A stretch of 55,658 nucleotides of DNA, from positions 1 through 55,658 of IMG/VR virus record IMGVR_UViG_3300012157_000002. One strand, given 5' to 3'. The notes beneath the pieces were generated by a model. It was given only the letters and a program-made list of their open reading frames with translations, did no database searches and had not been told where the DNA came from. Numbering within the stretch: the stretch's first letter is position 1; each line of letters starts with the position of its first letter. Position numbers and translations under genes: made by a program. Shown piece by piece: positions 1-55,658 of this stretch. The stretch comes from a virus. Its lineage: Duplodnaviria > Caudoviricetes.

Positions 1-36
1 CGAGCTTCAACGTGTATGTGGCAGCCAGTTCGTCGG

Positions 37-270
37 TCATACTTTTCCCCAGCGTTTCAGTGGGCACTCTTCGTGCGGCATCGCCAGCTTGTTGAACGGA
101 TGCCGGTGTCGGCTGATCGTGCAGCCGCACAGTTGACAGAACCAACGCCACCAGCTTCGGCGTCGGGCCGAGCAAGACTCGCAGATCATGGCGCGGACTT
201 CGATCACTGGCAGCGGAGCTAGGGCCTTGCGGCCGATGAGCCACAGCCAGATGGATCGGAGGAAGCTCAT
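37..270 (-). CDS. small Cys-rich hypothetical protein
   Basis: CESC, CQLCGC and ECP motifs; ATGA overlap with the upstream gene. Confidence 0.6.
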   Translation of the reverse strand: MSFLRSIWLWLIGRKALAPLPVIEVRAMICESCSARRRSWWRWFCQLCGCTISRHRHPFNKLAMPHEECPLKRWGKV

Positions 271-485
271 TCGTTCGTCGTTTTTGTCTCGGAGAACCGA
301 ACGATGACCGGGGCTTCGTGGACGTGCAGGTCCATGTTGGACCAGTCGCCGCCGCCGCCAGGGACTCGCACTATGACATCAGCGTCGTCGGGTACGTTGA
401 TGCCCTTGGCACGCATCGCGCAGAGGATGTCAGTGCGTGTGACGATGTGCTCTTCTCGGACAGTCGTGGTGACGGTCTTAGCCAT
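267..485 (-). CDS. hypothetical protein
   Basis: ORF in a tightly packed minus-strand run; start taken at MAKTVT. Confidence 0.6.
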   Translation of the reverse strand: MAKTVTTTVREEHIVTRTDILCAMRAKGINVPDDADVIVRVPGGGGDWSNMDLHVHEAPVIVRFSETKTTNE

Positions 486-560
486 TGCCGATCTTGTACA
501 CGGTGAGGGTGCCCAGGCCGAAGTAGAGAAGGACGCCGAGGACAAAGCAGAGGGCTTGGA

Positions 561-752
561 CTACCACTTGTTCGTGTCCACGAAGCACGCCAGGGCGGCG
601 ACCTGGACCCAGAAGAGGATCAGATACACGCAGATCGCCGTGTAGAAGGCGGCCGTGCTGTACGGGAACGGGTCACTGTGCAGCCAGCCGATGCCAAAGG
701 GCAGCGCGGCGAATAGGGTGACAAGCTGGAAGGCATTGAAGACGCGGAACAA
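561..752 (-). CDS. small membrane protein
   Basis: two hydrophobic stretches; GGAG upstream of a TTG start. Confidence 0.55.
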   Translation of the reverse strand: MFRVFNAFQLVTLFAALPFGIGWLHSDPFPYSTAAFYTAICVYLILFWVQVAALACFVDTNKW

Positions 753-783
753 GGTAGTTCTCCGTTGAGGTATATGTCCACAG

Positions 784-813
784 TGGCTACACCGCTGACA
801 TCACCCTGGGCGC
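784..813 (-). promoter_or_regulatory. bipartite promoter-like motif GCGCCCA-N13-GGTGTAGCC
   Basis: matches a motif recurring upstream of several minus-strand genes; lies just downstream of a terminator. Confidence 0.6.
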
Positions 814-816
814 ATG

Positions 817-852
817 AAAATGCCCGGCGTAATCTTGCGACTACGCCGGGCA
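817..852 (-). terminator. intrinsic terminator after the Ro60 gene
   Basis: TGCCCGGCGTA/TACGCCGGGCA stem followed by TTTT on the minus strand. Confidence 0.8.
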
Positions 853-878
853 CCTGGAGCTAACAAGGTTTGTAGCGG

Positions 879-2561
879 TTAGGCCGCCTTCGTCTTGCGG
901 GCGGCGGCCTTGTGACGGCCGGGAGCTTCCTCCCGAACGAAGTCCGCCATGATGGCGGGAGCGTTCGTGTCAAAGCCGACCATATCCATCTGGCCGGGGT
1001 CTTTCGGGTCGGCGATCGTGAAGTCGTTCGAGGTCATCCCGACGACGATCAACTTGGCATCACGGCCCATCTTCTGACGATACTCTTCGAGGGCGACGGT
1101 CGGGTGCTTGCGGCCCACGTAGGTCTCGCTGTCGGTCAGCACCACGAAGGCATCCACGACCAGCCGGTTCTGCAAAGCGTGGATCATCGGCACGGCACAG
1201 TCGGTCGAGCCGAAGTTGGTGTGGTAAACCTTCTTCTCCACGTCGTCGAGGCGGTCGCGGGCGGTGATCCGCAGGTCTTGGAAGTGGCTCGTGAAGCCGA
1301 AGGCGTAGGACGCCGGCTCGGTCCGCATTCCAACCATCGCCAAGCAAGCCGCCGCAGACCGGCAGGAGATGTTCGTGTTGTTGATTAGGGCCGACATTGA
1401 CCCGGACACGTCGATCCCGAACAGGTGGTTCTTCCCGGTCGGCTCGATCGTGCCGAACGCGAGGTAGAAGGCATCCTCCAGGGCGGCGACGACCTGGGGC
1501 ACCGGCGTCCACGAGTTGGACCCACGGAAGCCGTGGCCCGAGGCGTAGGTCTTGAGGGCGACGAGCAGGTTGAATGGGTGGACGCGACCGTCCTTCAGCA
1601 TCACAGCGTCGGTGAGTGCCTGACAAACCTTCTTGGTCCCGAGGGACAGCGGCTTCAGGACGCCCACCATCGTCATCTTGTTCAGGTTGCGGATCATGGC
1701 GGTGATCGGCATACCTTGGGCGAGCGCCTCCCAGATTTCTGGCTCGTTGAGCTTCTCGGTCGGGATGTGCTCACGGACGAGGCCCTCTTCCTCGATCAGC
1801 TTGCAAATCCTCTTGGTGCTCGCGGTGCGAGCTTCCTCCACGAACACCAGCGTCCGGGTGCCGGGCTTCGCGGAGGCGAGCCACTTGTCCTTCTGGGCGA
1901 CGTACTGGTACACGTCCGCCTGTCCACGGGCGGGGACGGCGTGGGTCAGACGGAGCAGGTCGCGGTGCGTGTAGCCGTTACGCGACGGATACTTGGTGAC
2001 TTGGTAGGCCAGCCGGTCGGCGTCCTTAGACTGATACCAGTTCGCGACGGCGTTCTTGAGCGCCCGGCCCCAGCCACGGAACTGGGTGACAGACTCCACA
2101 AACTGAAAGAGATGCGTGCCGGTCCGGCAGACATCGTTCAGATGGGCCAGCGCGACATCGGCGATCGTGTTCGGGCGCGAAACGTCTTTGCGGCCGTAAT
2201 GTTCTGCGAACACGGCTGACCGGCCTCCATAGACCGCCTTGTCTTGGCAGCTTGCCAGAAGGGCCAGGGCGAAGATCGCCGGGTCGTTCTTAGGAGCGCG
2301 GCCAGCCGCGCTGATCTCGACGATACGTTGCACTGCGCGGTTGGCGTCCAGACTCGCACATTCCAGCACGGCCGCAGCGTTCTCGCGGGTCAGCTTACGC
2401 TCGCTGGCGTAGTAGCTGCCGCCCTCGCAGCCGAGGACGAGGAAGCGGTCGAGGCGGGTCCAGCAGTCCACTCCGTAGGAGTAGCCGCCGGCCGAGTTGG
2501 CGACTTGGCCCGGCAGGGCCTCCGTCTGCGGCGGGCTGGCAAGGTGCTTGGCGTAACCCAT
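879..2561 (-). CDS. rsr: Ro60/TROVE domain ribonucleoprotein (Rsr)
   Basis: N-terminal NSAGGY and RLDRFLVLG-EGGSYY, GRAPK, KYPSRNGYTHRDLLRL, AMIRNL, RVHP; C-terminal vWA DVSGSM, TDC, TDSET, GFD. Confidence 0.96.
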   Translation of the reverse strand: MGYAKHLASPPQTEALPGQVANSAGGYSYGVDCWTRLDRFLVLGCEGGSYYASERKLTRENAAAVLECASLDANRAVQRIVEISAAGRAPKNDPAIFALALLASCQDKAVYGGRSAVFAEHYGRKDVSRPNTIADVALAHLNDVCRTGTHLFQFVESVTQFRGWGRALKNAVANWYQSKDADRLAYQVTKYPSRNGYTHRDLLRLTHAVPARGQADVYQYVAQKDKWLASAKPGTRTLVFVEEARTASTKRICKLIEEEGLVREHIPTEKLNEPEIWEALAQGMPITAMIRNLNKMTMVGVLKPLSLGTKKVCQALTDAVMLKDGRVHPFNLLVALKTYASGHGFRGSNSWTPVPQVVAALEDAFYLAFGTIEPTGKNHLFGIDVSGSMSALINNTNISCRSAAACLAMVGMRTEPASYAFGFTSHFQDLRITARDRLDDVEKKVYHTNFGSTDCAVPMIHALQNRLVVDAFVVLTDSETYVGRKHPTVALEEYRQKMGRDAKLIVVGMTSNDFTIADPKDPGQMDMVGFDTNAPAIMADFVREEAPGRHKAAARKTKAA

Positions 2562-2585
2562 CGGTGCTGCTCCAGGTTGAAAAGC

Positions 2586-2652
2586 GGGCGAACAAGTTGT
2601 GCGGCCTAGGGGGAAATCTTAAAAGGATAACCCTGGGCCAAGCGGCTCACCC
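2586..2652 (-). ncRNA. short Y RNA-like hairpin 1
   Basis: terminal stem GGGUGAGC/GUUCGCCC with bulged C then G-U; inner stem GGCCCAGGG/CCCUAGGCC; GGGUUAUC shared with hairpin 2; ends about 25 nt before the rsr ATG. Confidence 0.75.
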
Positions 2653-2669
2653 ATGCGCTTCAATACAAG

Positions 2670-2733
2670 TCCGTGAACAAGTTGGTGCTGAGGGGTATAT
2701 TAAGCCGATAACCCTCAACTGTCGGCTCACGGA
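2670..2733 (-). ncRNA. short Y RNA-like hairpin 2
   Basis: UCCGUGAGC-C-GA paired with UU-GUUCACGGA (bulged-C helix); inner stem GUUGAGGG/CCCUCAGC; GGGUUAUC. Confidence 0.8.
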
Positions 2734-2735
2734 AG

Positions 2736-2866
2736 TCAGAGTGCCAGGAGTCGAACCTGGAATGAACCCGTCCCTTGAGAACAGTTTCCGGCCGGCTCGC
2801 CTAAGACGAACAAGTTGATCGGGAACCATTTTTCACGGGCGCGTCTGCCAATTCCGCCACACTCTG
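2736..2866 (-). ncRNA. tRNA-topology Y RNA: tRNA scaffold with a Ro-binding-like helix replacing the anticodon loop
   Basis: acceptor CAGAGUG/CACUCUG+A, Leu-like D arm GCGGAAUUGGCAGACGC, stem CCCGU/ACGGG enclosing a 63-nt insert with CAACUUGUUCGUC-UUA-GGCGAGCCG, T arm CCAGG-UUCGACU-CCUGG. Confidence 0.85.
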
Positions 2867-2890
2867 ATAAGTTGATCGATCAGGACGTGG

Positions 2891-2920
2891 GTGCTACACC
2901 AAGGCGACCTCTGTGGAGAC
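2891..2920 (-). promoter_or_regulatory. bipartite promoter-like motif GTCTCCA-N13-GGTGTAGCAC
   Basis: ends about 25 nt upstream of the tRNA-Y RNA; overlaps the stop codon of the sigma gene. Confidence 0.7.
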
Positions 2921-3718
2921 GTTGCCGATCAATTTGTTAAGCATGGCGCAGAGCGACGACAGGTCCGCTTCATCCTCGCTGTCTTCGAGCACGACCCGAG
3001 ACAGCGCGTCACACTGATCCGGTGGGAGCAGGTCGATTAGATCGCGAACGGTAGCGAGTTCGACATCCGAGAGGGTCGCACTGCCTTCTGGCATCTCTCC
3101 GTGGTTACACCGGGAGCGGATTATGGCGCACGCTTCGTCGAGACGCTTGCTAAGTGTGCGACGGCCGACGCATAGGACGGCCTCGGCCCTGCGGAGCGAG
3201 GCTCCGTTGGTCAAGACGAACTGCACGATCTGTCGTAGGTGGACGGGCAAGCTCAGAACGATCTTGGGCAGGGCCTCGCGGATGTCTCGCTGGTGGCTGA
3301 CTTCGGCCTCGTTGATTGGCCCATCACCGATGATCTCGGTAAAATTGATGCCTTCCTGGTTGAAGGACCAAGCGACATCACCCGCATGGTCGGACTCTTT
3401 GTCAAAATCGGAGAACCGCATGGTATGCTTCTTGCGACGGTGATAGTCCCGGTTGGCGTTCTTCGCGAGGCGGTCCGCCATCGCGTACAGCCAGGGGCGA
3501 AATAGCTGACCCGTCTGGAACCCCCCAGCGTGCTTGTGAACCCGCATGAAGACAGCTTGGCACACGTCGTCCGCATTATCCGTGTCTTGACGGATGCGGC
3601 TCTCCAGGTAACGCTGAAGGGGTGTGTAGTACCGATTGAAGAGGGTGTCGAAGGCGTCCGAGTTTCCTGATTGGAACGCCTGCATCAATTCTTCATCGGT
3701 CCGCTTTGCAAGGTTCAT
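2894..3718 (-). CDS. sigma-70 family (ECF-like) RNA polymerase sigma factor
   Basis: TDEELM..FQSGNSDAFDTLFNRY, ADDVCQAVFMRV, FRPWLYAMA (region 2); LP..LRQIV and HTH (region 4) plus a C-terminal extension; GGAGG before the ATG at 3718. Confidence 0.85.
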   Translation of the reverse strand: MNLAKRTDEELMQAFQSGNSDAFDTLFNRYYTPLQRYLESRIRQDTDNADDVCQAVFMRVHKHAGGFQTGQLFRPWLYAMADRLAKNANRDYHRRKKHTMRFSDFDKESDHAGDVAWSFNQEGINFTEIIGDGPINEAEVSHQRDIREALPKIVLSLPVHLRQIVQFVLTNGASLRRAEAVLCVGRRTLSKRLDEACAIIRSRCNHGEMPEGSATLSDVELATVRDLIDLLPPDQCDALSRVVLEDSEDEADLSSLCAMLNKLIGNVSTEVALV

Positions 3719-3750
3719 CCTGCGTCCTCCAAGGTTGGTGTGACCGAAAG

Positions 3751-3780
3751 GTACTACACCGATCTCGGAAGGCTGGTCAC
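3751..3780 (-). promoter_or_regulatory. bipartite promoter-like motif GTGACCA-N13-GGTGTAGTAC upstream of the sigma gene
   Basis: same motif and spacing as the other copies; about 32 nt upstream of the ATG. Confidence 0.7.
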
Positions 3781-4090
3781 TCGAATTACGGATAGTTGCC
3801 GGGTCAAAACGAACGGGCTGCACTAAGGAAAACATCAATGGAAGGCTCCAAGAGCGCACCAGCCTTGCAGACTGGCGCACCCCCACACAGGTAGGTTGTG
3901 CAAAAATCTTTTCGCAGAATCAAATCCAAACCGGGTGTGGGACGAGCACCTATCCAGTTCGTATCAAGTTTCTTGCTACACTCAAGAATGCTTCCTAATT
4001 CCCATAAGTCAACTTGCATAAAGGCACTTTGGCGGCTGACCGCGACAAGACACCTAATTGGGCCGCACAACCCGACCTGATAGGCGATCC

Positions 4091-4332
4091 GTGCAACGAT
4101 CCGTGCAACGATTGGCCCGGATTCCTGGGACTTGACGTTATTCGCCGAACAAAATACGATGACATAAGTTGTTGGAGAGCCGGGATTTACGCGGATCAGC
4201 CAGTTGCCAACTCTGCATTCGTAATGCGGGGGTTGTGGGTTCGACTCCCACCGCTGGCTCTGTTTTTGCCAAGGACTTACGGCGACCGCCCAAGTGGAAT
4301 CGTTGCACAATGCAATCGAAAAGTGCAACGAT
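4091..4332 (+). mobile_element. attP site: core is the 3' part of tRNA-Thr(CGT) at 4213-4259, flanked by arm-type repeats
   Basis: CTGCA-TTCGTAA-TGCGG anticodon arm, GTGGG-TTCGACT-CCCAC T arm, no D arm; GTGCAACGAT at 4091, 4103 and 4323 and inverted at 4299; adjacent to the integrase. Confidence 0.85.
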
Positions 4333-4377
4333 CCGCCCGGCTCTCCACAGTGACCTATTCTTCCTGTGGAGAGCACC

Positions 4378-5409
4378 ATGCGCAAGCCGGAACCCTTCTT
4401 TCGTAAGCAAACCCAGTCCTATTACCTGAAGCTCGGGAAAGAGTTCATCAACCTGGGCAAGGACGAGACCGAAGCGTGGGAGGAATACTACGAGATCATG
4501 GCGAAGCGCCGGCAGGAAACGGTCACGGCCGACGACTCGGTGGCGACCCTGGTTGACCGCCGCTGGACCTGGGTCAAGAACAATCTGTCCGAGACCACGG
4601 CCGACCGGATGAAGCCGGTGCTGACCTCGTTCAAGGCGTTCATCGGGACCAAGCTGAAGGTCCGCAAGCTGAAGCCGTTCCATGTCACGAACTGGATCGA
4701 CGAGAAGTACCCCCACGTCGGCGACACCCGCCGCCACACCCTCATCACCCACGTCAAGGGCGTCTTCGGCTGGGCGGCGACCGAGGGCTATATTGAAGTC
4801 AGCCCGATCGCCAACATGAAGAAGCCCGAGCCGGCGATCCGGCAGGAATTCCTCCATGCCGACATTTGGCCCCAGGTGATCGCCTCGGCGACGGATGCCC
4901 AGTTCAAGGAATTCTTGACCTTCATGCTGGACAGCGGCGCTCGGGTCCAGGAGATGTTCAAGATCGAGGCCCGACACCTGGACGGCCGACAGATCACGTT
5001 CGAGATCAAAAACAGCAAGGGTAAGAAGCGGAGCCGAGTGATCTGGCTACCGGACACGGCCTTCAAGATTGTGGCCGCCCTTGCGAAGAAGTATTCGACC
5101 GGGAAGCTCTTCAGGAATCGGAAGGGCAACCCGTGGAATAAGAACTCAGTGCGTTGCCGGTTTCGCCGGCTGAAGACTCTGCTGAGCGAACCCAAGCTCA
5201 CGGCGACGACGTTGCGACACTCGTATGCCCACAACCGACTGATTAGCGGGCAAGACCCCATGTATGTAAGCAAGCTCATGGGTCACGTTGACGGTCGGAT
5301 GCTGGCGACTCGCTACGGGCACATCGAGAAGAACAGTGGCTTCATGGCCGCCCAGGCTAACCTCATAGCCTTTCCAGAATCTCAACCGACTGCGGCGAGG
5401 GCTGGTTGA
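4378..5409 (+). CDS. int: tyrosine recombinase/integrase
   Basis: DSGARVQE (R), SKGK (K), TLRHSYA, LMGH, RYGH (Y). Confidence 0.95.
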   Translation: MRKPEPFFRKQTQSYYLKLGKEFINLGKDETEAWEEYYEIMAKRRQETVTADDSVATLVDRRWTWVKNNLSETTADRMKPVLTSFKAFIGTKLKVRKLKPFHVTNWIDEKYPHVGDTRRHTLITHVKGVFGWAATEGYIEVSPIANMKKPEPAIRQEFLHADIWPQVIASATDAQFKEFLTFMLDSGARVQEMFKIEARHLDGRQITFEIKNSKGKKRSRVIWLPDTAFKIVAALAKKYSTGKLFRNRKGNPWNKNSVRCRFRRLKTLLSEPKLTATTLRHSYAHNRLISGQDPMYVSKLMGHVDGRMLATRYGHIEKNSGFMAAQANLIAFPESQPTAARAG

Positions 5410-5569
5410 TGTAGCGTTCGAGATCGACCGGGCGCACACGGAGCGTGCCTCGGCCGGTGCCGATCCGCTTGGCCTTCAGGTCGCCGTCTTCGACGAGCTT
5501 GTAGGCGGTCGTGCGGCCGATCGACAATCGGTCCGCTACGTCTTTCATGGTCAGTAGCTTGTCGCTCAT
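5363..5569 (-). CDS. xis: excisionase-like HTH protein
   Basis: LLTMKDVADRLSIGRTTAYKLV..GDL...RIG; convergent with and overlapping int. Confidence 0.85.
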   Translation of the reverse strand: MSDKLLTMKDVADRLSIGRTTAYKLVEDGDLKAKRIGTGRGTLRVRPVDLERYINQPSPQSVEILERL

Positions 5570-5617
5570 TAGATTTGACACTCGACCAGGGCGTTCTATC
5601 TTTGCCGGGAGGAACCT

Positions 5618-5887
5618 ATGAGGAATCTGATCGGGCTAATGTTGATTCTTGTTTGCTCGGCGGCGATGGCGGCTGGCCCGTCACGCATAACGATGCAGAA
5701 CTTCAACAAAATTAAGCTCGGCGACACGGAAACTTGGGTAACACGATGTCTCGGTCCGGCGACTGGTTCTAAGTGGGAGTCAGCAGACAGCAAGTGCCTG
5801 GAATGGACTAAGCCTCAGTATGTCTTGGTACTCATCACGTTCGAGGAAGGTAAGGTTGTCAGGAAAGCCCAGGCCAATCTCAGGTGA
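5618..5887 (+). CDS. small exported protein (moron-like)
   Basis: signal peptide ending AMA; IT..NFNKIKLG.T...V...LG motif; isolated plus-strand gene with GGAGG. Confidence 0.7.
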   Translation: MRNLIGLMLILVCSAAMAAGPSRITMQNFNKIKLGDTETWVTRCLGPATGSKWESADSKCLEWTKPQYVLVLITFEEGKVVRKAQANLR

Positions 5888-6110
5888 ACTTCTCGGCCGT
5901 CTTCAGACACACGGCGGCGATCTGCTTGAGTTCGGCGCGGATGCGTTTCTTGCTCCGCTTGGACCGCTTCAGCTTGACCTCATCCCAGAACTCTTCCACT
6001 TCCTCCAGCATGACGCCGAAGGCTTCGTGAAGGCTGTTGTACTGCCCGTGCTTCTTCACGGCCGCTTCCGCTTCTTCTATCACCTCGTCGAGAAAGCTCA
6101 TCCCATCCAC
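5880..6110 (-). CDS. MazG-like NTP pyrophosphohydrolase-fold small protein
   Basis: EEVEEFWDEV...ELKQIAAV acidic helical motif. Confidence 0.55.
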   Translation of the reverse strand: MDGMSFLDEVIEEAEAAVKKHGQYNSLHEAFGVMLEEVEEFWDEVKLKRSKRSKKRIRAELKQIAAVCLKTAEKFT

Positions 6111-6303
6111 GCTTGTTTAAGTTCGGGTTTGGAAGCAAAGCAGGCGACACAGGCGCGCCTGATGTGGTGATTTACGATCACTGTGTAGAACTGGCCGCCC
6201 AGGGGCAGCTTGGAGTAACACGACACGCATAGGGTCATGGCCGTAGCAGTGAGCGAGTGGCTCGCTGTGCGTTCGGCCTCGGCCCTAACCTCATCGGGAA
6301 ACT

Positions 6304-6942
6304 TCATATCTCGAAGACCCTCGGCTCATAGACCATCTCGTATCGCTCGTTGACCATCGTGGCGTTGGTGATGATTGTCTCGCCGCGAGTCCAGGTGCCT
6401 GGGTCGCTGTGGATGTGTCCGGTGACGACGAGCTTCGGTTTGATCTCGTTGATGCGCTTCGTGAACGCCATTGAGCCGACTCGCTCGGACCCTCCCCGCC
6501 TCGGAGCGCGATCACCGTAGCCGTAAGCTGGCCCGTGAGAGATGATGATGTCGCACTCGGGGATGGCTTCGTACTTCAGGTTCAACTCTGGCTCGTCCAG
6601 GTTGAACGCCCAGTCGTGGAACCGACGCTGCCAGGGCAGACCGTAGATGCGGTAGCTCTTGTCGCCGTGATAGATGATCGAGCCGGCGTCCGTGAGGAAC
6701 GTGCAATCTACATCAGGGTTCCTATTCTCGACCCCGATCCAGTCGTGGTTTCCAAAGCAGGCGATGATCCAGTTAGCCGGCTGTTCTTTCAGCCAGGGAT
6801 TGAATACTCGACGCAACCAAATGTCCTGGTAGAACACGTCATGGTTGTCCACGGGGCAGATGTCGCCCGCGATGAGTAGCAGGTCGCACTCCGGTATCGT
6901 CGGAAGCTGGCCGTGCAAATCGGAGATGGCAACGATCTTCAT
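6304..6942 (-). CDS. calcineurin-like metallophosphoesterase
   Basis: SDLHG, AGD, GNHD, SHGP, GHIH. Confidence 0.9.
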   Translation of the reverse strand: MKIVAISDLHGQLPTIPECDLLLIAGDICPVDNHDVFYQDIWLRRVFNPWLKEQPANWIIACFGNHDWIGVENRNPDVDCTFLTDAGSIIYHGDKSYRIYGLPWQRRFHDWAFNLDEPELNLKYEAIPECDIIISHGPAYGYGDRAPRRGGSERVGSMAFTKRINEIKPKLVVTGHIHSDPGTWTRGETIITNATMVNERYEMVYEPRVFEI

Positions 6943-7325
6943 GCGATCAGCATGTCCCTGACTTCTGGGCCGACTCTCGACCAATCCACGTATGGGCGAC
7001 CGGCCGGGTTGACAATCAACGGGCAGCCAGCGGCGGCGTCGTCGATGTAGATGTTCGCGTAAGCCTTCGGAGAGCTTGTCCACTCGTCCTGGTCGGGGTC
7101 GCGGTTGATCCCGTAGAACTCGATGCCATGCCGGCGGCAGAACTCGACGGCTTCCGTCAGCACGTCACCATGCTGCTGGCCGTCGCTCCGCATCGTGTAC
7201 AGGATCAGCTTAGCGCCCAACGCTTGGAACGCCTTCATCCATGCGAAGGCCAGCGGGACCGGCTCGCCGATCTTGGGGAATTCGTGCTTGGCGATCGTTC
7301 CGTCGAAGTCAACTGCGATCTTCAT
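6939..7325 (-). CDS. HAD-superfamily phosphatase (cap-less type)
   Basis: IAVDFDGT, LYTMR, K.YANIYIDD. Confidence 0.85.
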   Translation of the reverse strand: MKIAVDFDGTIAKHEFPKIGEPVPLAFAWMKAFQALGAKLILYTMRSDGQQHGDVLTEAVEFCRRHGIEFYGINRDPDQDEWTSSPKAYANIYIDDAAAGCPLIVNPAGRPYVDWSRVGPEVRDMLIA

Positions 7326-7729
7326 GCGGCGAGCCTGCAATCAGCCAGGGCCGCGACCTGGACGCTCACGATGGCGCTCGTGGTAATGGTGCCTGGGACT
7401 CCCTCCGTTGAGAACTCCAGGTACATCTCGACGCCGATGTACCCGATCTTGAGCATCGACCCACCCCAGGTGGACCCGTGGATGTTGACCGGCACTTGCT
7501 CGGGCAGATAGCGAGGCGTGCTGCCGTCCGGCTTGATTGCCCGGCCCAGAACCTTGCCGCCTTCCGAGATGAACTCGTAACGGGTGTTCTGAGTCTGGAC
7601 CACGATTAGGTGGTCGGGATGATCCTTCAGGAAGATGCCTTCGGTCGGGATGGCGGCCAGTTTCAGGCAGTCGTATGCCTCGCGGCCGTCAGGCAGGTTG
7701 ATCTTCGCGGCGTCAAACTTGTCGTTCAT
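7322..7729 (-). CDS. hypothetical protein
   Basis: coupled start/stop overlaps on both sides. Confidence 0.7.
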   Translation of the reverse strand: MNDKFDAAKINLPDGREAYDCLKLAAIPTEGIFLKDHPDHLIVVQTQNTRYEFISEGGKVLGRAIKPDGSTPRYLPEQVPVNIHGSTWGGSMLKIGYIGVEMYLEFSTEGVPGTITTSAIVSVQVAALADCRLAA

Positions 7730-8033
7730 TTCTGTCCTGTGAATTGCTTGTTCTTGCGGAAGTGCTCAGATAGTGCCTGGGCGACTTGCTTTGCGGTTGG
7801 TTTGTGATCCGGCGGCATCTCGCAGCCAGGGCAAGGCGGATCAAGCATCCCGTCGTAGCCAGAAATGCCGCAGACGTGCGCGGAGGGCACAGGCTCGGGG
7901 TTGTTGGCAAGATAGTATTGGGCGAGCGGCTCCAGGATCGTGGCGACCGTGTGCCCGTCGTAGCCGTCCCACACGTCCTGGTCGCCAGCGAGGTACTTCA
8001 AGAGGTCTTCGGCGGCTTGTCGATGCGGTGTCA

Positions 8034-8270
8034 TTAGTCGTCGCAGTTCTCGGATGAGAAGTCCTTGATGAACTCTTTGGTGAGTTCGATGTCGTAGTGG
8101 TAACTGCTAGTGTTGTCCGGCCAGCCCACTAGGTAGGTAGTTCCCGTTGGCCGAATGTCATAGCCAAGCAACATGCCGGGCCACCTGTTCGTGTTCGTCT
8201 TGATGTACACGATGTCGCCAACACGGAACTTGACGTAGATCGTAACTGACTTTATGTCGTCGCCTCTCAT
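8034..8270 (-). CDS. hypothetical protein (SH3/KOW-like start KFRVGDIV)
   Basis: ORF track; GGAG upstream. Confidence 0.6.
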   Translation of the reverse strand: MRGDDIKSVTIYVKFRVGDIVYIKTNTNRWPGMLLGYDIRPTGTTYLVGWPDNTSSYHYDIELTKEFIKDFSSENCDD

Positions 8271-8436
8271 AACTACTCCGGCTCTTCCTGAAACTGCGCG
8301 GCGTCGATCACGACCTTACCGGCCTTGACCGTGATGTCAGTGCAGCAATCGAGTTCGCGTAGCCTTCGACGTGTTTCCCAGACGATAGGAGCATCATCTG
8401 GAAGGTGTTCGGTCAATTTGCGGAATTCGCCGAGTG

Positions 8437-9012
8437 TCATTTGATGCCTAACATTTGGAGTGGCAGCCGAACACGTTCTTCGTCCGCCTTCTGCTTGGCG
8501 TGCTCGACCATGAAGTCATACGCCAGCTTTTGCCAGCGGGCGTCTTCCAGGGCGTGGTGAATCTTGGGATCGTAGGGCAGTGTCGGATTGCCAACGGACG
8601 CCGCGAATTGCTTGATATCGCGGCACCACTTGGGGAAGTGTGGCGGGATGTCAATCAGCCGGCCCCAGAGTTGGTATAGGGCCACCCAGTCAGTCGCGGC
8701 GTAGTAGCCCCAGAACTCCACCGGACACCACGAGGGAACGTGCTTGGGCTGGAAGAGCACGAAGTCCCGGACCTGATCCCGGATGTCGGTGCGAGGGATG
8801 GCGATCGAGCGGTCGATCTGCGGCATTACGTTGTCTCGCAGCCAAGCCGTCCGCTCCCGATCGTGCTGGGTCACGCCACCCCAGATGCGATCCCAGTTGC
8901 AGTCGGCGTTGACGGCGTAGAACTCGCGGCCGTCCTCGGCGACGATGCCGATCGAGATCAGGTCGATCGTGTGGCCGTCTTCGTGGAACTCGCAGTCGAG
9001 GAAGTATTTCAT
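8437..9012 (-). CDS. 3'-5' exoribonuclease, RNase AS (Rv2179c)-like DEDDh
   Basis: FLDCEFHEDGHTIDLISIGIV, W.YYAATDWV, HHALEDA. Confidence 0.85.
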   Translation of the reverse strand: MKYFLDCEFHEDGHTIDLISIGIVAEDGREFYAVNADCNWDRIWGGVTQHDRERTAWLRDNVMPQIDRSIAIPRTDIRDQVRDFVLFQPKHVPSWCPVEFWGYYAATDWVALYQLWGRLIDIPPHFPKWCRDIKQFAASVGNPTLPYDPKIHHALEDARWQKLAYDFMVEHAKQKADEERVRLPLQMLGIK

Positions 9013-9118
9013 TTCTCACTTTCGTGCAAGAACCAAGCAAATGCCATCAATAGTGCGCCCACCAGGACGCCAAAGAAGAAAGGCAAATCACAAACTCCAA
9101 AGTTGTTCGATCAAGGTG

Positions 9119-9544
9119 TTAGATCAGTCCGCAACGCAGAACAGTTACCATGTCGTTCGTGTTAGCCGCCCGGAACTCGAACACATTCACCACGACATTT
9201 TTGTAGTGGTATGTGGCTCCGCGATCTTTGTCGGAGTCACCCCAACGCTCGAATCGACCCGACTTGAACTGAAAGGACCAGTTCTGACGCTCGAACCTGT
9301 AAAGCTCGAACAGTTTATCAGCGAGATGGACGACGGCTTCGTCCATAACGAATCGGCGTATGTCATCAGCGGCGTACATCTCCAAGTCCCCTGCATCCTG
9401 TCTAACAGGACGCTCAAACTTAGCGCCACGCTTCACAAGCTCACGATGGAGCATGAAGGCCGGGTTGCTCGGGTCGGCCAGGGCGGGCAGAGTCAGAGCG
9501 CCGACGCCGGCAGCGGTGCCGGCCAGGAAGAGTCTTCTATTCAT
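9119..9544 (-). CDS. protein with a twin-arginine (Tat)-like signal peptide
   Basis: MNRRLFLAG + hydrophobic stretch + ALA. Confidence 0.6.
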   Translation of the reverse strand: MNRRLFLAGTAAGVGALTLPALADPSNPAFMLHRELVKRGAKFERPVRQDAGDLEMYAADDIRRFVMDEAVVHLADKLFELYRFERQNWSFQFKSGRFERWGDSDKDRGATYHYKNVVVNVFEFRAANTNDMVTVLRCGLI

Positions 9545-9910
9545 TTTGGTTCCGCGATTGGTTGAATTAGACGACTCAGTTCCTCGTGCTCATTTGGCCC
9601 GAGTGAATATGAATCGAGGATTCCCTTCACACCCTCGATCAGCTTCGTGACTTGCCCGGCGTCCATCGTGGCGTGCAGCTTGTACCCGAGTGGACGCACG
9701 GCCGTGATGATCGCATCGCGTAGCTGTCGGTCGGTGACTTCCGTGTCGTCGATCTGTTCGAGGTACGCGAAGATCATTCGTCGATCCCTTTCTTGAATTC
9801 TTTGATGCTGGTCCCGAGGGATCGCAGCACGCCGGGCAGCCGATTGCCGAACAGCAGGAGCGCGACCCCGAGGCCGATAAGCAGTTCCCAATGTCCGATT
9901 CCAAACATCA

Positions 9911-10141
9911 CTAACTCTCGAAGGGGTACTCGGTCTGAGGAAGCTGGGGCTGCAACGGGCCGCCGAACGTCAGTTGCCGGAGCCAGAGCTTACCGGTGAA
10001 GAGCAGCGTCAGCCTCTCGCGAAGCGTCAGCTTCCAGCACGAGATCATCTGCTGACCGTCATTGAAGACGGGCAGGGGTTGATACTCGGGCTGATCCTTC
10101 GCCAGAACTATCGTGTGCTCGGGGAACTCGATGGGCGTCAT
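9911..10141 (-). CDS. conserved phage hypothetical protein
   Basis: MTPIEFPE...AKDQPEYQPLP...SCWKLT..ERL; ATGA overlap. Confidence 0.65.
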   Translation of the reverse strand: MTPIEFPEHTIVLAKDQPEYQPLPVFNDGQQMISCWKLTLRERLTLLFTGKLWLRQLTFGGPLQPQLPQTEYPFES

Positions 10142-10664
10142 TTGTCCCAGGTCAGGGTTAGTTGAGCGACCAGCAAGGAAATCAGAACAGTCTTTCCACC
10201 CACCTGGATGCCCACCTTCCAATTCCATCCGCCGCCGAAGCGGCCCATGAGACCGTCCGATCGGCGTTGTGAGTAACGGATCGACAATCGGCCGATCTTC
10301 CGTTGCCAGTCAAACGCACAGGTTGAAAACCAAGACTTCATTTGAGTTCGATCCCCAGCAAGTCGCGAAGCTCGGCGGCAAGCTGAGCCTCACCGTCGCG
10401 GATGCCACCGTAGTAGGCGTCATCCATGTTCCCTGCGAAGGCTTCGTATGGGTTCCACTCGTCGCTGTGCTCGACCGGATCGTAGGACCGGAGCTTGTCC
10501 ACCATCGCGTGCTGGTGCGGGACGCCCGACTCCGTGAAGAAGTCGGCGATCATACCTGTGATGGCGTCCTTATCCGGTGGATCACCGAGTGTTTCTGCGG
10601 CGACACGATCTCCCAGGTAGCAGCCGAGTTGTTCAATCAGTTGTTGGTCCATGTGTTCTCCAAG

Positions 10665-10739
10665 GGTGTCCGGTAGGAATCGAACCTACGACCTTCCGCC
10701 ACACAGGCGGGCGCTGACGCCACTTCAGCTTCGGGCACC
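10665..10739 (-). tRNA. tRNA-His(GTG) with G-1; atypical A8 and U37
   Basis: G-GUGCCCG/CGGACAC-C, D stem GCUG/CAGC, loop CUGUGUG, T arm GUAGG-UUCGAUU-CCUAC. Confidence 0.8.
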
Positions 10740-11232
10740 ATGCAGGCTATTCTTGTGGGACATCCAAGCGTCCATGTACCGCTCGATGTCGGCTTTGAAC
10801 GACTGGTTGAGCGTCCAGTTCTGCCCGCACTTCAGGACGATGGTGGGCTTACCCTCGCAGTCGGTCTTTCCGTGCGTGACCAGGGCTACCTCTTCGAGGT
10901 CGATCCACAGCGGGCCGGTTGTCGTGGTGAACTTGACGATGCGTTCCATTGGATTCCTAGCTAGGTCGGCGGCAACTGCTTCACGACTAACCGTCTCGGA
11001 TCACGAATCGGCAGGTTTTCAGCGGCGAAGTTGTCAGCGTCCATCGACCACTGCTCCCAGCCTTTCTTGTCTTCGGGAATGAAGCCCGAGGCGACCCACA
11101 GGACTGTCGCTCCCGTGTATGTCTCTGTCTCGATCTCGACGACAGCTTCCTCTTCCGTTTCCGCGTCAAGTCCATAGCGGAATTGCGTCATACGGCCGTC
11201 CGGTAGGAGCATCTCACCGTGGTAGTCACGCA

Positions 11233-12420
11233 TCAGTCTTCAGCCCTTTCACTGCCGGGAGCCATCTTGACAATTCGGGGATGAAACACAGCGGTTGGCT
11301 TCACCAGATCAGTCTGGTACGACATGACCCGATTGATGTCCTTGTAAACGCCGGGCACTTCGTCAGCGCCGCATGACAGAACCGTCACGCCCTGGGCCTT
11401 GAGCTTCTCAAGCTCGGCTGTTCGATCGAACGTCTTCTTCGCTTGAGTGCGGGACATCAGGCGGCCCGCACCGTGACTGGCCGAGCAAAGGGATTCAGGC
11501 TGCCCGAGGCCCTCTACGACGAAGGCCGGCGTGCCCATCGAGCCGGGGATGATCCCCATCGCGCCTTTGCCAGCCGGCGTGGCACCCTTGCGATGGACGA
11601 TGACTTCTCGGCCGCCGTGGGTTTCCTTCCAGGCGAAGTTGTGGTGGTTCTCGATGCTGTGCATCGGGCGGACGCCCAGCGACAGACCAATCTCACGGTG
11701 TATTACGTCGTGATTGGCCGACGCATAATCGCCCATAAGGTTCATGGCGGCCCAATACTCGTCCCCTTCCGGCGTGCCCAGGTCCAGCCACGCGAGATCA
11801 CCGAACTCCGGCCGCTTCTGCTTGGCCAGTTTGCTGTAGTGATTGCAGACGGCTGCGCCCGTACCACGAGAGCCAGAGTGCGACATCAGGGCGACGTAGG
11901 TTCCGCACTTGATGCCGTGCAAACGCAGATTGAAAGGCCCGCCGGAGATGCAATACTGGTCCTCAGTTGGCCACACTTCGATCAGGCCGAACTCAACGAA
12001 GTGGTTGCCCGACCCGCTGGTGCCAAGCTGCTTGCTGGCCTTCTCTTTGTTATCGCGTGTGACAGGCGAGACTCCCCAATCCTTCAGCATCACGTCATGT
12101 CGGTTGTCGCCCTTGTGCTGGACGCCGACGCCGAAGTAGGTGTCCCGCTCCAGGATTTCGCAGAAGCGGTTGAAGTTGGCGTCCAGGATGTCGGCGTCGA
12201 ACGGGAAGATCGACATCTTCATCCGGCAGGCGATGTCCACGCCGACCGCATACGGGCAGACGGCGTTGTCCAGGGCGAGCACGCCGCCGATCGGCAGGCC
12301 GTAGCCTAGGTGAGCGTCCGGCATCAGTGCGCCGGCGACGGCCACAGGAAGCTCCATCGCCTTAGCCATCTGGGCGTGCGACTTCTGGTCGATGTCGGTG
12401 CCCCAGGTCTTGTAGCTCAT
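11233..12420 (-). CDS. rtcB: RNA-splicing/repair ligase RtcB
   Basis: PDAHLGYGLPIGG, VGVDIAC, GSGNHF, HSGSRG, HHNFA, HRKGA, PGSMG, SHGAGR. Confidence 0.97.
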   Translation of the reverse strand: MSYKTWGTDIDQKSHAQMAKAMELPVAVAGALMPDAHLGYGLPIGGVLALDNAVCPYAVGVDIACRMKMSIFPFDADILDANFNRFCEILERDTYFGVGVQHKGDNRHDVMLKDWGVSPVTRDNKEKASKQLGTSGSGNHFVEFGLIEVWPTEDQYCISGGPFNLRLHGIKCGTYVALMSHSGSRGTGAAVCNHYSKLAKQKRPEFGDLAWLDLGTPEGDEYWAAMNLMGDYASANHDVIHREIGLSLGVRPMHSIENHHNFAWKETHGGREVIVHRKGATPAGKGAMGIIPGSMGTPAFVVEGLGQPESLCSASHGAGRLMSRTQAKKTFDRTAELEKLKAQGVTVLSCGADEVPGVYKDINRVMSYQTDLVKPTAVFHPRIVKMAPGSERAED

Positions 12421-12770
12421 TTGCGTTTCACTCCGCCAGTAAGGTTTCCACGGCCCAACACGTAACAGCACCCACGCCTAGGATGGCGACACCGTGCCAA
12501 ACCAACGTCCAGTCAATGACCCCTCGGCGGAAGAGATTTACGGTCACGACCAGGGCGAAGTAAGCAACGAACGCACCGAGGATTAACAACCAGATCGAGG
12601 CAATGGTCTTCTTCATCGGCGTTTCTGCTTGTACTTGCGTTTCTTGGTGCCGTGTTTGCCCTTGCGTTTGGCGTTCTCTTTGCGGTTCGGCGGACACCGA
12701 GAGCAGTTGAGATCGAGCCGACGCTGGCGGTCGTCGATTGTGTTGTTCGACTCTTCGGGGTCACTCTTCA

Positions 12771-13004
12771 TTAGCTCTTCGCGGCGTCCCGCTCGCGGCG
12801 GGTGGCCTCCAGGTCAAATACGAGGTACTTCAGGTCGAGCCGCAGTTGGCTGAGAGCGTCCTGCACGAGGTTCAGGACTTTTCGGCGGCGAATGGTGTTC
12901 GCGATTACCTGGGACATCAGGTGTTCCAGCTTGGTTCGATGGTCGGCCGGCAGTGCTGCCACGGCGGCGGCAAGGTCTTGAACGTCTCGGGGTAGCTCAC
13001 TCAT
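12771..13004 (-). CDS. small coiled-coil protein resembling a Planctomycete conserved family
   Basis: LVQDALSQLRLDLKYLVFDLEATRRERD; family resemblance is from recall, not verified. Confidence 0.65.
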   Translation of the reverse strand: MSELPRDVQDLAAAVAALPADHRTKLEHLMSQVIANTIRRRKVLNLVQDALSQLRLDLKYLVFDLEATRRERDAAKS

Positions 13005-13930
13005 GGTCGGCTTTGACCTCCAAATTCCAACATCTCGGGCGGATTGGGTCGGTTGCGTTTGATCTGTTGCACCCGCTCGTAATCTTCCGCCTCTTCCATG
13101 TCGCGTAGCTTACCGATGATGTCGCGGATCACGTTGGTAGGGTACATCTCGCCGCCTTTGATAACGGCCTCACGGATCGCCTGGGCCTTTAGCTCGTCGT
13201 TGTCCCGCAGCGGCCTGGGCCGCTTGTGGTGCGTCGGCAGCAGGTTGTCGTGTTCCTGGACGAACTCGTGAGCACAAGGACCGGTGTGCCCCTTCTCGCG
13301 AGTACAGCCGGCGTAATCGGTAGTCGGCGGCACAAAGCCACAGGAAGCCCCGTACTTCGGCAGCTTCGCTTGGAAGTCCGCGTAGAAAGGGAGCAGGTCG
13401 TGGCCCGGCCGGTTGCCGAGTATCGCGACGATCTCGTCCTCCGTGAACGGTCGGTACTCACCAAGTAGGTGAAGCGCATTATCTACACCGACATCGAGCG
13501 ACCGGCGACCAGGAAAGGCGGCATCCAGCGTGGCTTCTCGCTGCCGGTGGCAGTGGCCATACAGGTGGAAGCTGCCGTGATGGCTGGAGGGCCAGTAGGC
13601 GTGCGGATAGTGAGACAGGAAGACCTTGTGTCCTTGAATCTTGATCTCGGTCACGTCCTCAGCCGTCTTGAAACTCGCGCCGAACTTGTTTCGGTCGTGG
13701 TTGCCCCAGATCAGATGCACGTCTTTGCAGTGCAGCCGGGCCAGATAATTCTCGACCGAGAACCAAGACACGTCCCCGAGGATGAACAACCGGTCGCCGC
13801 GAGGCACGAACCGGTTGATCTGGGCGATCATGTGGTTGTCGTGCTCCAGGATGTTTGGGAACAAGCGGCCAGACATGGCCAGCACATTCTCGTGATCCAG
13901 GTGCAGATCGGCGGTGAAGTGGTTATTCAT
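13001..13930 (-). CDS. calcineurin-like phosphoesterase with a C-terminal extension
   Basis: ADLHLDH, LGDV, GNHD, SHYP, GHCH, DVGVD. Confidence 0.9.
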   Translation of the reverse strand: MNNHFTADLHLDHENVLAMSGRLFPNILEHDNHMIAQINRFVPRGDRLFILGDVSWFSVENYLARLHCKDVHLIWGNHDRNKFGASFKTAEDVTEIKIQGHKVFLSHYPHAYWPSSHHGSFHLYGHCHRQREATLDAAFPGRRSLDVGVDNALHLLGEYRPFTEDEIVAILGNRPGHDLLPFYADFQAKLPKYGASCGFVPPTTDYAGCTREKGHTGPCAHEFVQEHDNLLPTHHKRPRPLRDNDELKAQAIREAVIKGGEMYPTNVIRDIIGKLRDMEEAEDYERVQQIKRNRPNPPEMLEFGGQSRP

Positions 13931-14838
13931 AGAGCTTGGCAGACACAGTTGATGACGTGCTTGGCCAATGGGGGCGGCACCGCATTTCCAAGAAGATGAA
14001 CGGCGTGGGATTTAGCGTCGGGCAACTTGTACGACTTCGGGAAGCCCATCGCGCGGCTGTATTCCCCTATGGTGAGCATCCGCATCTGGTCTCCGTCAAC
14101 GACGGCCCAGCTATCCCTTGTGCGGACCGTCCCGAGAGGTCGGTCAAGAGACCGACCTGTGAGGCCGGAGCCGGAACTGTAATAGGGCATCACGAATCGA
14201 CGGCCGAATTGCCGGCGACCGTTAGCGACTCGGCTGAGTGTGGCTTCGGCACGTCCCGGCTTATTTACCGGGGACCATTTGCCGTCAGAGAAGTCGATTA
14301 TTTCGCCGGCCGACTTGGGTCTTCGGCCGCCAGCCGGTATGGTGATCTCATGTCGAGAGCCAACGATGAACAGTCGGACCCGATTCTGTGGTACGCCCGC
14401 ATCGGCGGCGTCCAGGACGTTCGTCGTCATCCGGTAGCCCAGACGACTCATGGCGTCTCGCCACGCTGGGTACAGGGACCAGTCCAGGAACTCTGGCACG
14501 TTCTCGACTATGAACGCCTTCGGTCGATGGTATTCGCAGCACGACACGACGGCCCAGGCGGTGGAGCGGGAGGCGTCGTGATGTGGGCCGTCCTTGCCTC
14601 GGGCCTTGGTGTGACCTTGGCAGCACGGGGAGGCGAGCACGATGTCGGCACGAGGAACCTGGCTCCAGTTAGCTTGGTGCAAGTCCTGGCAGGCGTGCTC
14701 AGTGTCGGGATGGTTATTCGCGTGGCAGGCGACGGCCCTCGGTGAATGGTTGGCCGCCCAACGTACACTAAGCCCCGCTTGAACCGCTCCGGTCGAGAAT
14801 CCGCCGCCACCTGCAAACAGGTCGATTGCTGTTTTCAT
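13927..14838 (-). CDS. DNA (cytosine-5) methyltransferase
   Basis: DLFAGGGG, SPCCQG, ENV, QNRVRLF, GNAV. Confidence 0.93.
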   Translation of the reverse strand: MKTAIDLFAGGGGFSTGAVQAGLSVRWAANHSPRAVACHANNHPDTEHACQDLHQANWSQVPRADIVLASPCCQGHTKARGKDGPHHDASRSTAWAVVSCCEYHRPKAFIVENVPEFLDWSLYPAWRDAMSRLGYRMTTNVLDAADAGVPQNRVRLFIVGSRHEITIPAGGRRPKSAGEIIDFSDGKWSPVNKPGRAEATLSRVANGRRQFGRRFVMPYYSSGSGLTGRSLDRPLGTVRTRDSWAVVDGDQMRMLTIGEYSRAMGFPKSYKLPDAKSHAVHLLGNAVPPPLAKHVINCVCQAL

Positions 14839-15287
14839 GCGACCTGCTTGGCCGGCTGGAGAAGCTCAGGGGTGACAAAGATGTTTCCGATAACTACCCA
14901 TTGGTCGGCTTGTTCTAGGTTAAGCGTGCCCCAGCCGCCGCCGTCCTCGAAGGCTCCCTGGGCGATGAAGGCGGCCTTCTCGTCGTCCCACTTAATCGCA
15001 CCGACGACCGTGCCGTAGTGCGCGTTGTAGTCGCGGCGGATGATGTCGCCTTCGTAGATGTCTTGTCCGGCGGTGTCCTTTCGGCCCGTCTTGCGGCGCT
15101 TGTGGACATAAGCGGCGATGATCTGTTCGGCGGCCCAGCCGTTGAACACGTCTCGGATAAGACCCTCGGCCAGGGCACCTAGGAAGATCATGGCGGCGTT
15201 GCCGTTCTTGATCTCAGCGTGCAGCCAGAAACCCTCGTTATCGCGGGACAGGACGATCGGGACTTTTACTTTCAGGACGTTGCTCAT
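14835..15287 (-). CDS. YopX-like domain protein
   Basis: TGRKD..GQDIYEGDI...VIGNI. Confidence 0.75.
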   Translation of the reverse strand: MSNVLKVKVPIVLSRDNEGFWLHAEIKNGNAAMIFLGALAEGLIRDVFNGWAAEQIIAAYVHKRRKTGRKDTAGQDIYEGDIIRRDYNAHYGTVVGAIKWDDEKAAFIAQGAFEDGGGWGTLNLEQADQWVVIGNIFVTPELLQPAKQVA

Positions 15288-15938
15288 CTAAACTCCGTGA
15301 ATTCGGTGACGGAAGCACGCATCGAATCCACGCACACAGTCAAGCTCGTAGCCCTTCGACACCAGACGATCGGTGAGCTTGTCCAGCAAGAGTTGGTCGT
15401 ACCTGAACTCCACGGTCAGGAACCGGAAGACGTAGGTGCGATCGAACTCTTGGCATTCCTGGAAGAACGTATCCAGGATCGGAAGCTCAGCGCCTTCGAC
15501 ATCCAACGTGAGGAAGTCAACGACGTGCGGACAGTTGACCGCATCGAGCAACCTGTAGAGCGTGGTCGTAGGTACTACACCGACCCGAGTTTCCCGGTGC
15601 TTGTGTTCTTCTAGCCAATCCGGCGGCATGTGCTGGACAAGGCCGCCATAAGAGTTACCAAAGAGAAATTCCTTACCTTCGCATAATTCGGAATCTACGG
15701 TCGCCCGGATCGACATGCACTGCGGGCGATTGTGGTGAAGCTGGGCGAATAGCATCGGGTCCGGTTCGACCAGGATGCCGTTCCAGCCGTAGTGTGCCTC
15801 CAGGGTCAGCGTGTTGCTGTGATGGACGCCGTTGTGCGCACCGATCTCGACGAAGTAGCCCTTGCGGCGACCGTTGGTCTTCTCGATGACCCAGCGGTCT
15901 TGCTGGGTTGCTGGGTGCGCGTAATAGCAGATCGTCAT
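15288..15938 (-). CDS. FkbM family methyltransferase
   Basis: FVEIGAHNG...SNT..LE...GWNGILVEP; DFLTLDVEGAE. Confidence 0.9.
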   Translation of the reverse strand: MTICYYAHPATQQDRWVIEKTNGRRKGYFVEIGAHNGVHHSNTLTLEAHYGWNGILVEPDPMLFAQLHHNRPQCMSIRATVDSELCEGKEFLFGNSYGGLVQHMPPDWLEEHKHRETRVGVVPTTTLYRLLDAVNCPHVVDFLTLDVEGAELPILDTFFQECQEFDRTYVFRFLTVEFRYDQLLLDKLTDRLVSKGYELDCVRGFDACFRHRIHGV

Positions 15939-16131
15939 GGAACTAGCAGAGGATCAAACGGATGGCCAGAGCCGCCGCACCAACGATGGCGAAGGCTGCC
16001 AAAGCACCCAGAGCGATGTTCACCAACGCCCGAAGAATCGGACGCTTGGGAGGACGTTCGCATCCGCTGAACACACGGGGATCATTGAGAAGGAAAGGAC
16101 TCATCGACATCGTTTCTCCAGTAGGGTTAAG

Positions 16132-16215
16132 GGTGATCGACGGGACTCGAACCCGCAGCCTCCGGCTTCACAGGCCGGCGCTCTCGTCTTGCGACACCAA
16201 TTGAGCTACGATCAC
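16132..16215 (-). tRNA. tRNA-His(GTG) with an extra hairpin in the D loop and no encoded G-1
   Basis: GUGAUCG/CGAUCAC-C, CCGGC-CUGUGAA-GCCGG, D loop contains GUC-GCAA-GAC. Confidence 0.85.
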
Positions 16216-16217
16216 AG

Positions 16218-16286
16218 TCGCACCGCTGGGACTCGAACCCAGGTATCCCTTTCGAAAAGGCGTCCTGGCCACTAGACGACGGTGCT
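16218..16286 (-). tRNA. tRNA-like gene with a Glu-type D arm and a truncated anticodon arm
   Basis: GCACCG/CGGUGC, GUCUAGUGGCCAGGAC, 13-nt arm CCUUUUCGAAAGG, CUGGG-UUCGAGU-CCCAG. Confidence 0.7.
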
Positions 16287-16638
16287 AAATCTCGACTTCC
16301 CAGACCTCTTCCTTCTCGAACTTGAGAGTGCCGATCTGGGTGCCGGCGACTATGACAGCGACGGGTGAAGACGGTGTTCCGTAATCGGGCGCGGCCGAGA
16401 TGATCTCTCGGGCCAACTTGGCGCAGTCCAGGTCATGCTGGAGACTGCCAAGCTCGGGTTCGTCCACTAGGTCGGTCATCCGGCCGATGCGCCCGTTTAG
16501 CTCACTGATCGTCATCGTCAGTGCTTCGATGACGAACGCTCGGTGTGGCGTCGTCTTTGCGAAGGCCAGCTTGTATGGCTCTCGCGGCCGGCAAGCGGGC
16601 GTAATCGTGACTCGATGGAGGTCGATGGCGTAGATCAT
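16285..16638 (-). CDS. hypothetical protein between tRNA genes
   Basis: ORF fills the gap exactly. Confidence 0.65.
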   Translation of the reverse strand: MIYAIDLHRVTITPACRPREPYKLAFAKTTPHRAFVIEALTMTISELNGRIGRMTDLVDEPELGSLQHDLDCAKLAREIISAAPDYGTPSSPVAVIVAGTQIGTLKFEKEEVWEVEI

Positions 16639-16643
16639 GTGAG

Positions 16644-16715
16644 TAGCCTCGGCGGGAATCGAACCCGCGTATCCAGATTGAAGGTCTGGTGTCCTGTCCG
16701 TTAAACGACGAGGCC
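16644..16715 (-). tRNA. tRNA-Glu(TTC) with C at position 33
   Basis: GGCCUCG/CGAGGCU-A, CCAGA-CCUUCAA-UCUGG, GCGGG-UUCGAUU-CCCGC. Confidence 0.88.
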
Positions 16716-17115
16716 GAATCAGGCAGCCGCCGGTGCGGTCCCCTGCTCGAACTCTTTGGCCGCCTTTGCAGTGGCGGCCTGTCGTTCCTCGAACGCCTTG
16801 GCGGCCAACTCGCGCATCTCAGCCATTCGCTTCTCTTCCTGAACCTCCGGCAGCCTGGGGTTATGCGGGTTGCGCTTCCGCATGACGGCCAGGTCGTTCA
16901 GTCGCCGACGATGCCGCTTCAGCAGCGACGGCAGGTAACGCTTCAGGGTCTTTCGTGAGACGGTCATTTCGTACTCCAAGTTGAACAAGCGACAGCCACT
17001 ACCTTCTGCTAAGCCCGTACAACCATGATCCGGCTGCATCGGCGTGGTTGACGTTTATTGACGCTGGGCGATCCGGCGCGGCCTTTCGGTCCCACACTAG
17101 AGGTTGTCGCTTGAG

Positions 17116-17191
17116 AGTGATCGACGGGACTCGAACCCGTGACGGACCTGGATTTATGGAGACCAGCGCTCTACCGCTGAGCTACGATCAC
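17116..17191 (-). tRNA. tRNA-like gene with an enlarged 11-nt anticodon loop (identity uncertain, CCA or CAT)
   Basis: GUGAUCG/CGAUCAC-U, GCUC-AGCGGUA-GAGC, CUGG-UCUCCAUAAAU-CCAG, ACGGG-UUCGAGU-CCCGU. Confidence 0.75.
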
Positions 17192-17249
17192 TTGATTGCT
17201 GGGCCGATGGCTTGACTCAGCGATCTTGGTCAGACGGTTATCAGCCGGC

Positions 17250-18584
17250 TTACTTTGTCACGGCAGGTTGCAGAGACTTGATGAGTCCGCTGGCTTCCAT
17301 CAACCGGTAGTTGATAAGGCTGCCAGTCAGGCCGCCGCCACCATCACCAGGGCCTCCACCACTAACGATGACGGTTCCGGGGCCGGGCATCTGGGCGATC
17401 GCCTGGGCGATTCCGACCTTGGCCTTGGCTTCGATCTCCGCGAGCACGCGCTTCTCTTCCGAGATGCCGCCGCCAAGCTCGATCGCCTTCTGTTGAGCTT
17501 CAGCCGCCGAGATGGTGGCCTTCTTGTCCAGTTCAGCCGTGGACGCCTTGACGGCCGCGACCTTGTTCAGCATCTCGCTCTCTTGTTGAAGCTGGCCGGC
17601 GACTTCCACCTTCTGGCGGGCGGCGGTCACGGCACGGTCCTTCTCGATGACAGCGACTTCGGCTTGCTGCTGAGCCTGGATAACGGCTCGTTCCTTCTTC
17701 TGGTTCTCGTCAGCTTGCACTTCGGCGACCAGACGGCGGCCCTTCTCTTCGACCATCAAACGCTGCTGGACTTCTTCCTGTCGCTGCGCTTTCGACTTCT
17801 CGGCGTTCAGGTACGATTCCTTCTTGGCGGCGAACTGACGCAGTGTGGCTTCGTCGTACTCGGTCTCTGTGATAGAGAACTGGTTGATGCCCAAGTCGTA
17901 GTGAGCCAAGGGTGAGAACTGAACCACGATCGACTTGCCATCTTTGTCCAGCACGATTTCGGTGGCTTGGACTCGGGCCTTCTTTTCCTTCGTGATCTTG
18001 TTCCCTTGGGCGTCAACGCCGCCGTCTTCGATCTCGGATAAGTCGTCCAGTTCGATGGTCGTCCGACGCATCTTGAACAGACCCTTCACCAACTGCTCTT
18101 CGACGATCTGGTTGAACTCGGCCTTGCGGCTCGACTGATTCTCGCTCGCCGACATCACTGGGCCGCTGGCCTTCACGCAGTTGACCAAGTGGGCGCGAAT
18201 GGCCGTCTTGATGTTCTCCGGGTTGCCTTGGAAGTCCTGGTGCAGCAGCAGTCGCTTGTCGGTCGTCGTCGGAAGTTGTACGCGGACGTAGGCACCGATG
18301 TCGGCATTGCCGCTGTCATTGAACGTGACTCGGATGCTTTGGTCTTTCGTCTTGTCAACCGTGTGCTCGAACTTGGCTTCCATAACACGCGGATAGGTCC
18401 AGACGGTGCCGAAGCCTTTGTAGTAGTAGCCCGCTCGGTCAATGACCGTCGTGGTGCCGGTGACGCCTTGCAAAATCTGAAAGTCGGTGCTGTTGTTGTG
18501 ACCCAGAAGGCCAAAGCCCAGGATACAACCAACAATGAGAACCATCGCGGCGACAATGCCCGCCGCTGCAAACTTCACATTCAT
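17250..18584 (-). CDS. SPFH/band 7 domain membrane protein
   Basis: N-terminal TM helix, beta-rich domain (IRVTFNDSG), long Ala/Glu/Gln coiled coil. Confidence 0.75.
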   Translation of the reverse strand: MNVKFAAAGIVAAMVLIVGCILGFGLLGHNNSTDFQILQGVTGTTTVIDRAGYYYKGFGTVWTYPRVMEAKFEHTVDKTKDQSIRVTFNDSGNADIGAYVRVQLPTTTDKRLLLHQDFQGNPENIKTAIRAHLVNCVKASGPVMSASENQSSRKAEFNQIVEEQLVKGLFKMRRTTIELDDLSEIEDGGVDAQGNKITKEKKARVQATEIVLDKDGKSIVVQFSPLAHYDLGINQFSITETEYDEATLRQFAAKKESYLNAEKSKAQRQEEVQQRLMVEEKGRRLVAEVQADENQKKERAVIQAQQQAEVAVIEKDRAVTAARQKVEVAGQLQQESEMLNKVAAVKASTAELDKKATISAAEAQQKAIELGGGISEEKRVLAEIEAKAKVGIAQAIAQMPGPGTVIVSGGGPGDGGGGLTGSLINYRLMEASGLIKSLQPAVTK

Positions 18585-18640
18585 TCGGAACCTCTTCTAT
18601 GGGATAGGGTGTAACTCACGACTTGAATTGAGACTGGCAA

Positions 18641-18898
18641 CTACGAACCGCGACGGCGTTTGGCTGCACGGATTTCTTTCATAATCCGCCGCGCCTGATC
18701 CTTAGCCGTTTCGCGTGCCTCTTCCGTTTGTTCCTCAGCGACATGGATTCGTATGTTCATGTCGCCGACCTCGCTGGTGCCCTTCGTCCGCTCGATGAAG
18801 CGAGTGAATGCCGCGCTATTCACTAACGCCCGGTAAACGAAGAAGGCGATGGACAACAGGGCAAGGAAAAGAAGAGTCTCGAAGGCGTACCAGATCAT
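18641..18898 (-). CDS. small membrane protein
   Basis: N-terminal TM helix, upstream of the SPFH gene. Confidence 0.65.
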   Translation of the reverse strand: MIWYAFETLLFLALLSIAFFVYRALVNSAAFTRFIERTKGTSEVGDMNIRIHVAEEQTEEARETAKDQARRIMKEIRAAKRRRGS

Positions 18899-19461
18899 TT
18901 CGGCGGTCCAATTGTTTGGTGACGGAAGACGTGGGCGATCTCCATGCCTTGCAGCCCGAACAGTTCGTGCAGCAAGCGGAGAGACTGGTCGTTTGGTGTT
19001 CTGATCGCGTCAGGCACTGTGAGTGCCTTGAAGTAGGCGTCAGGATCAGTGGACAGCTTGTCGGCAAGGTGCCTCGTGCAGTCCTCCGCTCTGACTACAC
19101 TGACCTGGAACAGGTGGGCCAGGACAATCGCGGCTTCGCGGAAATATCCCGCCTGGACGGATGAGATAAACGTCTCATAGGTCATGGCCGGTGGCGTCTG
19201 CACAACCGTTCCGCCCTCGGACTGAACGACCTGGACCTTGGAGGGATCAGCTTTCACTGGCTCGGACACATCAGGCATGACGCTTAGGATGATGCTCAGA
19301 TCGCGGAGCTTGTCGGCGAGGTCATAAACCTCGTTGTGCAGGCCAAGGTCAGCGCCGCTGGACGACTCCAGGAAGCCCTCTTCATTCTCGATGACGTACT
19401 CGGACAGCCTCGCAGCGAGCAGGGCTTGAGCCTTCTTCAGGATGGAGACTGCCTTGCTCAT
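18895..19461 (-). CDS. hypothetical protein
   Basis: coupled overlaps at both ends. Confidence 0.7.
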   Translation of the reverse strand: MSKAVSILKKAQALLAARLSEYVIENEEGFLESSSGADLGLHNEVYDLADKLRDLSIILSVMPDVSEPVKADPSKVQVVQSEGGTVVQTPPAMTYETFISSVQAGYFREAAIVLAHLFQVSVVRAEDCTRHLADKLSTDPDAYFKALTVPDAIRTPNDQSLRLLHELFGLQGMEIAHVFRHQTIGPPK

Positions 19462-19832
19462 AATCCTAGTGCTACTTTCTCTTTATCCGTGAGCTTGCTG
19501 AGGCCGGCTTGGCGGTAGCCTTCGGCTTCTTTCCAGGCAGCGAGATCGGCTCGGAACTTGGCGACGATTTCGTCGTAGATCGCTTTGACCGCTTCCTTGG
19601 TGCCTCGGCCGGTGCCGGCGCAGGCTTTGCAGTGGTAGCGCGGCGCGAGCTTGTAGCCTTCGACGACATCTCGGTCGGCGGGGTCGTAATACCAGCCTCT
19701 TCCGCTGCAAGGGATGCAGGGCCAGAAGGTGGGGTCGTTGAGCTTTGCTTCTCGCAGTGACCATCCCCATTGCTTGACGAGGAAGTCTCGGAGACTTCGG
19801 TATCGTCGCTCGGGTCGGCGGGTCTCGGGCAT
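19458..19832 (-). CDS. DnaJ-type Zn-finger protein
   Basis: CIPCSGRG and CKACAGTG. Confidence 0.7.
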   Translation of the reverse strand: MPETRRPERRYRSLRDFLVKQWGWSLREAKLNDPTFWPCIPCSGRGWYYDPADRDVVEGYKLAPRYHCKACAGTGRGTKEAVKAIYDEIVAKFRADLAAWKEAEGYRQAGLSKLTDKEKVALGL

Positions 19833-20194
19833 AGCATTAGGATCAAAGAGGGGTCCGCCTCGCGGCGGACCCACAACGGGATGTACCAAAAGACCTCGGG
19901 CGCACGAATCCGTAGCGTGGCGAGGCGCGAGTCCCGGCGGCCGTCAGAATGGCTGAGCTTGACGAAGGCGTCCCAAAGCCGCTTATGCCTCTCGCATGCC
20001 TGGGCGGCGCGCTTGAACTTTCCAATCGACTTGTGCGGTGGATTTCCTTGGACGAAGTTCCACCACCTGCCGTCGCCCTTCTCCACCAGGACTGTGGCAC
20101 AGTATGTGTGACGGAGGGTTATGCAATAGTTCTTGCATTCGGAGACCCATCGTCGGGTCTCCGACCCTTTTGGCTTCTTACGTTTGAAGTCCAT
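19472..20194 (-). CDS. hypothetical protein with a low-complexity tail overlapping the next gene
   Basis: start coupled to the upstream stop (TAATG). Confidence 0.55.
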   Translation of the reverse strand: MDFKRKKPKGSETRRWVSECKNYCITLRHTYCATVLVEKGDGRWWNFVQGNPPHKSIGKFKRAAQACERHKRLWDAFVKLSHSDGRRDSRLATLRIRAPEVFWYIPLWVRREADPSLILMLCPRPADPSDDTEVSETSSSSNGDGHCEKQSSTTPPSGPASLAAEEAGITTPPTEMSSKATSSRRATTAKPAPAPAEAPRKRSKRSTTKSSPSSEPISLPGKKPKATAKPASASSRIKRK

Positions 20195-20690
20195 TACGAC
20201 TTTATGGCGCGGGCGGCCTGCAATCGAATCGAGTCGAGAGACGCCAACAGATCGGCGACGTTGCTATTGGCGACGAGATTCTCTTGCTCTAAGGCGTTGA
20301 TACGAGCTTGGAGCGTGGCGATCTCAGCCTGAAGGGTTACGATCTTCGTGTTCATGGTTCGGTCTCTTGCAAGCCCGGATGTTCGCAGTGCGTGGGCCGG
20401 GCTACAGCCGACGACTGGGCGCGTGTTCTATTTCTTGACCACAACGCAGGTGTGCAGATTCTTCAGCGTGATCCGTCGCTGCATGGTGTCACCAGGCTTG
20501 TAGCCGATGATCCTGTTGACGTGGACCTGGGTGACGACGATCTTGTCTAGCCACAGTTGGCTGCCGCCACGAACGGCGTAAACAACGGTGTTACCGACGT
20601 TGATGGCTTGGCCAACGAAGTCGAGCGTGGCGGTGACGGTGGGAGTCGAGGTCTCGGTCGCGTTCATGGTTTCTCTCATATGGGTCACGG

Positions 20691-20720
20691 GTGCTACACC
20701 GACCTTGCCTTGGTGGGCAA
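20691..20720 (-). promoter_or_regulatory. bipartite promoter-like motif TTGCCCA-N13-GGTGTAGCAC
   Basis: intergenic; same spacing as the other copies. Confidence 0.7.
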
Positions 20721-20721
20721 C

Positions 20722-21240
20722 TCAGGCGGCGAATTTCTTTAGATGGACGTACTTCCAGATTTTCCGGTGGCGTATAGCGGAGATCAGCGACGGTGAGACG
20801 CCGTGTCTGGTTGCAAGGGTTACACCTGTTTCGCGGCTTGTGAGGATTGAGATGACATCTCGCTCACGGAGCTTTGCGCAGTTATGGTCTTCGCCGCCGA
20901 CTTTTGCAGAGCGTCCCTTGGCAACCATGTCTTCCGAGTTGTCGGCGTTTGATCCAAGGAAGAGATGCTTAGGATTACAACAGCGGTAGTTGTCGCAGGT
21001 GTGGCAAACCAGCCTCCGTCCCGGTTGCCGGCCTGTTGCCAGGAAGTACGCGATACGATGAGCGCGATAATTCTTCGAGCGAAGTTTGAATTGACCGTAC
21101 CCGGAATCAAGCAAGTAACCTTCCCATTCCCAGCAGTCGTCTCTTCCGCGTCGGTCAACCATCGCATAGAAGGCCGCAAGTCGCGTGGGACTAGGCTGCG
21201 GAATTTCTTTGCCGAGGTTGGAGTTTGATCTTGTGCTCAT
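20722..21240 (-). CDS. HNH homing endonuclease
   Basis: CWEWEG...GYG...AHR...CHTCDNYRCCNPKHL..GSNADN..DM. Confidence 0.92.
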   Translation of the reverse strand: MSTRSNSNLGKEIPQPSPTRLAAFYAMVDRRGRDDCWEWEGYLLDSGYGQFKLRSKNYRAHRIAYFLATGRQPGRRLVCHTCDNYRCCNPKHLFLGSNADNSEDMVAKGRSAKVGGEDHNCAKLRERDVISILTSRETGVTLATRHGVSPSLISAIRHRKIWKYVHLKKFAA

Positions 21241-22003
21241 CAGCGATCTTCTGGCAGTACATTGAGTCAAGTTCGATCAGCGTGCAGTCTCGATTGATCC
21301 GCTTGCACACTCTCAGGGTTGTGCCAGTGCCGCCAAATGGATCAAGAACACTGCCGCCTTCCGGCGTACTCAGCTTGATGCATCGCTCCACGAGTTCCTC
21401 GTGAAGCTGCGTCGGGTGGTAGGCACGACGTTGTTTGCTGTTACCTGTGACTCGTGGAAAGTCAAAAACATCACCGGGGAACGGTCCAGCGTCGAGGTCG
21501 ATTGCGGCCCCATCGTTCGCCGAGTCGTTACCAAAAACATCCCCAGGGACTCGGCCACCCGGTTTCGCCCGCTTGTCGCCGTGCCGCTCACGCCACGACG
21601 GCACCTTAATGGCGTCGGGATACAGCGGGGCGTCCTTGTGCTTCAATCGCCAGAGCGGGCGATGGTTGTTACCTAGGTCGTTCTTGTTGTGCTGGCCGAA
21701 GGTGAAGACCTGGACGCACGGCTTGGCTTCCCACTCGGGGTTGAGCGACAAGATGTGATCGACGACTGCCCCGTAGGCCAACGTCCACCGCGAATTAAAG
21801 CTCATCCACACAACGGGTGCAGTACGCATGAACGCGATGGTCCAGTCGTGGAGCAGGTTGCGGTAGGCGGTCTCAGATAGCCGGTCGTCGTAGTGGTCGT
21901 AGCCCAGGCCGATGTTGTCCGGCGGATCGGCGAAGATGGCGTCCACCGGGTCGAGCTTCTTGAGCACTTCCAGGCAGTCGCCGTTAAACAGTCGGTGCTT
22001 CAC
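21191..22003 (-). CDS. N4/N6 DNA methyltransferase (beta class)
   Basis: GDCLE, FADPPD, HPTQ, VLDPFGGTGTT. Confidence 0.9.
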   Translation of the reverse strand: MKHRLFNGDCLEVLKKLDPVDAIFADPPDNIGLGYDHYDDRLSETAYRNLLHDWTIAFMRTAPVVWMSFNSRWTLAYGAVVDHILSLNPEWEAKPCVQVFTFGQHNKNDLGNNHRPLWRLKHKDAPLYPDAIKVPSWRERHGDKRAKPGGRVPGDVFGNDSANDGAAIDLDAGPFPGDVFDFPRVTGNSKQRRAYHPTQLHEELVERCIKLSTPEGGSVLDPFGGTGTTLRVCKRINRDCTLIELDSMYCQKIADEHKIKLQPRQRNSAA

Positions 22004-22993
22004 TGATGCCTCTGCTGATTGCTTCAGCTTCTTTGAGCTTGCGATCCCACTTATCCATCAGCAGGCCGGCGTGGTTGTAAAGATTTCGGGCGGATTCCAG
22101 ATTGGCCCGTGCGATCTCGATGTCCTTGAGACGGAGAGCGGCCCGGAGACCTGCGGCCTCGGGGTTCGCCAAGATTTCGTTCAGGTGACTTTGGAATTGT
22201 TCGTCGTTCATAACTTCACGCGGTCTCCGTTGCACAGGACGTGCAGGAAGGGTTCGTCGGCGTAGCTCAGTTCCCAGAAGTCCAGCGGATGTCGCCAGAA
22301 CTCCAGACCACAAGTGCAGATGCAGTCCTTGGAGGCCCGGTAGTCCTCGCCGCTCGCGGCCGGCAGAGGGCCGTGGATCACTCCAGAACCTCGATCGGCT
22401 TGATAGAGAAGTAGAGACGCCGTTCCCCTCGGACGGTCCCATGCGTCTGGCCATACTGCTCGTGCCACTCATCCAGGGTGAAGTTGCCTTCCAGGTATCG
22501 ACGGGCATCTTCCTTGGTGTCGAAGAGCTTTATCGCCACATAGCTGTCCGGGCTGCGTGTACGCGCCTCAAGAGACAGAATGTATTTCGTCGTGGTCGCC
22601 GGCTTGTTCACCATGAGATTGCGATGACCTCGTATTCGTTCCAGAACTCGTCGCCCATTCCGCCATCAGCGGTGGTTCGCCAGTCCATGTGCCCACGCCC
22701 AGCGAGTTCGGCAGTAAAGCCCGCGCTGTGCAGCTTAGCGAGAAGGTCGGCCTTGATGTCTCTATCCTCGTACTGCGTGCGCTCATCGCACGTCGTCTCG
22801 CCTCGCTCGCAGGCTCGCCTGATCTGTTCTTCGACCAAGCCATATCGCTTGTCGAAGATGGCCTTCTTCGCCGCCTTCTTGGCTTTGGACTCCGCGACGG
22901 TTCGGACGGCCCAGGAGATGGTGTCTGCCTTCCGTTTGGCGTCGGCAGCCGGCTTCGACTTCTTGGTCAGCTTCTTGGCTTCTTTGGCGTTCA

Positions 22994-23308
22994 TCAGTAG
23001 CAATCCGGGAGTGCAGGGTATGGATGGTCCCAGCCTGTTGGGCGGATGCGGTGCTCACCCGGTTCGCCGTACCATTCGGTTCCATCACCGCAGCAGTCGC
23101 AGACTTGAACTTCGTGGTACAACTCGCAGCGTGGGCACGGTGTTGAGATGTTGCAGGCGCAGTGCAGTCGTTCGATGGTCGCGTTCCGTGCGCCGATCCA
23201 GTCCAGCACGACGTTGTGGTCGCCCGTGGTGTCAAATCTTTGCCGAACTTCATCCTCAACCTGATCCAGGTTGAGGAAGCCCGTGCCAGAGCAGCGTGTG
23301 CAGTTCAT
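22994..23308 (-). CDS. Cys-rich Zn-finger protein
   Basis: CTRCSGTG, CAC...CPRC, CDCCGDG. Confidence 0.7.
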   Translation of the reverse strand: MNCTRCSGTGFLNLDQVEDEVRQRFDTTGDHNVVLDWIGARNATIERLHCACNISTPCPRCELYHEVQVCDCCGDGTEWYGEPGEHRIRPTGWDHPYPALPDCY

Positions 23309-23884
23309 CGGCCGAAAGGATTCCTTTCGTACTCTTCGGCCTTCTGGATGTACTTGTAGGACGCGAGTTCGTAGGCGACCTGATCGCCAATGTGCTGGGC
23401 CAGGTACATCAGGTCTTTTCGGTCGCGATGGCCGCCAAAGAGTCGCGGGCAGACCCGGATCGTGACCTCGTAATGTTCACTGCCACTTAGGTCACGACGC
23501 CATCGAACGTGAGACAGTTCGCCGACGATCTTCTCGACTCGGGCGTCCTTCTCGGCGAGCTTGTCTTCGCACTCGCGTCGGACGGCGTTGGCCTTATGGT
23601 CCTGTTCCTTCTTGAGCAAGTCGGCCCGCGCCAGGTGACTATCACGTTCATCTTCGACCGTCTGCAACTTTCGTTTGGTCTCGATCAGCGTGGCGCGGGC
23701 ATAGGCCAAAAACGCGACCATAGCCAGCATGATTGCGGCCGGAATAATGTCGTAGATCATACAATTCCCAACGCTCGCAGGATCAGAAGCACGACGCAGG
23801 CCACGAACATGCCACCAAGGAAGATGGCAATGAGGGCACAACCCACAATGATTTCGAGTCCGTCAAGCATGGTTTGTTGTTCCT

Positions 23885-23996
23885 AACGCTGGTCGGAGTC
23901 CCCTTCGCACGGGTTAATGCCCGTACTGAGGCCAAGGCACACCTGCTCCCGACTTCCCTTGGTCAATGGCCAGGGCGTCCCGAGGCCATCAGCGTT
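23885..23996 (-). ncRNA. candidate structured RNA, unassigned
   Basis: closing stem AACGCUG/CAGCGUU with three internal hairpins and a possible pseudoknot; fills the intergenic gap. Confidence 0.6.
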
Positions 23997-23998
23997 CT

Positions 23999-24544
23999 TT
24001 ATCTGTTGTCGCCGTCACCCTTGATGGTGCCGGCTTGCTTGCGGGTGAAGAGCTTCTTGATGTTGTCGTGGCACACGTCTTCGAGCGTGGTGCCCAGCTT
24101 CACAGCCAGAGCGGCGCAGATCGAAATGATCGTTCTCAGGAAGCCAGCGATGCACTGACGCCGATCCTCGGTCCCACCGTGGGTTCGCCAATCATCCGCG
24201 ATGTCCGCGATCATCCCGGCCCGGTTGTTGAGCAGCAGGATCAGCCCGAAGATGTCCCGGCGTTCGGTGAAGCTCATGTTCTCCAGGGCTTCGACGGCAA
24301 TCGGCCGAAGCTCCAATCCCAGGTCACTCGCCAAGCCCGAGACGTACCAAAGCACGTCGCCAAGCTCGGCCCGCAGATCGTCGCGCCGCTGCTCCAGCGT
24401 CACATCGCCGCGAAGGATTTTCTTGACCTTGTTGGCGAGTTCGCCCACTTCGCCGCAGAGTCCCAGAGCCGTGTAGTACACGCTTGCCGACGCTGGGTAG
24501 ATGGCCGTCGTCCGAGCGGCCCGCTGGTACTCACTAACCTGCAT
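23999..24544 (-). CDS. MazG-like NTP pyrophosphohydrolase
   Basis: YQ.AA..TA.Y, LGLCGEVGELANKVKK, ELGDVLWY, NIKKL..R..G.IKGDGD.R; internal degenerate repeat. Confidence 0.9.
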   Translation of the reverse strand: MQVSEYQRAARTTAIYPASASVYYTALGLCGEVGELANKVKKILRGDVTLEQRRDDLRAELGDVLWYVSGLASDLGLELRPIAVEALENMSFTERRDIFGLILLLNNRAGMIADIADDWRTHGGTEDRRQCIAGFLRTIISICAALAVKLGTTLEDVCHDNIKKLFTRKQAGTIKGDGDNR

Positions 24545-24926
24545 ACTTGCTGCCCCGTTCGATGTTATGCTCTTCGTGTCGGTTGAAGCCGAACGCTTCC
24601 CGAGCAGCGTTGAACACGATGCTGGGGCTGAACGGCTTGCAGGAATACACGTCGAGTGTGATGAAGTGCGTGGGTTCGATGCTGTGAATCTGGATGCCCG
24701 ACTCGATGAGCGGAACCCAGCCCGAGACACCTGCCTTGTCCGGGTACTTTTCCTCGCCGAACTCGTTGCGAGGCCCGTGGATAACGAACGGCTGCGACAT
24801 GCGGGTCATCCCGAGCTTGTCCACCAGTTCCTCAAGGAACCTATAGTGGAGTTCGAGATCGTCCGCCGCACCCTCGCGGCAGTCGTACATATCAAGCAGG
24901 TAGCTGTAGCCGAAGGGCTTGCTCAT
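24534..24926 (-). CDS. speD: S-adenosylmethionine decarboxylase proenzyme-like (pyruvoyl)
   Basis: GVSG...LIES, IH, LDVYSC.PF. Confidence 0.8.
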   Translation of the reverse strand: MSKPFGYSYLLDMYDCREGAADDLELHYRFLEELVDKLGMTRMSQPFVIHGPRNEFGEEKYPDKAGVSGWVPLIESGIQIHSIEPTHFITLDVYSCKPFSPSIVFNAAREAFGFNRHEEHNIERGSKYAG

Positions 24927-25141
24927 TTCTTCTTGGTGTCTTCAGGTGGAATGCGTGCTGCTCGCTGAGTACACATCTCGTCAGCGAACTTGGCCGCCCA
25001 TTCGGCGGCCTCGATCGGCCCGAGAATCCGGCCGGAGGCCGAAATCCCGGCCGCCGCGATCTCGGCGTAGATGTCCCAGACAAGTCGGCTGGTCGTGGTG
25101 TTGAGGTTGAACATTATGGTTCCCATGAAGGAGCGAGCTTC

Positions 25142-26515
25142 TCAGCCGTGAGTGCTACACCGATGGGTAGGTGGTTGGTGACTACAATCCACTGGCCCCT
25201 CCGCTTGCGGCTCATTCAGAATCTCCGTGATATTGTGTAGGGCGTCGGCACTGTTGTCGGAGTGCTTCAGCAGGTGCCCTTGCAGAGTGGCCATGCTGAA
25301 GCGATCGTCGCCGACCAGTTGGCCGAATTGGACGGCTTGTTCGTCGCGCCCTGGGTAGAACCGCAGGAACAGGCGACGAGCTTGATCTAGGTCCGCGTTG
25401 CCGATGACGAGCTTCACGTCGCAGCGGCCTGGTCGGATCAGGGCGGCGTCCAGCTTCTCCGGGAAGTTAGTGGTCATTACAAGAATTCGGCGTTCGGCCG
25501 CGACCACTCCATCAATCGCATTCAGCAAACCGGAGAAGGTAATCTTGCTGTCTTTGTTGTCGTTGTCCTTCTGGCGCTGCTCGTAGGCACAGTCGATGTC
25601 CTCGATCAGCACCACTGCATTCTCAGGCACGTTCGAGAGCATTTTCCGAAGCTCGTCGTCGCCAACGCCCGCACTGTTCAGGTTGAGAATGCAGATGTCT
25701 AGCTTGAGCGAAGACGCCAGGGCGAGTAGCAGTGACGACTTGCCATTACCGGGAGGGCCGTTCAACAGGTAGCCACGGCGATAAGGAATGCCCCGCTCGA
25801 CGTACCAATCCTCGCGACCTAGGAAGCGTTCCATGTCGGCCTTCAAGGCTTCGAGCACGCCTTCCGGCAGGATCACAGACTCCATTGGGCGTGGCCGACG
25901 TTTGATGTCGTTGGACCATTCGCCATAATGCGGTGTGTAAATCTTGACCCGGTTGTCTTCCGGCGGCTCAGATACGTCGCGAGCCTCTTCCATCAGGCGG
26001 AGGATGATGTCCCGACGCCAAGTCAGCACGCTGACGTTGTAAACCTCGCGTTCAACAATGGCACTAAGGCCACTGCCCCCTCCACCAACGCCTCCACCGC
26101 TCTGGGGTTCTTTGCGATCGCGCTTCACGATTAGGAAGTAGCCCTTCCACCAAAGCCAGTGCGTGCCTGGGGCCGGCGACAGAATGATTGTGGGCTTATC
26201 ACAGTCACCCACAAACGAAGGGTGGTCGCGGCGGCCCTTGCGGACCGTGCGAACCGACAGCCACCGTGCCCAGTTCTTGGAGTAGGGTTGCTCGGCCAGC
26301 CAGTCGTTGAACCAGTAGAATGCGTCGTCCTTCATGGAGATTTCAAATTCCATGAACATACGCTGCGTGAGCCAGTTCCATAGTTGGCCGGGAAGGTTGC
26401 GACAGATCGCCGCCACGGCACCGATCACCATCAGCACAGCACCGCCACTGAGGAACTGATTGTTCTCAAGCTGCTGCTTGAGGGCTGTCCACACTTGGTC
26501 AAGAAGAGCTTCCAT
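25142..26515 (-). CDS. BCS1-like AAA+ ATPase
   Basis: N-terminal TM (NNQFLSGG), LSPAPGTH, GIPYRRGYLL.GPPGNGKSS, LIEDID, FSGLLNAIDG, MTTN, ALIRPGRCD. Confidence 0.92.
   Translation of the reverse strand: MEALLDQVWTALKQQLENNQFLSGGAVLMVIGAVAAICRNLPGQLWNWLTQRMFMEFEISMKDDAFYWFNDWLAEQPYSKNWARWLSVRTVRKGRRDHPSFVGDCDKPTIILSPAPGTHWLWWKGYFLIVKRDRKEPQSGGGVGGGGSGLSAIVEREVYNVSVLTWRRDIILRLMEEARDVSEPPEDNRVKIYTPHYGEWSNDIKRRPRPMESVILPEGVLEALKADMERFLGREDWYVERGIPYRRGYLLNGPPGNGKSSLLLALASSLKLDICILNLNSAGVGDDELRKMLSNVPENAVVLIEDIDCAYEQRQKDNDNKDSKITFSGLLNAIDGVVAAERRILVMTTNFPEKLDAALIRPGRCDVKLVIGNADLDQARRLFLRFYPGRDEQAVQFGQLVGDDRFSMATLQGHLLKHSDNSADALHNITEILNEPQAEGPVDCSHQPPTHRCSTHG
25152..25182 (-). promoter_or_regulatory. 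bipartite promoter-like motif GTCACCA-N14-GGTGTAGCAC
   Basis: at the 3' end of the AAA gene, about 25 nt before the next ATG. Confidence 0.65.
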
Positions 26516-27035
26516 TGATTGCCTGGATCACCGCCGGTGCGCGGAGCGTGAAGGTAAGAGTCGGGAAGAGATCGCCTTCGACGATCACATCATCAGGCTG
26601 TTGCCAGCCCAGGTTGAAAGAGACTGATGCTCCTGGTGGGACCGGAGCCTGCGAGAGCATCTCGAAGAGCTTGGCGAGGCTGTCGCCTGTTATCTTGGAC
26701 TCGCGTATGCGAGCCATAGCGGCTTGGTTAATAGGCATCCCCCACCTTGTCGATGGCGAAGCCGGGCGGGAGACGGGAGACGCCCAGGGCCTTCTTGATA
26801 AGGCTGCGGGCCTCGGACCGAGTGAAGGCTTTGACTATCCCGCGTTTCCCAAGGCTGATCGGGTAAGTCCAGACAATAGGTTGCTTCTTGTCCTCGTCGG
26901 AGATCAGCCCGGCTGCCGCCATGTCCCGTCGGAACTTTCGGCTAAGAAACGCATTGGTTTCGGCGACGGAGGACTTCTTGGGCTTCTGCGGAGTGGCAGT
27001 CGCCAAGTAGTGGTGCATACGGTCGTTGCGAGCCA

Positions 27036-27503
27036 TTAAAACCTCAGTTTGAACTTGTAGCCGTCTTCCTTGACGCCCATGTTTTGGATGTAGTTGCGAA
27101 TGACGCCGGTGCCCAGGAAGCCAACCTTCAGCAGCCAACCGGTGATGTCTTGTGGCTCCCCTGGGGAGCACAGCATCTCGGGCACCACGGCCTCTATCTC
27201 GTTGAGACCTTGCACGCGGGCGAAGGTCGTGGCTTCATGGATGAGCAGCCGGCCCGCCTTTCGTTTGCGAAAGGGCGGCTTGACGCCGACCTTGAATAGG
27301 TGGACGATCCTCGGCTCGTCGTTGACCACCACGAAAACTGCGAACCCGATTGGTGTGCCATAAAAGTGGGCGACCTTGACGGAGTAGCTCTCGATAGCGA
27401 AAGCCCACTCTTCGTTGGTCCACCCGTAGTCGAAGCACTTAACGTCACAGTCCTGTAGATGGACCATATCGCTAGGTCTTGCGTCACGTATCCCGAAGAT
27501 CAT
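27036..27503 (-). CDS. GNAT acetyltransferase (RimI-like)
   Basis: VGVKPPFRKRKAGRLLI; GF...G.IRNY. Confidence 0.75.
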   Translation of the reverse strand: MIFGIRDARPSDMVHLQDCDVKCFDYGWTNEEWAFAIESYSVKVAHFYGTPIGFAVFVVVNDEPRIVHLFKVGVKPPFRKRKAGRLLIHEATTFARVQGLNEIEAVVPEMLCSPGEPQDITGWLLKVGFLGTGVIRNYIQNMGVKEDGYKFKLRF

Positions 27504-27505
27504 TC

Positions 27506-28498
27506 CTATCCCCGATACTTGGGTCGCACGGTTTCAGCGAAGAACTTCTCAAGGTCCGACCCGTCGTTGATGAGCGAGATCGCTTGCTGCTCCAGGATCG
27601 ACTGTCGGTCGGCCGAGTCTTCGGGCGACAGGTCGCGGAAGATGTGACCGCTGTTGATGACTTCCCAGGCCGTCGTCAGCCGCTTGGCCAGATGTTCCTG
27701 GTACGAGCGTCGGACACGAGCGCGGTATGAGGACACTCGTAAGAGTGGCCTGCCTTCCTGGACAGGCTTGGCGACGATCTGATCGACGGACAGGACGACG
27801 TTCTGGTCGCCTACCGCTTCACCCTTCGACCAGCCGTACAGCGAAAGCTGGTCGGCCCAGCCGGTCGAGCAGTCCTCCAGATAGCCGGCGTCTATCACCA
27901 TGCCTTTCAGTTGCAGCGGCACGTATTGAGCATGAGCGGTCCCGTGACTCTTGTTCTGTTTGTCGGCCTTGAAGCCGTCGTTGCAGATCATGTAGCCCTT
28001 GTTCGGGCTGGTCGCGCTCTTGCCGCAAAAGCCGTTGACCTTCCAGTCGTGTACGACCTTAAGCGGGCCTTCGAGCACGAACCGAAGGTCAGGTTTGGCG
28101 AGGAACGGCACTCCGAGGATCAGGCAGCGAACCTCAAACTCCATTTGCGGCGGCTCAATCGCCTTCTTCAGAAGCTCCAGAAGCGTGTCGTACTGGCCAG
28201 CACGCTGGTAGCAGTCGAAGACGTACTTGCCTTCTTCGCGTGCCCAGTCTCGGTTGTGAGCTTCGACCTGGGCCTCGAACAACGCCTCGAACGTGTACTT
28301 CGGATCGTTGTTCGCGCCGAACAGGGCTTCGTGCAGCGCCGCCTTCACGTAAGCGTCGAAGGCCGAGCCAACCGACGCCGGCCGCTCTTGCGGCACACGC
28401 GGGGCACGGGTCTCGGCGAGATGTTTGATGAAAAATTCTTCCGAGTTCTTCTCAAACGTGCTCAGGCTGCTGTACGAGAGATATGTTGGGATTCGCAT
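27506..28498 (-). CDS. PD-(D/E)XK exonuclease (RecB/Cas4-like)
   Basis: LSYSSLSTF, GSAFD, KPDL, HDWK, QLSLYG. Confidence 0.75.
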   Translation of the reverse strand: MRIPTYLSYSSLSTFEKNSEEFFIKHLAETRAPRVPQERPASVGSAFDAYVKAALHEALFGANNDPKYTFEALFEAQVEAHNRDWAREEGKYVFDCYQRAGQYDTLLELLKKAIEPPQMEFEVRCLILGVPFLAKPDLRFVLEGPLKVVHDWKVNGFCGKSATSPNKGYMICNDGFKADKQNKSHGTAHAQYVPLQLKGMVIDAGYLEDCSTGWADQLSLYGWSKGEAVGDQNVVLSVDQIVAKPVQEGRPLLRVSSYRARVRRSYQEHLAKRLTTAWEVINSGHIFRDLSPEDSADRQSILEQQAISLINDGSDLEKFFAETVRPKYRG

Positions 28499-28935
28499 GG
28501 AAACTTAAACAGGAACTCGACACTAGGGAACTGCCCGTCGTCCATTAGCGTCCAGCCTCGGACTCCATAGGCCGCAAGCGGGATGATGAACTTCAGGTTG
28601 GGGATCAGCTTTCGGTTAGCCAGGGCGTCCCGAATGGGAAGCCAGAACACAGGCTCAGCAGTCTTCTGCTCCCACATCTCGGGATGATGAGAGACGTGAC
28701 CGATGACGTGGACTCGCCAGCCGTCTCCGTTAATCACGCCGATTGGAAAGACGTGAAACGAGATGATGCCGGCTTCCTCGTACAACTCACGGGCTGCGGC
28801 CATCTCGGGCGTCTCGTCCGCTTCGATCGAACCTCCAGGTAGGTTCAGTCGGCCTCGCTGCCAATCAGGTTTGATCTTCTGGATCAGGAGCACGCTTCCT
28901 TCGTGCTCCACGAAACACAATGCGTACTCTTTCAT
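28462..28935 (-). CDS. NUDIX hydrolase
   Basis: GGSIEADETPEMAAARELYEEAGI. Confidence 0.93.
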   Translation of the reverse strand: MKEYALCFVEHEGSVLLIQKIKPDWQRGRLNLPGGSIEADETPEMAAARELYEEAGIISFHVFPIGVINGDGWRVHVIGHVSHHPEMWEQKTAEPVFWLPIRDALANRKLIPNLKFIIPLAAYGVRGWTLMDDGQFPSVEFLFKFPCESQHISRTAA

Positions 28936-29591
28936 TTCTTGCGCTTGAGCGACTCCACGGCTGCGACGGCCTTCTTGCCCATCTCGTAGTCAGCAATCCG
29001 ACCCGTAGGTCCGTAGCAAAGAATCTCAATGACCTGCGTTAGATGCTTTCCGCACAGGTCTAGGTGCTTGCCCACGGTTTCGTTTTCGATCCCGTTGTAT
29101 TCACGGTCGGTTGCAATGAAGAACCGATCCGTCGGCGGCACCTTCGCGCCGCAGACATCACAGAGGTTGAAGTCAGGTGTCACAGGTTCTCCAACTTCGA
29201 CCGGACGATCGGCAGCAGATTCGCACGGAGGAACGTGATCTCGTCAGGACTCAGTACAAGCTCACCGGAGTACGCCCCTCGTGGGTCGTGATAGATGTAC
29301 TTGATCGTCACTGAGTTCCCTGTGCCTCCGGCGTGCTCCAACATCGTTTGGAGTCGAAGCAATCGCTCGGCTTCGCTGACCCGATCCTTCAAGGTGTTGA
29401 GTTCTTCTTGGCCTTTCATTTCGATGTCCTCTCACGCAGGCGACTGACTGTGCATTCGCCGTACTCGCTGAACCGAGTCTGGAACTCGACGTATGCTTCA
29501 GCCTCGGTGCCACCTTCGAGCGGGACGATTCGGAGCACGGTCACTGGTTGCCCGAGGTAGTCGTATTCCTGACCGACGATTGGCAGAGTGT

Positions 29592-30749
29592 TCACGCAGC
29601 CTCCGGCAGGACAGACGGGATGATGTCGGCTACCGGCGTGGCGTCGGCGATGATCTCGCCGTAGTCCTCGCCGCCCTTGCGATCGAGGTAGTCAGCCGAC
29701 ACCGACTTCAGGATCAGTCGGCCGTACAGCTTCTCGTCGAAGCGTTCGCTGATCGGCTTGACCACGACGCCCTCGCGCCCCTTGAACTTGCCGGTGTGCT
29801 CACCGGCTACCGCCCGACCGTCGCGAAGCTCGAACAGCTTCTCTTGGCTGAACGTCCCGCAGTAAAGCTCGGGCACCGTGGGCACGCTGAACTTGTCGCA
29901 CTTGATCTTGACGACGGCCCAGTCCAGGTAGCGGCCGTTGACGCTGATGTCGAACACACGGTAGCCACGGGCCGATCGCTCGACGCCGTAGTCCATGTCC
30001 TGGATGCTCGGGCCAAAGATTTCTCCGAACAGGATGACGTTGTGCTGCTCGTTGCAGAGATCGGTCAACAGGTCCATCACGCCGGGATGGCTCAGGACTT
30101 CCCAGTACACGCAGAACCGACCTTCATCGGCCGGCTTGCGGTTGACGTGGTGCGAGCCAGCGAAGAACCGGAACTCGCCATCGACGTTGATGACGCCGAC
30201 CCGGCTGTTGGTCCCGTGAATCTTCTCGGTGACAACGACCGTCTCGCCCGGCACGAACGACTCGGTGTGCCGCCAATAGTGCTCGATCGACGTGTATTCG
30301 TGGAACGACGGGTGCTCCGGGGCGGCCTCGGCTGCCATGATGGCCTGCGGCCGGCGTGGCGGCTCGTACTTCACGGCCTGGACGAAGGCGCTGACATCGG
30401 TGCCGATCGCAGGGTAGTCGTCCGGGTGCCCGAAGATTTCGGACATCGGGACAGCAAAACCGAACGACGGGAAGCTGCGCAGGCGGCAGGCGGCGACTCG
30501 GCACTGCGTCTTGATCGGGTCTCCTGGGTAGCAGGCGTGCTTCAGGTACTTCTTGACGCCGAGCTTGTCAGCCTGAAGCTCGGGGATTAGAAGGTCGGGT
30601 GGGAAGTACACGACGGGCTGGCCGGCGGAGAACGTCCCCTTACCAACGACGACCGTGGCCCCACGGATCGTGGCGACCTCCAGGCGATCGGCGTTGGGAT
30701 GCGGATTGATGGCGTCGATCGACACCACTTCAGCGAAACATTGGCTCAT
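29592..30749 (-). CDS. ATP-dependent RNA ligase, DRB0094/Rnl5 family
   Basis: N-terminal OB fold HPNADRLE; TEKIHGTN, GEIFG, FDI, REGVVVK, LKSVS. Confidence 0.92.
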   Translation of the reverse strand: MSQCFAEVVSIDAINPHPNADRLEVATIRGATVVVGKGTFSAGQPVVYFPPDLLIPELQADKLGVKKYLKHACYPGDPIKTQCRVAACRLRSFPSFGFAVPMSEIFGHPDDYPAIGTDVSAFVQAVKYEPPRRPQAIMAAEAAPEHPSFHEYTSIEHYWRHTESFVPGETVVVTEKIHGTNSRVGVINVDGEFRFFAGSHHVNRKPADEGRFCVYWEVLSHPGVMDLLTDLCNEQHNVILFGEIFGPSIQDMDYGVERSARGYRVFDISVNGRYLDWAVVKIKCDKFSVPTVPELYCGTFSQEKLFELRDGRAVAGEHTGKFKGREGVVVKPISERFDEKLYGRLILKSVSADYLDRKGGEDYGEIIADATPVADIIPSVLPEAA

Positions 30750-30807
30750 AGGCGCACCGCTAGACATATGAGGGAAATGTGACCAGGAGCCGCCCGACCA
30801 GGGAGGG

Positions 30808-31068
30808 CTAGGGGATGCTGGCGACGAACAGGGTGGCAAGCAGGCCGACGACGGCCAGCGGGCCGTAGTTGGCGAACCATTCATAGTTCAGGTTCATGCT
30901 GCCGAGCATCTGATAGTAGGCCAGCAGCAGAATGCTCGGGTCTTCATAGACGCCGCTGAGGGCGTCGGCGAAGCCGAGGAACTCGACCAGCGTGCTGGCC
31001 GTGCCGATGCACAACAGGGTCAGTGCGACGGACGAGGCAAGCAGGGTTGCGTAACGGAGGTACTTCAT
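30808..31068 (-). CDS. membrane protein
   Basis: multiple hydrophobic segments. Confidence 0.6.
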   Translation of the reverse strand: MKYLRYATLLASSVALTLLCIGTASTLVEFLGFADALSGVYEDPSILLLAYYQMLGSMNLNYEWFANYGPLAVVGLLATLFVASIP

Positions 31069-31107
31069 GTAGATTTGAGTGGCGACAATCGCTCACGGGT
31101 AAAGGAA

Positions 31108-31323
31108 ATGAACAAACTCACAGAACTTTTCGTGGAACACTGCCAACGTAAATCAACCGCACTTGAAGCGGTCGAGCAGTTGGTCGAAGACCTCAACAGG
31201 GGCACAGACGAGCAGGGAACCCAGTTAGCGGTGTACCGCTACACGGACTCGATCCACAAGGAATTCATGGCCTGGATTGCCACCTTTGATCTTCAAGCCG
31301 CTGCCCGTAAGTTGCAGGAGTAG
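31108..31323 (+). CDS. small opposite-strand hypothetical protein
   Basis: AAGGA before the ATG; fills a gap between minus-strand genes. Confidence 0.55.
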   Translation: MNKLTELFVEHCQRKSTALEAVEQLVEDLNRGTDEQGTQLAVYRYTDSIHKEFMAWIATFDLQAAARKLQE

Positions 31324-32003
31324 TGCTTGCGTCCCGGCTTGAAGTACAGTCGTTCGACTCGGGCGCAGCCCCTGCCTGTCTTGTCCTTCATAGTGGTGGT
31401 CACAGCCTTCTGCCAAACCATCTGGATGTCGGCCGGTGCCGTGTACTCGGACACGAGCACGGATTGCTTCCGACTGCGGACCCAATCCCAAAATTCATCG
31501 TGATCGAATTCGCCGCAGGAATAATTGGTTGAGCCTTTATACGGCGGGTCGCAGTAGATAACGTCTGCGTCCTCGTCTAAGTCCTTGTAAGACCGGCAGC
31601 AGAACTCCACGTCCTGGATCAGCGGCGCTAGCTTCAGCAGGTTCGCTTTGGCGATCGTGCCGAAGTCGTTCATGCTAGGGTCACGAGCAAACCCGCCGAA
31701 GAATTTACCGTAGAAGCTGCAACCGAAACCGACGAATCCTCGTAGAGGGGAAGGCTCGGCGTGGCGTAACTTGTTGTATGTGTCTTCTGAGATTTTGGTT
31801 GGTGGTTCCCAACCTTTCTGGACCGCTTGCAATAGCAGGATCAGGTCGGGGTGGATGTCGCTTGCTGTCCGACTCTTGCACTTGATATGTTTGCCCACCG
31901 AGAAGACGCCGCAGAATGGTTCGGCGTAAACAACAGGGTTGAGATTCTGGATGATGCCGGCAAGCTGCTTGCCAATGCGCATCTTTCCACCCATGTATCT
32001 CAT
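31293..32003 (-). CDS. DNA adenine methyltransferase (Dam/D12-like)
   Basis: MRYMGGK, EPFCG, YCDPPY, VSEY. Confidence 0.92.
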   Translation of the reverse strand: MRYMGGKMRIGKQLAGIIQNLNPVVYAEPFCGVFSVGKHIKCKSRTASDIHPDLILLLQAVQKGWEPPTKISEDTYNKLRHAEPSPLRGFVGFGCSFYGKFFGGFARDPSMNDFGTIAKANLLKLAPLIQDVEFCCRSYKDLDEDADVIYCDPPYKGSTNYSCGEFDHDEFWDWVRSRKQSVLVSEYTAPADIQMVWQKAVTTTMKDKTGRGCARVERLYFKPGRKHYSCNLRAAA

Positions 32004-32887
32004 TCGTGTCCCTTTCGGAAGATAAAGACTTCCATGAAGCGGCACCCCTTGTCCTTCTGGTATTTAAGACGTTCCAACATCTCGTAGTTGAAAAGCCAAT
32101 CCGCGATGCAGGCCGCGTGTGCGTCGGGGTGGTTCTTGTACTTAGCCCGAAGAGCGTCTTGGAAAGGACCAGCGTTGCGGAAGGCATTCAAGCATTGCGT
32201 TGTGAGTGCGATGAATGAAGCGTTCTGGGCTTCGTTGATAGGTTGTAGGTACGCATACATCGACCGGCCGGCGTAGCCCATCACGTCGGCGTTAATAAGG
32301 TCATATTGCGCGTCAGCGAAGCCTGGCGCTACGACAAACTCTTGTATCCGGCAGTTGTAGTCCGTCGTCTGGACACCCAACTCAGCCTTCCTTTTCCTCC
32401 AGTCCTTCAGTACCCCCTCAGCACACTCAACATTGTCGATCTGAGTGCGTGGATTACGTGCTATCGCGGCTTGCACGCAGTTGCCAGAGATGGACGCAAG
32501 GGTCAGCAATCGTGGCGACCCCGTTTCCGGCAGATACTCCATGATCTTCTTGGCGGCCGACCGTTTCATCGGATACTCAAAGTCGTACTCCCGTTGTGGT
32601 TTTGACCTGCTGCCCTTCAACACATGGACAATCCGTCCGTTGTCTAACTTTTCCTTCTGCCATACGTCCGTGTACCAAGACGATTCAGCCAGGGTGTTAG
32701 CACCTGTCCCGTCGAGCGTACCGTTCAACACCTGCTTGGACATCTTCAACCTGTCGGCGATGTAGTCCTGCAAATCGGTGTTGAAGACTTGCGACTTACC
32801 TTGGGCTATCATCTCGGTCATGTACCGCTCGGCCATTTGATTGGCCGAAGGCTTTCGTTTGTGCGGAGCGGTAGCAGTGGCGGGCAT
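32000..32887 (-). CDS. hypothetical protein, possible degenerate Rossmann methyltransferase fold
   Basis: LLTLAS..G, IDNVE, YDLINAD pattern. Confidence 0.55.
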   Translation of the reverse strand: MPATATAPHKRKPSANQMAERYMTEMIAQGKSQVFNTDLQDYIADRLKMSKQVLNGTLDGTGANTLAESSWYTDVWQKEKLDNGRIVHVLKGSRSKPQREYDFEYPMKRSAAKKIMEYLPETGSPRLLTLASISGNCVQAAIARNPRTQIDNVECAEGVLKDWRKRKAELGVQTTDYNCRIQEFVVAPGFADAQYDLINADVMGYAGRSMYAYLQPINEAQNASFIALTTQCLNAFRNAGPFQDALRAKYKNHPDAHAACIADWLFNYEMLERLKYQKDKGCRFMEVFIFRKGHE

Positions 32888-32939
32888 GGTTTTTAGTGGA
32901 ATAAGAAGTTGGATTAAGAAGGTGGATTGAGAGTGTTCG

Positions 32940-34058
32940 CTATTCCTGGTCCCTTTGTCTCAGGTATCGGGCTTCTTTGGGGATACCGTCGTCGGACAGT
33001 TCACGGTAAATGAACGTCACGGTGTCGCCGACCTTGAAGTGCTTCCCTTGGAAGCCTTCGGACATTTCCGTGCCGGGGTGGCGACTGGCAACCTCTCGCA
33101 TGTCGGCAGTGTCGAACTCTCGTTCCTCGTCAGTGAGGCCAGCGAGTTCCAGGCGTTTTCCGTTGTAGTCCAGGATCAGCGCCCCGATCTTGCCGAGCAG
33201 CTTGCTGCCCTTGTCGGTGCGTCGGCCCGACGTGAATCCCACGACGACGCCTTCGTCGTCGTCGAACGGTTTGTATTTCAGCAGCGACTCCACGCGCTTC
33301 GGCGTCCAGGTCGCCGTCGGATCGCGGACGATGACGCCTTCGCCACCGGCGTCGATCGCCTTGCTCAGAAGCTCTTCCAGCATCCCCCGTGCGGACTTCT
33401 CGTCCTCGGGCAGCTTCACCTGCTTGTGCAGGAAGACCCGCTCATGGGTCAGCGTGTCGCGGAGAGCCATCAGTTCGTGCTCGAACGTAGCGTCTTCGTC
33501 CAGCGACACGAAGTTCGGTCGGTTTCTCTCGATCGCCAAGTCCACCCACTTTGCAAAGCAGTCGAGGGTGAAGGTCGAATGGAAGTTTGAGTTCTTGATC
33601 TCGCCGCTCTGGATCACCAGATTCATAGAGGGGCAGCCGTAGGCTGCATAATGAATTTGGTCAAAGCGTGGGTCGGGTTCATCACCGCCGCAGATCGAGC
33701 GGCACAGTTGGAAATTGCCACGGCCCGCCCACAGTTCCCCGTCCAGCGGGCAGGGTGGAAGCAGGTCCAGGAACCAGTCGGGAGCGATGATCGGGTTCCC
33801 GTACCGACTCCACAGGCCGGTGGCCAGCGGCTTGATCTTGGCCTTCCGCTTACCGGTCTTTGGGTCTTTCACGCTTGCATAAGGAACCGTATCGGTCTCC
33901 AGGCCGCGCGAGATGCCGCCGTCCCAGAAGCAGCGGGTGCCGTCCAGCTTCTCGCTGACGTACCAGCCGCCGATGCTATCGGGCTTCTTCCCTTTGTCCA
34001 GAGTCTTTGCGAGTTGCAAGAACTCTCGGCGCGGAGGTCCAGATTTCTTCTTAGCCAC
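32940..34058 (-). CDS. ATP-dependent DNA ligase
   Basis: SEKLDGTR, LDGELW, GEGVIVR, LLKYK, C-terminal OB fold. Confidence 0.93.
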   Translation of the reverse strand: MAKKKSGPPRREFLQLAKTLDKGKKPDSIGGWYVSEKLDGTRCFWDGGISRGLETDTVPYASVKDPKTGKRKAKIKPLATGLWSRYGNPIIAPDWFLDLLPPCPLDGELWAGRGNFQLCRSICGGDEPDPRFDQIHYAAYGCPSMNLVIQSGEIKNSNFHSTFTLDCFAKWVDLAIERNRPNFVSLDEDATFEHELMALRDTLTHERVFLHKQVKLPEDEKSARGMLEELLSKAIDAGGEGVIVRDPTATWTPKRVESLLKYKPFDDDEGVVVGFTSGRRTDKGSKLLGKIGALILDYNGKRLELAGLTDEEREFDTADMREVASRHPGTEMSEGFQGKHFKVGDTVTFIYRELSDDGIPKEARYLRQRDQE

Positions 34059-34272
34059 AGCAGGGTTCCAGTAGGGAGGCTCGTTCGCTGCGAGCCAAGA
34101 CAGAATCCATCGACTGTCGCTCGAATGCGCGGCGGTCGATCTTGGTCGGATAGAAACCGAGTTCCACCGGCCGTCCCGTCCGGGCGTGTAGGTCCATCGC
34201 CCGTGCAACCCATTCGGTCGGAATAAACAGGATGGTCGGCAGTTCGTCGTGATTCATGGTGTAGCTCCACGT

Positions 34273-34302
34273 GTGCTACACACGAACCTGGCCGGTGGAG
34301 AC
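34273..34302 (-). promoter_or_regulatory. bipartite promoter-like motif GTCTCCA-N13-TGTGTAGCAC
   Basis: intergenic; upstream of the ligase-containing unit. Confidence 0.65.
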
Positions 34303-34668
34303 CTAAGCGTCTTTGTCCGACTTAATTTTCATCGGGCACTCAAGCGGAAAGCCCTCGGGCGGCTTGATGCCCGCCTTCTCCAGCAACGTGTGGCAGTCCC
34401 GTATGTGTTTACCGGCGGCCGACAGTTCCTCGGACATCTCATTAGCGGCGGCGATCACTTGGACGTGATCGTCCCAGAGCTTGTTCAGCGCGAACTCCAG
34501 GCGATCGCACCGGTCCGACGCCGAGAACGCCACCTGGGCGATCAGGTCGGAGTTGTTCATGTGGAACTGGGCGAGGCCCGTCGTCATCGTGTACGAGTTC
34601 AGAGCAGTGACGCCCGCCACGATCAGCACCAGGGCGAGAGTGACGAGGTTGTGTCGCAAGAAATTCAT
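34303..34668 (-). CDS. membrane-anchored coiled-coil protein
   Basis: N-terminal TM helix. Confidence 0.65.
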   Translation of the reverse strand: MNFLRHNLVTLALVLIVAGVTALNSYTMTTGLAQFHMNNSDLIAQVAFSASDRCDRLEFALNKLWDDHVQVIAAANEMSEELSAAGKHIRDCHTLLEKAGIKPPEGFPLECPMKIKSDKDA

Positions 34669-35282
34669 GCAGCGATTCTCCGAGATACTGATTCGTAGCA
34701 GCGGAAACGATCCGCCAGATGCACATCAGTGTTTAGATGGTGGTTTGTGTTCCACGGGCGGGGCACGAGGATGGCATGGCCGCCGTGCTCACGGAAAAGT
34801 TTGCAGTTGTCGTCGCTGTCATCGATCAACAGCGTGTCGGGCCTGGCACAGAAGTATTTGCGAGGCCCGACGAGGTATTGGCGATGCAGCCAGCTTGGCA
34901 GATTGTCGTGAATCCACTCCAACTTGCCGGCGAGTGACTCGGGGTCTTTGGTCGGCGACGTGAGGATGCAGACGTTCTCACGGCCGACTTGACGCTCAGC
35001 GGATTCGATCAAGAAGTCGAACTGAGGCGACTTGGGTGTGTGCGACCACGCTGAGCGAGGCACGGAGTCCCAGAAGGCTTGAATCGAGAACGACTCAAAG
35101 TCCTGGGGGTTCGGCTCAAGAACCTTCAACTTCTCGTAGGCGTCGATAATCCCGTAACCGACCTCCACCGGGAAACGGTCATAGTCATACGGCCCGATGT
35201 TCAACCCTCGCACCGCCCCGAGAATGTGCAGCGTCAATGTGTTGAGCGTGTCGTCCAGGTCTAAGAGAATTCTTCGGATCAT
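34665..35282 (-). CDS. 5'(3')-deoxyribonucleotidase, HAD (NT5C-like)
   Basis: LLDLDDTL, ILTSP, K.EWI, LLIDD. Confidence 0.88.
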   Translation of the reverse strand: MIRRILLDLDDTLNTLTLHILGAVRGLNIGPYDYDRFPVEVGYGIIDAYEKLKVLEPNPQDFESFSIQAFWDSVPRSAWSHTPKSPQFDFLIESAERQVGRENVCILTSPTKDPESLAGKLEWIHDNLPSWLHRQYLVGPRKYFCARPDTLLIDDSDDNCKLFREHGGHAILVPRPWNTNHHLNTDVHLADRFRCYESVSRRIAA

Positions 35283-35953
35283 ACTTCGCCGTCGTACTCA
35301 GGGTTGCGTTGCAGGAAGCGGGCATAGATGCCGCGCCGCATCATGTAGGTCGTGGTTTTGGGGATGCCGAGAATCTCCGCGATCTCTGCATCCGACCGGC
35401 CATCGGCTCGATGTTTCACGATCTGGCGTTCGGTGGGCGATTCGCAGCAGCCCAAGAGTTCGTCCATGAGATCGACGAGGCTTCGGGGATCACGTTCCCC
35501 ATCCTTCTTCAGCACATCATCGATTGAAGCCGAACCGTCCTTGTCCGGCCGATCAATCAGCTTGCCCTTGGCCTTGTTCTCCATGTACGTCCGCTTGGGT
35601 ACGCGGATCGTGGCTTCCTGATCCATCAACTCGCCGAGGGCCTTCTGGATGTGGAACGACATGAACCCCAGAGGGTTAGGGTTCGGCACGTCCGACCCAA
35701 CCATGTTGTTCACGGCCGTCACAAGGCCGACGTAGCCCTGGGAGATCAGGTCGTCCCGCAGGTGTTGGCACTTCGGGAACTTGGCTAAGTAAGCCGAGAC
35801 CCGGTTGCCGACCAGCGGCGAGTTGACCTGGATCATCTCTTCGCGGGCGGCAGGATCACCGGCCACGACGAGAGGATACAGGCGGGCGTTCGCGCCCTGG
35901 GTGACAGCCGGCATCGGCCGCTTCAGGATTTCAATGTCTTTTGCTGCGGGCAT
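35279..35953 (-). CDS. sigma-70 family sigma factor (second copy, group 3-like)
   Basis: GDPAAREEMI..N.PLV, DDLISQGYVGL..AV, IRVP, AEIAEILGI. Confidence 0.85.
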   Translation of the reverse strand: MPAAKDIEILKRPMPAVTQGANARLYPLVVAGDPAAREEMIQVNSPLVGNRVSAYLAKFPKCQHLRDDLISQGYVGLVTAVNNMVGSDVPNPNPLGFMSFHIQKALGELMDQEATIRVPKRTYMENKAKGKLIDRPDKDGSASIDDVLKKDGERDPRSLVDLMDELLGCCESPTERQIVKHRADGRSDAEIAEILGIPKTTTYMMRRGIYARFLQRNPEYDGEV

Positions 35954-36468
35954 TCGTCAACGATCCAGAGGCATGATGGGTAGAACCCACGGTCTTCACA
36001 TGCCTTGAAAGAGAAGGGGTACGTGTCTCCGTCCGGGTCGATGATTAGACCCATGAAGAACGTGACGGCGTGGTGAGAGACCCGGCAGCGGCCAGTGAGA
36101 ACGCCACGCCGGTTGTCTATCAGGCGTTGGAACATCTGCCGACGCATCGCTGTGTCGATCAGCAGCGGATGGACGATGCTGCGGCCTTCGTGGGCCGGGT
36201 GCGGGTTAGGTGAACGGGGAAGGGACGCTGGGATCAACTCGAACGGCGTGACGGTGAAGCCCATGAGCATCGATGCCATGATGAGTTCCTGGTGATGGAA
36301 CCCACGTCGGCAGAAAGGCTCACGCATTCCTGGATATGTGATCTCGCCGCCGTTGTGACCGATCAGGCGGATGAACTCGCTGATCGGTTGATTGGTAGCC
36401 ATCGCATAGGACGTGATCTCGCACGACCATTGGTTCGATTTAACAATCGGTGTCGGTGGCTTCATCAT
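35923..36468 (-). CDS. hypothetical protein (possible papain-like C39 fold)
   Basis: Q.SC near the N-terminus and HAV...IIDP near the C-terminus. Confidence 0.45.
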   Translation of the reverse strand: MMKPPTPIVKSNQWSCEITSYAMATNQPISEFIRLIGHNGGEITYPGMREPFCRRGFHHQELIMASMLMGFTVTPFELIPASLPRSPNPHPAHEGRSIVHPLLIDTAMRRQMFQRLIDNRRGVLTGRCRVSHHAVTFFMGLIIDPDGDTYPFSFKACEDRGFYPSCLWIVDECPQQKTLKS

Positions 36469-36886
36469 CTAGGCGTATCTCGGCCAGGAGCTTGTCGATG
36501 TCTGGAATCTCGCCCCACTGGGGTTTCCAGTAGTCGCGCCAGTTCGGTGGCTTGAAGAGCTTGTCGTACTCAGACTGCGTGGCGGCGGTGATGATCCAGA
36601 TGCCGACGCCATAGCTCTCCCAGAGTGGCCACTTGCGCTTCTGGGGTTTGGTGAACGTGTAGCGGCCCTCGACTTTGCAGTCGATCCACCGCGACCCCCA
36701 CTTGATGTGGTGGATGTATAAATCGGGGATGCCCATCTGAAAGGCGTTCCCGATCATGCGTTCAACCAGCCATTGACGAGCCTTTAAGAACTCGATCAAG
36801 TCTCGCTGGATGAACCATTCCGGCCCGTGGAGGGCACGCTTTATTCGACCCACTTGTAGTACACCGTCTCTCGCAGCATGGGTCAC
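36440..36886 (-). CDS. VRR-NUC-like nuclease/resolvase
   Basis: E..IQ, GIPDLY, WIDCK, Q. Confidence 0.75.
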   Translation of the reverse strand: MTHAARDGVLQVGRIKRALHGPEWFIQRDLIEFLKARQWLVERMIGNAFQMGIPDLYIHHIKWGSRWIDCKVEGRYTFTKPQKRKWPLWESYGVGIWIITAATQSEYDKLFKPPNWRDYWKPQWGEIPDIDKLLAEIRLDDEATDTDC

Positions 36887-39606
36887 GCGGCGTGCGCGTT
36901 AAGACCGTTTTCATTCATCCCAGGCGGCTGAATCTTGAGGGTGACAGTGCCGCCCTTCTTCTCGGCCCAGTTCGCCATCGCCTTGTTCCACGTCATGCCG
37001 ATCAGAGCTACCTTGTCTCGGAAGCTCTCGACGCCTTCCTTCACCGCCTGGGCGACAGGCTCGACGTAATCCGGGTGCGTGACGCACTGGAGTTCGTCGT
37101 GGATGTTCATCGGGGCGACGTATAGCGGATGGACTCCGCACGGTTGCAAGTCCCAGATGCGGCGCTGAACGTGCTTGGTGATCTGACCGCCGGGACTTTG
37201 AATCTCGTGGTTGGACGCCGCACGCATGTTGGCCTGCTGGATCGCGAACGCTGATCCGTACAGGGCAGACGACACAGCACCGCCTGCCGTCTGAATCCTG
37301 TCGCGGCGAACAACCTTGACCGGGCACTTCCGCCAAGCCGGTGGCGGCTTGTTTGCAAGATCAAACAGGGCCTTGCAGATTTTGTTCTCAAGGGTGAAGT
37401 AACGACGGAAGCCGAGGAAAGTTTCGCAGTAGTCGGCTGGTTCGGCCCAGACGACTTGACGGTTCGCCATCTGACGCATCGAGCAGAAGTTCCGCAGGAT
37501 GCGATTGCGAGCCTTCTCGATGCCAGGGAACATCCGGCCCCACTGCTCGAAGGCAGCTTGAGCGACTTCCTTGGACACACCGAGGTTCTTATGGAGTGTG
37601 TCGGCGTTGCCGCCGTAGATCATCGCGAACACGCCGCTCTTCGCGAGCGTGTACATATCGAGTTCCTTGCTGCCATCTGACGCAAGGATTTCTTCGTATG
37701 TCTTGCCGGGGAACAAGGCCATGCCGAACAGACCGTGAATCTTCTTGGTCGTTAGGCCCAGGCCCTCGCAGCCGCCGCAGTCGATAAGTTGCTGTAGAAC
37801 CTTCTCAAACTGCTCATCGTCGATGATGATGAAGCGGCCCCTGCCCTCGCAGGTCTTGCACTCCAGCCCTGTCTCTTTGTTCTTGCCCTTGCCTTTGCAC
37901 GGCTTGCACGGGTCGATCTTGCCACGGCCTTCGCACTTGTGGCAGGGAACCTTCGTGACCAGGGCCTTCCGCAGTTGCGGATCGTTGTACACAGCATCGG
38001 CCAGCGTGACCTCGAACGCATCGAAGTCGCCGCCGCATAGCTCGAAGTCCACGCCCAAGTAGCAAGCCTTGACGTAATGCCAGTGCGCCTCAAGAGCTTC
38101 ATCGTCCAGACCAAGGAACGCTTCGAGGCGATCCCTGATGAGCGATAAGTCGGGTGCTGCCCAGGCCAGCGGGAAGTTCATACGAACTTCCTTGGTCTTC
38201 TTGATGCCCTGGGCGTTCAGGCCGTCGCCGCCGGACATACGGCTGGACATCGTGCCGATGACGTTGAAGCTGGCGTGGAACTTGCAGGCCCGGATCAGCT
38301 TCTCGTAAAGCTCGATCTCTTTGACGGCGTGCTTCACGTCCAGCAACTCACGGGCGCGGGCGGCGGCCGGGTGCTTGCCCGGCTTCAGCTTGCCTGCCCC
38401 ACTGCAACGCTTGCAGACGGTGGGGTCGCCGGCAAAGCAGGCGGTGCATTCCTCTTCCTCTTCGATGATCCAGTTGACGATCGCTTCTAGCTTGGCCTTC
38501 TTGGTCGTGTCCTCAATGAACATCGCCTCGGTATCATCCATGACTTCCGTGAGGTAGGCCCGGACTTCCTGCGGCCGAGTGACTCGCACCGGTGCATTGG
38601 CGACGACTTGCCGTGCTGCTTCGCAGAGGGCCTGCATACCGGTTACGTCGATCTTGAAACCTCGCCAACGCACGATCGGGACCATCGTGGCCAGAATGGA
38701 GTCGTCGTCTCCCGGCACTGGGCATTTGAAGTGCTTGTAAAGCTCGCGAGTGTAGAGGATGTCGTCAGAGGCGTACTCACGCGCCGGCTCGTTATCGGCC
38801 CAGTGGTCGATGTGCGTCTTGATCTTGGCAGGCCAAGCGTGGCCCTTCAGCTTGTACTTGCCGTCCTCTTCTTCGTACACGGCCCAGTCCTGATCTGGTG
38901 TGCTCACGGAGAGAGCCGTTGGCGCATAGCCGAACTCGACCGGGCGCGAGTCCTTCGGAGGCTCGACATCGGTGAAGTGGAACTTTGGCTTGTATCCCAG
39001 GGCGTACTCAGCGAGGAACTTCAGGCCGCCGGCCGGATTGAACTTGAGGCACACGTCCTTGAAGTCCGGGTCCAGTTCGCCGTGCTTGAAGATGTCGTAA
39101 ACCCTCCACTTCGGCGCATCAGGATCAGCGGAACGGGCGAAGAAGATGCCGTCGATCTCGACGCGCTGCTCAAGCTCTTCGGCGAGCACGTAGGCGAGGG
39201 CGGTGGGCACCCGACGAATGCGGATGTCCTCACGAGCCATGAGAGACTGGAACTCGTTCTTACGCGAGTGCAGCAGAAGGTCGCACGCAGAGAAGGGCTT
39301 GATGCACGGACCGTCTTGGCCCAGGGGTTCAAGCAGTGCGATTTGTTCGATGTGCTCTTCGGGAATCCAGTCCCGAGGCAGGAGCCGCCAGATAGTGTAG
39401 ATTTTGGCGACGTGAAACCAGTCGAAGGCGAGGTTGAAGCCCACGACTGTCTTAGACGCTATCCATTCAAGAAGATCGAGCGTCTTACCGACTGGTTCCT
39501 TCCAGATGTTGTACAGAACGATCGGCCCATCGTCCTCCGCGTATTGCAGGAGGACCATCATGCTGTGCAGGCCGCACGTCTCAGAGTCGAGGAACAGAAG
39601 ATTCAT
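36883..39606 (-). CDS. polA: DNA polymerase family A with 3'-5' exonuclease and Zn-finger insertions
   Basis: LDSETCG, GFNLAFD, YA..D; T.SSRMS, NAQ, motif A DFDAFE, motif B AKSGVFAMIYGG, motif C IHDEL. Confidence 0.93.
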   Translation of the reverse strand: MNLLFLDSETCGLHSMMVLLQYAEDDGPIVLYNIWKEPVGKTLDLLEWIASKTVVGFNLAFDWFHVAKIYTIWRLLPRDWIPEEHIEQIALLEPLGQDGPCIKPFSACDLLLHSRKNEFQSLMAREDIRIRRVPTALAYVLAEELEQRVEIDGIFFARSADPDAPKWRVYDIFKHGELDPDFKDVCLKFNPAGGLKFLAEYALGYKPKFHFTDVEPPKDSRPVEFGYAPTALSVSTPDQDWAVYEEEDGKYKLKGHAWPAKIKTHIDHWADNEPAREYASDDILYTRELYKHFKCPVPGDDDSILATMVPIVRWRGFKIDVTGMQALCEAARQVVANAPVRVTRPQEVRAYLTEVMDDTEAMFIEDTTKKAKLEAIVNWIIEEEEECTACFAGDPTVCKRCSGAGKLKPGKHPAAARARELLDVKHAVKEIELYEKLIRACKFHASFNVIGTMSSRMSGGDGLNAQGIKKTKEVRMNFPLAWAAPDLSLIRDRLEAFLGLDDEALEAHWHYVKACYLGVDFELCGGDFDAFEVTLADAVYNDPQLRKALVTKVPCHKCEGRGKIDPCKPCKGKGKNKETGLECKTCEGRGRFIIIDDEQFEKVLQQLIDCGGCEGLGLTTKKIHGLFGMALFPGKTYEEILASDGSKELDMYTLAKSGVFAMIYGGNADTLHKNLGVSKEVAQAAFEQWGRMFPGIEKARNRILRNFCSMRQMANRQVVWAEPADYCETFLGFRRYFTLENKICKALFDLANKPPPAWRKCPVKVVRRDRIQTAGGAVSSALYGSAFAIQQANMRAASNHEIQSPGGQITKHVQRRIWDLQPCGVHPLYVAPMNIHDELQCVTHPDYVEPVAQAVKEGVESFRDKVALIGMTWNKAMANWAEKKGGTVTLKIQPPGMNENGLNAHAA

Positions 39607-40275
39607 TTACAGGTAGGCATCCACGATGTCGTAGCGTGTTCCGTAGTGAGCCATTTGCATCTCGATGCAGCGGCAACATCCGCCACACATCTCGCTCGTC
39701 GCACCCGACCGGGAGCCGCAGCACATCTCGTCTTCGCTGTACTCCATCTCGTTAAGGACTTTGCCGTCGTCATCGAGCATCCTCAGCAGCGTCACCTTGC
39801 GACGGCAGAGCCGGCGGATACCGGCGACCAGAAGGCCGACGACGAGTATCACCGCGACCAGGATCACTGGGCCGAAGAGAATGATGAGAGCGTGCTTTGC
39901 GCCCAGTGTTGTGTCAGGCATCGAGCACCTGTGGGACGGCCTTGGTGCCATCCGGGTTTATGTAAGGCGTCAACCAGCCCCGCTGTGCTCTGGTCCAAGA
40001 CCCACGCAGACTGTCGTGCCAACGCTCTCGGCCGCCCATGCTGATCTCGTCGAACATCTGCGTGTACTCGACGCCGGCTTCGTCCTTAGCAATCCAGTAG
40101 CCATCCGGGTAAGTCTTGCCCGTGTAGCCACCCACAGTGGCGCGAGTTTCCACAACGGTCACGATGACCTTGCGGCGCACGACCTGGGCCTCGTGCTTGC
40201 GACCCATCTGATCTTCGTAGTCGTCCCGGACGTACTCGGACTGCCAAAGCTCGAAGCGTTGTCCGATTGGGTTGT

Positions 40276-40506
40276 TCATTTGCAGTAGCGTTCAAGGATG
40301 GCGATCAACGCCGTGCAGAGGCCCGCCATCAACAGGCAGAAACCCATGAAGGCGAGGAAGATCGCGACGGGCAGCCACATCGGCGACAAGACCCAGAGCC
40401 ACGACCAGTTGATGTAGCCGGTGAGCTTCAGACCGATGAAGAGGATGGTGAGCAGGCCGCCGAAGCCGATGCCACCGCTCACTTGGATTGACTTCTTCTC
40501 CGACAT
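40276..40506 (-). CDS. small phage membrane protein
   Basis: GIGFGGLLTILFIGLKLTGYINWSWLWVLSP. Confidence 0.8.
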   Translation of the reverse strand: MSEKKSIQVSGGIGFGGLLTILFIGLKLTGYINWSWLWVLSPMWLPVAIFLAFMGFCLLMAGLCTALIAILERYCK

Positions 40507-40527
40507 GCTTTCCTCGTTGTGTAAGAA

Positions 40528-40651
40528 GGTGCCTTCGCCGTGCGTCTTCCCCGCAGTCACGCGGGCAGGTATCTCTCTAGGCTGACAAGGCCACCCCAGT
40601 CACCAGACGACACGATCTATGGGTTCAGCCTGACTTGGCAGGCACGGCACC
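40528..40651 (-). ncRNA. candidate structured RNA downstream of tRNA-Asn, unassigned
   Basis: stems GCCGUGC/GCACGGC, AGGCUGA/UCAGCCU, CCCGC/GCGGG, alternative GGUGCC/GGCACC. Confidence 0.5.
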
Positions 40652-40655
40652 AAAG

Positions 40656-40727
40656 CTGCATCGCCAGGGGTCGAACCTGGGACCACCCGATTAACAGTCG
40701 GGCGCTCTACCTCTGAGCTACGATGCA
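40656..40727 (-). tRNA. tRNA-Asn(GTT)
   Basis: canonical cloverleaf UGCAUCG/CGAUGCA-G, CCCGA-CUGUUAA-UCGGG. Confidence 0.95.
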
Positions 40728-41062
40728 ATCTCGTAAGACCAGCCGTCGCCTGAGATGTTGATCGACTGAACGGGTTCAGCAATCAGGATTACGTCGGCGA
40801 AACGGATGGAGAACATCCAACCCTTGATGAGCTTGCCCTTCTCGAATAGGGGCGGGCCAGACTTCGGCTCCGTGGATTCGATAAACTGGCCAAGGCAGGG
40901 TTTGGTTCGATGACAGAATCTCGGATCGGTGCTCGTCACTTCGATCAGCAGGCCCGCCGGGTTGTTCAACTTGAAGTCCCAGATGCCTATCGTTGTTTCG
41001 AGAAGAATGCGAGTGCCGGCCTTCTGGCGCAACAGATCAACGTGGGGCGGCAGGGTCTTCAT
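40718..41062 (-). CDS. hypothetical protein
   Basis: ORF; last 10 nt overlap the 5' end of tRNA-Asn. Confidence 0.65.
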   Translation of the reverse strand: MKTLPPHVDLLRQKAGTRILLETTIGIWDFKLNNPAGLLIEVTSTDPRFCHRTKPCLGQFIESTEPKSGPPLFEKGKLIKGWMFSIRFADVILIAEPVQSINISGDGWSYEIAS

Positions 41063-41972
41063 AAGTCCGTTCTTCTACACCGACGTTGCGATAGTGGTGC
41101 GCGCGTTTCTTGATGTCTTCCAACAATTCGTCAGTCGTGATGTAACCCGCACACCACGCGCCGACGCGGGGAGCCAGACCGATGATGGAGGCGTCCAGCA
41201 GCCTGACCATAATCTTCATAATCTCGGCCTTGCTGCGGCTGCTCTTCGTGTACTTGCGGCGCAGGTGCTCGGGCAACTTGTCGTGTCGGATCGACAGCTT
41301 GCCGTTGCGACTCTTGACGCTGGCCTTGACTATCGCCTCGGCCAGGGTGAGTCGTTCATCCTGCGTCTTGCAACGCCAGAGATTGTCTATGTAGTGCTTC
41401 GGCAGACGCCCCGAGGCCAGCATCTGCTGGACCTTCTCAGGGAACTCCAGGAGTCGCAGGCGAGCCTCGACCCATCGGGCTGACTTCTTCATTTCCTTTC
41501 CGGCCCCACGCAGCGACGTGTCGCTGTCCTGGGTGCCCAAGATCGGGTAGAGCTTGCGGATGACCTGGGCCTCTTCGATGATGTTGAGGTCCGCTCGCTC
41601 CAGGTTCTCCGTGAAGTTGATGATCTGTGCCTGACGCTCCGTTAGGTTCGCGCGGATCATGGCTGGGATCGTCGTCCACTTCAGGAACTTGAACGCCCTG
41701 AACCGGCGATGGCCGGCGACGATCCTCCAGCCGTATCCGCCTGTTTCGAGCCAGCCCCGTAAAACGGCGTCCTGAACGTCAGAAACGGGCTGGACGATGA
41801 TCGGGAACTGAAGGCCGTCCTCTTCGAGCGTTTGTGACAAGCTCTGGACGCTCTGTGGGCTGATCGGCCCACGGCAGTTGAACTCTTCATCGTAGTACAG
41901 TTCATCGAGAGGCAAGTCGAAGACAGCGTACTTCTCGTTCCTCTTCAGCGGTGTGCGTGTGCGTTTCTTCAT
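41037..41972 (-). CDS. ParB/Srx-like domain protein
   Basis: GLQFPIIV, IVAGHRRFRA, ENLERADLN..EEA, HTH. Confidence 0.88.
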   Translation of the reverse strand: MKKRTRTPLKRNEKYAVFDLPLDELYYDEEFNCRGPISPQSVQSLSQTLEEDGLQFPIIVQPVSDVQDAVLRGWLETGGYGWRIVAGHRRFRAFKFLKWTTIPAMIRANLTERQAQIINFTENLERADLNIIEEAQVIRKLYPILGTQDSDTSLRGAGKEMKKSARWVEARLRLLEFPEKVQQMLASGRLPKHYIDNLWRCKTQDERLTLAEAIVKASVKSRNGKLSIRHDKLPEHLRRKYTKSSRSKAEIMKIMVRLLDASIIGLAPRVGAWCAGYITTDELLEDIKKRAHHYRNVGVEERTYEDPAAPR

Positions 41973-42607
41973 GCGGTCCATTTTGCAAGAGAGACTACGT
42001 TTACGGCGGGCCACTTGTGCCAGCATGGGTTGACGCGGGTGCTGGGATACCACCAGTCATCGCCGTACAACTTAATGATGTTGTCAATCTGTTCGATGAC
42101 TTCTCGAAGGGTGTCCGACTTGCGGTTCCATTCCCCTTCGACGTAGATGTGGTACTCACTCCCGTCGATCGCAACTTCTATCGGCGAGTTGGGGAAGAGC
42201 TTGTCGGACAGTTCAGCGATTGACCTTGGAGACTTGCGGGCCGTTTTCATTAGGGATTCCGAGGCTGTTGAAGGCGATCACACGCATGTCGTCCAGGTGT
42301 CGCTGTGTCGCCGCCAGCGATCCCGCACTGCCAGTGCCTTCGGTTGGCCGGAGGCCGCACTGCCAGAGTTGGTCCATCAGGTTTTGAGCAGTTGCAGTTC
42401 GGAGTGAGAGGGCGGGAGGTACGAAGTCAGCGGAATCCCGGTCGCGGACCTTCATCACGAGCGGCTCGGCGAGACTGATGACTCGGCCGCCGAGACCGTG
42501 GTAGTGGATTACACGCAGGTCGATCTTCTGCGAGTCCCAGCGGTACTCAGCGTGGAACCGTAGATCGTCAGCGTGGAAGTCTGGGGGATAGACGGGAGGG
42601 AAGAAGC

Positions 42608-43135
42608 TCATTTCACTCGGTATCCGTAGGTCTTGAAGTCGGGGAGGATTTCGTCAATGTGCCAGATGTCACCGGTCGAGTAGTAAGACCGCCAGTGCTT
42701 CTTGTCCTTGGTTTTGCCGATGACTGGAAGTTCCACGGGCGGGGCGTCACGGGCTTCCAGGATGTCGTTGAGTTGCGTTTGGAGAAGCTCGAACTTTAGA
42801 GTCCGGTCCATCACGGCGGCGTGCATGAACAGTGTTGGCTCGGCAGGTTCCAGGTGCGCTCGGAGGAACTCTCTGAAGCCCCTTTTATGCCAGCCCGTTA
42901 AGTGATGGTACTTCGTGACTAGATAGTCACCGGGATGGCGAACGATCGAGAACTTGAAGAGTGGCTCGTGTGGCCGAACCATATCCAGTTCGTACAATCG
43001 TCTAAGCGGCTCGTGGACCCAGCAGTCGAGCACCACGGAGCCTTCGTGCTGAGCCAGGGCGATGCCAACGGCCCGTGAGGCACAGTACGGCTCGGCCAGG
43101 AACAGGTAGCCGTACTTCCGATTAACAATTGCCAT
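42608..43135 (-). CDS. sulfotransferase family 2-like protein (degenerate)
   Basis: FSIVRHP, KFE.L, HWRSYY, DF..YGY. Confidence 0.6.
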   Translation of the reverse strand: MAIVNRKYGYLFLAEPYCASRAVGIALAQHEGSVVLDCWVHEPLRRLYELDMVRPHEPLFKFSIVRHPGDYLVTKYHHLTGWHKRGFREFLRAHLEPAEPTLFMHAAVMDRTLKFELLQTQLNDILEARDAPPVELPVIGKTKDKKHWRSYYSTGDIWHIDEILPDFKTYGYRVK

Positions 43136-43384
43136 AGTTCCACTTCTGGGTCTCAGGGTGCTGCGAGAAGTCGTACCACTCGTTGAGCTTCTCCCGGATC
43201 GCATCCAGGCTGTCGGCCGTTAGATAACCCGTAGAGACGCCAAGTTCGACAAGCCCGTCGATCAAGCTGATCTCCGTTCGACGGAGAATCGCGATGAGAC
43301 GTTGAAGCTCGGTGCCACGTAGGCCGGCGACCCGAAAGTTATCCCGGTAGTCGGCCACCCTCTCGAATCCTTTGTCGCGCTTCT

Positions 43385-44677
43385 TCATAGTTCGATCTTG
43401 TAGCGGCGTGGTCCTTTGGCCTCGTCTTGCGAGCGGAGATGCACGTTCATCCGCCATGTAATGCCGTGCTTGGGGTTGACGCCGTGGATCAACTGGCTCG
43501 GCTCGCGGAAGCCGACGAACCGGTTGTAGGAATAGCTATCGGTGCCCGGCCAAGCTCCGTTCAACACAAGCTCGCCGTCGATGTCCGCGAGGGCACCTTG
43601 AACGTGGTGATGGCCCATGCAGAAGTAGCGAATGCGTTGGCCACCGGCCATCGAGTTCAGGGCGATCAGGCCCTTCTGCCGGCGGACCATCCCGTAGAAC
43701 GGGATGCCCAGGCTGCCTTGCACGTCGTCGCCGTGGCTCAGGTTGAACCCAACACCGTTGATGTTGATGTTCACACTGAAGGCGTTCGGGATCAGGAACG
43801 AGACGTTGGGCACGTCCTGCAAGTGCAGTCGAGCAATCTCGGCCACCAAGTAATCCCAGTTGTCGTGCGCACCGTGGTAGTCCTTCTTGGTGGAGCGGCG
43901 GCCGTGGTTGCCCGGCAGGTACACGACGTTGATCTGGTCGAAGTGCGGGGCCAGGTCGCGGTACATCAGGGCGTGCAACTGCCCGATGGCGAACGTGTTC
44001 TTGAACTGATTGCGGAAGTAGCTCCGGGCGACGTGCCCGTGAATCTCGCCAGAGGTATGATCCCCGTAAGCGAGCACGGTCAGGCACTTGAAGTTGAACC
44101 GAGGGCTGAGCGTTTCCTGGGTCCAGTCGATCAGCGTGTCAACGTAGTTCTCGGCACGCCGACATGAGATAGGGAAGTTGTATTCTTCCAAGCCACCCGA
44201 CTCTTCGCGGGTCACGATCTGGTCGTGGTGCCCGTCGCTCAGGTGCATAACCACATGCTCTTCGATCGTGTCCTTGCGGGACGCGAACTCACGCGACTGC
44301 GGCAGGGCCTTGAAGGGCTGGACTCGCCCCTCCATTTCCTTGACCACGGCCTTGAAGATGCCGTGCTGCTTGCTGGTCAGTCGCGCAGACTTCCGTGCGT
44401 GATCCCGCTCTTCGCGGAGATGCAAAACCTCAGATTCGAGTTCCTGGATTCGCTCGTTGGTCGGATCGTGGCCGGGGACGTTCTTGCGCTGTCCACCGGC
44501 CCGCTTCACGGGCGGTTCGCCGTCCGGCCACGGCACCTTCTTGTGACTGCGCTCCGTGGCGATGTCCGAGACGGCCGAGCGGCTGATCCGGTGCTTCTTG
44601 GCAACCTCGGGCTGCGTCATGCGATCGGTCAAGTCGGCCTTAATGGCGGCGACCTTCTTGTCTGTCAGTTTGCTCAT
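43385..44677 (-). CDS. HTH-fused metallophosphoesterase/nuclease
   Basis: N-terminal HTH and coiled coil; LSDGH, GD, GNHGR, HGD, GHHH. Confidence 0.85.
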   Translation of the reverse strand: MSKLTDKKVAAIKADLTDRMTQPEVAKKHRISRSAVSDIATERSHKKVPWPDGEPPVKRAGGQRKNVPGHDPTNERIQELESEVLHLREERDHARKSARLTSKQHGIFKAVVKEMEGRVQPFKALPQSREFASRKDTIEEHVVMHLSDGHHDQIVTREESGGLEEYNFPISCRRAENYVDTLIDWTQETLSPRFNFKCLTVLAYGDHTSGEIHGHVARSYFRNQFKNTFAIGQLHALMYRDLAPHFDQINVVYLPGNHGRRSTKKDYHGAHDNWDYLVAEIARLHLQDVPNVSFLIPNAFSVNININGVGFNLSHGDDVQGSLGIPFYGMVRRQKGLIALNSMAGGQRIRYFCMGHHHVQGALADIDGELVLNGAWPGTDSYSYNRFVGFREPSQLIHGVNPKHGITWRMNVHLRSQDEAKGPRRYKIEL

Positions 44678-44708
44678 TTCGTTCGTATCAGTTGGTGGTT
44701 AGATTTGG

Positions 44709-45209
44709 TCAGGCGGCCTTCAAGTAAGAGACCGCATTCAACAACGCTGTAATCGAATCCTTGAAACGACCTAAACCGTGGTTGCATCCTGGACAAAGAA
44801 GACCGCGCACTTTACCGGTGCGATGGCAGTGGTCCACATGCGGTGAGCTTTTGAATGGTTCCTTGCAAATGGCACACTTGTTGTCTTGTAGTCGCAACAT
44901 AAGTAAGTGGTCGGCGTTCGATATGCCGTACCGGGACTTGAGTTGATAGCCCTTTACTCTTTTGCCATTGAGACTTCGCCAGCCTTGGAAATAGGCCAGA
45001 TACCTCTTCTTGTTTTCGGGTTTCTTCCTCCACGAGCGGGCGTAAGCATTCTTAGACGCGCGATGCACGTCGTTCTTCATCCTTTGACGCTCATACTGAC
45101 ATTTGCACTTCTTGCACTGTGCATGATGTCTTTGCTAGCGAGAATCAAAGTAGAATGCCGACACACTCTTACGGCGTCCGCACTTCGTACAAACTTTCGT
45201 CGCACGCAT
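44709..45209 (-). pseudogene. endonuclease VII-type HNH gene with an in-frame TAG at codon 25
   Basis: ATG at 45209 is in frame with the ORF at 45080; CTKC..F..*..CKKC then CAIC, HVDHCH.TGKVRGLLC..CN. Confidence 0.75.
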
Positions 45210-45211
45210 CC

Positions 45212-47191
45212 TCAACCCGAGACCTCCACCAATTCGCCATCCCCGCACACCGATTCGTCATTGAGGGCGTCAACAAGTTCACCCATAGTCAATAATTCAA
45301 GACGCCTGTTCTCACGCACCACGTCGATAACACGCTGGTCGGATGGGAGATGGATCAGATCAACAATCTGACAACCTAGGTTTTCATCCATCCCTTTGCG
45401 GTGGACCCTATCTTCTGCTTGCGATCTATACTCAGGTTTGAAGCTGTTGCTATAAAAGCAGGCCACGCTCGCCTCTACCAAAGTCAGTCCCATTCCGCCG
45501 CTCTCCGGGTGCGCAACGAACACTACCTTGGCGTTGTCTCTGTTGGACCAGTATTCGAGCGCATCTTCGCGCGGCAGTTGTTCGATCTTATTGTCTGACG
45601 TGATCCTGAAGACCAGGAAGCCACGGCCATCACAGCGAACAACATCCCACTTCTTTTGCAGGCAGATATTCACACAGCGATCAACACTGCCGGTGAAACC
45701 CGCGAACAGAACCATGCGCCCCTGCTCTTCGCACTCTTCGAGCAGTTGGACTACCGCAGCTTCCTTCGGGCAGGGGATTTCCCGAGTGATTCGGATGTAC
45801 TTCTTGACCTCTTTATCGCCACCGCACGCAGGGCAGGTGACTTCCGCCTTCTCAAGGCGGGTGACGACATCCGGGTCCATCATGTCAACGCACGAGTACA
45901 CCCGGTCCGGGTCTTCGGGATCGGTCCACTCGGAGACAAGGCCCGTCTTGGCACAGTGCGTGCAAGGCGTCATCCCGTCTTCCTGCTGGCGGTACTGGAA
46001 GCCGTCCGACAATTCGCGTAGCAGAGTCAAACCACCAACAGCGTTCTCGGCCGAATCCACCAACGCCTGGGCGACACGCAGAGTGGACTTGCTTGGCTTG
46101 CAGAAGATCGTTCGGTACTGCTTGTCCGGGAGGTCCAGGCAGTCCTTCTTATGCTTCACCACGACGAGGCCCGCGAGGCGCTCGTGCATGAGGGCGACTT
46201 CGTTTACGCTTTCCTCGAACTTGTGGTCTGCCCCCTGGGTCATCTCGCCGGTGTTCTCGTCGAACTTGGCTTCGTGCTCGGGTTCAAACTTGCCGCATTT
46301 ATGGCACTTGCGTTCGTCGTCCTTCCAGCCTTGCCGTTTGAAGTGAGCGCCAGAGTCGTACTCTTCCAGTGCGAGGAACGCGAGCCGCTGTTCGAGCGAC
46401 TTCGGCGTCCCTTCCTTCAGGAAGCCGGGGTAGGCGATCTCAGCCTGCGCCCACCAATCGACTGGCGATTTTGGCGACGGCGTGCCTGACATCAGGATCA
46501 CATAGCCGTCGTAGCCGTAATGCTGCCGGATAAGATCGGCGAGCATCTGAGCGGCCTTGGTCCGCTGGCTGGTCGCCGTCTTCAGACGAGAAGACTCGTC
46601 AAAGATCACGCCCATCGGCGGCTTCTCACCCTTCGGCCAGCGATCCATCAGGGTCGCCAGGGCATCGTAAGTCATCAGTGTGACCTTGATGCTCGGGTCG
46701 AGCTTCCACTTCTTGAACTCGCGTTCGATGGCCTTAAGAGCGGACTTCGGACCACACCAAATCCATTCCTTGATCCCTGACTCTTCCATTACGGTAATGG
46801 CAGCCAGCGTCTTGCCGGTGCCCATCTCTGCCGCCCAAATCTGGAAGTGGTACGCCAAAGCATTGTCCACCAGATCGCACTGGTGAAGCATTAACGGCCG
46901 GCGGTACTTGCCAACCTTCTTCTCACGATCGAACCATGCATATGGGTTCTCGCCCTTCAGGTATGAAAGCTGGAACCGATTGCGATAGCAGTCTTCTATC
47001 GACCAGAGCTTGCGGGGCTGATCGTCGTAGCCATGCCACTTCGCGCCCTTCATCGCCTTGATCTCGTCTTTCAGCGCGAAAGGCGATTCAAGGAACTCGA
47101 TCCGACCATCAATGAACCGAATGGTGGCCGGATGCTTTAAGCGGCGACCTTTGCGAGTCTCGGTGATTAGCTTGATCTCTTCGACAGTCAT
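45212..47191 (-). CDS. SNF2-like superfamily 2 helicase
   Basis: EMGTGKT, FDES, SGTP, GLTL, QAEDRVHRKG; CxxC insertions. Confidence 0.9.
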   Translation of the reverse strand: MTVEEIKLITETRKGRRLKHPATIRFIDGRIEFLESPFALKDEIKAMKGAKWHGYDDQPRKLWSIEDCYRNRFQLSYLKGENPYAWFDREKKVGKYRRPLMLHQCDLVDNALAYHFQIWAAEMGTGKTLAAITVMEESGIKEWIWCGPKSALKAIEREFKKWKLDPSIKVTLMTYDALATLMDRWPKGEKPPMGVIFDESSRLKTATSQRTKAAQMLADLIRQHYGYDGYVILMSGTPSPKSPVDWWAQAEIAYPGFLKEGTPKSLEQRLAFLALEEYDSGAHFKRQGWKDDERKCHKCGKFEPEHEAKFDENTGEMTQGADHKFEESVNEVALMHERLAGLVVVKHKKDCLDLPDKQYRTIFCKPSKSTLRVAQALVDSAENAVGGLTLLRELSDGFQYRQQEDGMTPCTHCAKTGLVSEWTDPEDPDRVYSCVDMMDPDVVTRLEKAEVTCPACGGDKEVKKYIRITREIPCPKEAAVVQLLEECEEQGRMVLFAGFTGSVDRCVNICLQKKWDVVRCDGRGFLVFRITSDNKIEQLPREDALEYWSNRDNAKVVFVAHPESGGMGLTLVEASVACFYSNSFKPEYRSQAEDRVHRKGMDENLGCQIVDLIHLPSDQRVIDVVRENRRLELLTMGELVDALNDESVCGDGELVEVSG

Positions 47192-47700
47192 TTCCGCTCC
47201 AATAAGAACAACCGACCCTCGGATGCCCACTTCTTGTTGAAGTCCGACCACGGGTTGAGGTTGACCGACTCGAAGTGGGACATGATTTGGCAGTACAAAC
47301 CCTGCACTGCGCCGCCCTTCCGCGTGCCGGTTACGACGGCATCACGCCACTGGGCGAGAGTCCCCGAGACGAGAGTGAGTTGAGCACCGCGAGCTTGCGT
47401 TTCGGTCGTGACGAATGGCATCCCGGCGGCGCACTCCAGGATGTCGAGCGTGTCGAACTCGTCCGCGATGATGAGCACCGAGAACGAGACGTGTGTGAGT
47501 AGGTTCGGCGTCAAGCCAGCCGGAGCGTATTGGTCACGCAGGGCGGCGAGGCACGAAAGAAATCTCTCCGCAGGATGTTGGTCTCGACGCGACTCGTCAC
47601 TCGCTGTGGCTATGGAATAACCCAACGCCTGATGCGAGATCGTCAGCAACGTCTTGAAGTCAATCGACGGCTGAGTGATGAGAACAGATACAGGGATCAT
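47188..47700 (-). CDS. hypothetical protein, possibly a degenerate ThyX-like fold
   Basis: LLTHVSFS and SGTLAQWR resemble ThyX segments, but the RHR signature is absent. Confidence 0.45.
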   Translation of the reverse strand: MIPVSVLITQPSIDFKTLLTISHQALGYSIATASDESRRDQHPAERFLSCLAALRDQYAPAGLTPNLLTHVSFSVLIIADEFDTLDILECAAGMPFVTTETQARGAQLTLVSGTLAQWRDAVVTGTRKGGAVQGLYCQIMSHFESVNLNPWSDFNKKWASEGRLFLLERK

Positions 47701-47710
47701 GCGACCTGCG

Positions 47711-47747
47711 AGAAGAAAGGCCGGGCGGCCCTTGAGAGCCGCCCGGC
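47711..47747 (-). terminator. intrinsic terminator/attenuator
   Basis: GCCGGGCGGC/GCCGCCCGGC stem followed by CTTTCTTCT. Confidence 0.65.
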
Positions 47748-47771
47748 GCACAACAGGAGAGGCTGTTGGAA

Positions 47772-48524
47772 TTACCGGCGACGTTTCTTGGTGTCAGCCA
47801 CCGGAGCGGGTTCGGTCTCAACTTCGCTGCCGCGAGCGGTAACGAACTTGGCGACCTCGGCGTAGATGTCCGCTTCCTTGGGCATCTTCGAGAACGGAGT
47901 CGAGCACTTCAGCACGATCGGAACGTGCCACGAGTAGGTGCCCTTCTCAACCAGCTTGGACTTCAGCGTCATCGGCAGAGGGCCGTGCGGTTCCATCTTC
48001 GAGACATCGTTGCCGGCCGCAGCCAGTCGTTCGATGTCGGCCGAACTCAGAGGCAGGAAGGGAGCAATCTTGCCCGCCTCCGGCCGAGTCGATTTCGTGC
48101 CGCAGAAGAATTCGAGGAACTGACCGGTGGTCCGTTCGATGACCAGGAACGAGATGCCGTACATGCAGCCCGAGTCCTTGCCGCCGGCGCGGGCAGCGAT
48201 GTCCTTGAAGGTGTCGGACTGGGCGTCATAGGAAGTGATGATCGCTTCCTTGTCGCTCATGTCGATCGCCTTCGGCCGGCGGGTCAGGGGGAGCACGTCA
48301 ATAGAGTCACCAAGGACCAGGATCGTGTCTTCGCCTTCGGGGATGCCATACTCGCCGGGGCCGATCAGCCGTTTGTTGACTGCGGTGCCCTTCGTGTAGA
48401 GTTGCAGTCGGCTGAGGAAGCCTGCGCCTTTGCCAAGGCGATCGAAGTCTTCCTGCGATGCGAACTGCGTCGAAGGCAATTGATTGAGATCGAGATTCAC
48501 GGGGACCAAAGAACTATTACTCAC
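47772..48524 (-). CDS. putative ssDNA-binding/replication protein
   Basis: position upstream of the helicase, beta-rich sequence; function is inference only. Confidence 0.5.
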   Translation of the reverse strand: MSNSSLVPVNLDLNQLPSTQFASQEDFDRLGKGAGFLSRLQLYTKGTAVNKRLIGPGEYGIPEGEDTILVLGDSIDVLPLTRRPKAIDMSDKEAIITSYDAQSDTFKDIAARAGGKDSGCMYGISFLVIERTTGQFLEFFCGTKSTRPEAGKIAPFLPLSSADIERLAAAGNDVSKMEPHGPLPMTLKSKLVEKGTYSWHVPIVLKCSTPFSKMPKEADIYAEVAKFVTARGSEVETEPAPVADTKKRRR

Positions 48525-48558
48525 TTTGCAAAACCTCAGAGAAAAGAAAACAGAAGAG

Positions 48559-49479
48559 TCAATCAGGTGGGTTGTCAGATTCGATTAGTTTTTGATAGGA
48601 GTCCCTTTCGATGCGTTGTGTTTGTTGGCGTTTAGTAGCGGCCTTCTGCTGTTTCTGGATGCTGTCTTCGTCGATGTTCGCGGCCCATCTCAGGGCGGCG
48701 TCCCAGGCGGCCATAGGCGTGCAGTCGCCACGCAGGACGAACTCGGCACCGAACTTGTGCGTCTCGATCTCTTCGAGAACCCGCTTCAGCGGTCGCAGGT
48801 AAGGTTGCGGTTTGAACTCGGCGACGAAGGCCGCTTCGAGCTTGCCGTTCCTTGCCGCCTCCATGACGGCTCGGATCACTGACTGCGCCAGGGCCTCAAA
48901 CTCGGCCGTGGGCATGTGCATGGCGTAATCGACGTATTGCTTCTGCAATGACGCCGGAATCTTCGCCAGCATGTAGGCGTTGCAGAGTGGGAGTTCGTCC
49001 CGCTCGACTCGCCTCTGGTTGTCTTTGTGCAGGTTGAGAAGCGAGAGTGTCTTGGCGATCCAGCCGACCTCGCGGCCGACCATCACCGACATCTGGCTCA
49101 TCGTGATGTCGGGCATCAACTTCTGGATGCGCCGCATCTGCTTCGCGAACTCCACCGGCGTTGTTTCGCGGCGGACAGCGTTGGCTTGAATCTGCGAAGC
49201 GAGGACTTCTTCGTCCGTCATCCCGCGATGAATGGTCGCCGGGATGTGTGTCTTGCCTAACTCTCGGAAGGCCGTCAGACGGTACATACCATCAACGACC
49301 TCGTACTTACCTGGCCAGCGTTCGCTGGGTCGCACAGAGATCGAGTTCAGGAGCCGTACACGGCAGGTGTCTCGAACCTGGAGGTACTCGATGGAGTTGA
49401 CGTTGATCGGTCGTAGGAGAACCCACGGATCAACGATCTCTTCGAGCGGTAGGAGTCGGCATTCGGCGTCGTTGTCCAC
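48559..49479 (-). CDS. ParB/Srx-like domain protein (second copy)
   Basis: LLNSISVRP, YEVVDGMYRL.A, AN..R, HTH. Confidence 0.8.
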   Translation of the reverse strand: MDNDAECRLLPLEEIVDPWVLLRPINVNSIEYLQVRDTCRVRLLNSISVRPSERWPGKYEVVDGMYRLTAFRELGKTHIPATIHRGMTDEEVLASQIQANAVRRETTPVEFAKQMRRIQKLMPDITMSQMSVMVGREVGWIAKTLSLLNLHKDNQRRVERDELPLCNAYMLAKIPASLQKQYVDYAMHMPTAEFEALAQSVIRAVMEAARNGKLEAAFVAEFKPQPYLRPLKRVLEEIETHKFGAEFVLRGDCTPMAAWDAALRWAANIDEDSIQKQQKAATKRQQTQRIERDSYQKLIESDNPPD

Positions 49480-49482
49480 ACG

Positions 49483-49772
49483 CTCTTACTATGTGCGGAT
49501 TGACCGGCCAAGTTCAGAGCAAGTATCTAGGTATGGCCGATTGGTCGATTTACCGATTCTTCTGATTTAGGTCTACATCAGGATTGCAGCGATCAAATGA
49601 TCCTTATCAATGTTTTGGGGAAGAGTAATTGAGTAAATCCATAACTTCTAAGTACGTAACTCGTTTTGCAGTCACGACTTAGATGCTGTGACCGTTACAA
49701 CCGGACCGGGCCACAATCGGCAACCCAGTCACGTTTTGTGAACGGCAGGGCGTTATCCGCACATAGTAAGAG
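49483..49772. repeat. 18-bp perfect inverted repeat bounding the divergent intergenic region
   Basis: CTCTTACTATGTGCGGAT at 49483-49500 and ATCCGCACATAGTAAGAG at 49755-49772. Confidence 0.9.
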
Positions 49773-49796
49773 TGACTCAACGAACTAGGTACGATA

Positions 49797-50261
49797 TTGA
49801 GACCGCCAACCCGAATCAACCTGTCTACCGCACAGCAAGAGCAGTTCCACAGCCTCGTGGATCGCTCGGACGAGCAGCCAACGGCCTGCTGGGAGTGGCA
49901 AGGCGACTTCTTCAAGAACGGCTACGGTCAGTTCGTAATTCCTGGGTCATCGGTTGCCGCACATCGAGCCGCTTTCTGGCTCAAACACCGACGCCAACCG
50001 AAGGACAAAGTTCTTCACGAATGCGACAACCCAGCCTGCTGCCGACCGGACCATCTGTTTGAGGGCACATCCCAGGACAACATCCAGGACTGTATCCAGA
50101 AAGGTCGTTGGCGATTCACGGTCCCGATCACAAAACTGACCCCAGAACAGAAACAACTAGCCATCACATCGAAGACTCCTGCGTGGAAGCTCGCAAGGGA
50201 CTTTGGATGTTCACCGCACAACATCTGGAGAATCCGACGAGAAGATGCCAACCGCCGTTAG
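49797..50261 (+). CDS. HNH homing endonuclease
   Basis: CWEWQG...GYG...AHR...LHECDNPACCRPDHL..GT..DN..D. Confidence 0.9.
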   Translation: MRPPTRINLSTAQQEQFHSLVDRSDEQPTACWEWQGDFFKNGYGQFVIPGSSVAAHRAAFWLKHRRQPKDKVLHECDNPACCRPDHLFEGTSQDNIQDCIQKGRWRFTVPITKLTPEQKQLAITSKTPAWKLARDFGCSPHNIWRIRREDANRR

Positions 50262-52962
50262 CTCAGTCATCGCCTTCCTGAAGGCCAAGATCACGAAGGG
50301 GACACACCACGGTCCCGACCTTCTCGAACGCTTCCTGCGTTACGGGAAGGACATGGAAGTCCAGGTCAACGTCCACTCCGCAGACGGCGAACCAGTCGCC
50401 GGCAAGCGGTCCACGTTCACGGACGGTATCAATACGTGGTTCAACTACCGCATCCCGAAGAACGCAGCGACCACGCCAGAGTTCGACGACTACGAACTGA
50501 AGTGGCCGCTGGACAACTACGCCGTGGGCGTGGGGTCCACGGGCTGGGACTGGAAGAACCGCCGCTCTCGCTGGGTCGGGTTCGACTTCGACTCCATCGT
50601 CGGCCATGCGGCCGGCGTGGGTGTATCAAAGGATCAACTCGATAGGGTCCGCGAAGCCGCACAAGCCCTGCCCTACGTCGAAGCTCGCCGGTCCACCGGC
50701 GGCGCGGGCCTGCATCTTTACGTCGTCCTAGACGATGAAGGCGTGGAGACAAAGAACCATGACGAGCACGCGGCCCTAGCTCGCTGCATCCTCGGCTGTA
50801 TGAGCCGTGACGCTGGCTTCGACTTCCAGACACAGATCGACGCCTGTGGCGGCAATATGTGGCTCTGGCACAAGAAGAGCACGACGGAGAACGAAGGTCT
50901 CAAGCTCATCAAGCCGGCGGCGACCGCCTTCACGCAGGACATGCTGCCAGCCAACTGGACCGATCACATCGACGTTGTGACCCGAAAGCGTGCTAAGGTC
51001 CGCCTGGACGGCGTGACTGACACAGACGAAGACGTGTTCGAGCAACTCTCGACCGCTCATCGTCGGGTGTCGCTCGATGACAAACACAAGCTCATCATGG
51101 ACGCCATTGCCGAGATGGGCATCGTCTGTGTGTGGGTCGCGGATCACCATCTGCTTCAGACGCATACCATCGGCTTCGCCAGGCTGATGGAACGCAAGGA
51201 AGAACTTGGGCTGGAAGGCGTCTTCCAAACCAACTCGAAGGGTGCCGACCTCGCCACGGCAAACTGCTTTGCGTTTCCGATGGATCACGGCGGCTGGCGG
51301 ATCAACCGCTTCGGCCGTGGTTCCGCTGAAGCTCCGACCTGGGAGCAAGACGGCACAGGATACACCACATGCGGATTCAACATCCGCCCTACGTTAAAGG
51401 TCGCCGCACGCGCCCTCGGCGGCCGGGAACTGAGTAAGGGCGGCTACGAGTTCTCCAGCCTAGAGGTCGCCGCCAAGGTGGCCGAGGCGATCAACCCCGA
51501 GACCAAGATCGACGTTGACGAGAACTTGAAGGATCGCAAAGCGATCATTCGGAAGACGAAAGATGGAAAGCTCGCCATCGAGATTCCGAAGGACAAGCGA
51601 GACCCAGACGAGATGGGTCAGTGGAACAGCAGCGACAAGAAGAACGCCTGGACACAGGTTTACAACAACATAGTCGCCGAGCCGGTGAAGCTGGAGATTT
51701 CGGACTACGACCAACTACTCAGAAATATGGAGACCGTGAACGGCGAGCACGCTGGCTGGTCCACGAAGAAGCCGGACGGCGGCTGGACCAGCAAGCCCTT
51801 CAGCGAGATCAAGATCATTCTTCAGGCCCGAGGGCACGCGAAGCCAGAGGCCGAGCAGATCATGGGTCGATACGCGGAGCGTCCGTGGAAGCTGGTCATG
51901 CTGCCCTTCCAGGACGAGTATCCCGGCAACCGGCAATGGAACAGGAACGCCCCTCAGTACCGCTTTCAGCCCGCGCCACGGATCGAGGGCGATGGTTCCT
52001 TGCATCCGCACTGGGACATCGTTCTGAACCACATCGGCCAGGGATTAGATTCCTACCTGCGTGATCTCGACTGGGCGAAGTCCGCCAGCATCCGCCGGGG
52101 CGGCGATTACCTACGGGCAATCTTCGCCTCCATCCTGCGGGAGCCATACACTCCAACGCCATACGTCTTCTTGTTCGGACCCGAGAACTCGGGCAAGTCG
52201 ATCATCCACGAAGCGTTTGGGTTGCTGGTGACACGAGGCGTCGTCAAGGCAGACCGATCATTGACGAACCAGTCTGGGTTCAACGGCGAACTGGACGGCG
52301 CGATCCTCTGCGTGGTCGAAGAAACCGACGTGTCGAAAGCCTCGGGATCGCTGGAAAAAATCAAGGATGCTGTGACCAGCCCACGGTTGTCGGTTCGGAA
52401 GATGCGGACCGACAGCTACATGACCGAGAACATGACACACTGGGTTCAGTGTGCTCAGAAGCCGGAGATGGTTCCTGTCTTCGAGGGCGATACGCGCATC
52501 ACCATGATGTACGTGCCCAAGCCGGACAAGGACATACCCAAGCAGTTCCTCATGGAGCGACTGGAAGAAGAGGCCCCGCACTTCATGCGGACCCTTCTGG
52601 ATATGGAACTGCCACCGCTTATGGGCCGGCTTCGGATACCCGTCGTGAACACGGCACACAAGCAACGCGCAGAGCAGCTTAACCGCTCGCCGCTCGAAGT
52701 GTTCGTCGGTGAACATCTCCACGAAGCACCGGGCCACCTGATCCCGTTCTCCGAGTTCTACGAACGGTTCAAGGTTTGGCTGCCAACGGAAGAGCAGCAC
52801 AACTGGACGCAGATCAAGACCACTCGCGGCCTGCCATTGAAATTCCAGACCGGTCGAGGCAACGCCAGCAAGGTGTTCCTCATCAACTGCTCATGGGACG
52901 CCAACGCAACGGCCGACAAGCCCCTCGTCGTCGTCGAGGGGAGGATTCGGAAAACGGGTTAA
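50245..52962 (+). CDS. primase-polymerase (AEP-like) fused to an SF3/D5-like helicase
   Basis: GFDFD and STGGAGLHLY; GPENSGKS Walker A, VVEE Walker B, FN.EL. Confidence 0.85.
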   Translation: MPTAVSSVIAFLKAKITKGTHHGPDLLERFLRYGKDMEVQVNVHSADGEPVAGKRSTFTDGINTWFNYRIPKNAATTPEFDDYELKWPLDNYAVGVGSTGWDWKNRRSRWVGFDFDSIVGHAAGVGVSKDQLDRVREAAQALPYVEARRSTGGAGLHLYVVLDDEGVETKNHDEHAALARCILGCMSRDAGFDFQTQIDACGGNMWLWHKKSTTENEGLKLIKPAATAFTQDMLPANWTDHIDVVTRKRAKVRLDGVTDTDEDVFEQLSTAHRRVSLDDKHKLIMDAIAEMGIVCVWVADHHLLQTHTIGFARLMERKEELGLEGVFQTNSKGADLATANCFAFPMDHGGWRINRFGRGSAEAPTWEQDGTGYTTCGFNIRPTLKVAARALGGRELSKGGYEFSSLEVAAKVAEAINPETKIDVDENLKDRKAIIRKTKDGKLAIEIPKDKRDPDEMGQWNSSDKKNAWTQVYNNIVAEPVKLEISDYDQLLRNMETVNGEHAGWSTKKPDGGWTSKPFSEIKIILQARGHAKPEAEQIMGRYAERPWKLVMLPFQDEYPGNRQWNRNAPQYRFQPAPRIEGDGSLHPHWDIVLNHIGQGLDSYLRDLDWAKSASIRRGGDYLRAIFASILREPYTPTPYVFLFGPENSGKSIIHEAFGLLVTRGVVKADRSLTNQSGFNGELDGAILCVVEETDVSKASGSLEKIKDAVTSPRLSVRKMRTDSYMTENMTHWVQCAQKPEMVPVFEGDTRITMMYVPKPDKDIPKQFLMERLEEEAPHFMRTLLDMELPPLMGRLRIPVVNTAHKQRAEQLNRSPLEVFVGEHLHEAPGHLIPFSEFYERFKVWLPTEEQHNWTQIKTTRGLPLKFQTGRGNASKVFLINCSWDANATADKPLVVVEGRIRKTG

Positions 52963-52964
52963 GC

Positions 52965-53210
52965 ATGGCGACGTTCTTCCCGGAGGAAGGACCAGCACGG
53001 CAAGTCGAGTCACCACTGACGCTGACGAAGCTGCAAACGCTGGTCAAAGGATTCATCAAGTTCATCGACATGCCTACGGGTGATGTCCTAGTCGTGAACG
53101 AGTCAGCGCCCGAGTTCGCTCGGATGAATGAGACGGCGACATCGCTCGCAGGGAGGGTTGGCCCCGTGTACGGAGACGCTGTTCTTTGTGACCCATCGGA
53201 AATCGCATGA
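52965..53210 (+). CDS. small conserved hypothetical protein (DUF3846-like)
   Basis: LQTLVKG.I, VVNE, N..AT, YGDAV. Confidence 0.65.
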   Translation: MATFFPEEGPARQVESPLTLTKLQTLVKGFIKFIDMPTGDVLVVNESAPEFARMNETATSLAGRVGPVYGDAVLCDPSEIA

Positions 53211-53860
53211 AAATCATCGGCCTCGGCCACTACTCTCGAACAGGCAAGGACACGTTCGCCAACGCAGCCGTTGCATGGTTCGCGGCCAACTCCAAACTGC
53301 GGGCGAAGAAGATTCCGTTCGCGTGGAAGCTCAAGCAAATCTGCCACGATCTCTATGCGTGGGACGGGATGCGAGAGCCGGAGTTCTACGACACCCTGGA
53401 TGGCGAGAAGTTCCGCGACATCCCGCTGCCGACCATCGGGAAGACCCCGGTGGAAATCTGGGTGGCGATGGGCACACCGGCCGTCCGACAGAACGTGTAC
53501 GAGCGGACGTGGATCGATTTCCTGCTCAAGAGTGACCATCAGTGCGACATCCTGGTGGTCCCCGACGTTCGCTTCCCGAACGAAGTGTCTGCCATCCGCG
53601 AGCTTGGCGGCACGGTCCAGAAGATCGTTCGTCCCGGTTACGGCCCGCGCAACACCGTTGCCGACAAGGCTCTGCTCGGCTACCGGGATTGGGACTACAT
53701 CTGGGGTGCCCACGGTGACATCGACAAACTGCGGGTCGAAGCCTACTGCATCGCGGCAGCCGTGTCCGGCCTCCACGACTGGCCCGTTCAAACCATCGAG
53801 CAGAAGGCGTATGCCCTCAGCGTCGAGAAGCTCTCTGATATTGGGAGGGTGGCCGCTTGA
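53207..53860 (+). CDS. deoxynucleoside monophosphate kinase
   Basis: IIGL...RTGKDT, FA..LK, GT...R, PDVRFPNE. Confidence 0.88.
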   Translation: MKIIGLGHYSRTGKDTFANAAVAWFAANSKLRAKKIPFAWKLKQICHDLYAWDGMREPEFYDTLDGEKFRDIPLPTIGKTPVEIWVAMGTPAVRQNVYERTWIDFLLKSDHQCDILVVPDVRFPNEVSAIRELGGTVQKIVRPGYGPRNTVADKALLGYRDWDYIWGAHGDIDKLRVEAYCIAAAVSGLHDWPVQTIEQKAYALSVEKLSDIGRVAA

Positions 53861-54477
53861 CCAAGATTCATTCTTCCATGCCGCATCTCAACGGTAACGT
53901 CGTTGCGGCCGTGGACTTCGAGACGACCGGGACCGTTGCGGGCTACCACGAGCCGATCCAGATAGCCGTGGTGGTTCTCGACTCCAATCTGAAGCCGGCT
54001 CCCGGCATCACACCGTTCTACCAATACATCCAGCCTCGGTTCCCAGAGCGAGCCGATCCGGCGGCGACCAAGGTTCACGGAATCGACATCGACCGGCTCA
54101 TGCTCGAAGAGCGGGAACCGGGCGATATCGAAGATATGCTCGTCGAATGGTGTAACTCACTCGAACTGCCCTTCGAGCGGCGACTGATTCCGCTGGCTCA
54201 CAACTGGCCGTTTGAACGGGACTTCTTAAAAGCGTGGCTCGGCGTCTCGCTATCGGAGAAGCTCTTCCACTATCACGCTCGGGACGGAATGACTTACGCC
54301 TTGGGCTTGAACGACAAGTCATTCTTCCGTGGGGAGAAGGCGATCTTCCGCAGCGTCGGCCTCACCGAATTGTGCAGTCACTTCGGGGTTGTAAACGCAC
54401 GGGCGCACGACGCCTTGAACGACGCTTTAGCTGAAGCCGAAGTGTACCGACATCTTCTAAACGTGGACGTACTGTAA
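53857..54477 (+). CDS. DEDDh 3'-5' exonuclease (DnaQ/RNase T-like)
   Basis: DFETTG, AHN..FERDFL, AHDALNDA. Confidence 0.92.
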   Translation: MTKIHSSMPHLNGNVVAAVDFETTGTVAGYHEPIQIAVVVLDSNLKPAPGITPFYQYIQPRFPERADPAATKVHGIDIDRLMLEEREPGDIEDMLVEWCNSLELPFERRLIPLAHNWPFERDFLKAWLGVSLSEKLFHYHARDGMTYALGLNDKSFFRGEKAIFRSVGLTELCSHFGVVNARAHDALNDALAEAEVYRHLLNVDVL

Positions 54478-55076
54478 TGCCTGCCTTCAAACGAACCGAC
54501 TGGAACGGCATCATTCAGCAGGTGAACGATGTGCTTCAGAATCCGCCCACGGGTTGCGATCCATTACCAACGATAGAGGAAGTGGGGCTAAAGCATCGGT
54601 GGTCGAAGGCGGACATCCAGGAAGTCCAGGACGCGCTAATCTCGACCTGCCCGGACATAACATTTGAGGCTATCCCCGAACTATGGAAGCAGTCGATCAT
54701 CGACGAGATCACGGACGCGATAGGGCAGGCTTGGTGTGACTGTGACTGCGACTTGGACCCAATCCCGTCTGAAGACGGTCTTGAATTCACGTTCTTTACA
54801 CAAGGGGCTGGGCCTCTCGTTGACCCACCGGATGAAGTTCTCCTGTCGTCGCTCATCAACGGGTTGACCCTGGGCGAACCTGGCATAGATGGCCGAACGT
54901 GGGCATTCTTCGAGCGCGTGAATTTGGGCGGCAACGAAATTGAGAGCGATGAGTTGGTTATCCAACCGCTCCCGTGTGATGGTATAGTCTTTTATAGCGG
55001 CAATGAAATGGTCGGTATTAGCACAATTGGCGAAGATATAACATTCAGTTACCATCTCCGCCTTCACAATCCCTAG
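54477..55076 (+). CDS. hypothetical acidic protein
   Basis: TAATG coupling to the exonuclease gene. Confidence 0.65.
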   Translation: MPAFKRTDWNGIIQQVNDVLQNPPTGCDPLPTIEEVGLKHRWSKADIQEVQDALISTCPDITFEAIPELWKQSIIDEITDAIGQAWCDCDCDLDPIPSEDGLEFTFFTQGAGPLVDPPDEVLLSSLINGLTLGEPGIDGRTWAFFERVNLGGNEIESDELVIQPLPCDGIVFYSGNEMVGISTIGEDITFSYHLRLHNP

Positions 55077-55084
55077 GGTGCCGC

Positions 55085-55537
55085 ATGTGCTGCAATGACT
55101 CGCCAACACCTGCTCGAACACAACAACAGATAGATGCCGTAATGCTGGGACTGCCCCAGGCCGTTATCGCGCATAGCGATCCATATCACCCGCTGGCGTC
55201 AAGCATCAAGAACTCCATGCCTCTGGGGGCCGGCAGTGTGTACAGCCGCCCCGCTGTGCATAACGACGGGTCAATCGAATACAAGCCTGTGGACGCCGGC
55301 CCGCCGCCAGAAGTAAACGGCTACACCAGAGACGAGTTTAACCCGTGGCTCTTTCACCCACTGTGGCCGGAATGCCAGCTTCGCATGGCGGGTGTGCGCA
55401 AGGCACCAAATGGTGCAATCGACTTGAAGATGGTCTGCAACAACCCGGTGGTGAAAGACCACTTCATGCGATTCGTTAAGTCAGACGACTGTGCCGCCTG
55501 CACTCAACGAAAAAACCCCGCTCAACCCGAAGGCTGA
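55085..55537 (+). CDS. hypothetical Cys-containing protein
   Basis: ORF ending at the terminator. Confidence 0.65.
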   Translation: MCCNDSPTPARTQQQIDAVMLGLPQAVIAHSDPYHPLASSIKNSMPLGAGSVYSRPAVHNDGSIEYKPVDAGPPPEVNGYTRDEFNPWLFHPLWPECQLRMAGVRKAPNGAIDLKMVCNNPVVKDHFMRFVKSDDCAACTQRKNPAQPEG

Positions 55538-55546
55538 GCGGGGTTT
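55510..55546. terminator. bidirectional intrinsic terminator
   Basis: AAACCCCGCTCA/TGAGCGGGGTTT with A and T tracts on either side. Confidence 0.8.
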
Positions 55547-55658
55547 ATCTGGGCTACTGTCCGTATATCGCATCCACTAGGCCAAGTTCCTTGGCCTCTT
55601 GCGCAGTCAGGATCAAGTCCACTGCGCACTTCTTTCGCCAGTAGCTCACTGGCCTGCC

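Follow-up and report, generated by a model that had tools for sequence, protein, structure and literature searches.

The minus strand of the window carries, beside a phage Ro60 gene, an element (2736-2866) that is most probably a phage Y RNA built on the chain order of a tRNA, in which a bulged helix of the Ro60-binding type takes the place of the anticodon loop, and which would represent the non-permuted counterpart of YrlA. The window, i.e., the whole stretch of DNA analyzed, is the viral record IMGVR_UViG_3300012157_000002 of IMG/VR (55.7 kb; completeness estimate 43%). As far as sequence can tell, the support for the element is comparative, and consists of its anatomy, a family of relatives, the covariation within that family, the linkage to Ro60 genes, and the permutation of its modules with respect to YrlA.

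Layout of the element within the window

At the left end of the window, the order on the minus strand is the gene for an ECF-type sigma factor, the element, two small Y RNAs, and the Ro60 gene (Table 1). The element starts 27 nt past the stop of the sigma gene, and 175 nt separate it from the start of the downstream Ro60 gene, which has the same orientation; YrlA, too, is encoded close to Ro60 in this way. Neither a sigma-70-like promoter nor a terminator was found on the minus strand in the interval between the sigma gene and the element; therefore, co-transcription combined with tRNA-type end processing is the simplest reading. The window also offers an RNA-repair context, with RtcB, an RNA ligase, two phosphoesterases, and at least six tRNAs. 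In contigs from four DNA runs, the element showed zero base changes and one extra base, the latter in an unpaired A-run.

Table 1. Positions of the element, its parts, and the surrounding features, numbered on the window
Feature	Position	Strand	Basis or remark
Ro60 gene (TROVE + vWA), presumed protein partner	879-2561	minus	Pfam PF05731, 5.9e-44; PF25045, 2.4e-59
Small Y RNA 2, same build as small Y RNA 1	2585-2652	minus	sequence; fold z = -2.98; 3' strand is a copy of the 10-mer
Small Y RNA 1, terminal bulged helix GUGAGCCG / CAACUUGUUCAC, with the GGGUUAUC motif	2670-2734	minus	RF01656 match
Whole element, probable tRNA-topology Y RNA, 131 nt, C1 (2866) to discriminator A (2736)	2736-2866	minus	sequence; ARAGORN; covariance model
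Acceptor 3' strand CACUCUG, then A2736 (A73)	2737-2743	minus	no CCA encoded
T arm CCAGG UUCGACU CCUGG	2744-2760	minus	T stem covaries; GG/CC pairs invariant
Anticodon-stem 3' strand ACGGG, then UUCAUU	2767-2771	minus	sequence
63-nt insert replacing the anticodon loop	2772-2834	minus	one long hairpin; aligned to the family insert by model R3
GUUCUC, window version of the family (G)GUUAUC junction motif	2777-2782	minus	invariant U, U, and C columns in the alignment
Ro60-type bulged helix, loop-closed	2792-2817	minus	CAACUUGUUCGUC 2817-2805, loop UUA 2804-2802, GGCGAGCCGG 2801-2792
Anticodon-stem 5' strand CCCGU	2835-2839	minus	pairs with ACGGG 2767-2771, including in the MFE fold
D arm, tRNA-Leu type, 17 nt, then G2840	2841-2857	minus	BLAST to tRNA-Leu; D stem covaries in the family
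Acceptor 5' strand CAGAGUG, then UG	2860-2866	minus	7/7 pairs with 2737-2743
ECF-type sigma factor gene	2894-3718	minus	upstream of the element
Partial tRNA	4215-4260		adjoins the tyrosine integrase
Tyrosine integrase	4366-5409	plus	beside the partial tRNA
RtcB	11236-12471		encoded in the window
Second RNA ligase	29595-30884		encoded in the window

The minus-strand sequence of the element agreed exactly with that written out in the first-pass annotation. The nucleotides of the tRNA elbow, U8, A14, the GG of the D loop, and the UUCGA of the T loop, are all present, as they are expected to be in YrlA, and occupy invariant columns in the alignment of the relatives described below. A 7-nt loop with an anticodon, which would identify a tRNA, is not present; the 5-bp stem instead encloses the 63-nt insert. 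The equivalent closing stem of the relatives was aligned as an anticodon stem by the Rfam tRNA model. The region has just one D arm, followed by just one T arm, which leaves the tRNA order as the sole reading and excludes the YrlA order.

The D arm had been described as Leu-like, and a BLAST search of phage records returned matches of 24 out of 24 nucleotides (query positions 6-29) to annotated tRNA-Leu genes of three Gordonia phages, with tRNA-Leu matches from Gordonia and Synechococcus phages covering query positions 5-29. The Leu-type D arm was also seen in a few of the relatives (L126 403-523, L086 828-955). A73, likewise claimed previously, is a direct reading of the sequence. A 10-nt direct repeat, CGATCAACTT, occurs just 5' of the acceptor and again within the insert.

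For the insert, four parts are distinguished: an A-rich 5' linker, a lower stem (2820-2830 with 2780-2790) that covaries in the family, the Ro60-type helix, and a 3' linker (GUUCUCAAGGG). At the tip, 7 bp (2811-2805 with 2801-2795) are capped by the UUA loop and are followed by the bulged C2794 and then by two U-G pairs. The helix at 2817-2792 thereby has the bulged C, the CUUG-type strand, and the GNCCG-type strand that characterize Y RNAs in the broad sense. The GUUCUC variant of the junction motif is found in Limnoglobus roseus (L133) as well.

The insert shares its strands with the neighboring small Y RNAs. The 10-mer CAACTTGTTC is present in three copies in the 55.7-kb window, all on the minus strand (2590-2599, 2675-2684, and 2808-2817), against an expectation of 0.13 copies, and none of 100 shuffles reached three; the three sites correspond to the 3' strands of both small Y RNAs and to the insert. 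The tip strands, CAACUUGUUC and GAGCCG, are found again in each small Y RNA, where they pair, in the opposite order, as its terminal helix. These results support the claim of the first-pass annotation that the tip of the insert reuses both strands of the neighbors' terminal helix in reversed order and closed by a loop. GAGCCG is located at 2643, 2723, and 2793, but as a 6-mer it is not rare by itself (7 occurrences in 4 kb vs 4.2 expected). In addition, the motif GGGUUAUC was found in both neighboring small Y RNAs and in the Rfam consensus of the stem-bulge RNA. Small Y RNA 1 matched the full model of the nematode stem-bulge RNA (RF01656) with 25.7 bits (E 0.005), a score that does not reach the gathering score of 38.

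ARAGORN called no tRNA at the element with its default settings, and called one at 2735-2866 when introns were allowed. The Rfam tRNA model (RF00005) and the YrlA model gave no match to the element at E <= 10, with the YrlA search covering 2450-3000, and the YrlA model (RF02553; gathering score 69 bits) had no match in the whole record at E <= 0.01. The minimum free energy of the whole element (z = -1.27; 20 of 200 shuffles equally good) and that of the insert (z = +0.07; 94 of 200) were no better than those of shuffled sequences; the case for the element rests on comparison.

A model of the insert built from the 39 other aligned elements gave the window insert 10.8 bits (E = 1.2), and the top three matches of this model in the window all fell within 2625-2830. 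With the full-length model R3, from which the element itself was left out, the element scored 55.9 bits (E 3.6e-12), and its insert was aligned to the family hairpin with high posterior probability. The ordinary tRNAs of the window scored 42-56 bits with the same model, no lower than the element. These scores, being at the level of plain tRNAs, indicate that the window copy is a divergent member of the family, recognized mainly through its tRNA body, the shared 10-mer, and its position.

Relatives beside Ro60 genes

Relatives were sought in loci from 80 viral contigs and 80 species genomes, sampled through Ro60 relatives at 42-56% protein identity. One genome locus and one metagenome locus were added, giving 162 loci and 706 kb; these two were the yield of single-protein scans for close Ro60 relatives, which returned no viral locus. 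The closest Ro60 proteins (P0002-P0009) share about 69-82% identity, and their DNA lies outside the locus sample.

With introns allowed, ARAGORN made 86 tRNA calls of 100-200 nt with an insert of at least 14 nt in the 162 Ro60 loci. In 239 unrelated pattern-match loci (178 kb), used as a control, there was one such call, at L236, which is itself a real example. L236 lies on a 482-kb viral contig, and it was also the one real element among the matches listed from closed-helix pattern scans, nearly all of which were chance matches. Seventy of the 86 calls, spread over 47 loci, carry motifs resembling the Ro helix and UUAUC, and 67 of these 70 elements are on the same strand as Ro60.

The carriers are phages, Chloroflexota, Armatimonadota, Planctomycetota, Myxococcota, and Verrucomicrobiota, and they include a cultivable strain with a complete genome, Limnoglobus roseus PX52 (L133), whose elements at 697-800, 803-928, and 1049-1174 precede Ro60. 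The element had been presented as a rarity; with about 70 counterparts beside Ro60 in 44-47 of about 160 loci, it instead belongs to a widespread class. In one locus (L017), tRNA-topology elements of the same subtype as the window's, two small Y RNAs, and Ro60 follow each other in the gene order of the window, and RF01656 also matched small Y RNAs in three loci (L088, L096, and L133).

A MAFFT alignment of 40 elements, including that of the window, displays a common plan. The 5' half comprises the acceptor, the D arm, a short or full anticodon stem, and an A-rich linker. The middle consists of the lower stem, CUUGCCC, a short loop, GGGCCGA with the same bulged C, the returning lower stem, and (G)GUUAUC. 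The 3' part begins with the returning strand of the anticodon stem or with a small extra hairpin, and continues with the T arm and the acceptor. Apical loops of 3-4 nt were found in 45 of the 73 detected.

For these 40 sequences and a structure of 34 pairs, 93.3% of the cells were paired, compared with 72.9% in shuffled alignments, and none of 500 shuffles was as high; slid controls for the same structure gave 37-50%. Changes on both sides were seen in 29 of the 34 pairs, and every helix covaries. The acceptor was paired in 100% of the cells of the 40 relatives, with both-side changes at all seven pairs. The first-pass annotation had proposed collecting homologs near Ro60 genes and examining their covariation; such relatives do exist, their helices covary, the lower stem included, and the plan of the insert is conserved in the family.

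Model R1, built from the 40-sequence alignment, yielded 71 elements that scored 60 bits or more and spanned 100 nt or more. Of these, 32 were absent from the seed, and the carriers were 16 of the 80 viral loci and 28 of the 81 genome loci. Since R1 matches ordinary tRNAs by deleting the insert, its matches were filtered by length, score, and acceptor pairing; the 60-bit line was picked after the scores had been seen, and plain tRNAs fall below it. The acceptor is paired at 7/7 positions in 65 of the 71 elements, at 6/7 in five, and at 5/7 in one. Covariance models of tRNA and YrlA had been proposed as a check on the native sequence. Neither matched the window element, as noted above, while many of the relatives were matched end to end by the Rfam tRNA model (38-59 bits), with 49-65 nt inserted in the anticodon loop.

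The relatives also bear on two further claims about the origin and processing of the element. Processing as a tRNA with a CCA end had been suggested, and an encoded N-CCA does follow the acceptor in 13 of 70 relatives, well above chance for three given bases, whereas the window element encodes none. Whether an element encodes CCA is not related to whether the plain tRNAs of its locus do, and we therefore dropped the argument from CCA tracking. The CU-CAA-GG on the 3' side of the insert, which had been taken as a residue of a tRNA-Leu(CAA) anticodon region, aligns with a linker motif, UUAUC-N-AAGGGA. Because this motif is common to relatives of the same subtype that have non-Leu D arms (L017:399, L018:995, L021, and L048:450), it is not an anticodon remnant and does not bear on a Leu(CAA) origin.

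Relation to YrlA and alternative readings

Chen et al. (2014; PMC4201824) and Wang et al. (2018; preprint 10.1101/312249) portray YrlA as a tRNA mimic that is circularly permuted and has no free CCA end, in which the Ro60-binding stem is formed from the two ends, the acceptor hairpin is closed, and the T arm precedes the D arm. A canonical YrlA is present in a related phage locus (L020 1236-1359; full RF02553 model, 54.9 bits), where the order is GGGCCGGA, lower stem, GGUUAUC, small hairpin, T arm, closed acceptor hairpin, D arm, linker, lower stem, and CUUGCCC. Natural YrlAs in these phage loci score about 40-55 bits. Judged from their sequences, the tRNA-topology elements and this YrlA are the same modules in rotated order, and only the point at which the chain opens differs. 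The rotated modules of L020, the relatives with the same order as the window element, the covariation, and the single D and T arms together favor the proposal of the first-pass annotation that this is a Y RNA with tRNA connectivity, related to YrlA by circular permutation and located beside a phage Ro60.

A crude rule-based count of topologies in 163 loci assigned the tRNA order only to 38 loci, the permuted order only to 59, both orders to 8, and neither to 58; the rules missed the known YrlA of phage ET08. On a FastTree tree of 159 Ro60 proteins, the two topology labels required 13 changes, compared with 23-41 in 300 shuffles, and the nearest Ro60 relatives of the window (L163, L003, L006, L017, and L018) carry the tRNA order. 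These results indicate that related Ro60 proteins share topology labels, which establishes clustering and not the direction of change. A covariance-model match of 59.7 bits in Gordonia phage Cashline was rejected as a member of the family: it consists of two tandem canonical YrlAs, and its acceptor pairs at only 4/7 positions. Tandem canonical YrlAs are thus able to mimic the tRNA-order layout.

A mechanism can be proposed for the element. The minus strand would be co-transcribed from the upstream ECF sigma gene through to the downstream small Y RNAs and Ro60, and the ends would be processed as in a tRNA, by RNase P at C2866, by 3' trimming, and by CCA addition. In place of the anticodon loop stands a long helix (about 25 bp), at whose far end, closed by the 3-nt loop, would lie the type of bulged-C helix recognized by Ro60, and, judging from the motif, the phage Ro60 would bind this distal bulged helix.

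By analogy with Y RNA tethers, and in line with the proposal made for YrlA, the L-shaped tRNA-like body may serve as a handle that brings in, or keeps away, a factor that recognizes tRNA; candidate factors are the phage RtcB, the RNA-ligase repair enzymes, or a host nuclease. Such a role would fit the RNA-repair kit of the phage, as an RNA that resembles tRNA and is attached to Ro60 could steer or protect the repair of cleaved tRNAs. Bacterial LeuRS is not known to read the anticodon, and charging of a Leu-type body with A73 is, as a speculation, possible in principle.

Alternatively, the element may be a precursor that is cut in or near the apical loop, perhaps with the acceptor rejoined by RtcB, to give the usual Y RNA or YrlA ends or an RNA in two pieces. 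We regard this as unlikely. The window does encode RtcB and a second RNA ligase, and in tandem arrays a 3' acceptor can pair with the 5' acceptor of the next element; in the tandem of L017, a YrlA-model match of 37.9 bits bridges two tRNA-order elements, starting in the T arm of the first and ending in the D arm of the second. The window element, in contrast, is single, with no neighboring T or D arm to pair with, the apical loops of the family are mostly of 3-4 nt and offer no evident cleavage site, and the CCA that 13 of 70 relatives encode is placed at the acceptor end. The cleavage of Mycobacterium smegmatis YrlA and the addition of CCA in vivo, described in PMC4201824, lend this reading some precedent, whereas according to 10.1101/312249 no bacterial enzyme for such a cut is known.

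Somewhat less likely still is that the element is a dead or decaying tRNA-Leu gene into which a piece of a Y RNA has recombined, and which has no function. The tRNA-Leu-like D arm and the weak score of the insert with the family insert model (10.8 bits) are in line with this view, and the direct repeat CGATCAACTT could be the scar of a rearrangement. Decay is difficult to reconcile with the state of the element, in which all five helices are intact and the acceptor pairs at 7/7 positions, and with the DNA contigs of the four runs, in which the sole change of length affects the unpaired A-run. Moreover, the same arrangement accompanies Ro60 across many lineages, each helix showing compensatory changes, and L017 has the gene order of the window, from the element through two small Y RNAs to Ro60.

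A true tRNA gene with an intron, spliced to a decoding tRNA, is very improbable: ARAGORN does model the element as an intron-bearing tRNA, and RtcB, elsewhere a tRNA-splicing ligase, is encoded in the window, but removal of the 63 nt leaves the strands of the anticodon stem without a loop or an anticodon between them, the insert bears motifs conserved in Y RNAs, and the group I introns of bacterial tRNA genes are far longer than 63 nt. Nor, according to 10.1101/312249, is a protein-dependent tRNA-splicing enzyme reported from bacteria.

For the preferred reading, a Y RNA on the tRNA chain order, a broader proposal can be made, which we put forward tentatively and which may well not hold as a whole: tRNA-topology Y RNAs would constitute a widespread undescribed class with tRNA-like maturation and with Ro60 at the anticodon side, would be the missing link between tRNA and YrlA, and might in their Leu-type members be charged. 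Along this path, a tRNA would first gain a Ro60-binding hairpin in its anticodon arm, and tandem copies, such as those seen in L017, L086, L109, and L113, would then make a new cut of the chain possible, one that yields the permuted order of YrlA. The origin of YrlA is debated, and a dimeric-tRNA model is among those discussed in 10.1101/312249. If the proposal is true, charged members with the Leu-type D arm and A73 would give Ro60 an aminoacylated handle.

In the papers searched, a Y RNA built in the chain order of a tRNA is nowhere described. The common non-permuted form with open acceptor ends would offer a simple path from tRNA to Y RNA, and the Ro60 tree allows the direction of this change to be tested. 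It also raises the possibility that the RNA of some Ro60 particles is treated as a tRNA by RNase P, by CCA-adding and modification enzymes, and perhaps by a synthetase or RtcB. For annotation, such genes may be mistaken for intron-bearing tRNAs or pseudo tRNAs, and this may be why the form has escaped notice.

Comparison with known RNAs

[quoted passage not shown] In both, a long helix in the anticodon position connects this body to the Ro60-binding site; its 5' strand is of the GNCG type, and the junction is of the UUAUC type. The two differ in chain order, which is Ro strand, T arm, closed acceptor, D arm, and Ro strand in YrlA, and acceptor, D arm, Ro hairpin, T arm, and acceptor in the element. 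[quoted passage not shown]

The cleaved form of YrlA, for which PMC4201824 describes cleavage and CCA addition in Mycobacterium smegmatis in vivo, comes close to the element in having an open 7-bp acceptor with CCA on a tRNA mimic bound to Ro60. This form consists of two paired pieces and its Ro end is open, whereas the element is a single chain with a closed Ro end.

For Yrn1 of Deinococcus radiodurans, PMC4201824 gives an order of the T-like and D-like arms that is unlike that of YrlA, an anticodon-like arm being placed between the two. Yrn1 thus resembles the element in following the order of a tRNA. Conversely, PMC4201824 places in Yrn1 a Ro60-binding stem, formed by the ends, in the position of the acceptor, while the element has a free normal acceptor and its Ro site on the anticodon side.

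With the nematode stem-bulge RNAs and animal Y RNAs (RF01656), the element has the GGGUUAUC motif in common, as well as the two strands that form the bulged-C helix. Those RNAs have no tRNA body, and their helix is made by the two ends of the RNA.

RNA1 and RNA2 of phage T5 (AY543070.1, annotated as 'tRNA-like stable RNA with unknown functions') are tRNA-shaped, as is the element, with lengths of 125-144 nt and a structured insert in the middle, and RNA1 has a Leu-type D arm. A Ro60-type helix in these RNAs receives no support from the insert model (RNA2 region, 7.3 bits, E 2.2), and no Ro60 gene was found in the 14-kb stretch of T5 examined. A CAACUUG / GGUUCUC pair that seemed to be present in RNA2 by eye was discarded, as neither the insert model nor the fold supported it.

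Finally, the b7a-tRNA (Burroughs and Aravind 2016), as cited in 10.1101/312249, is a predicted noncoding RNA that strongly resembles a real tRNA, is linked to RtcB repair operons, and is reportedly located beside Rsr on occasion. Compared through this citing description, the b7a-tRNA class could overlap with the tRNA-topology Y RNAs.

Related and second-subtype elements

A tRNA-topology element found in L236, a locus retrieved by a pattern scan for the closed helix, lies next to a plain tRNA within a very large viral contig. This element is AT-rich, and its closed helix, CAACUUGUUC ... GAGCCG, is the same as that in the window. In addition, small Y RNA 1 is matched over a segment (2690-2728 of the window), with 3 differences, by a 151-base contig from X5, a sequencing run of the same kind of sample. 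The flanks of this contig are unlike those of the window, yet again contain AACTTGTTC-like strands. Hence, that community contains related Y RNA arrays.

A second subtype of tRNA-topology elements, found at the five loci in the table and at others, carries a UUAUC motif followed by a small hairpin with a 7-nt loop. This loop resembles an anticodon loop (C/U-U-NNN-A-A), the most frequent middle triplet being GUU. The sequence CUNNNAA was detected by a crude script in 10 of the 40 aligned elements, and further cases were recognized by eye. The small hairpin and two pairs beside the D arm can form a 5-bp anticodon stem, which is split by the Ro hairpin.

Coordinates of the RNA elements and genes discussed
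Feature	Source	Position	Strand	Remark
tRNA-topology element	L236	338-464	-	IMG/VR contig, 481,715 bases
Second-subtype element	L113	3352-3477
Second-subtype element	L130	3557-3685
Second-subtype element	L135	999-1121
Second-subtype element	L018	863-987
Second-subtype element	L086	967-1090
Partial tRNA	window	4215-4260	+	adjoins tyrosine integrase (4366-5409, +)
Two odd tRNA genes	window	16131-16286	-	back to back
RtcB gene	window	11236-12471	-
Second RNA ligase	window	29595-30884	-	PF09414
Calcineurin-like phosphoesterase gene	window	6307-7083	-
Calcineurin-like phosphoesterase gene	window	13004-13930	-

Repeats, tRNAs and RNA-repair genes in the window

The 10-mer CGATCAACTT occurs three times in the window, against 0.15 expected. 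One copy (2869-2878, minus strand) is immediately 5' of the acceptor stem of the tRNA-topology Y RNA, another (2812-2821, minus strand) forms part of the Ro-helix strand within the insert, and the third is on the opposite strand, within the Ro60 gene. This repeat may represent a rearrangement scar or a leftover Y RNA strand.

The partial tRNA retains the anticodon arm, the T arm and the 3' acceptor strand, was read by eye as Thr-CGU, and is probably the phage attachment site. One of the two odd tRNA genes (16132-16215) has 12 extra nt in the D loop; for the other (16217-16286), ARAGORN could assign no anticodon, and the anticodon arm aligned poorly. RtcB, the second RNA ligase and the two phosphoesterases, taken with the phage's own tRNAs, its Y RNAs and Ro60, amount to an RNA-repair kit.

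Topology of tandem arrays

Tandem arrays can be read by covariance models in either topology. At L017 (336-448), two tRNA-order elements were bridged by the Rfam YrlA model; conversely, in Gordonia phage Cashline (L404, 1231-1369), two canonical YrlAs were bridged by the tRNA-order model. The two topologies are separated by acceptor pairing, which is 7 of 7 at L017 versus 4 of 7 in Cashline.
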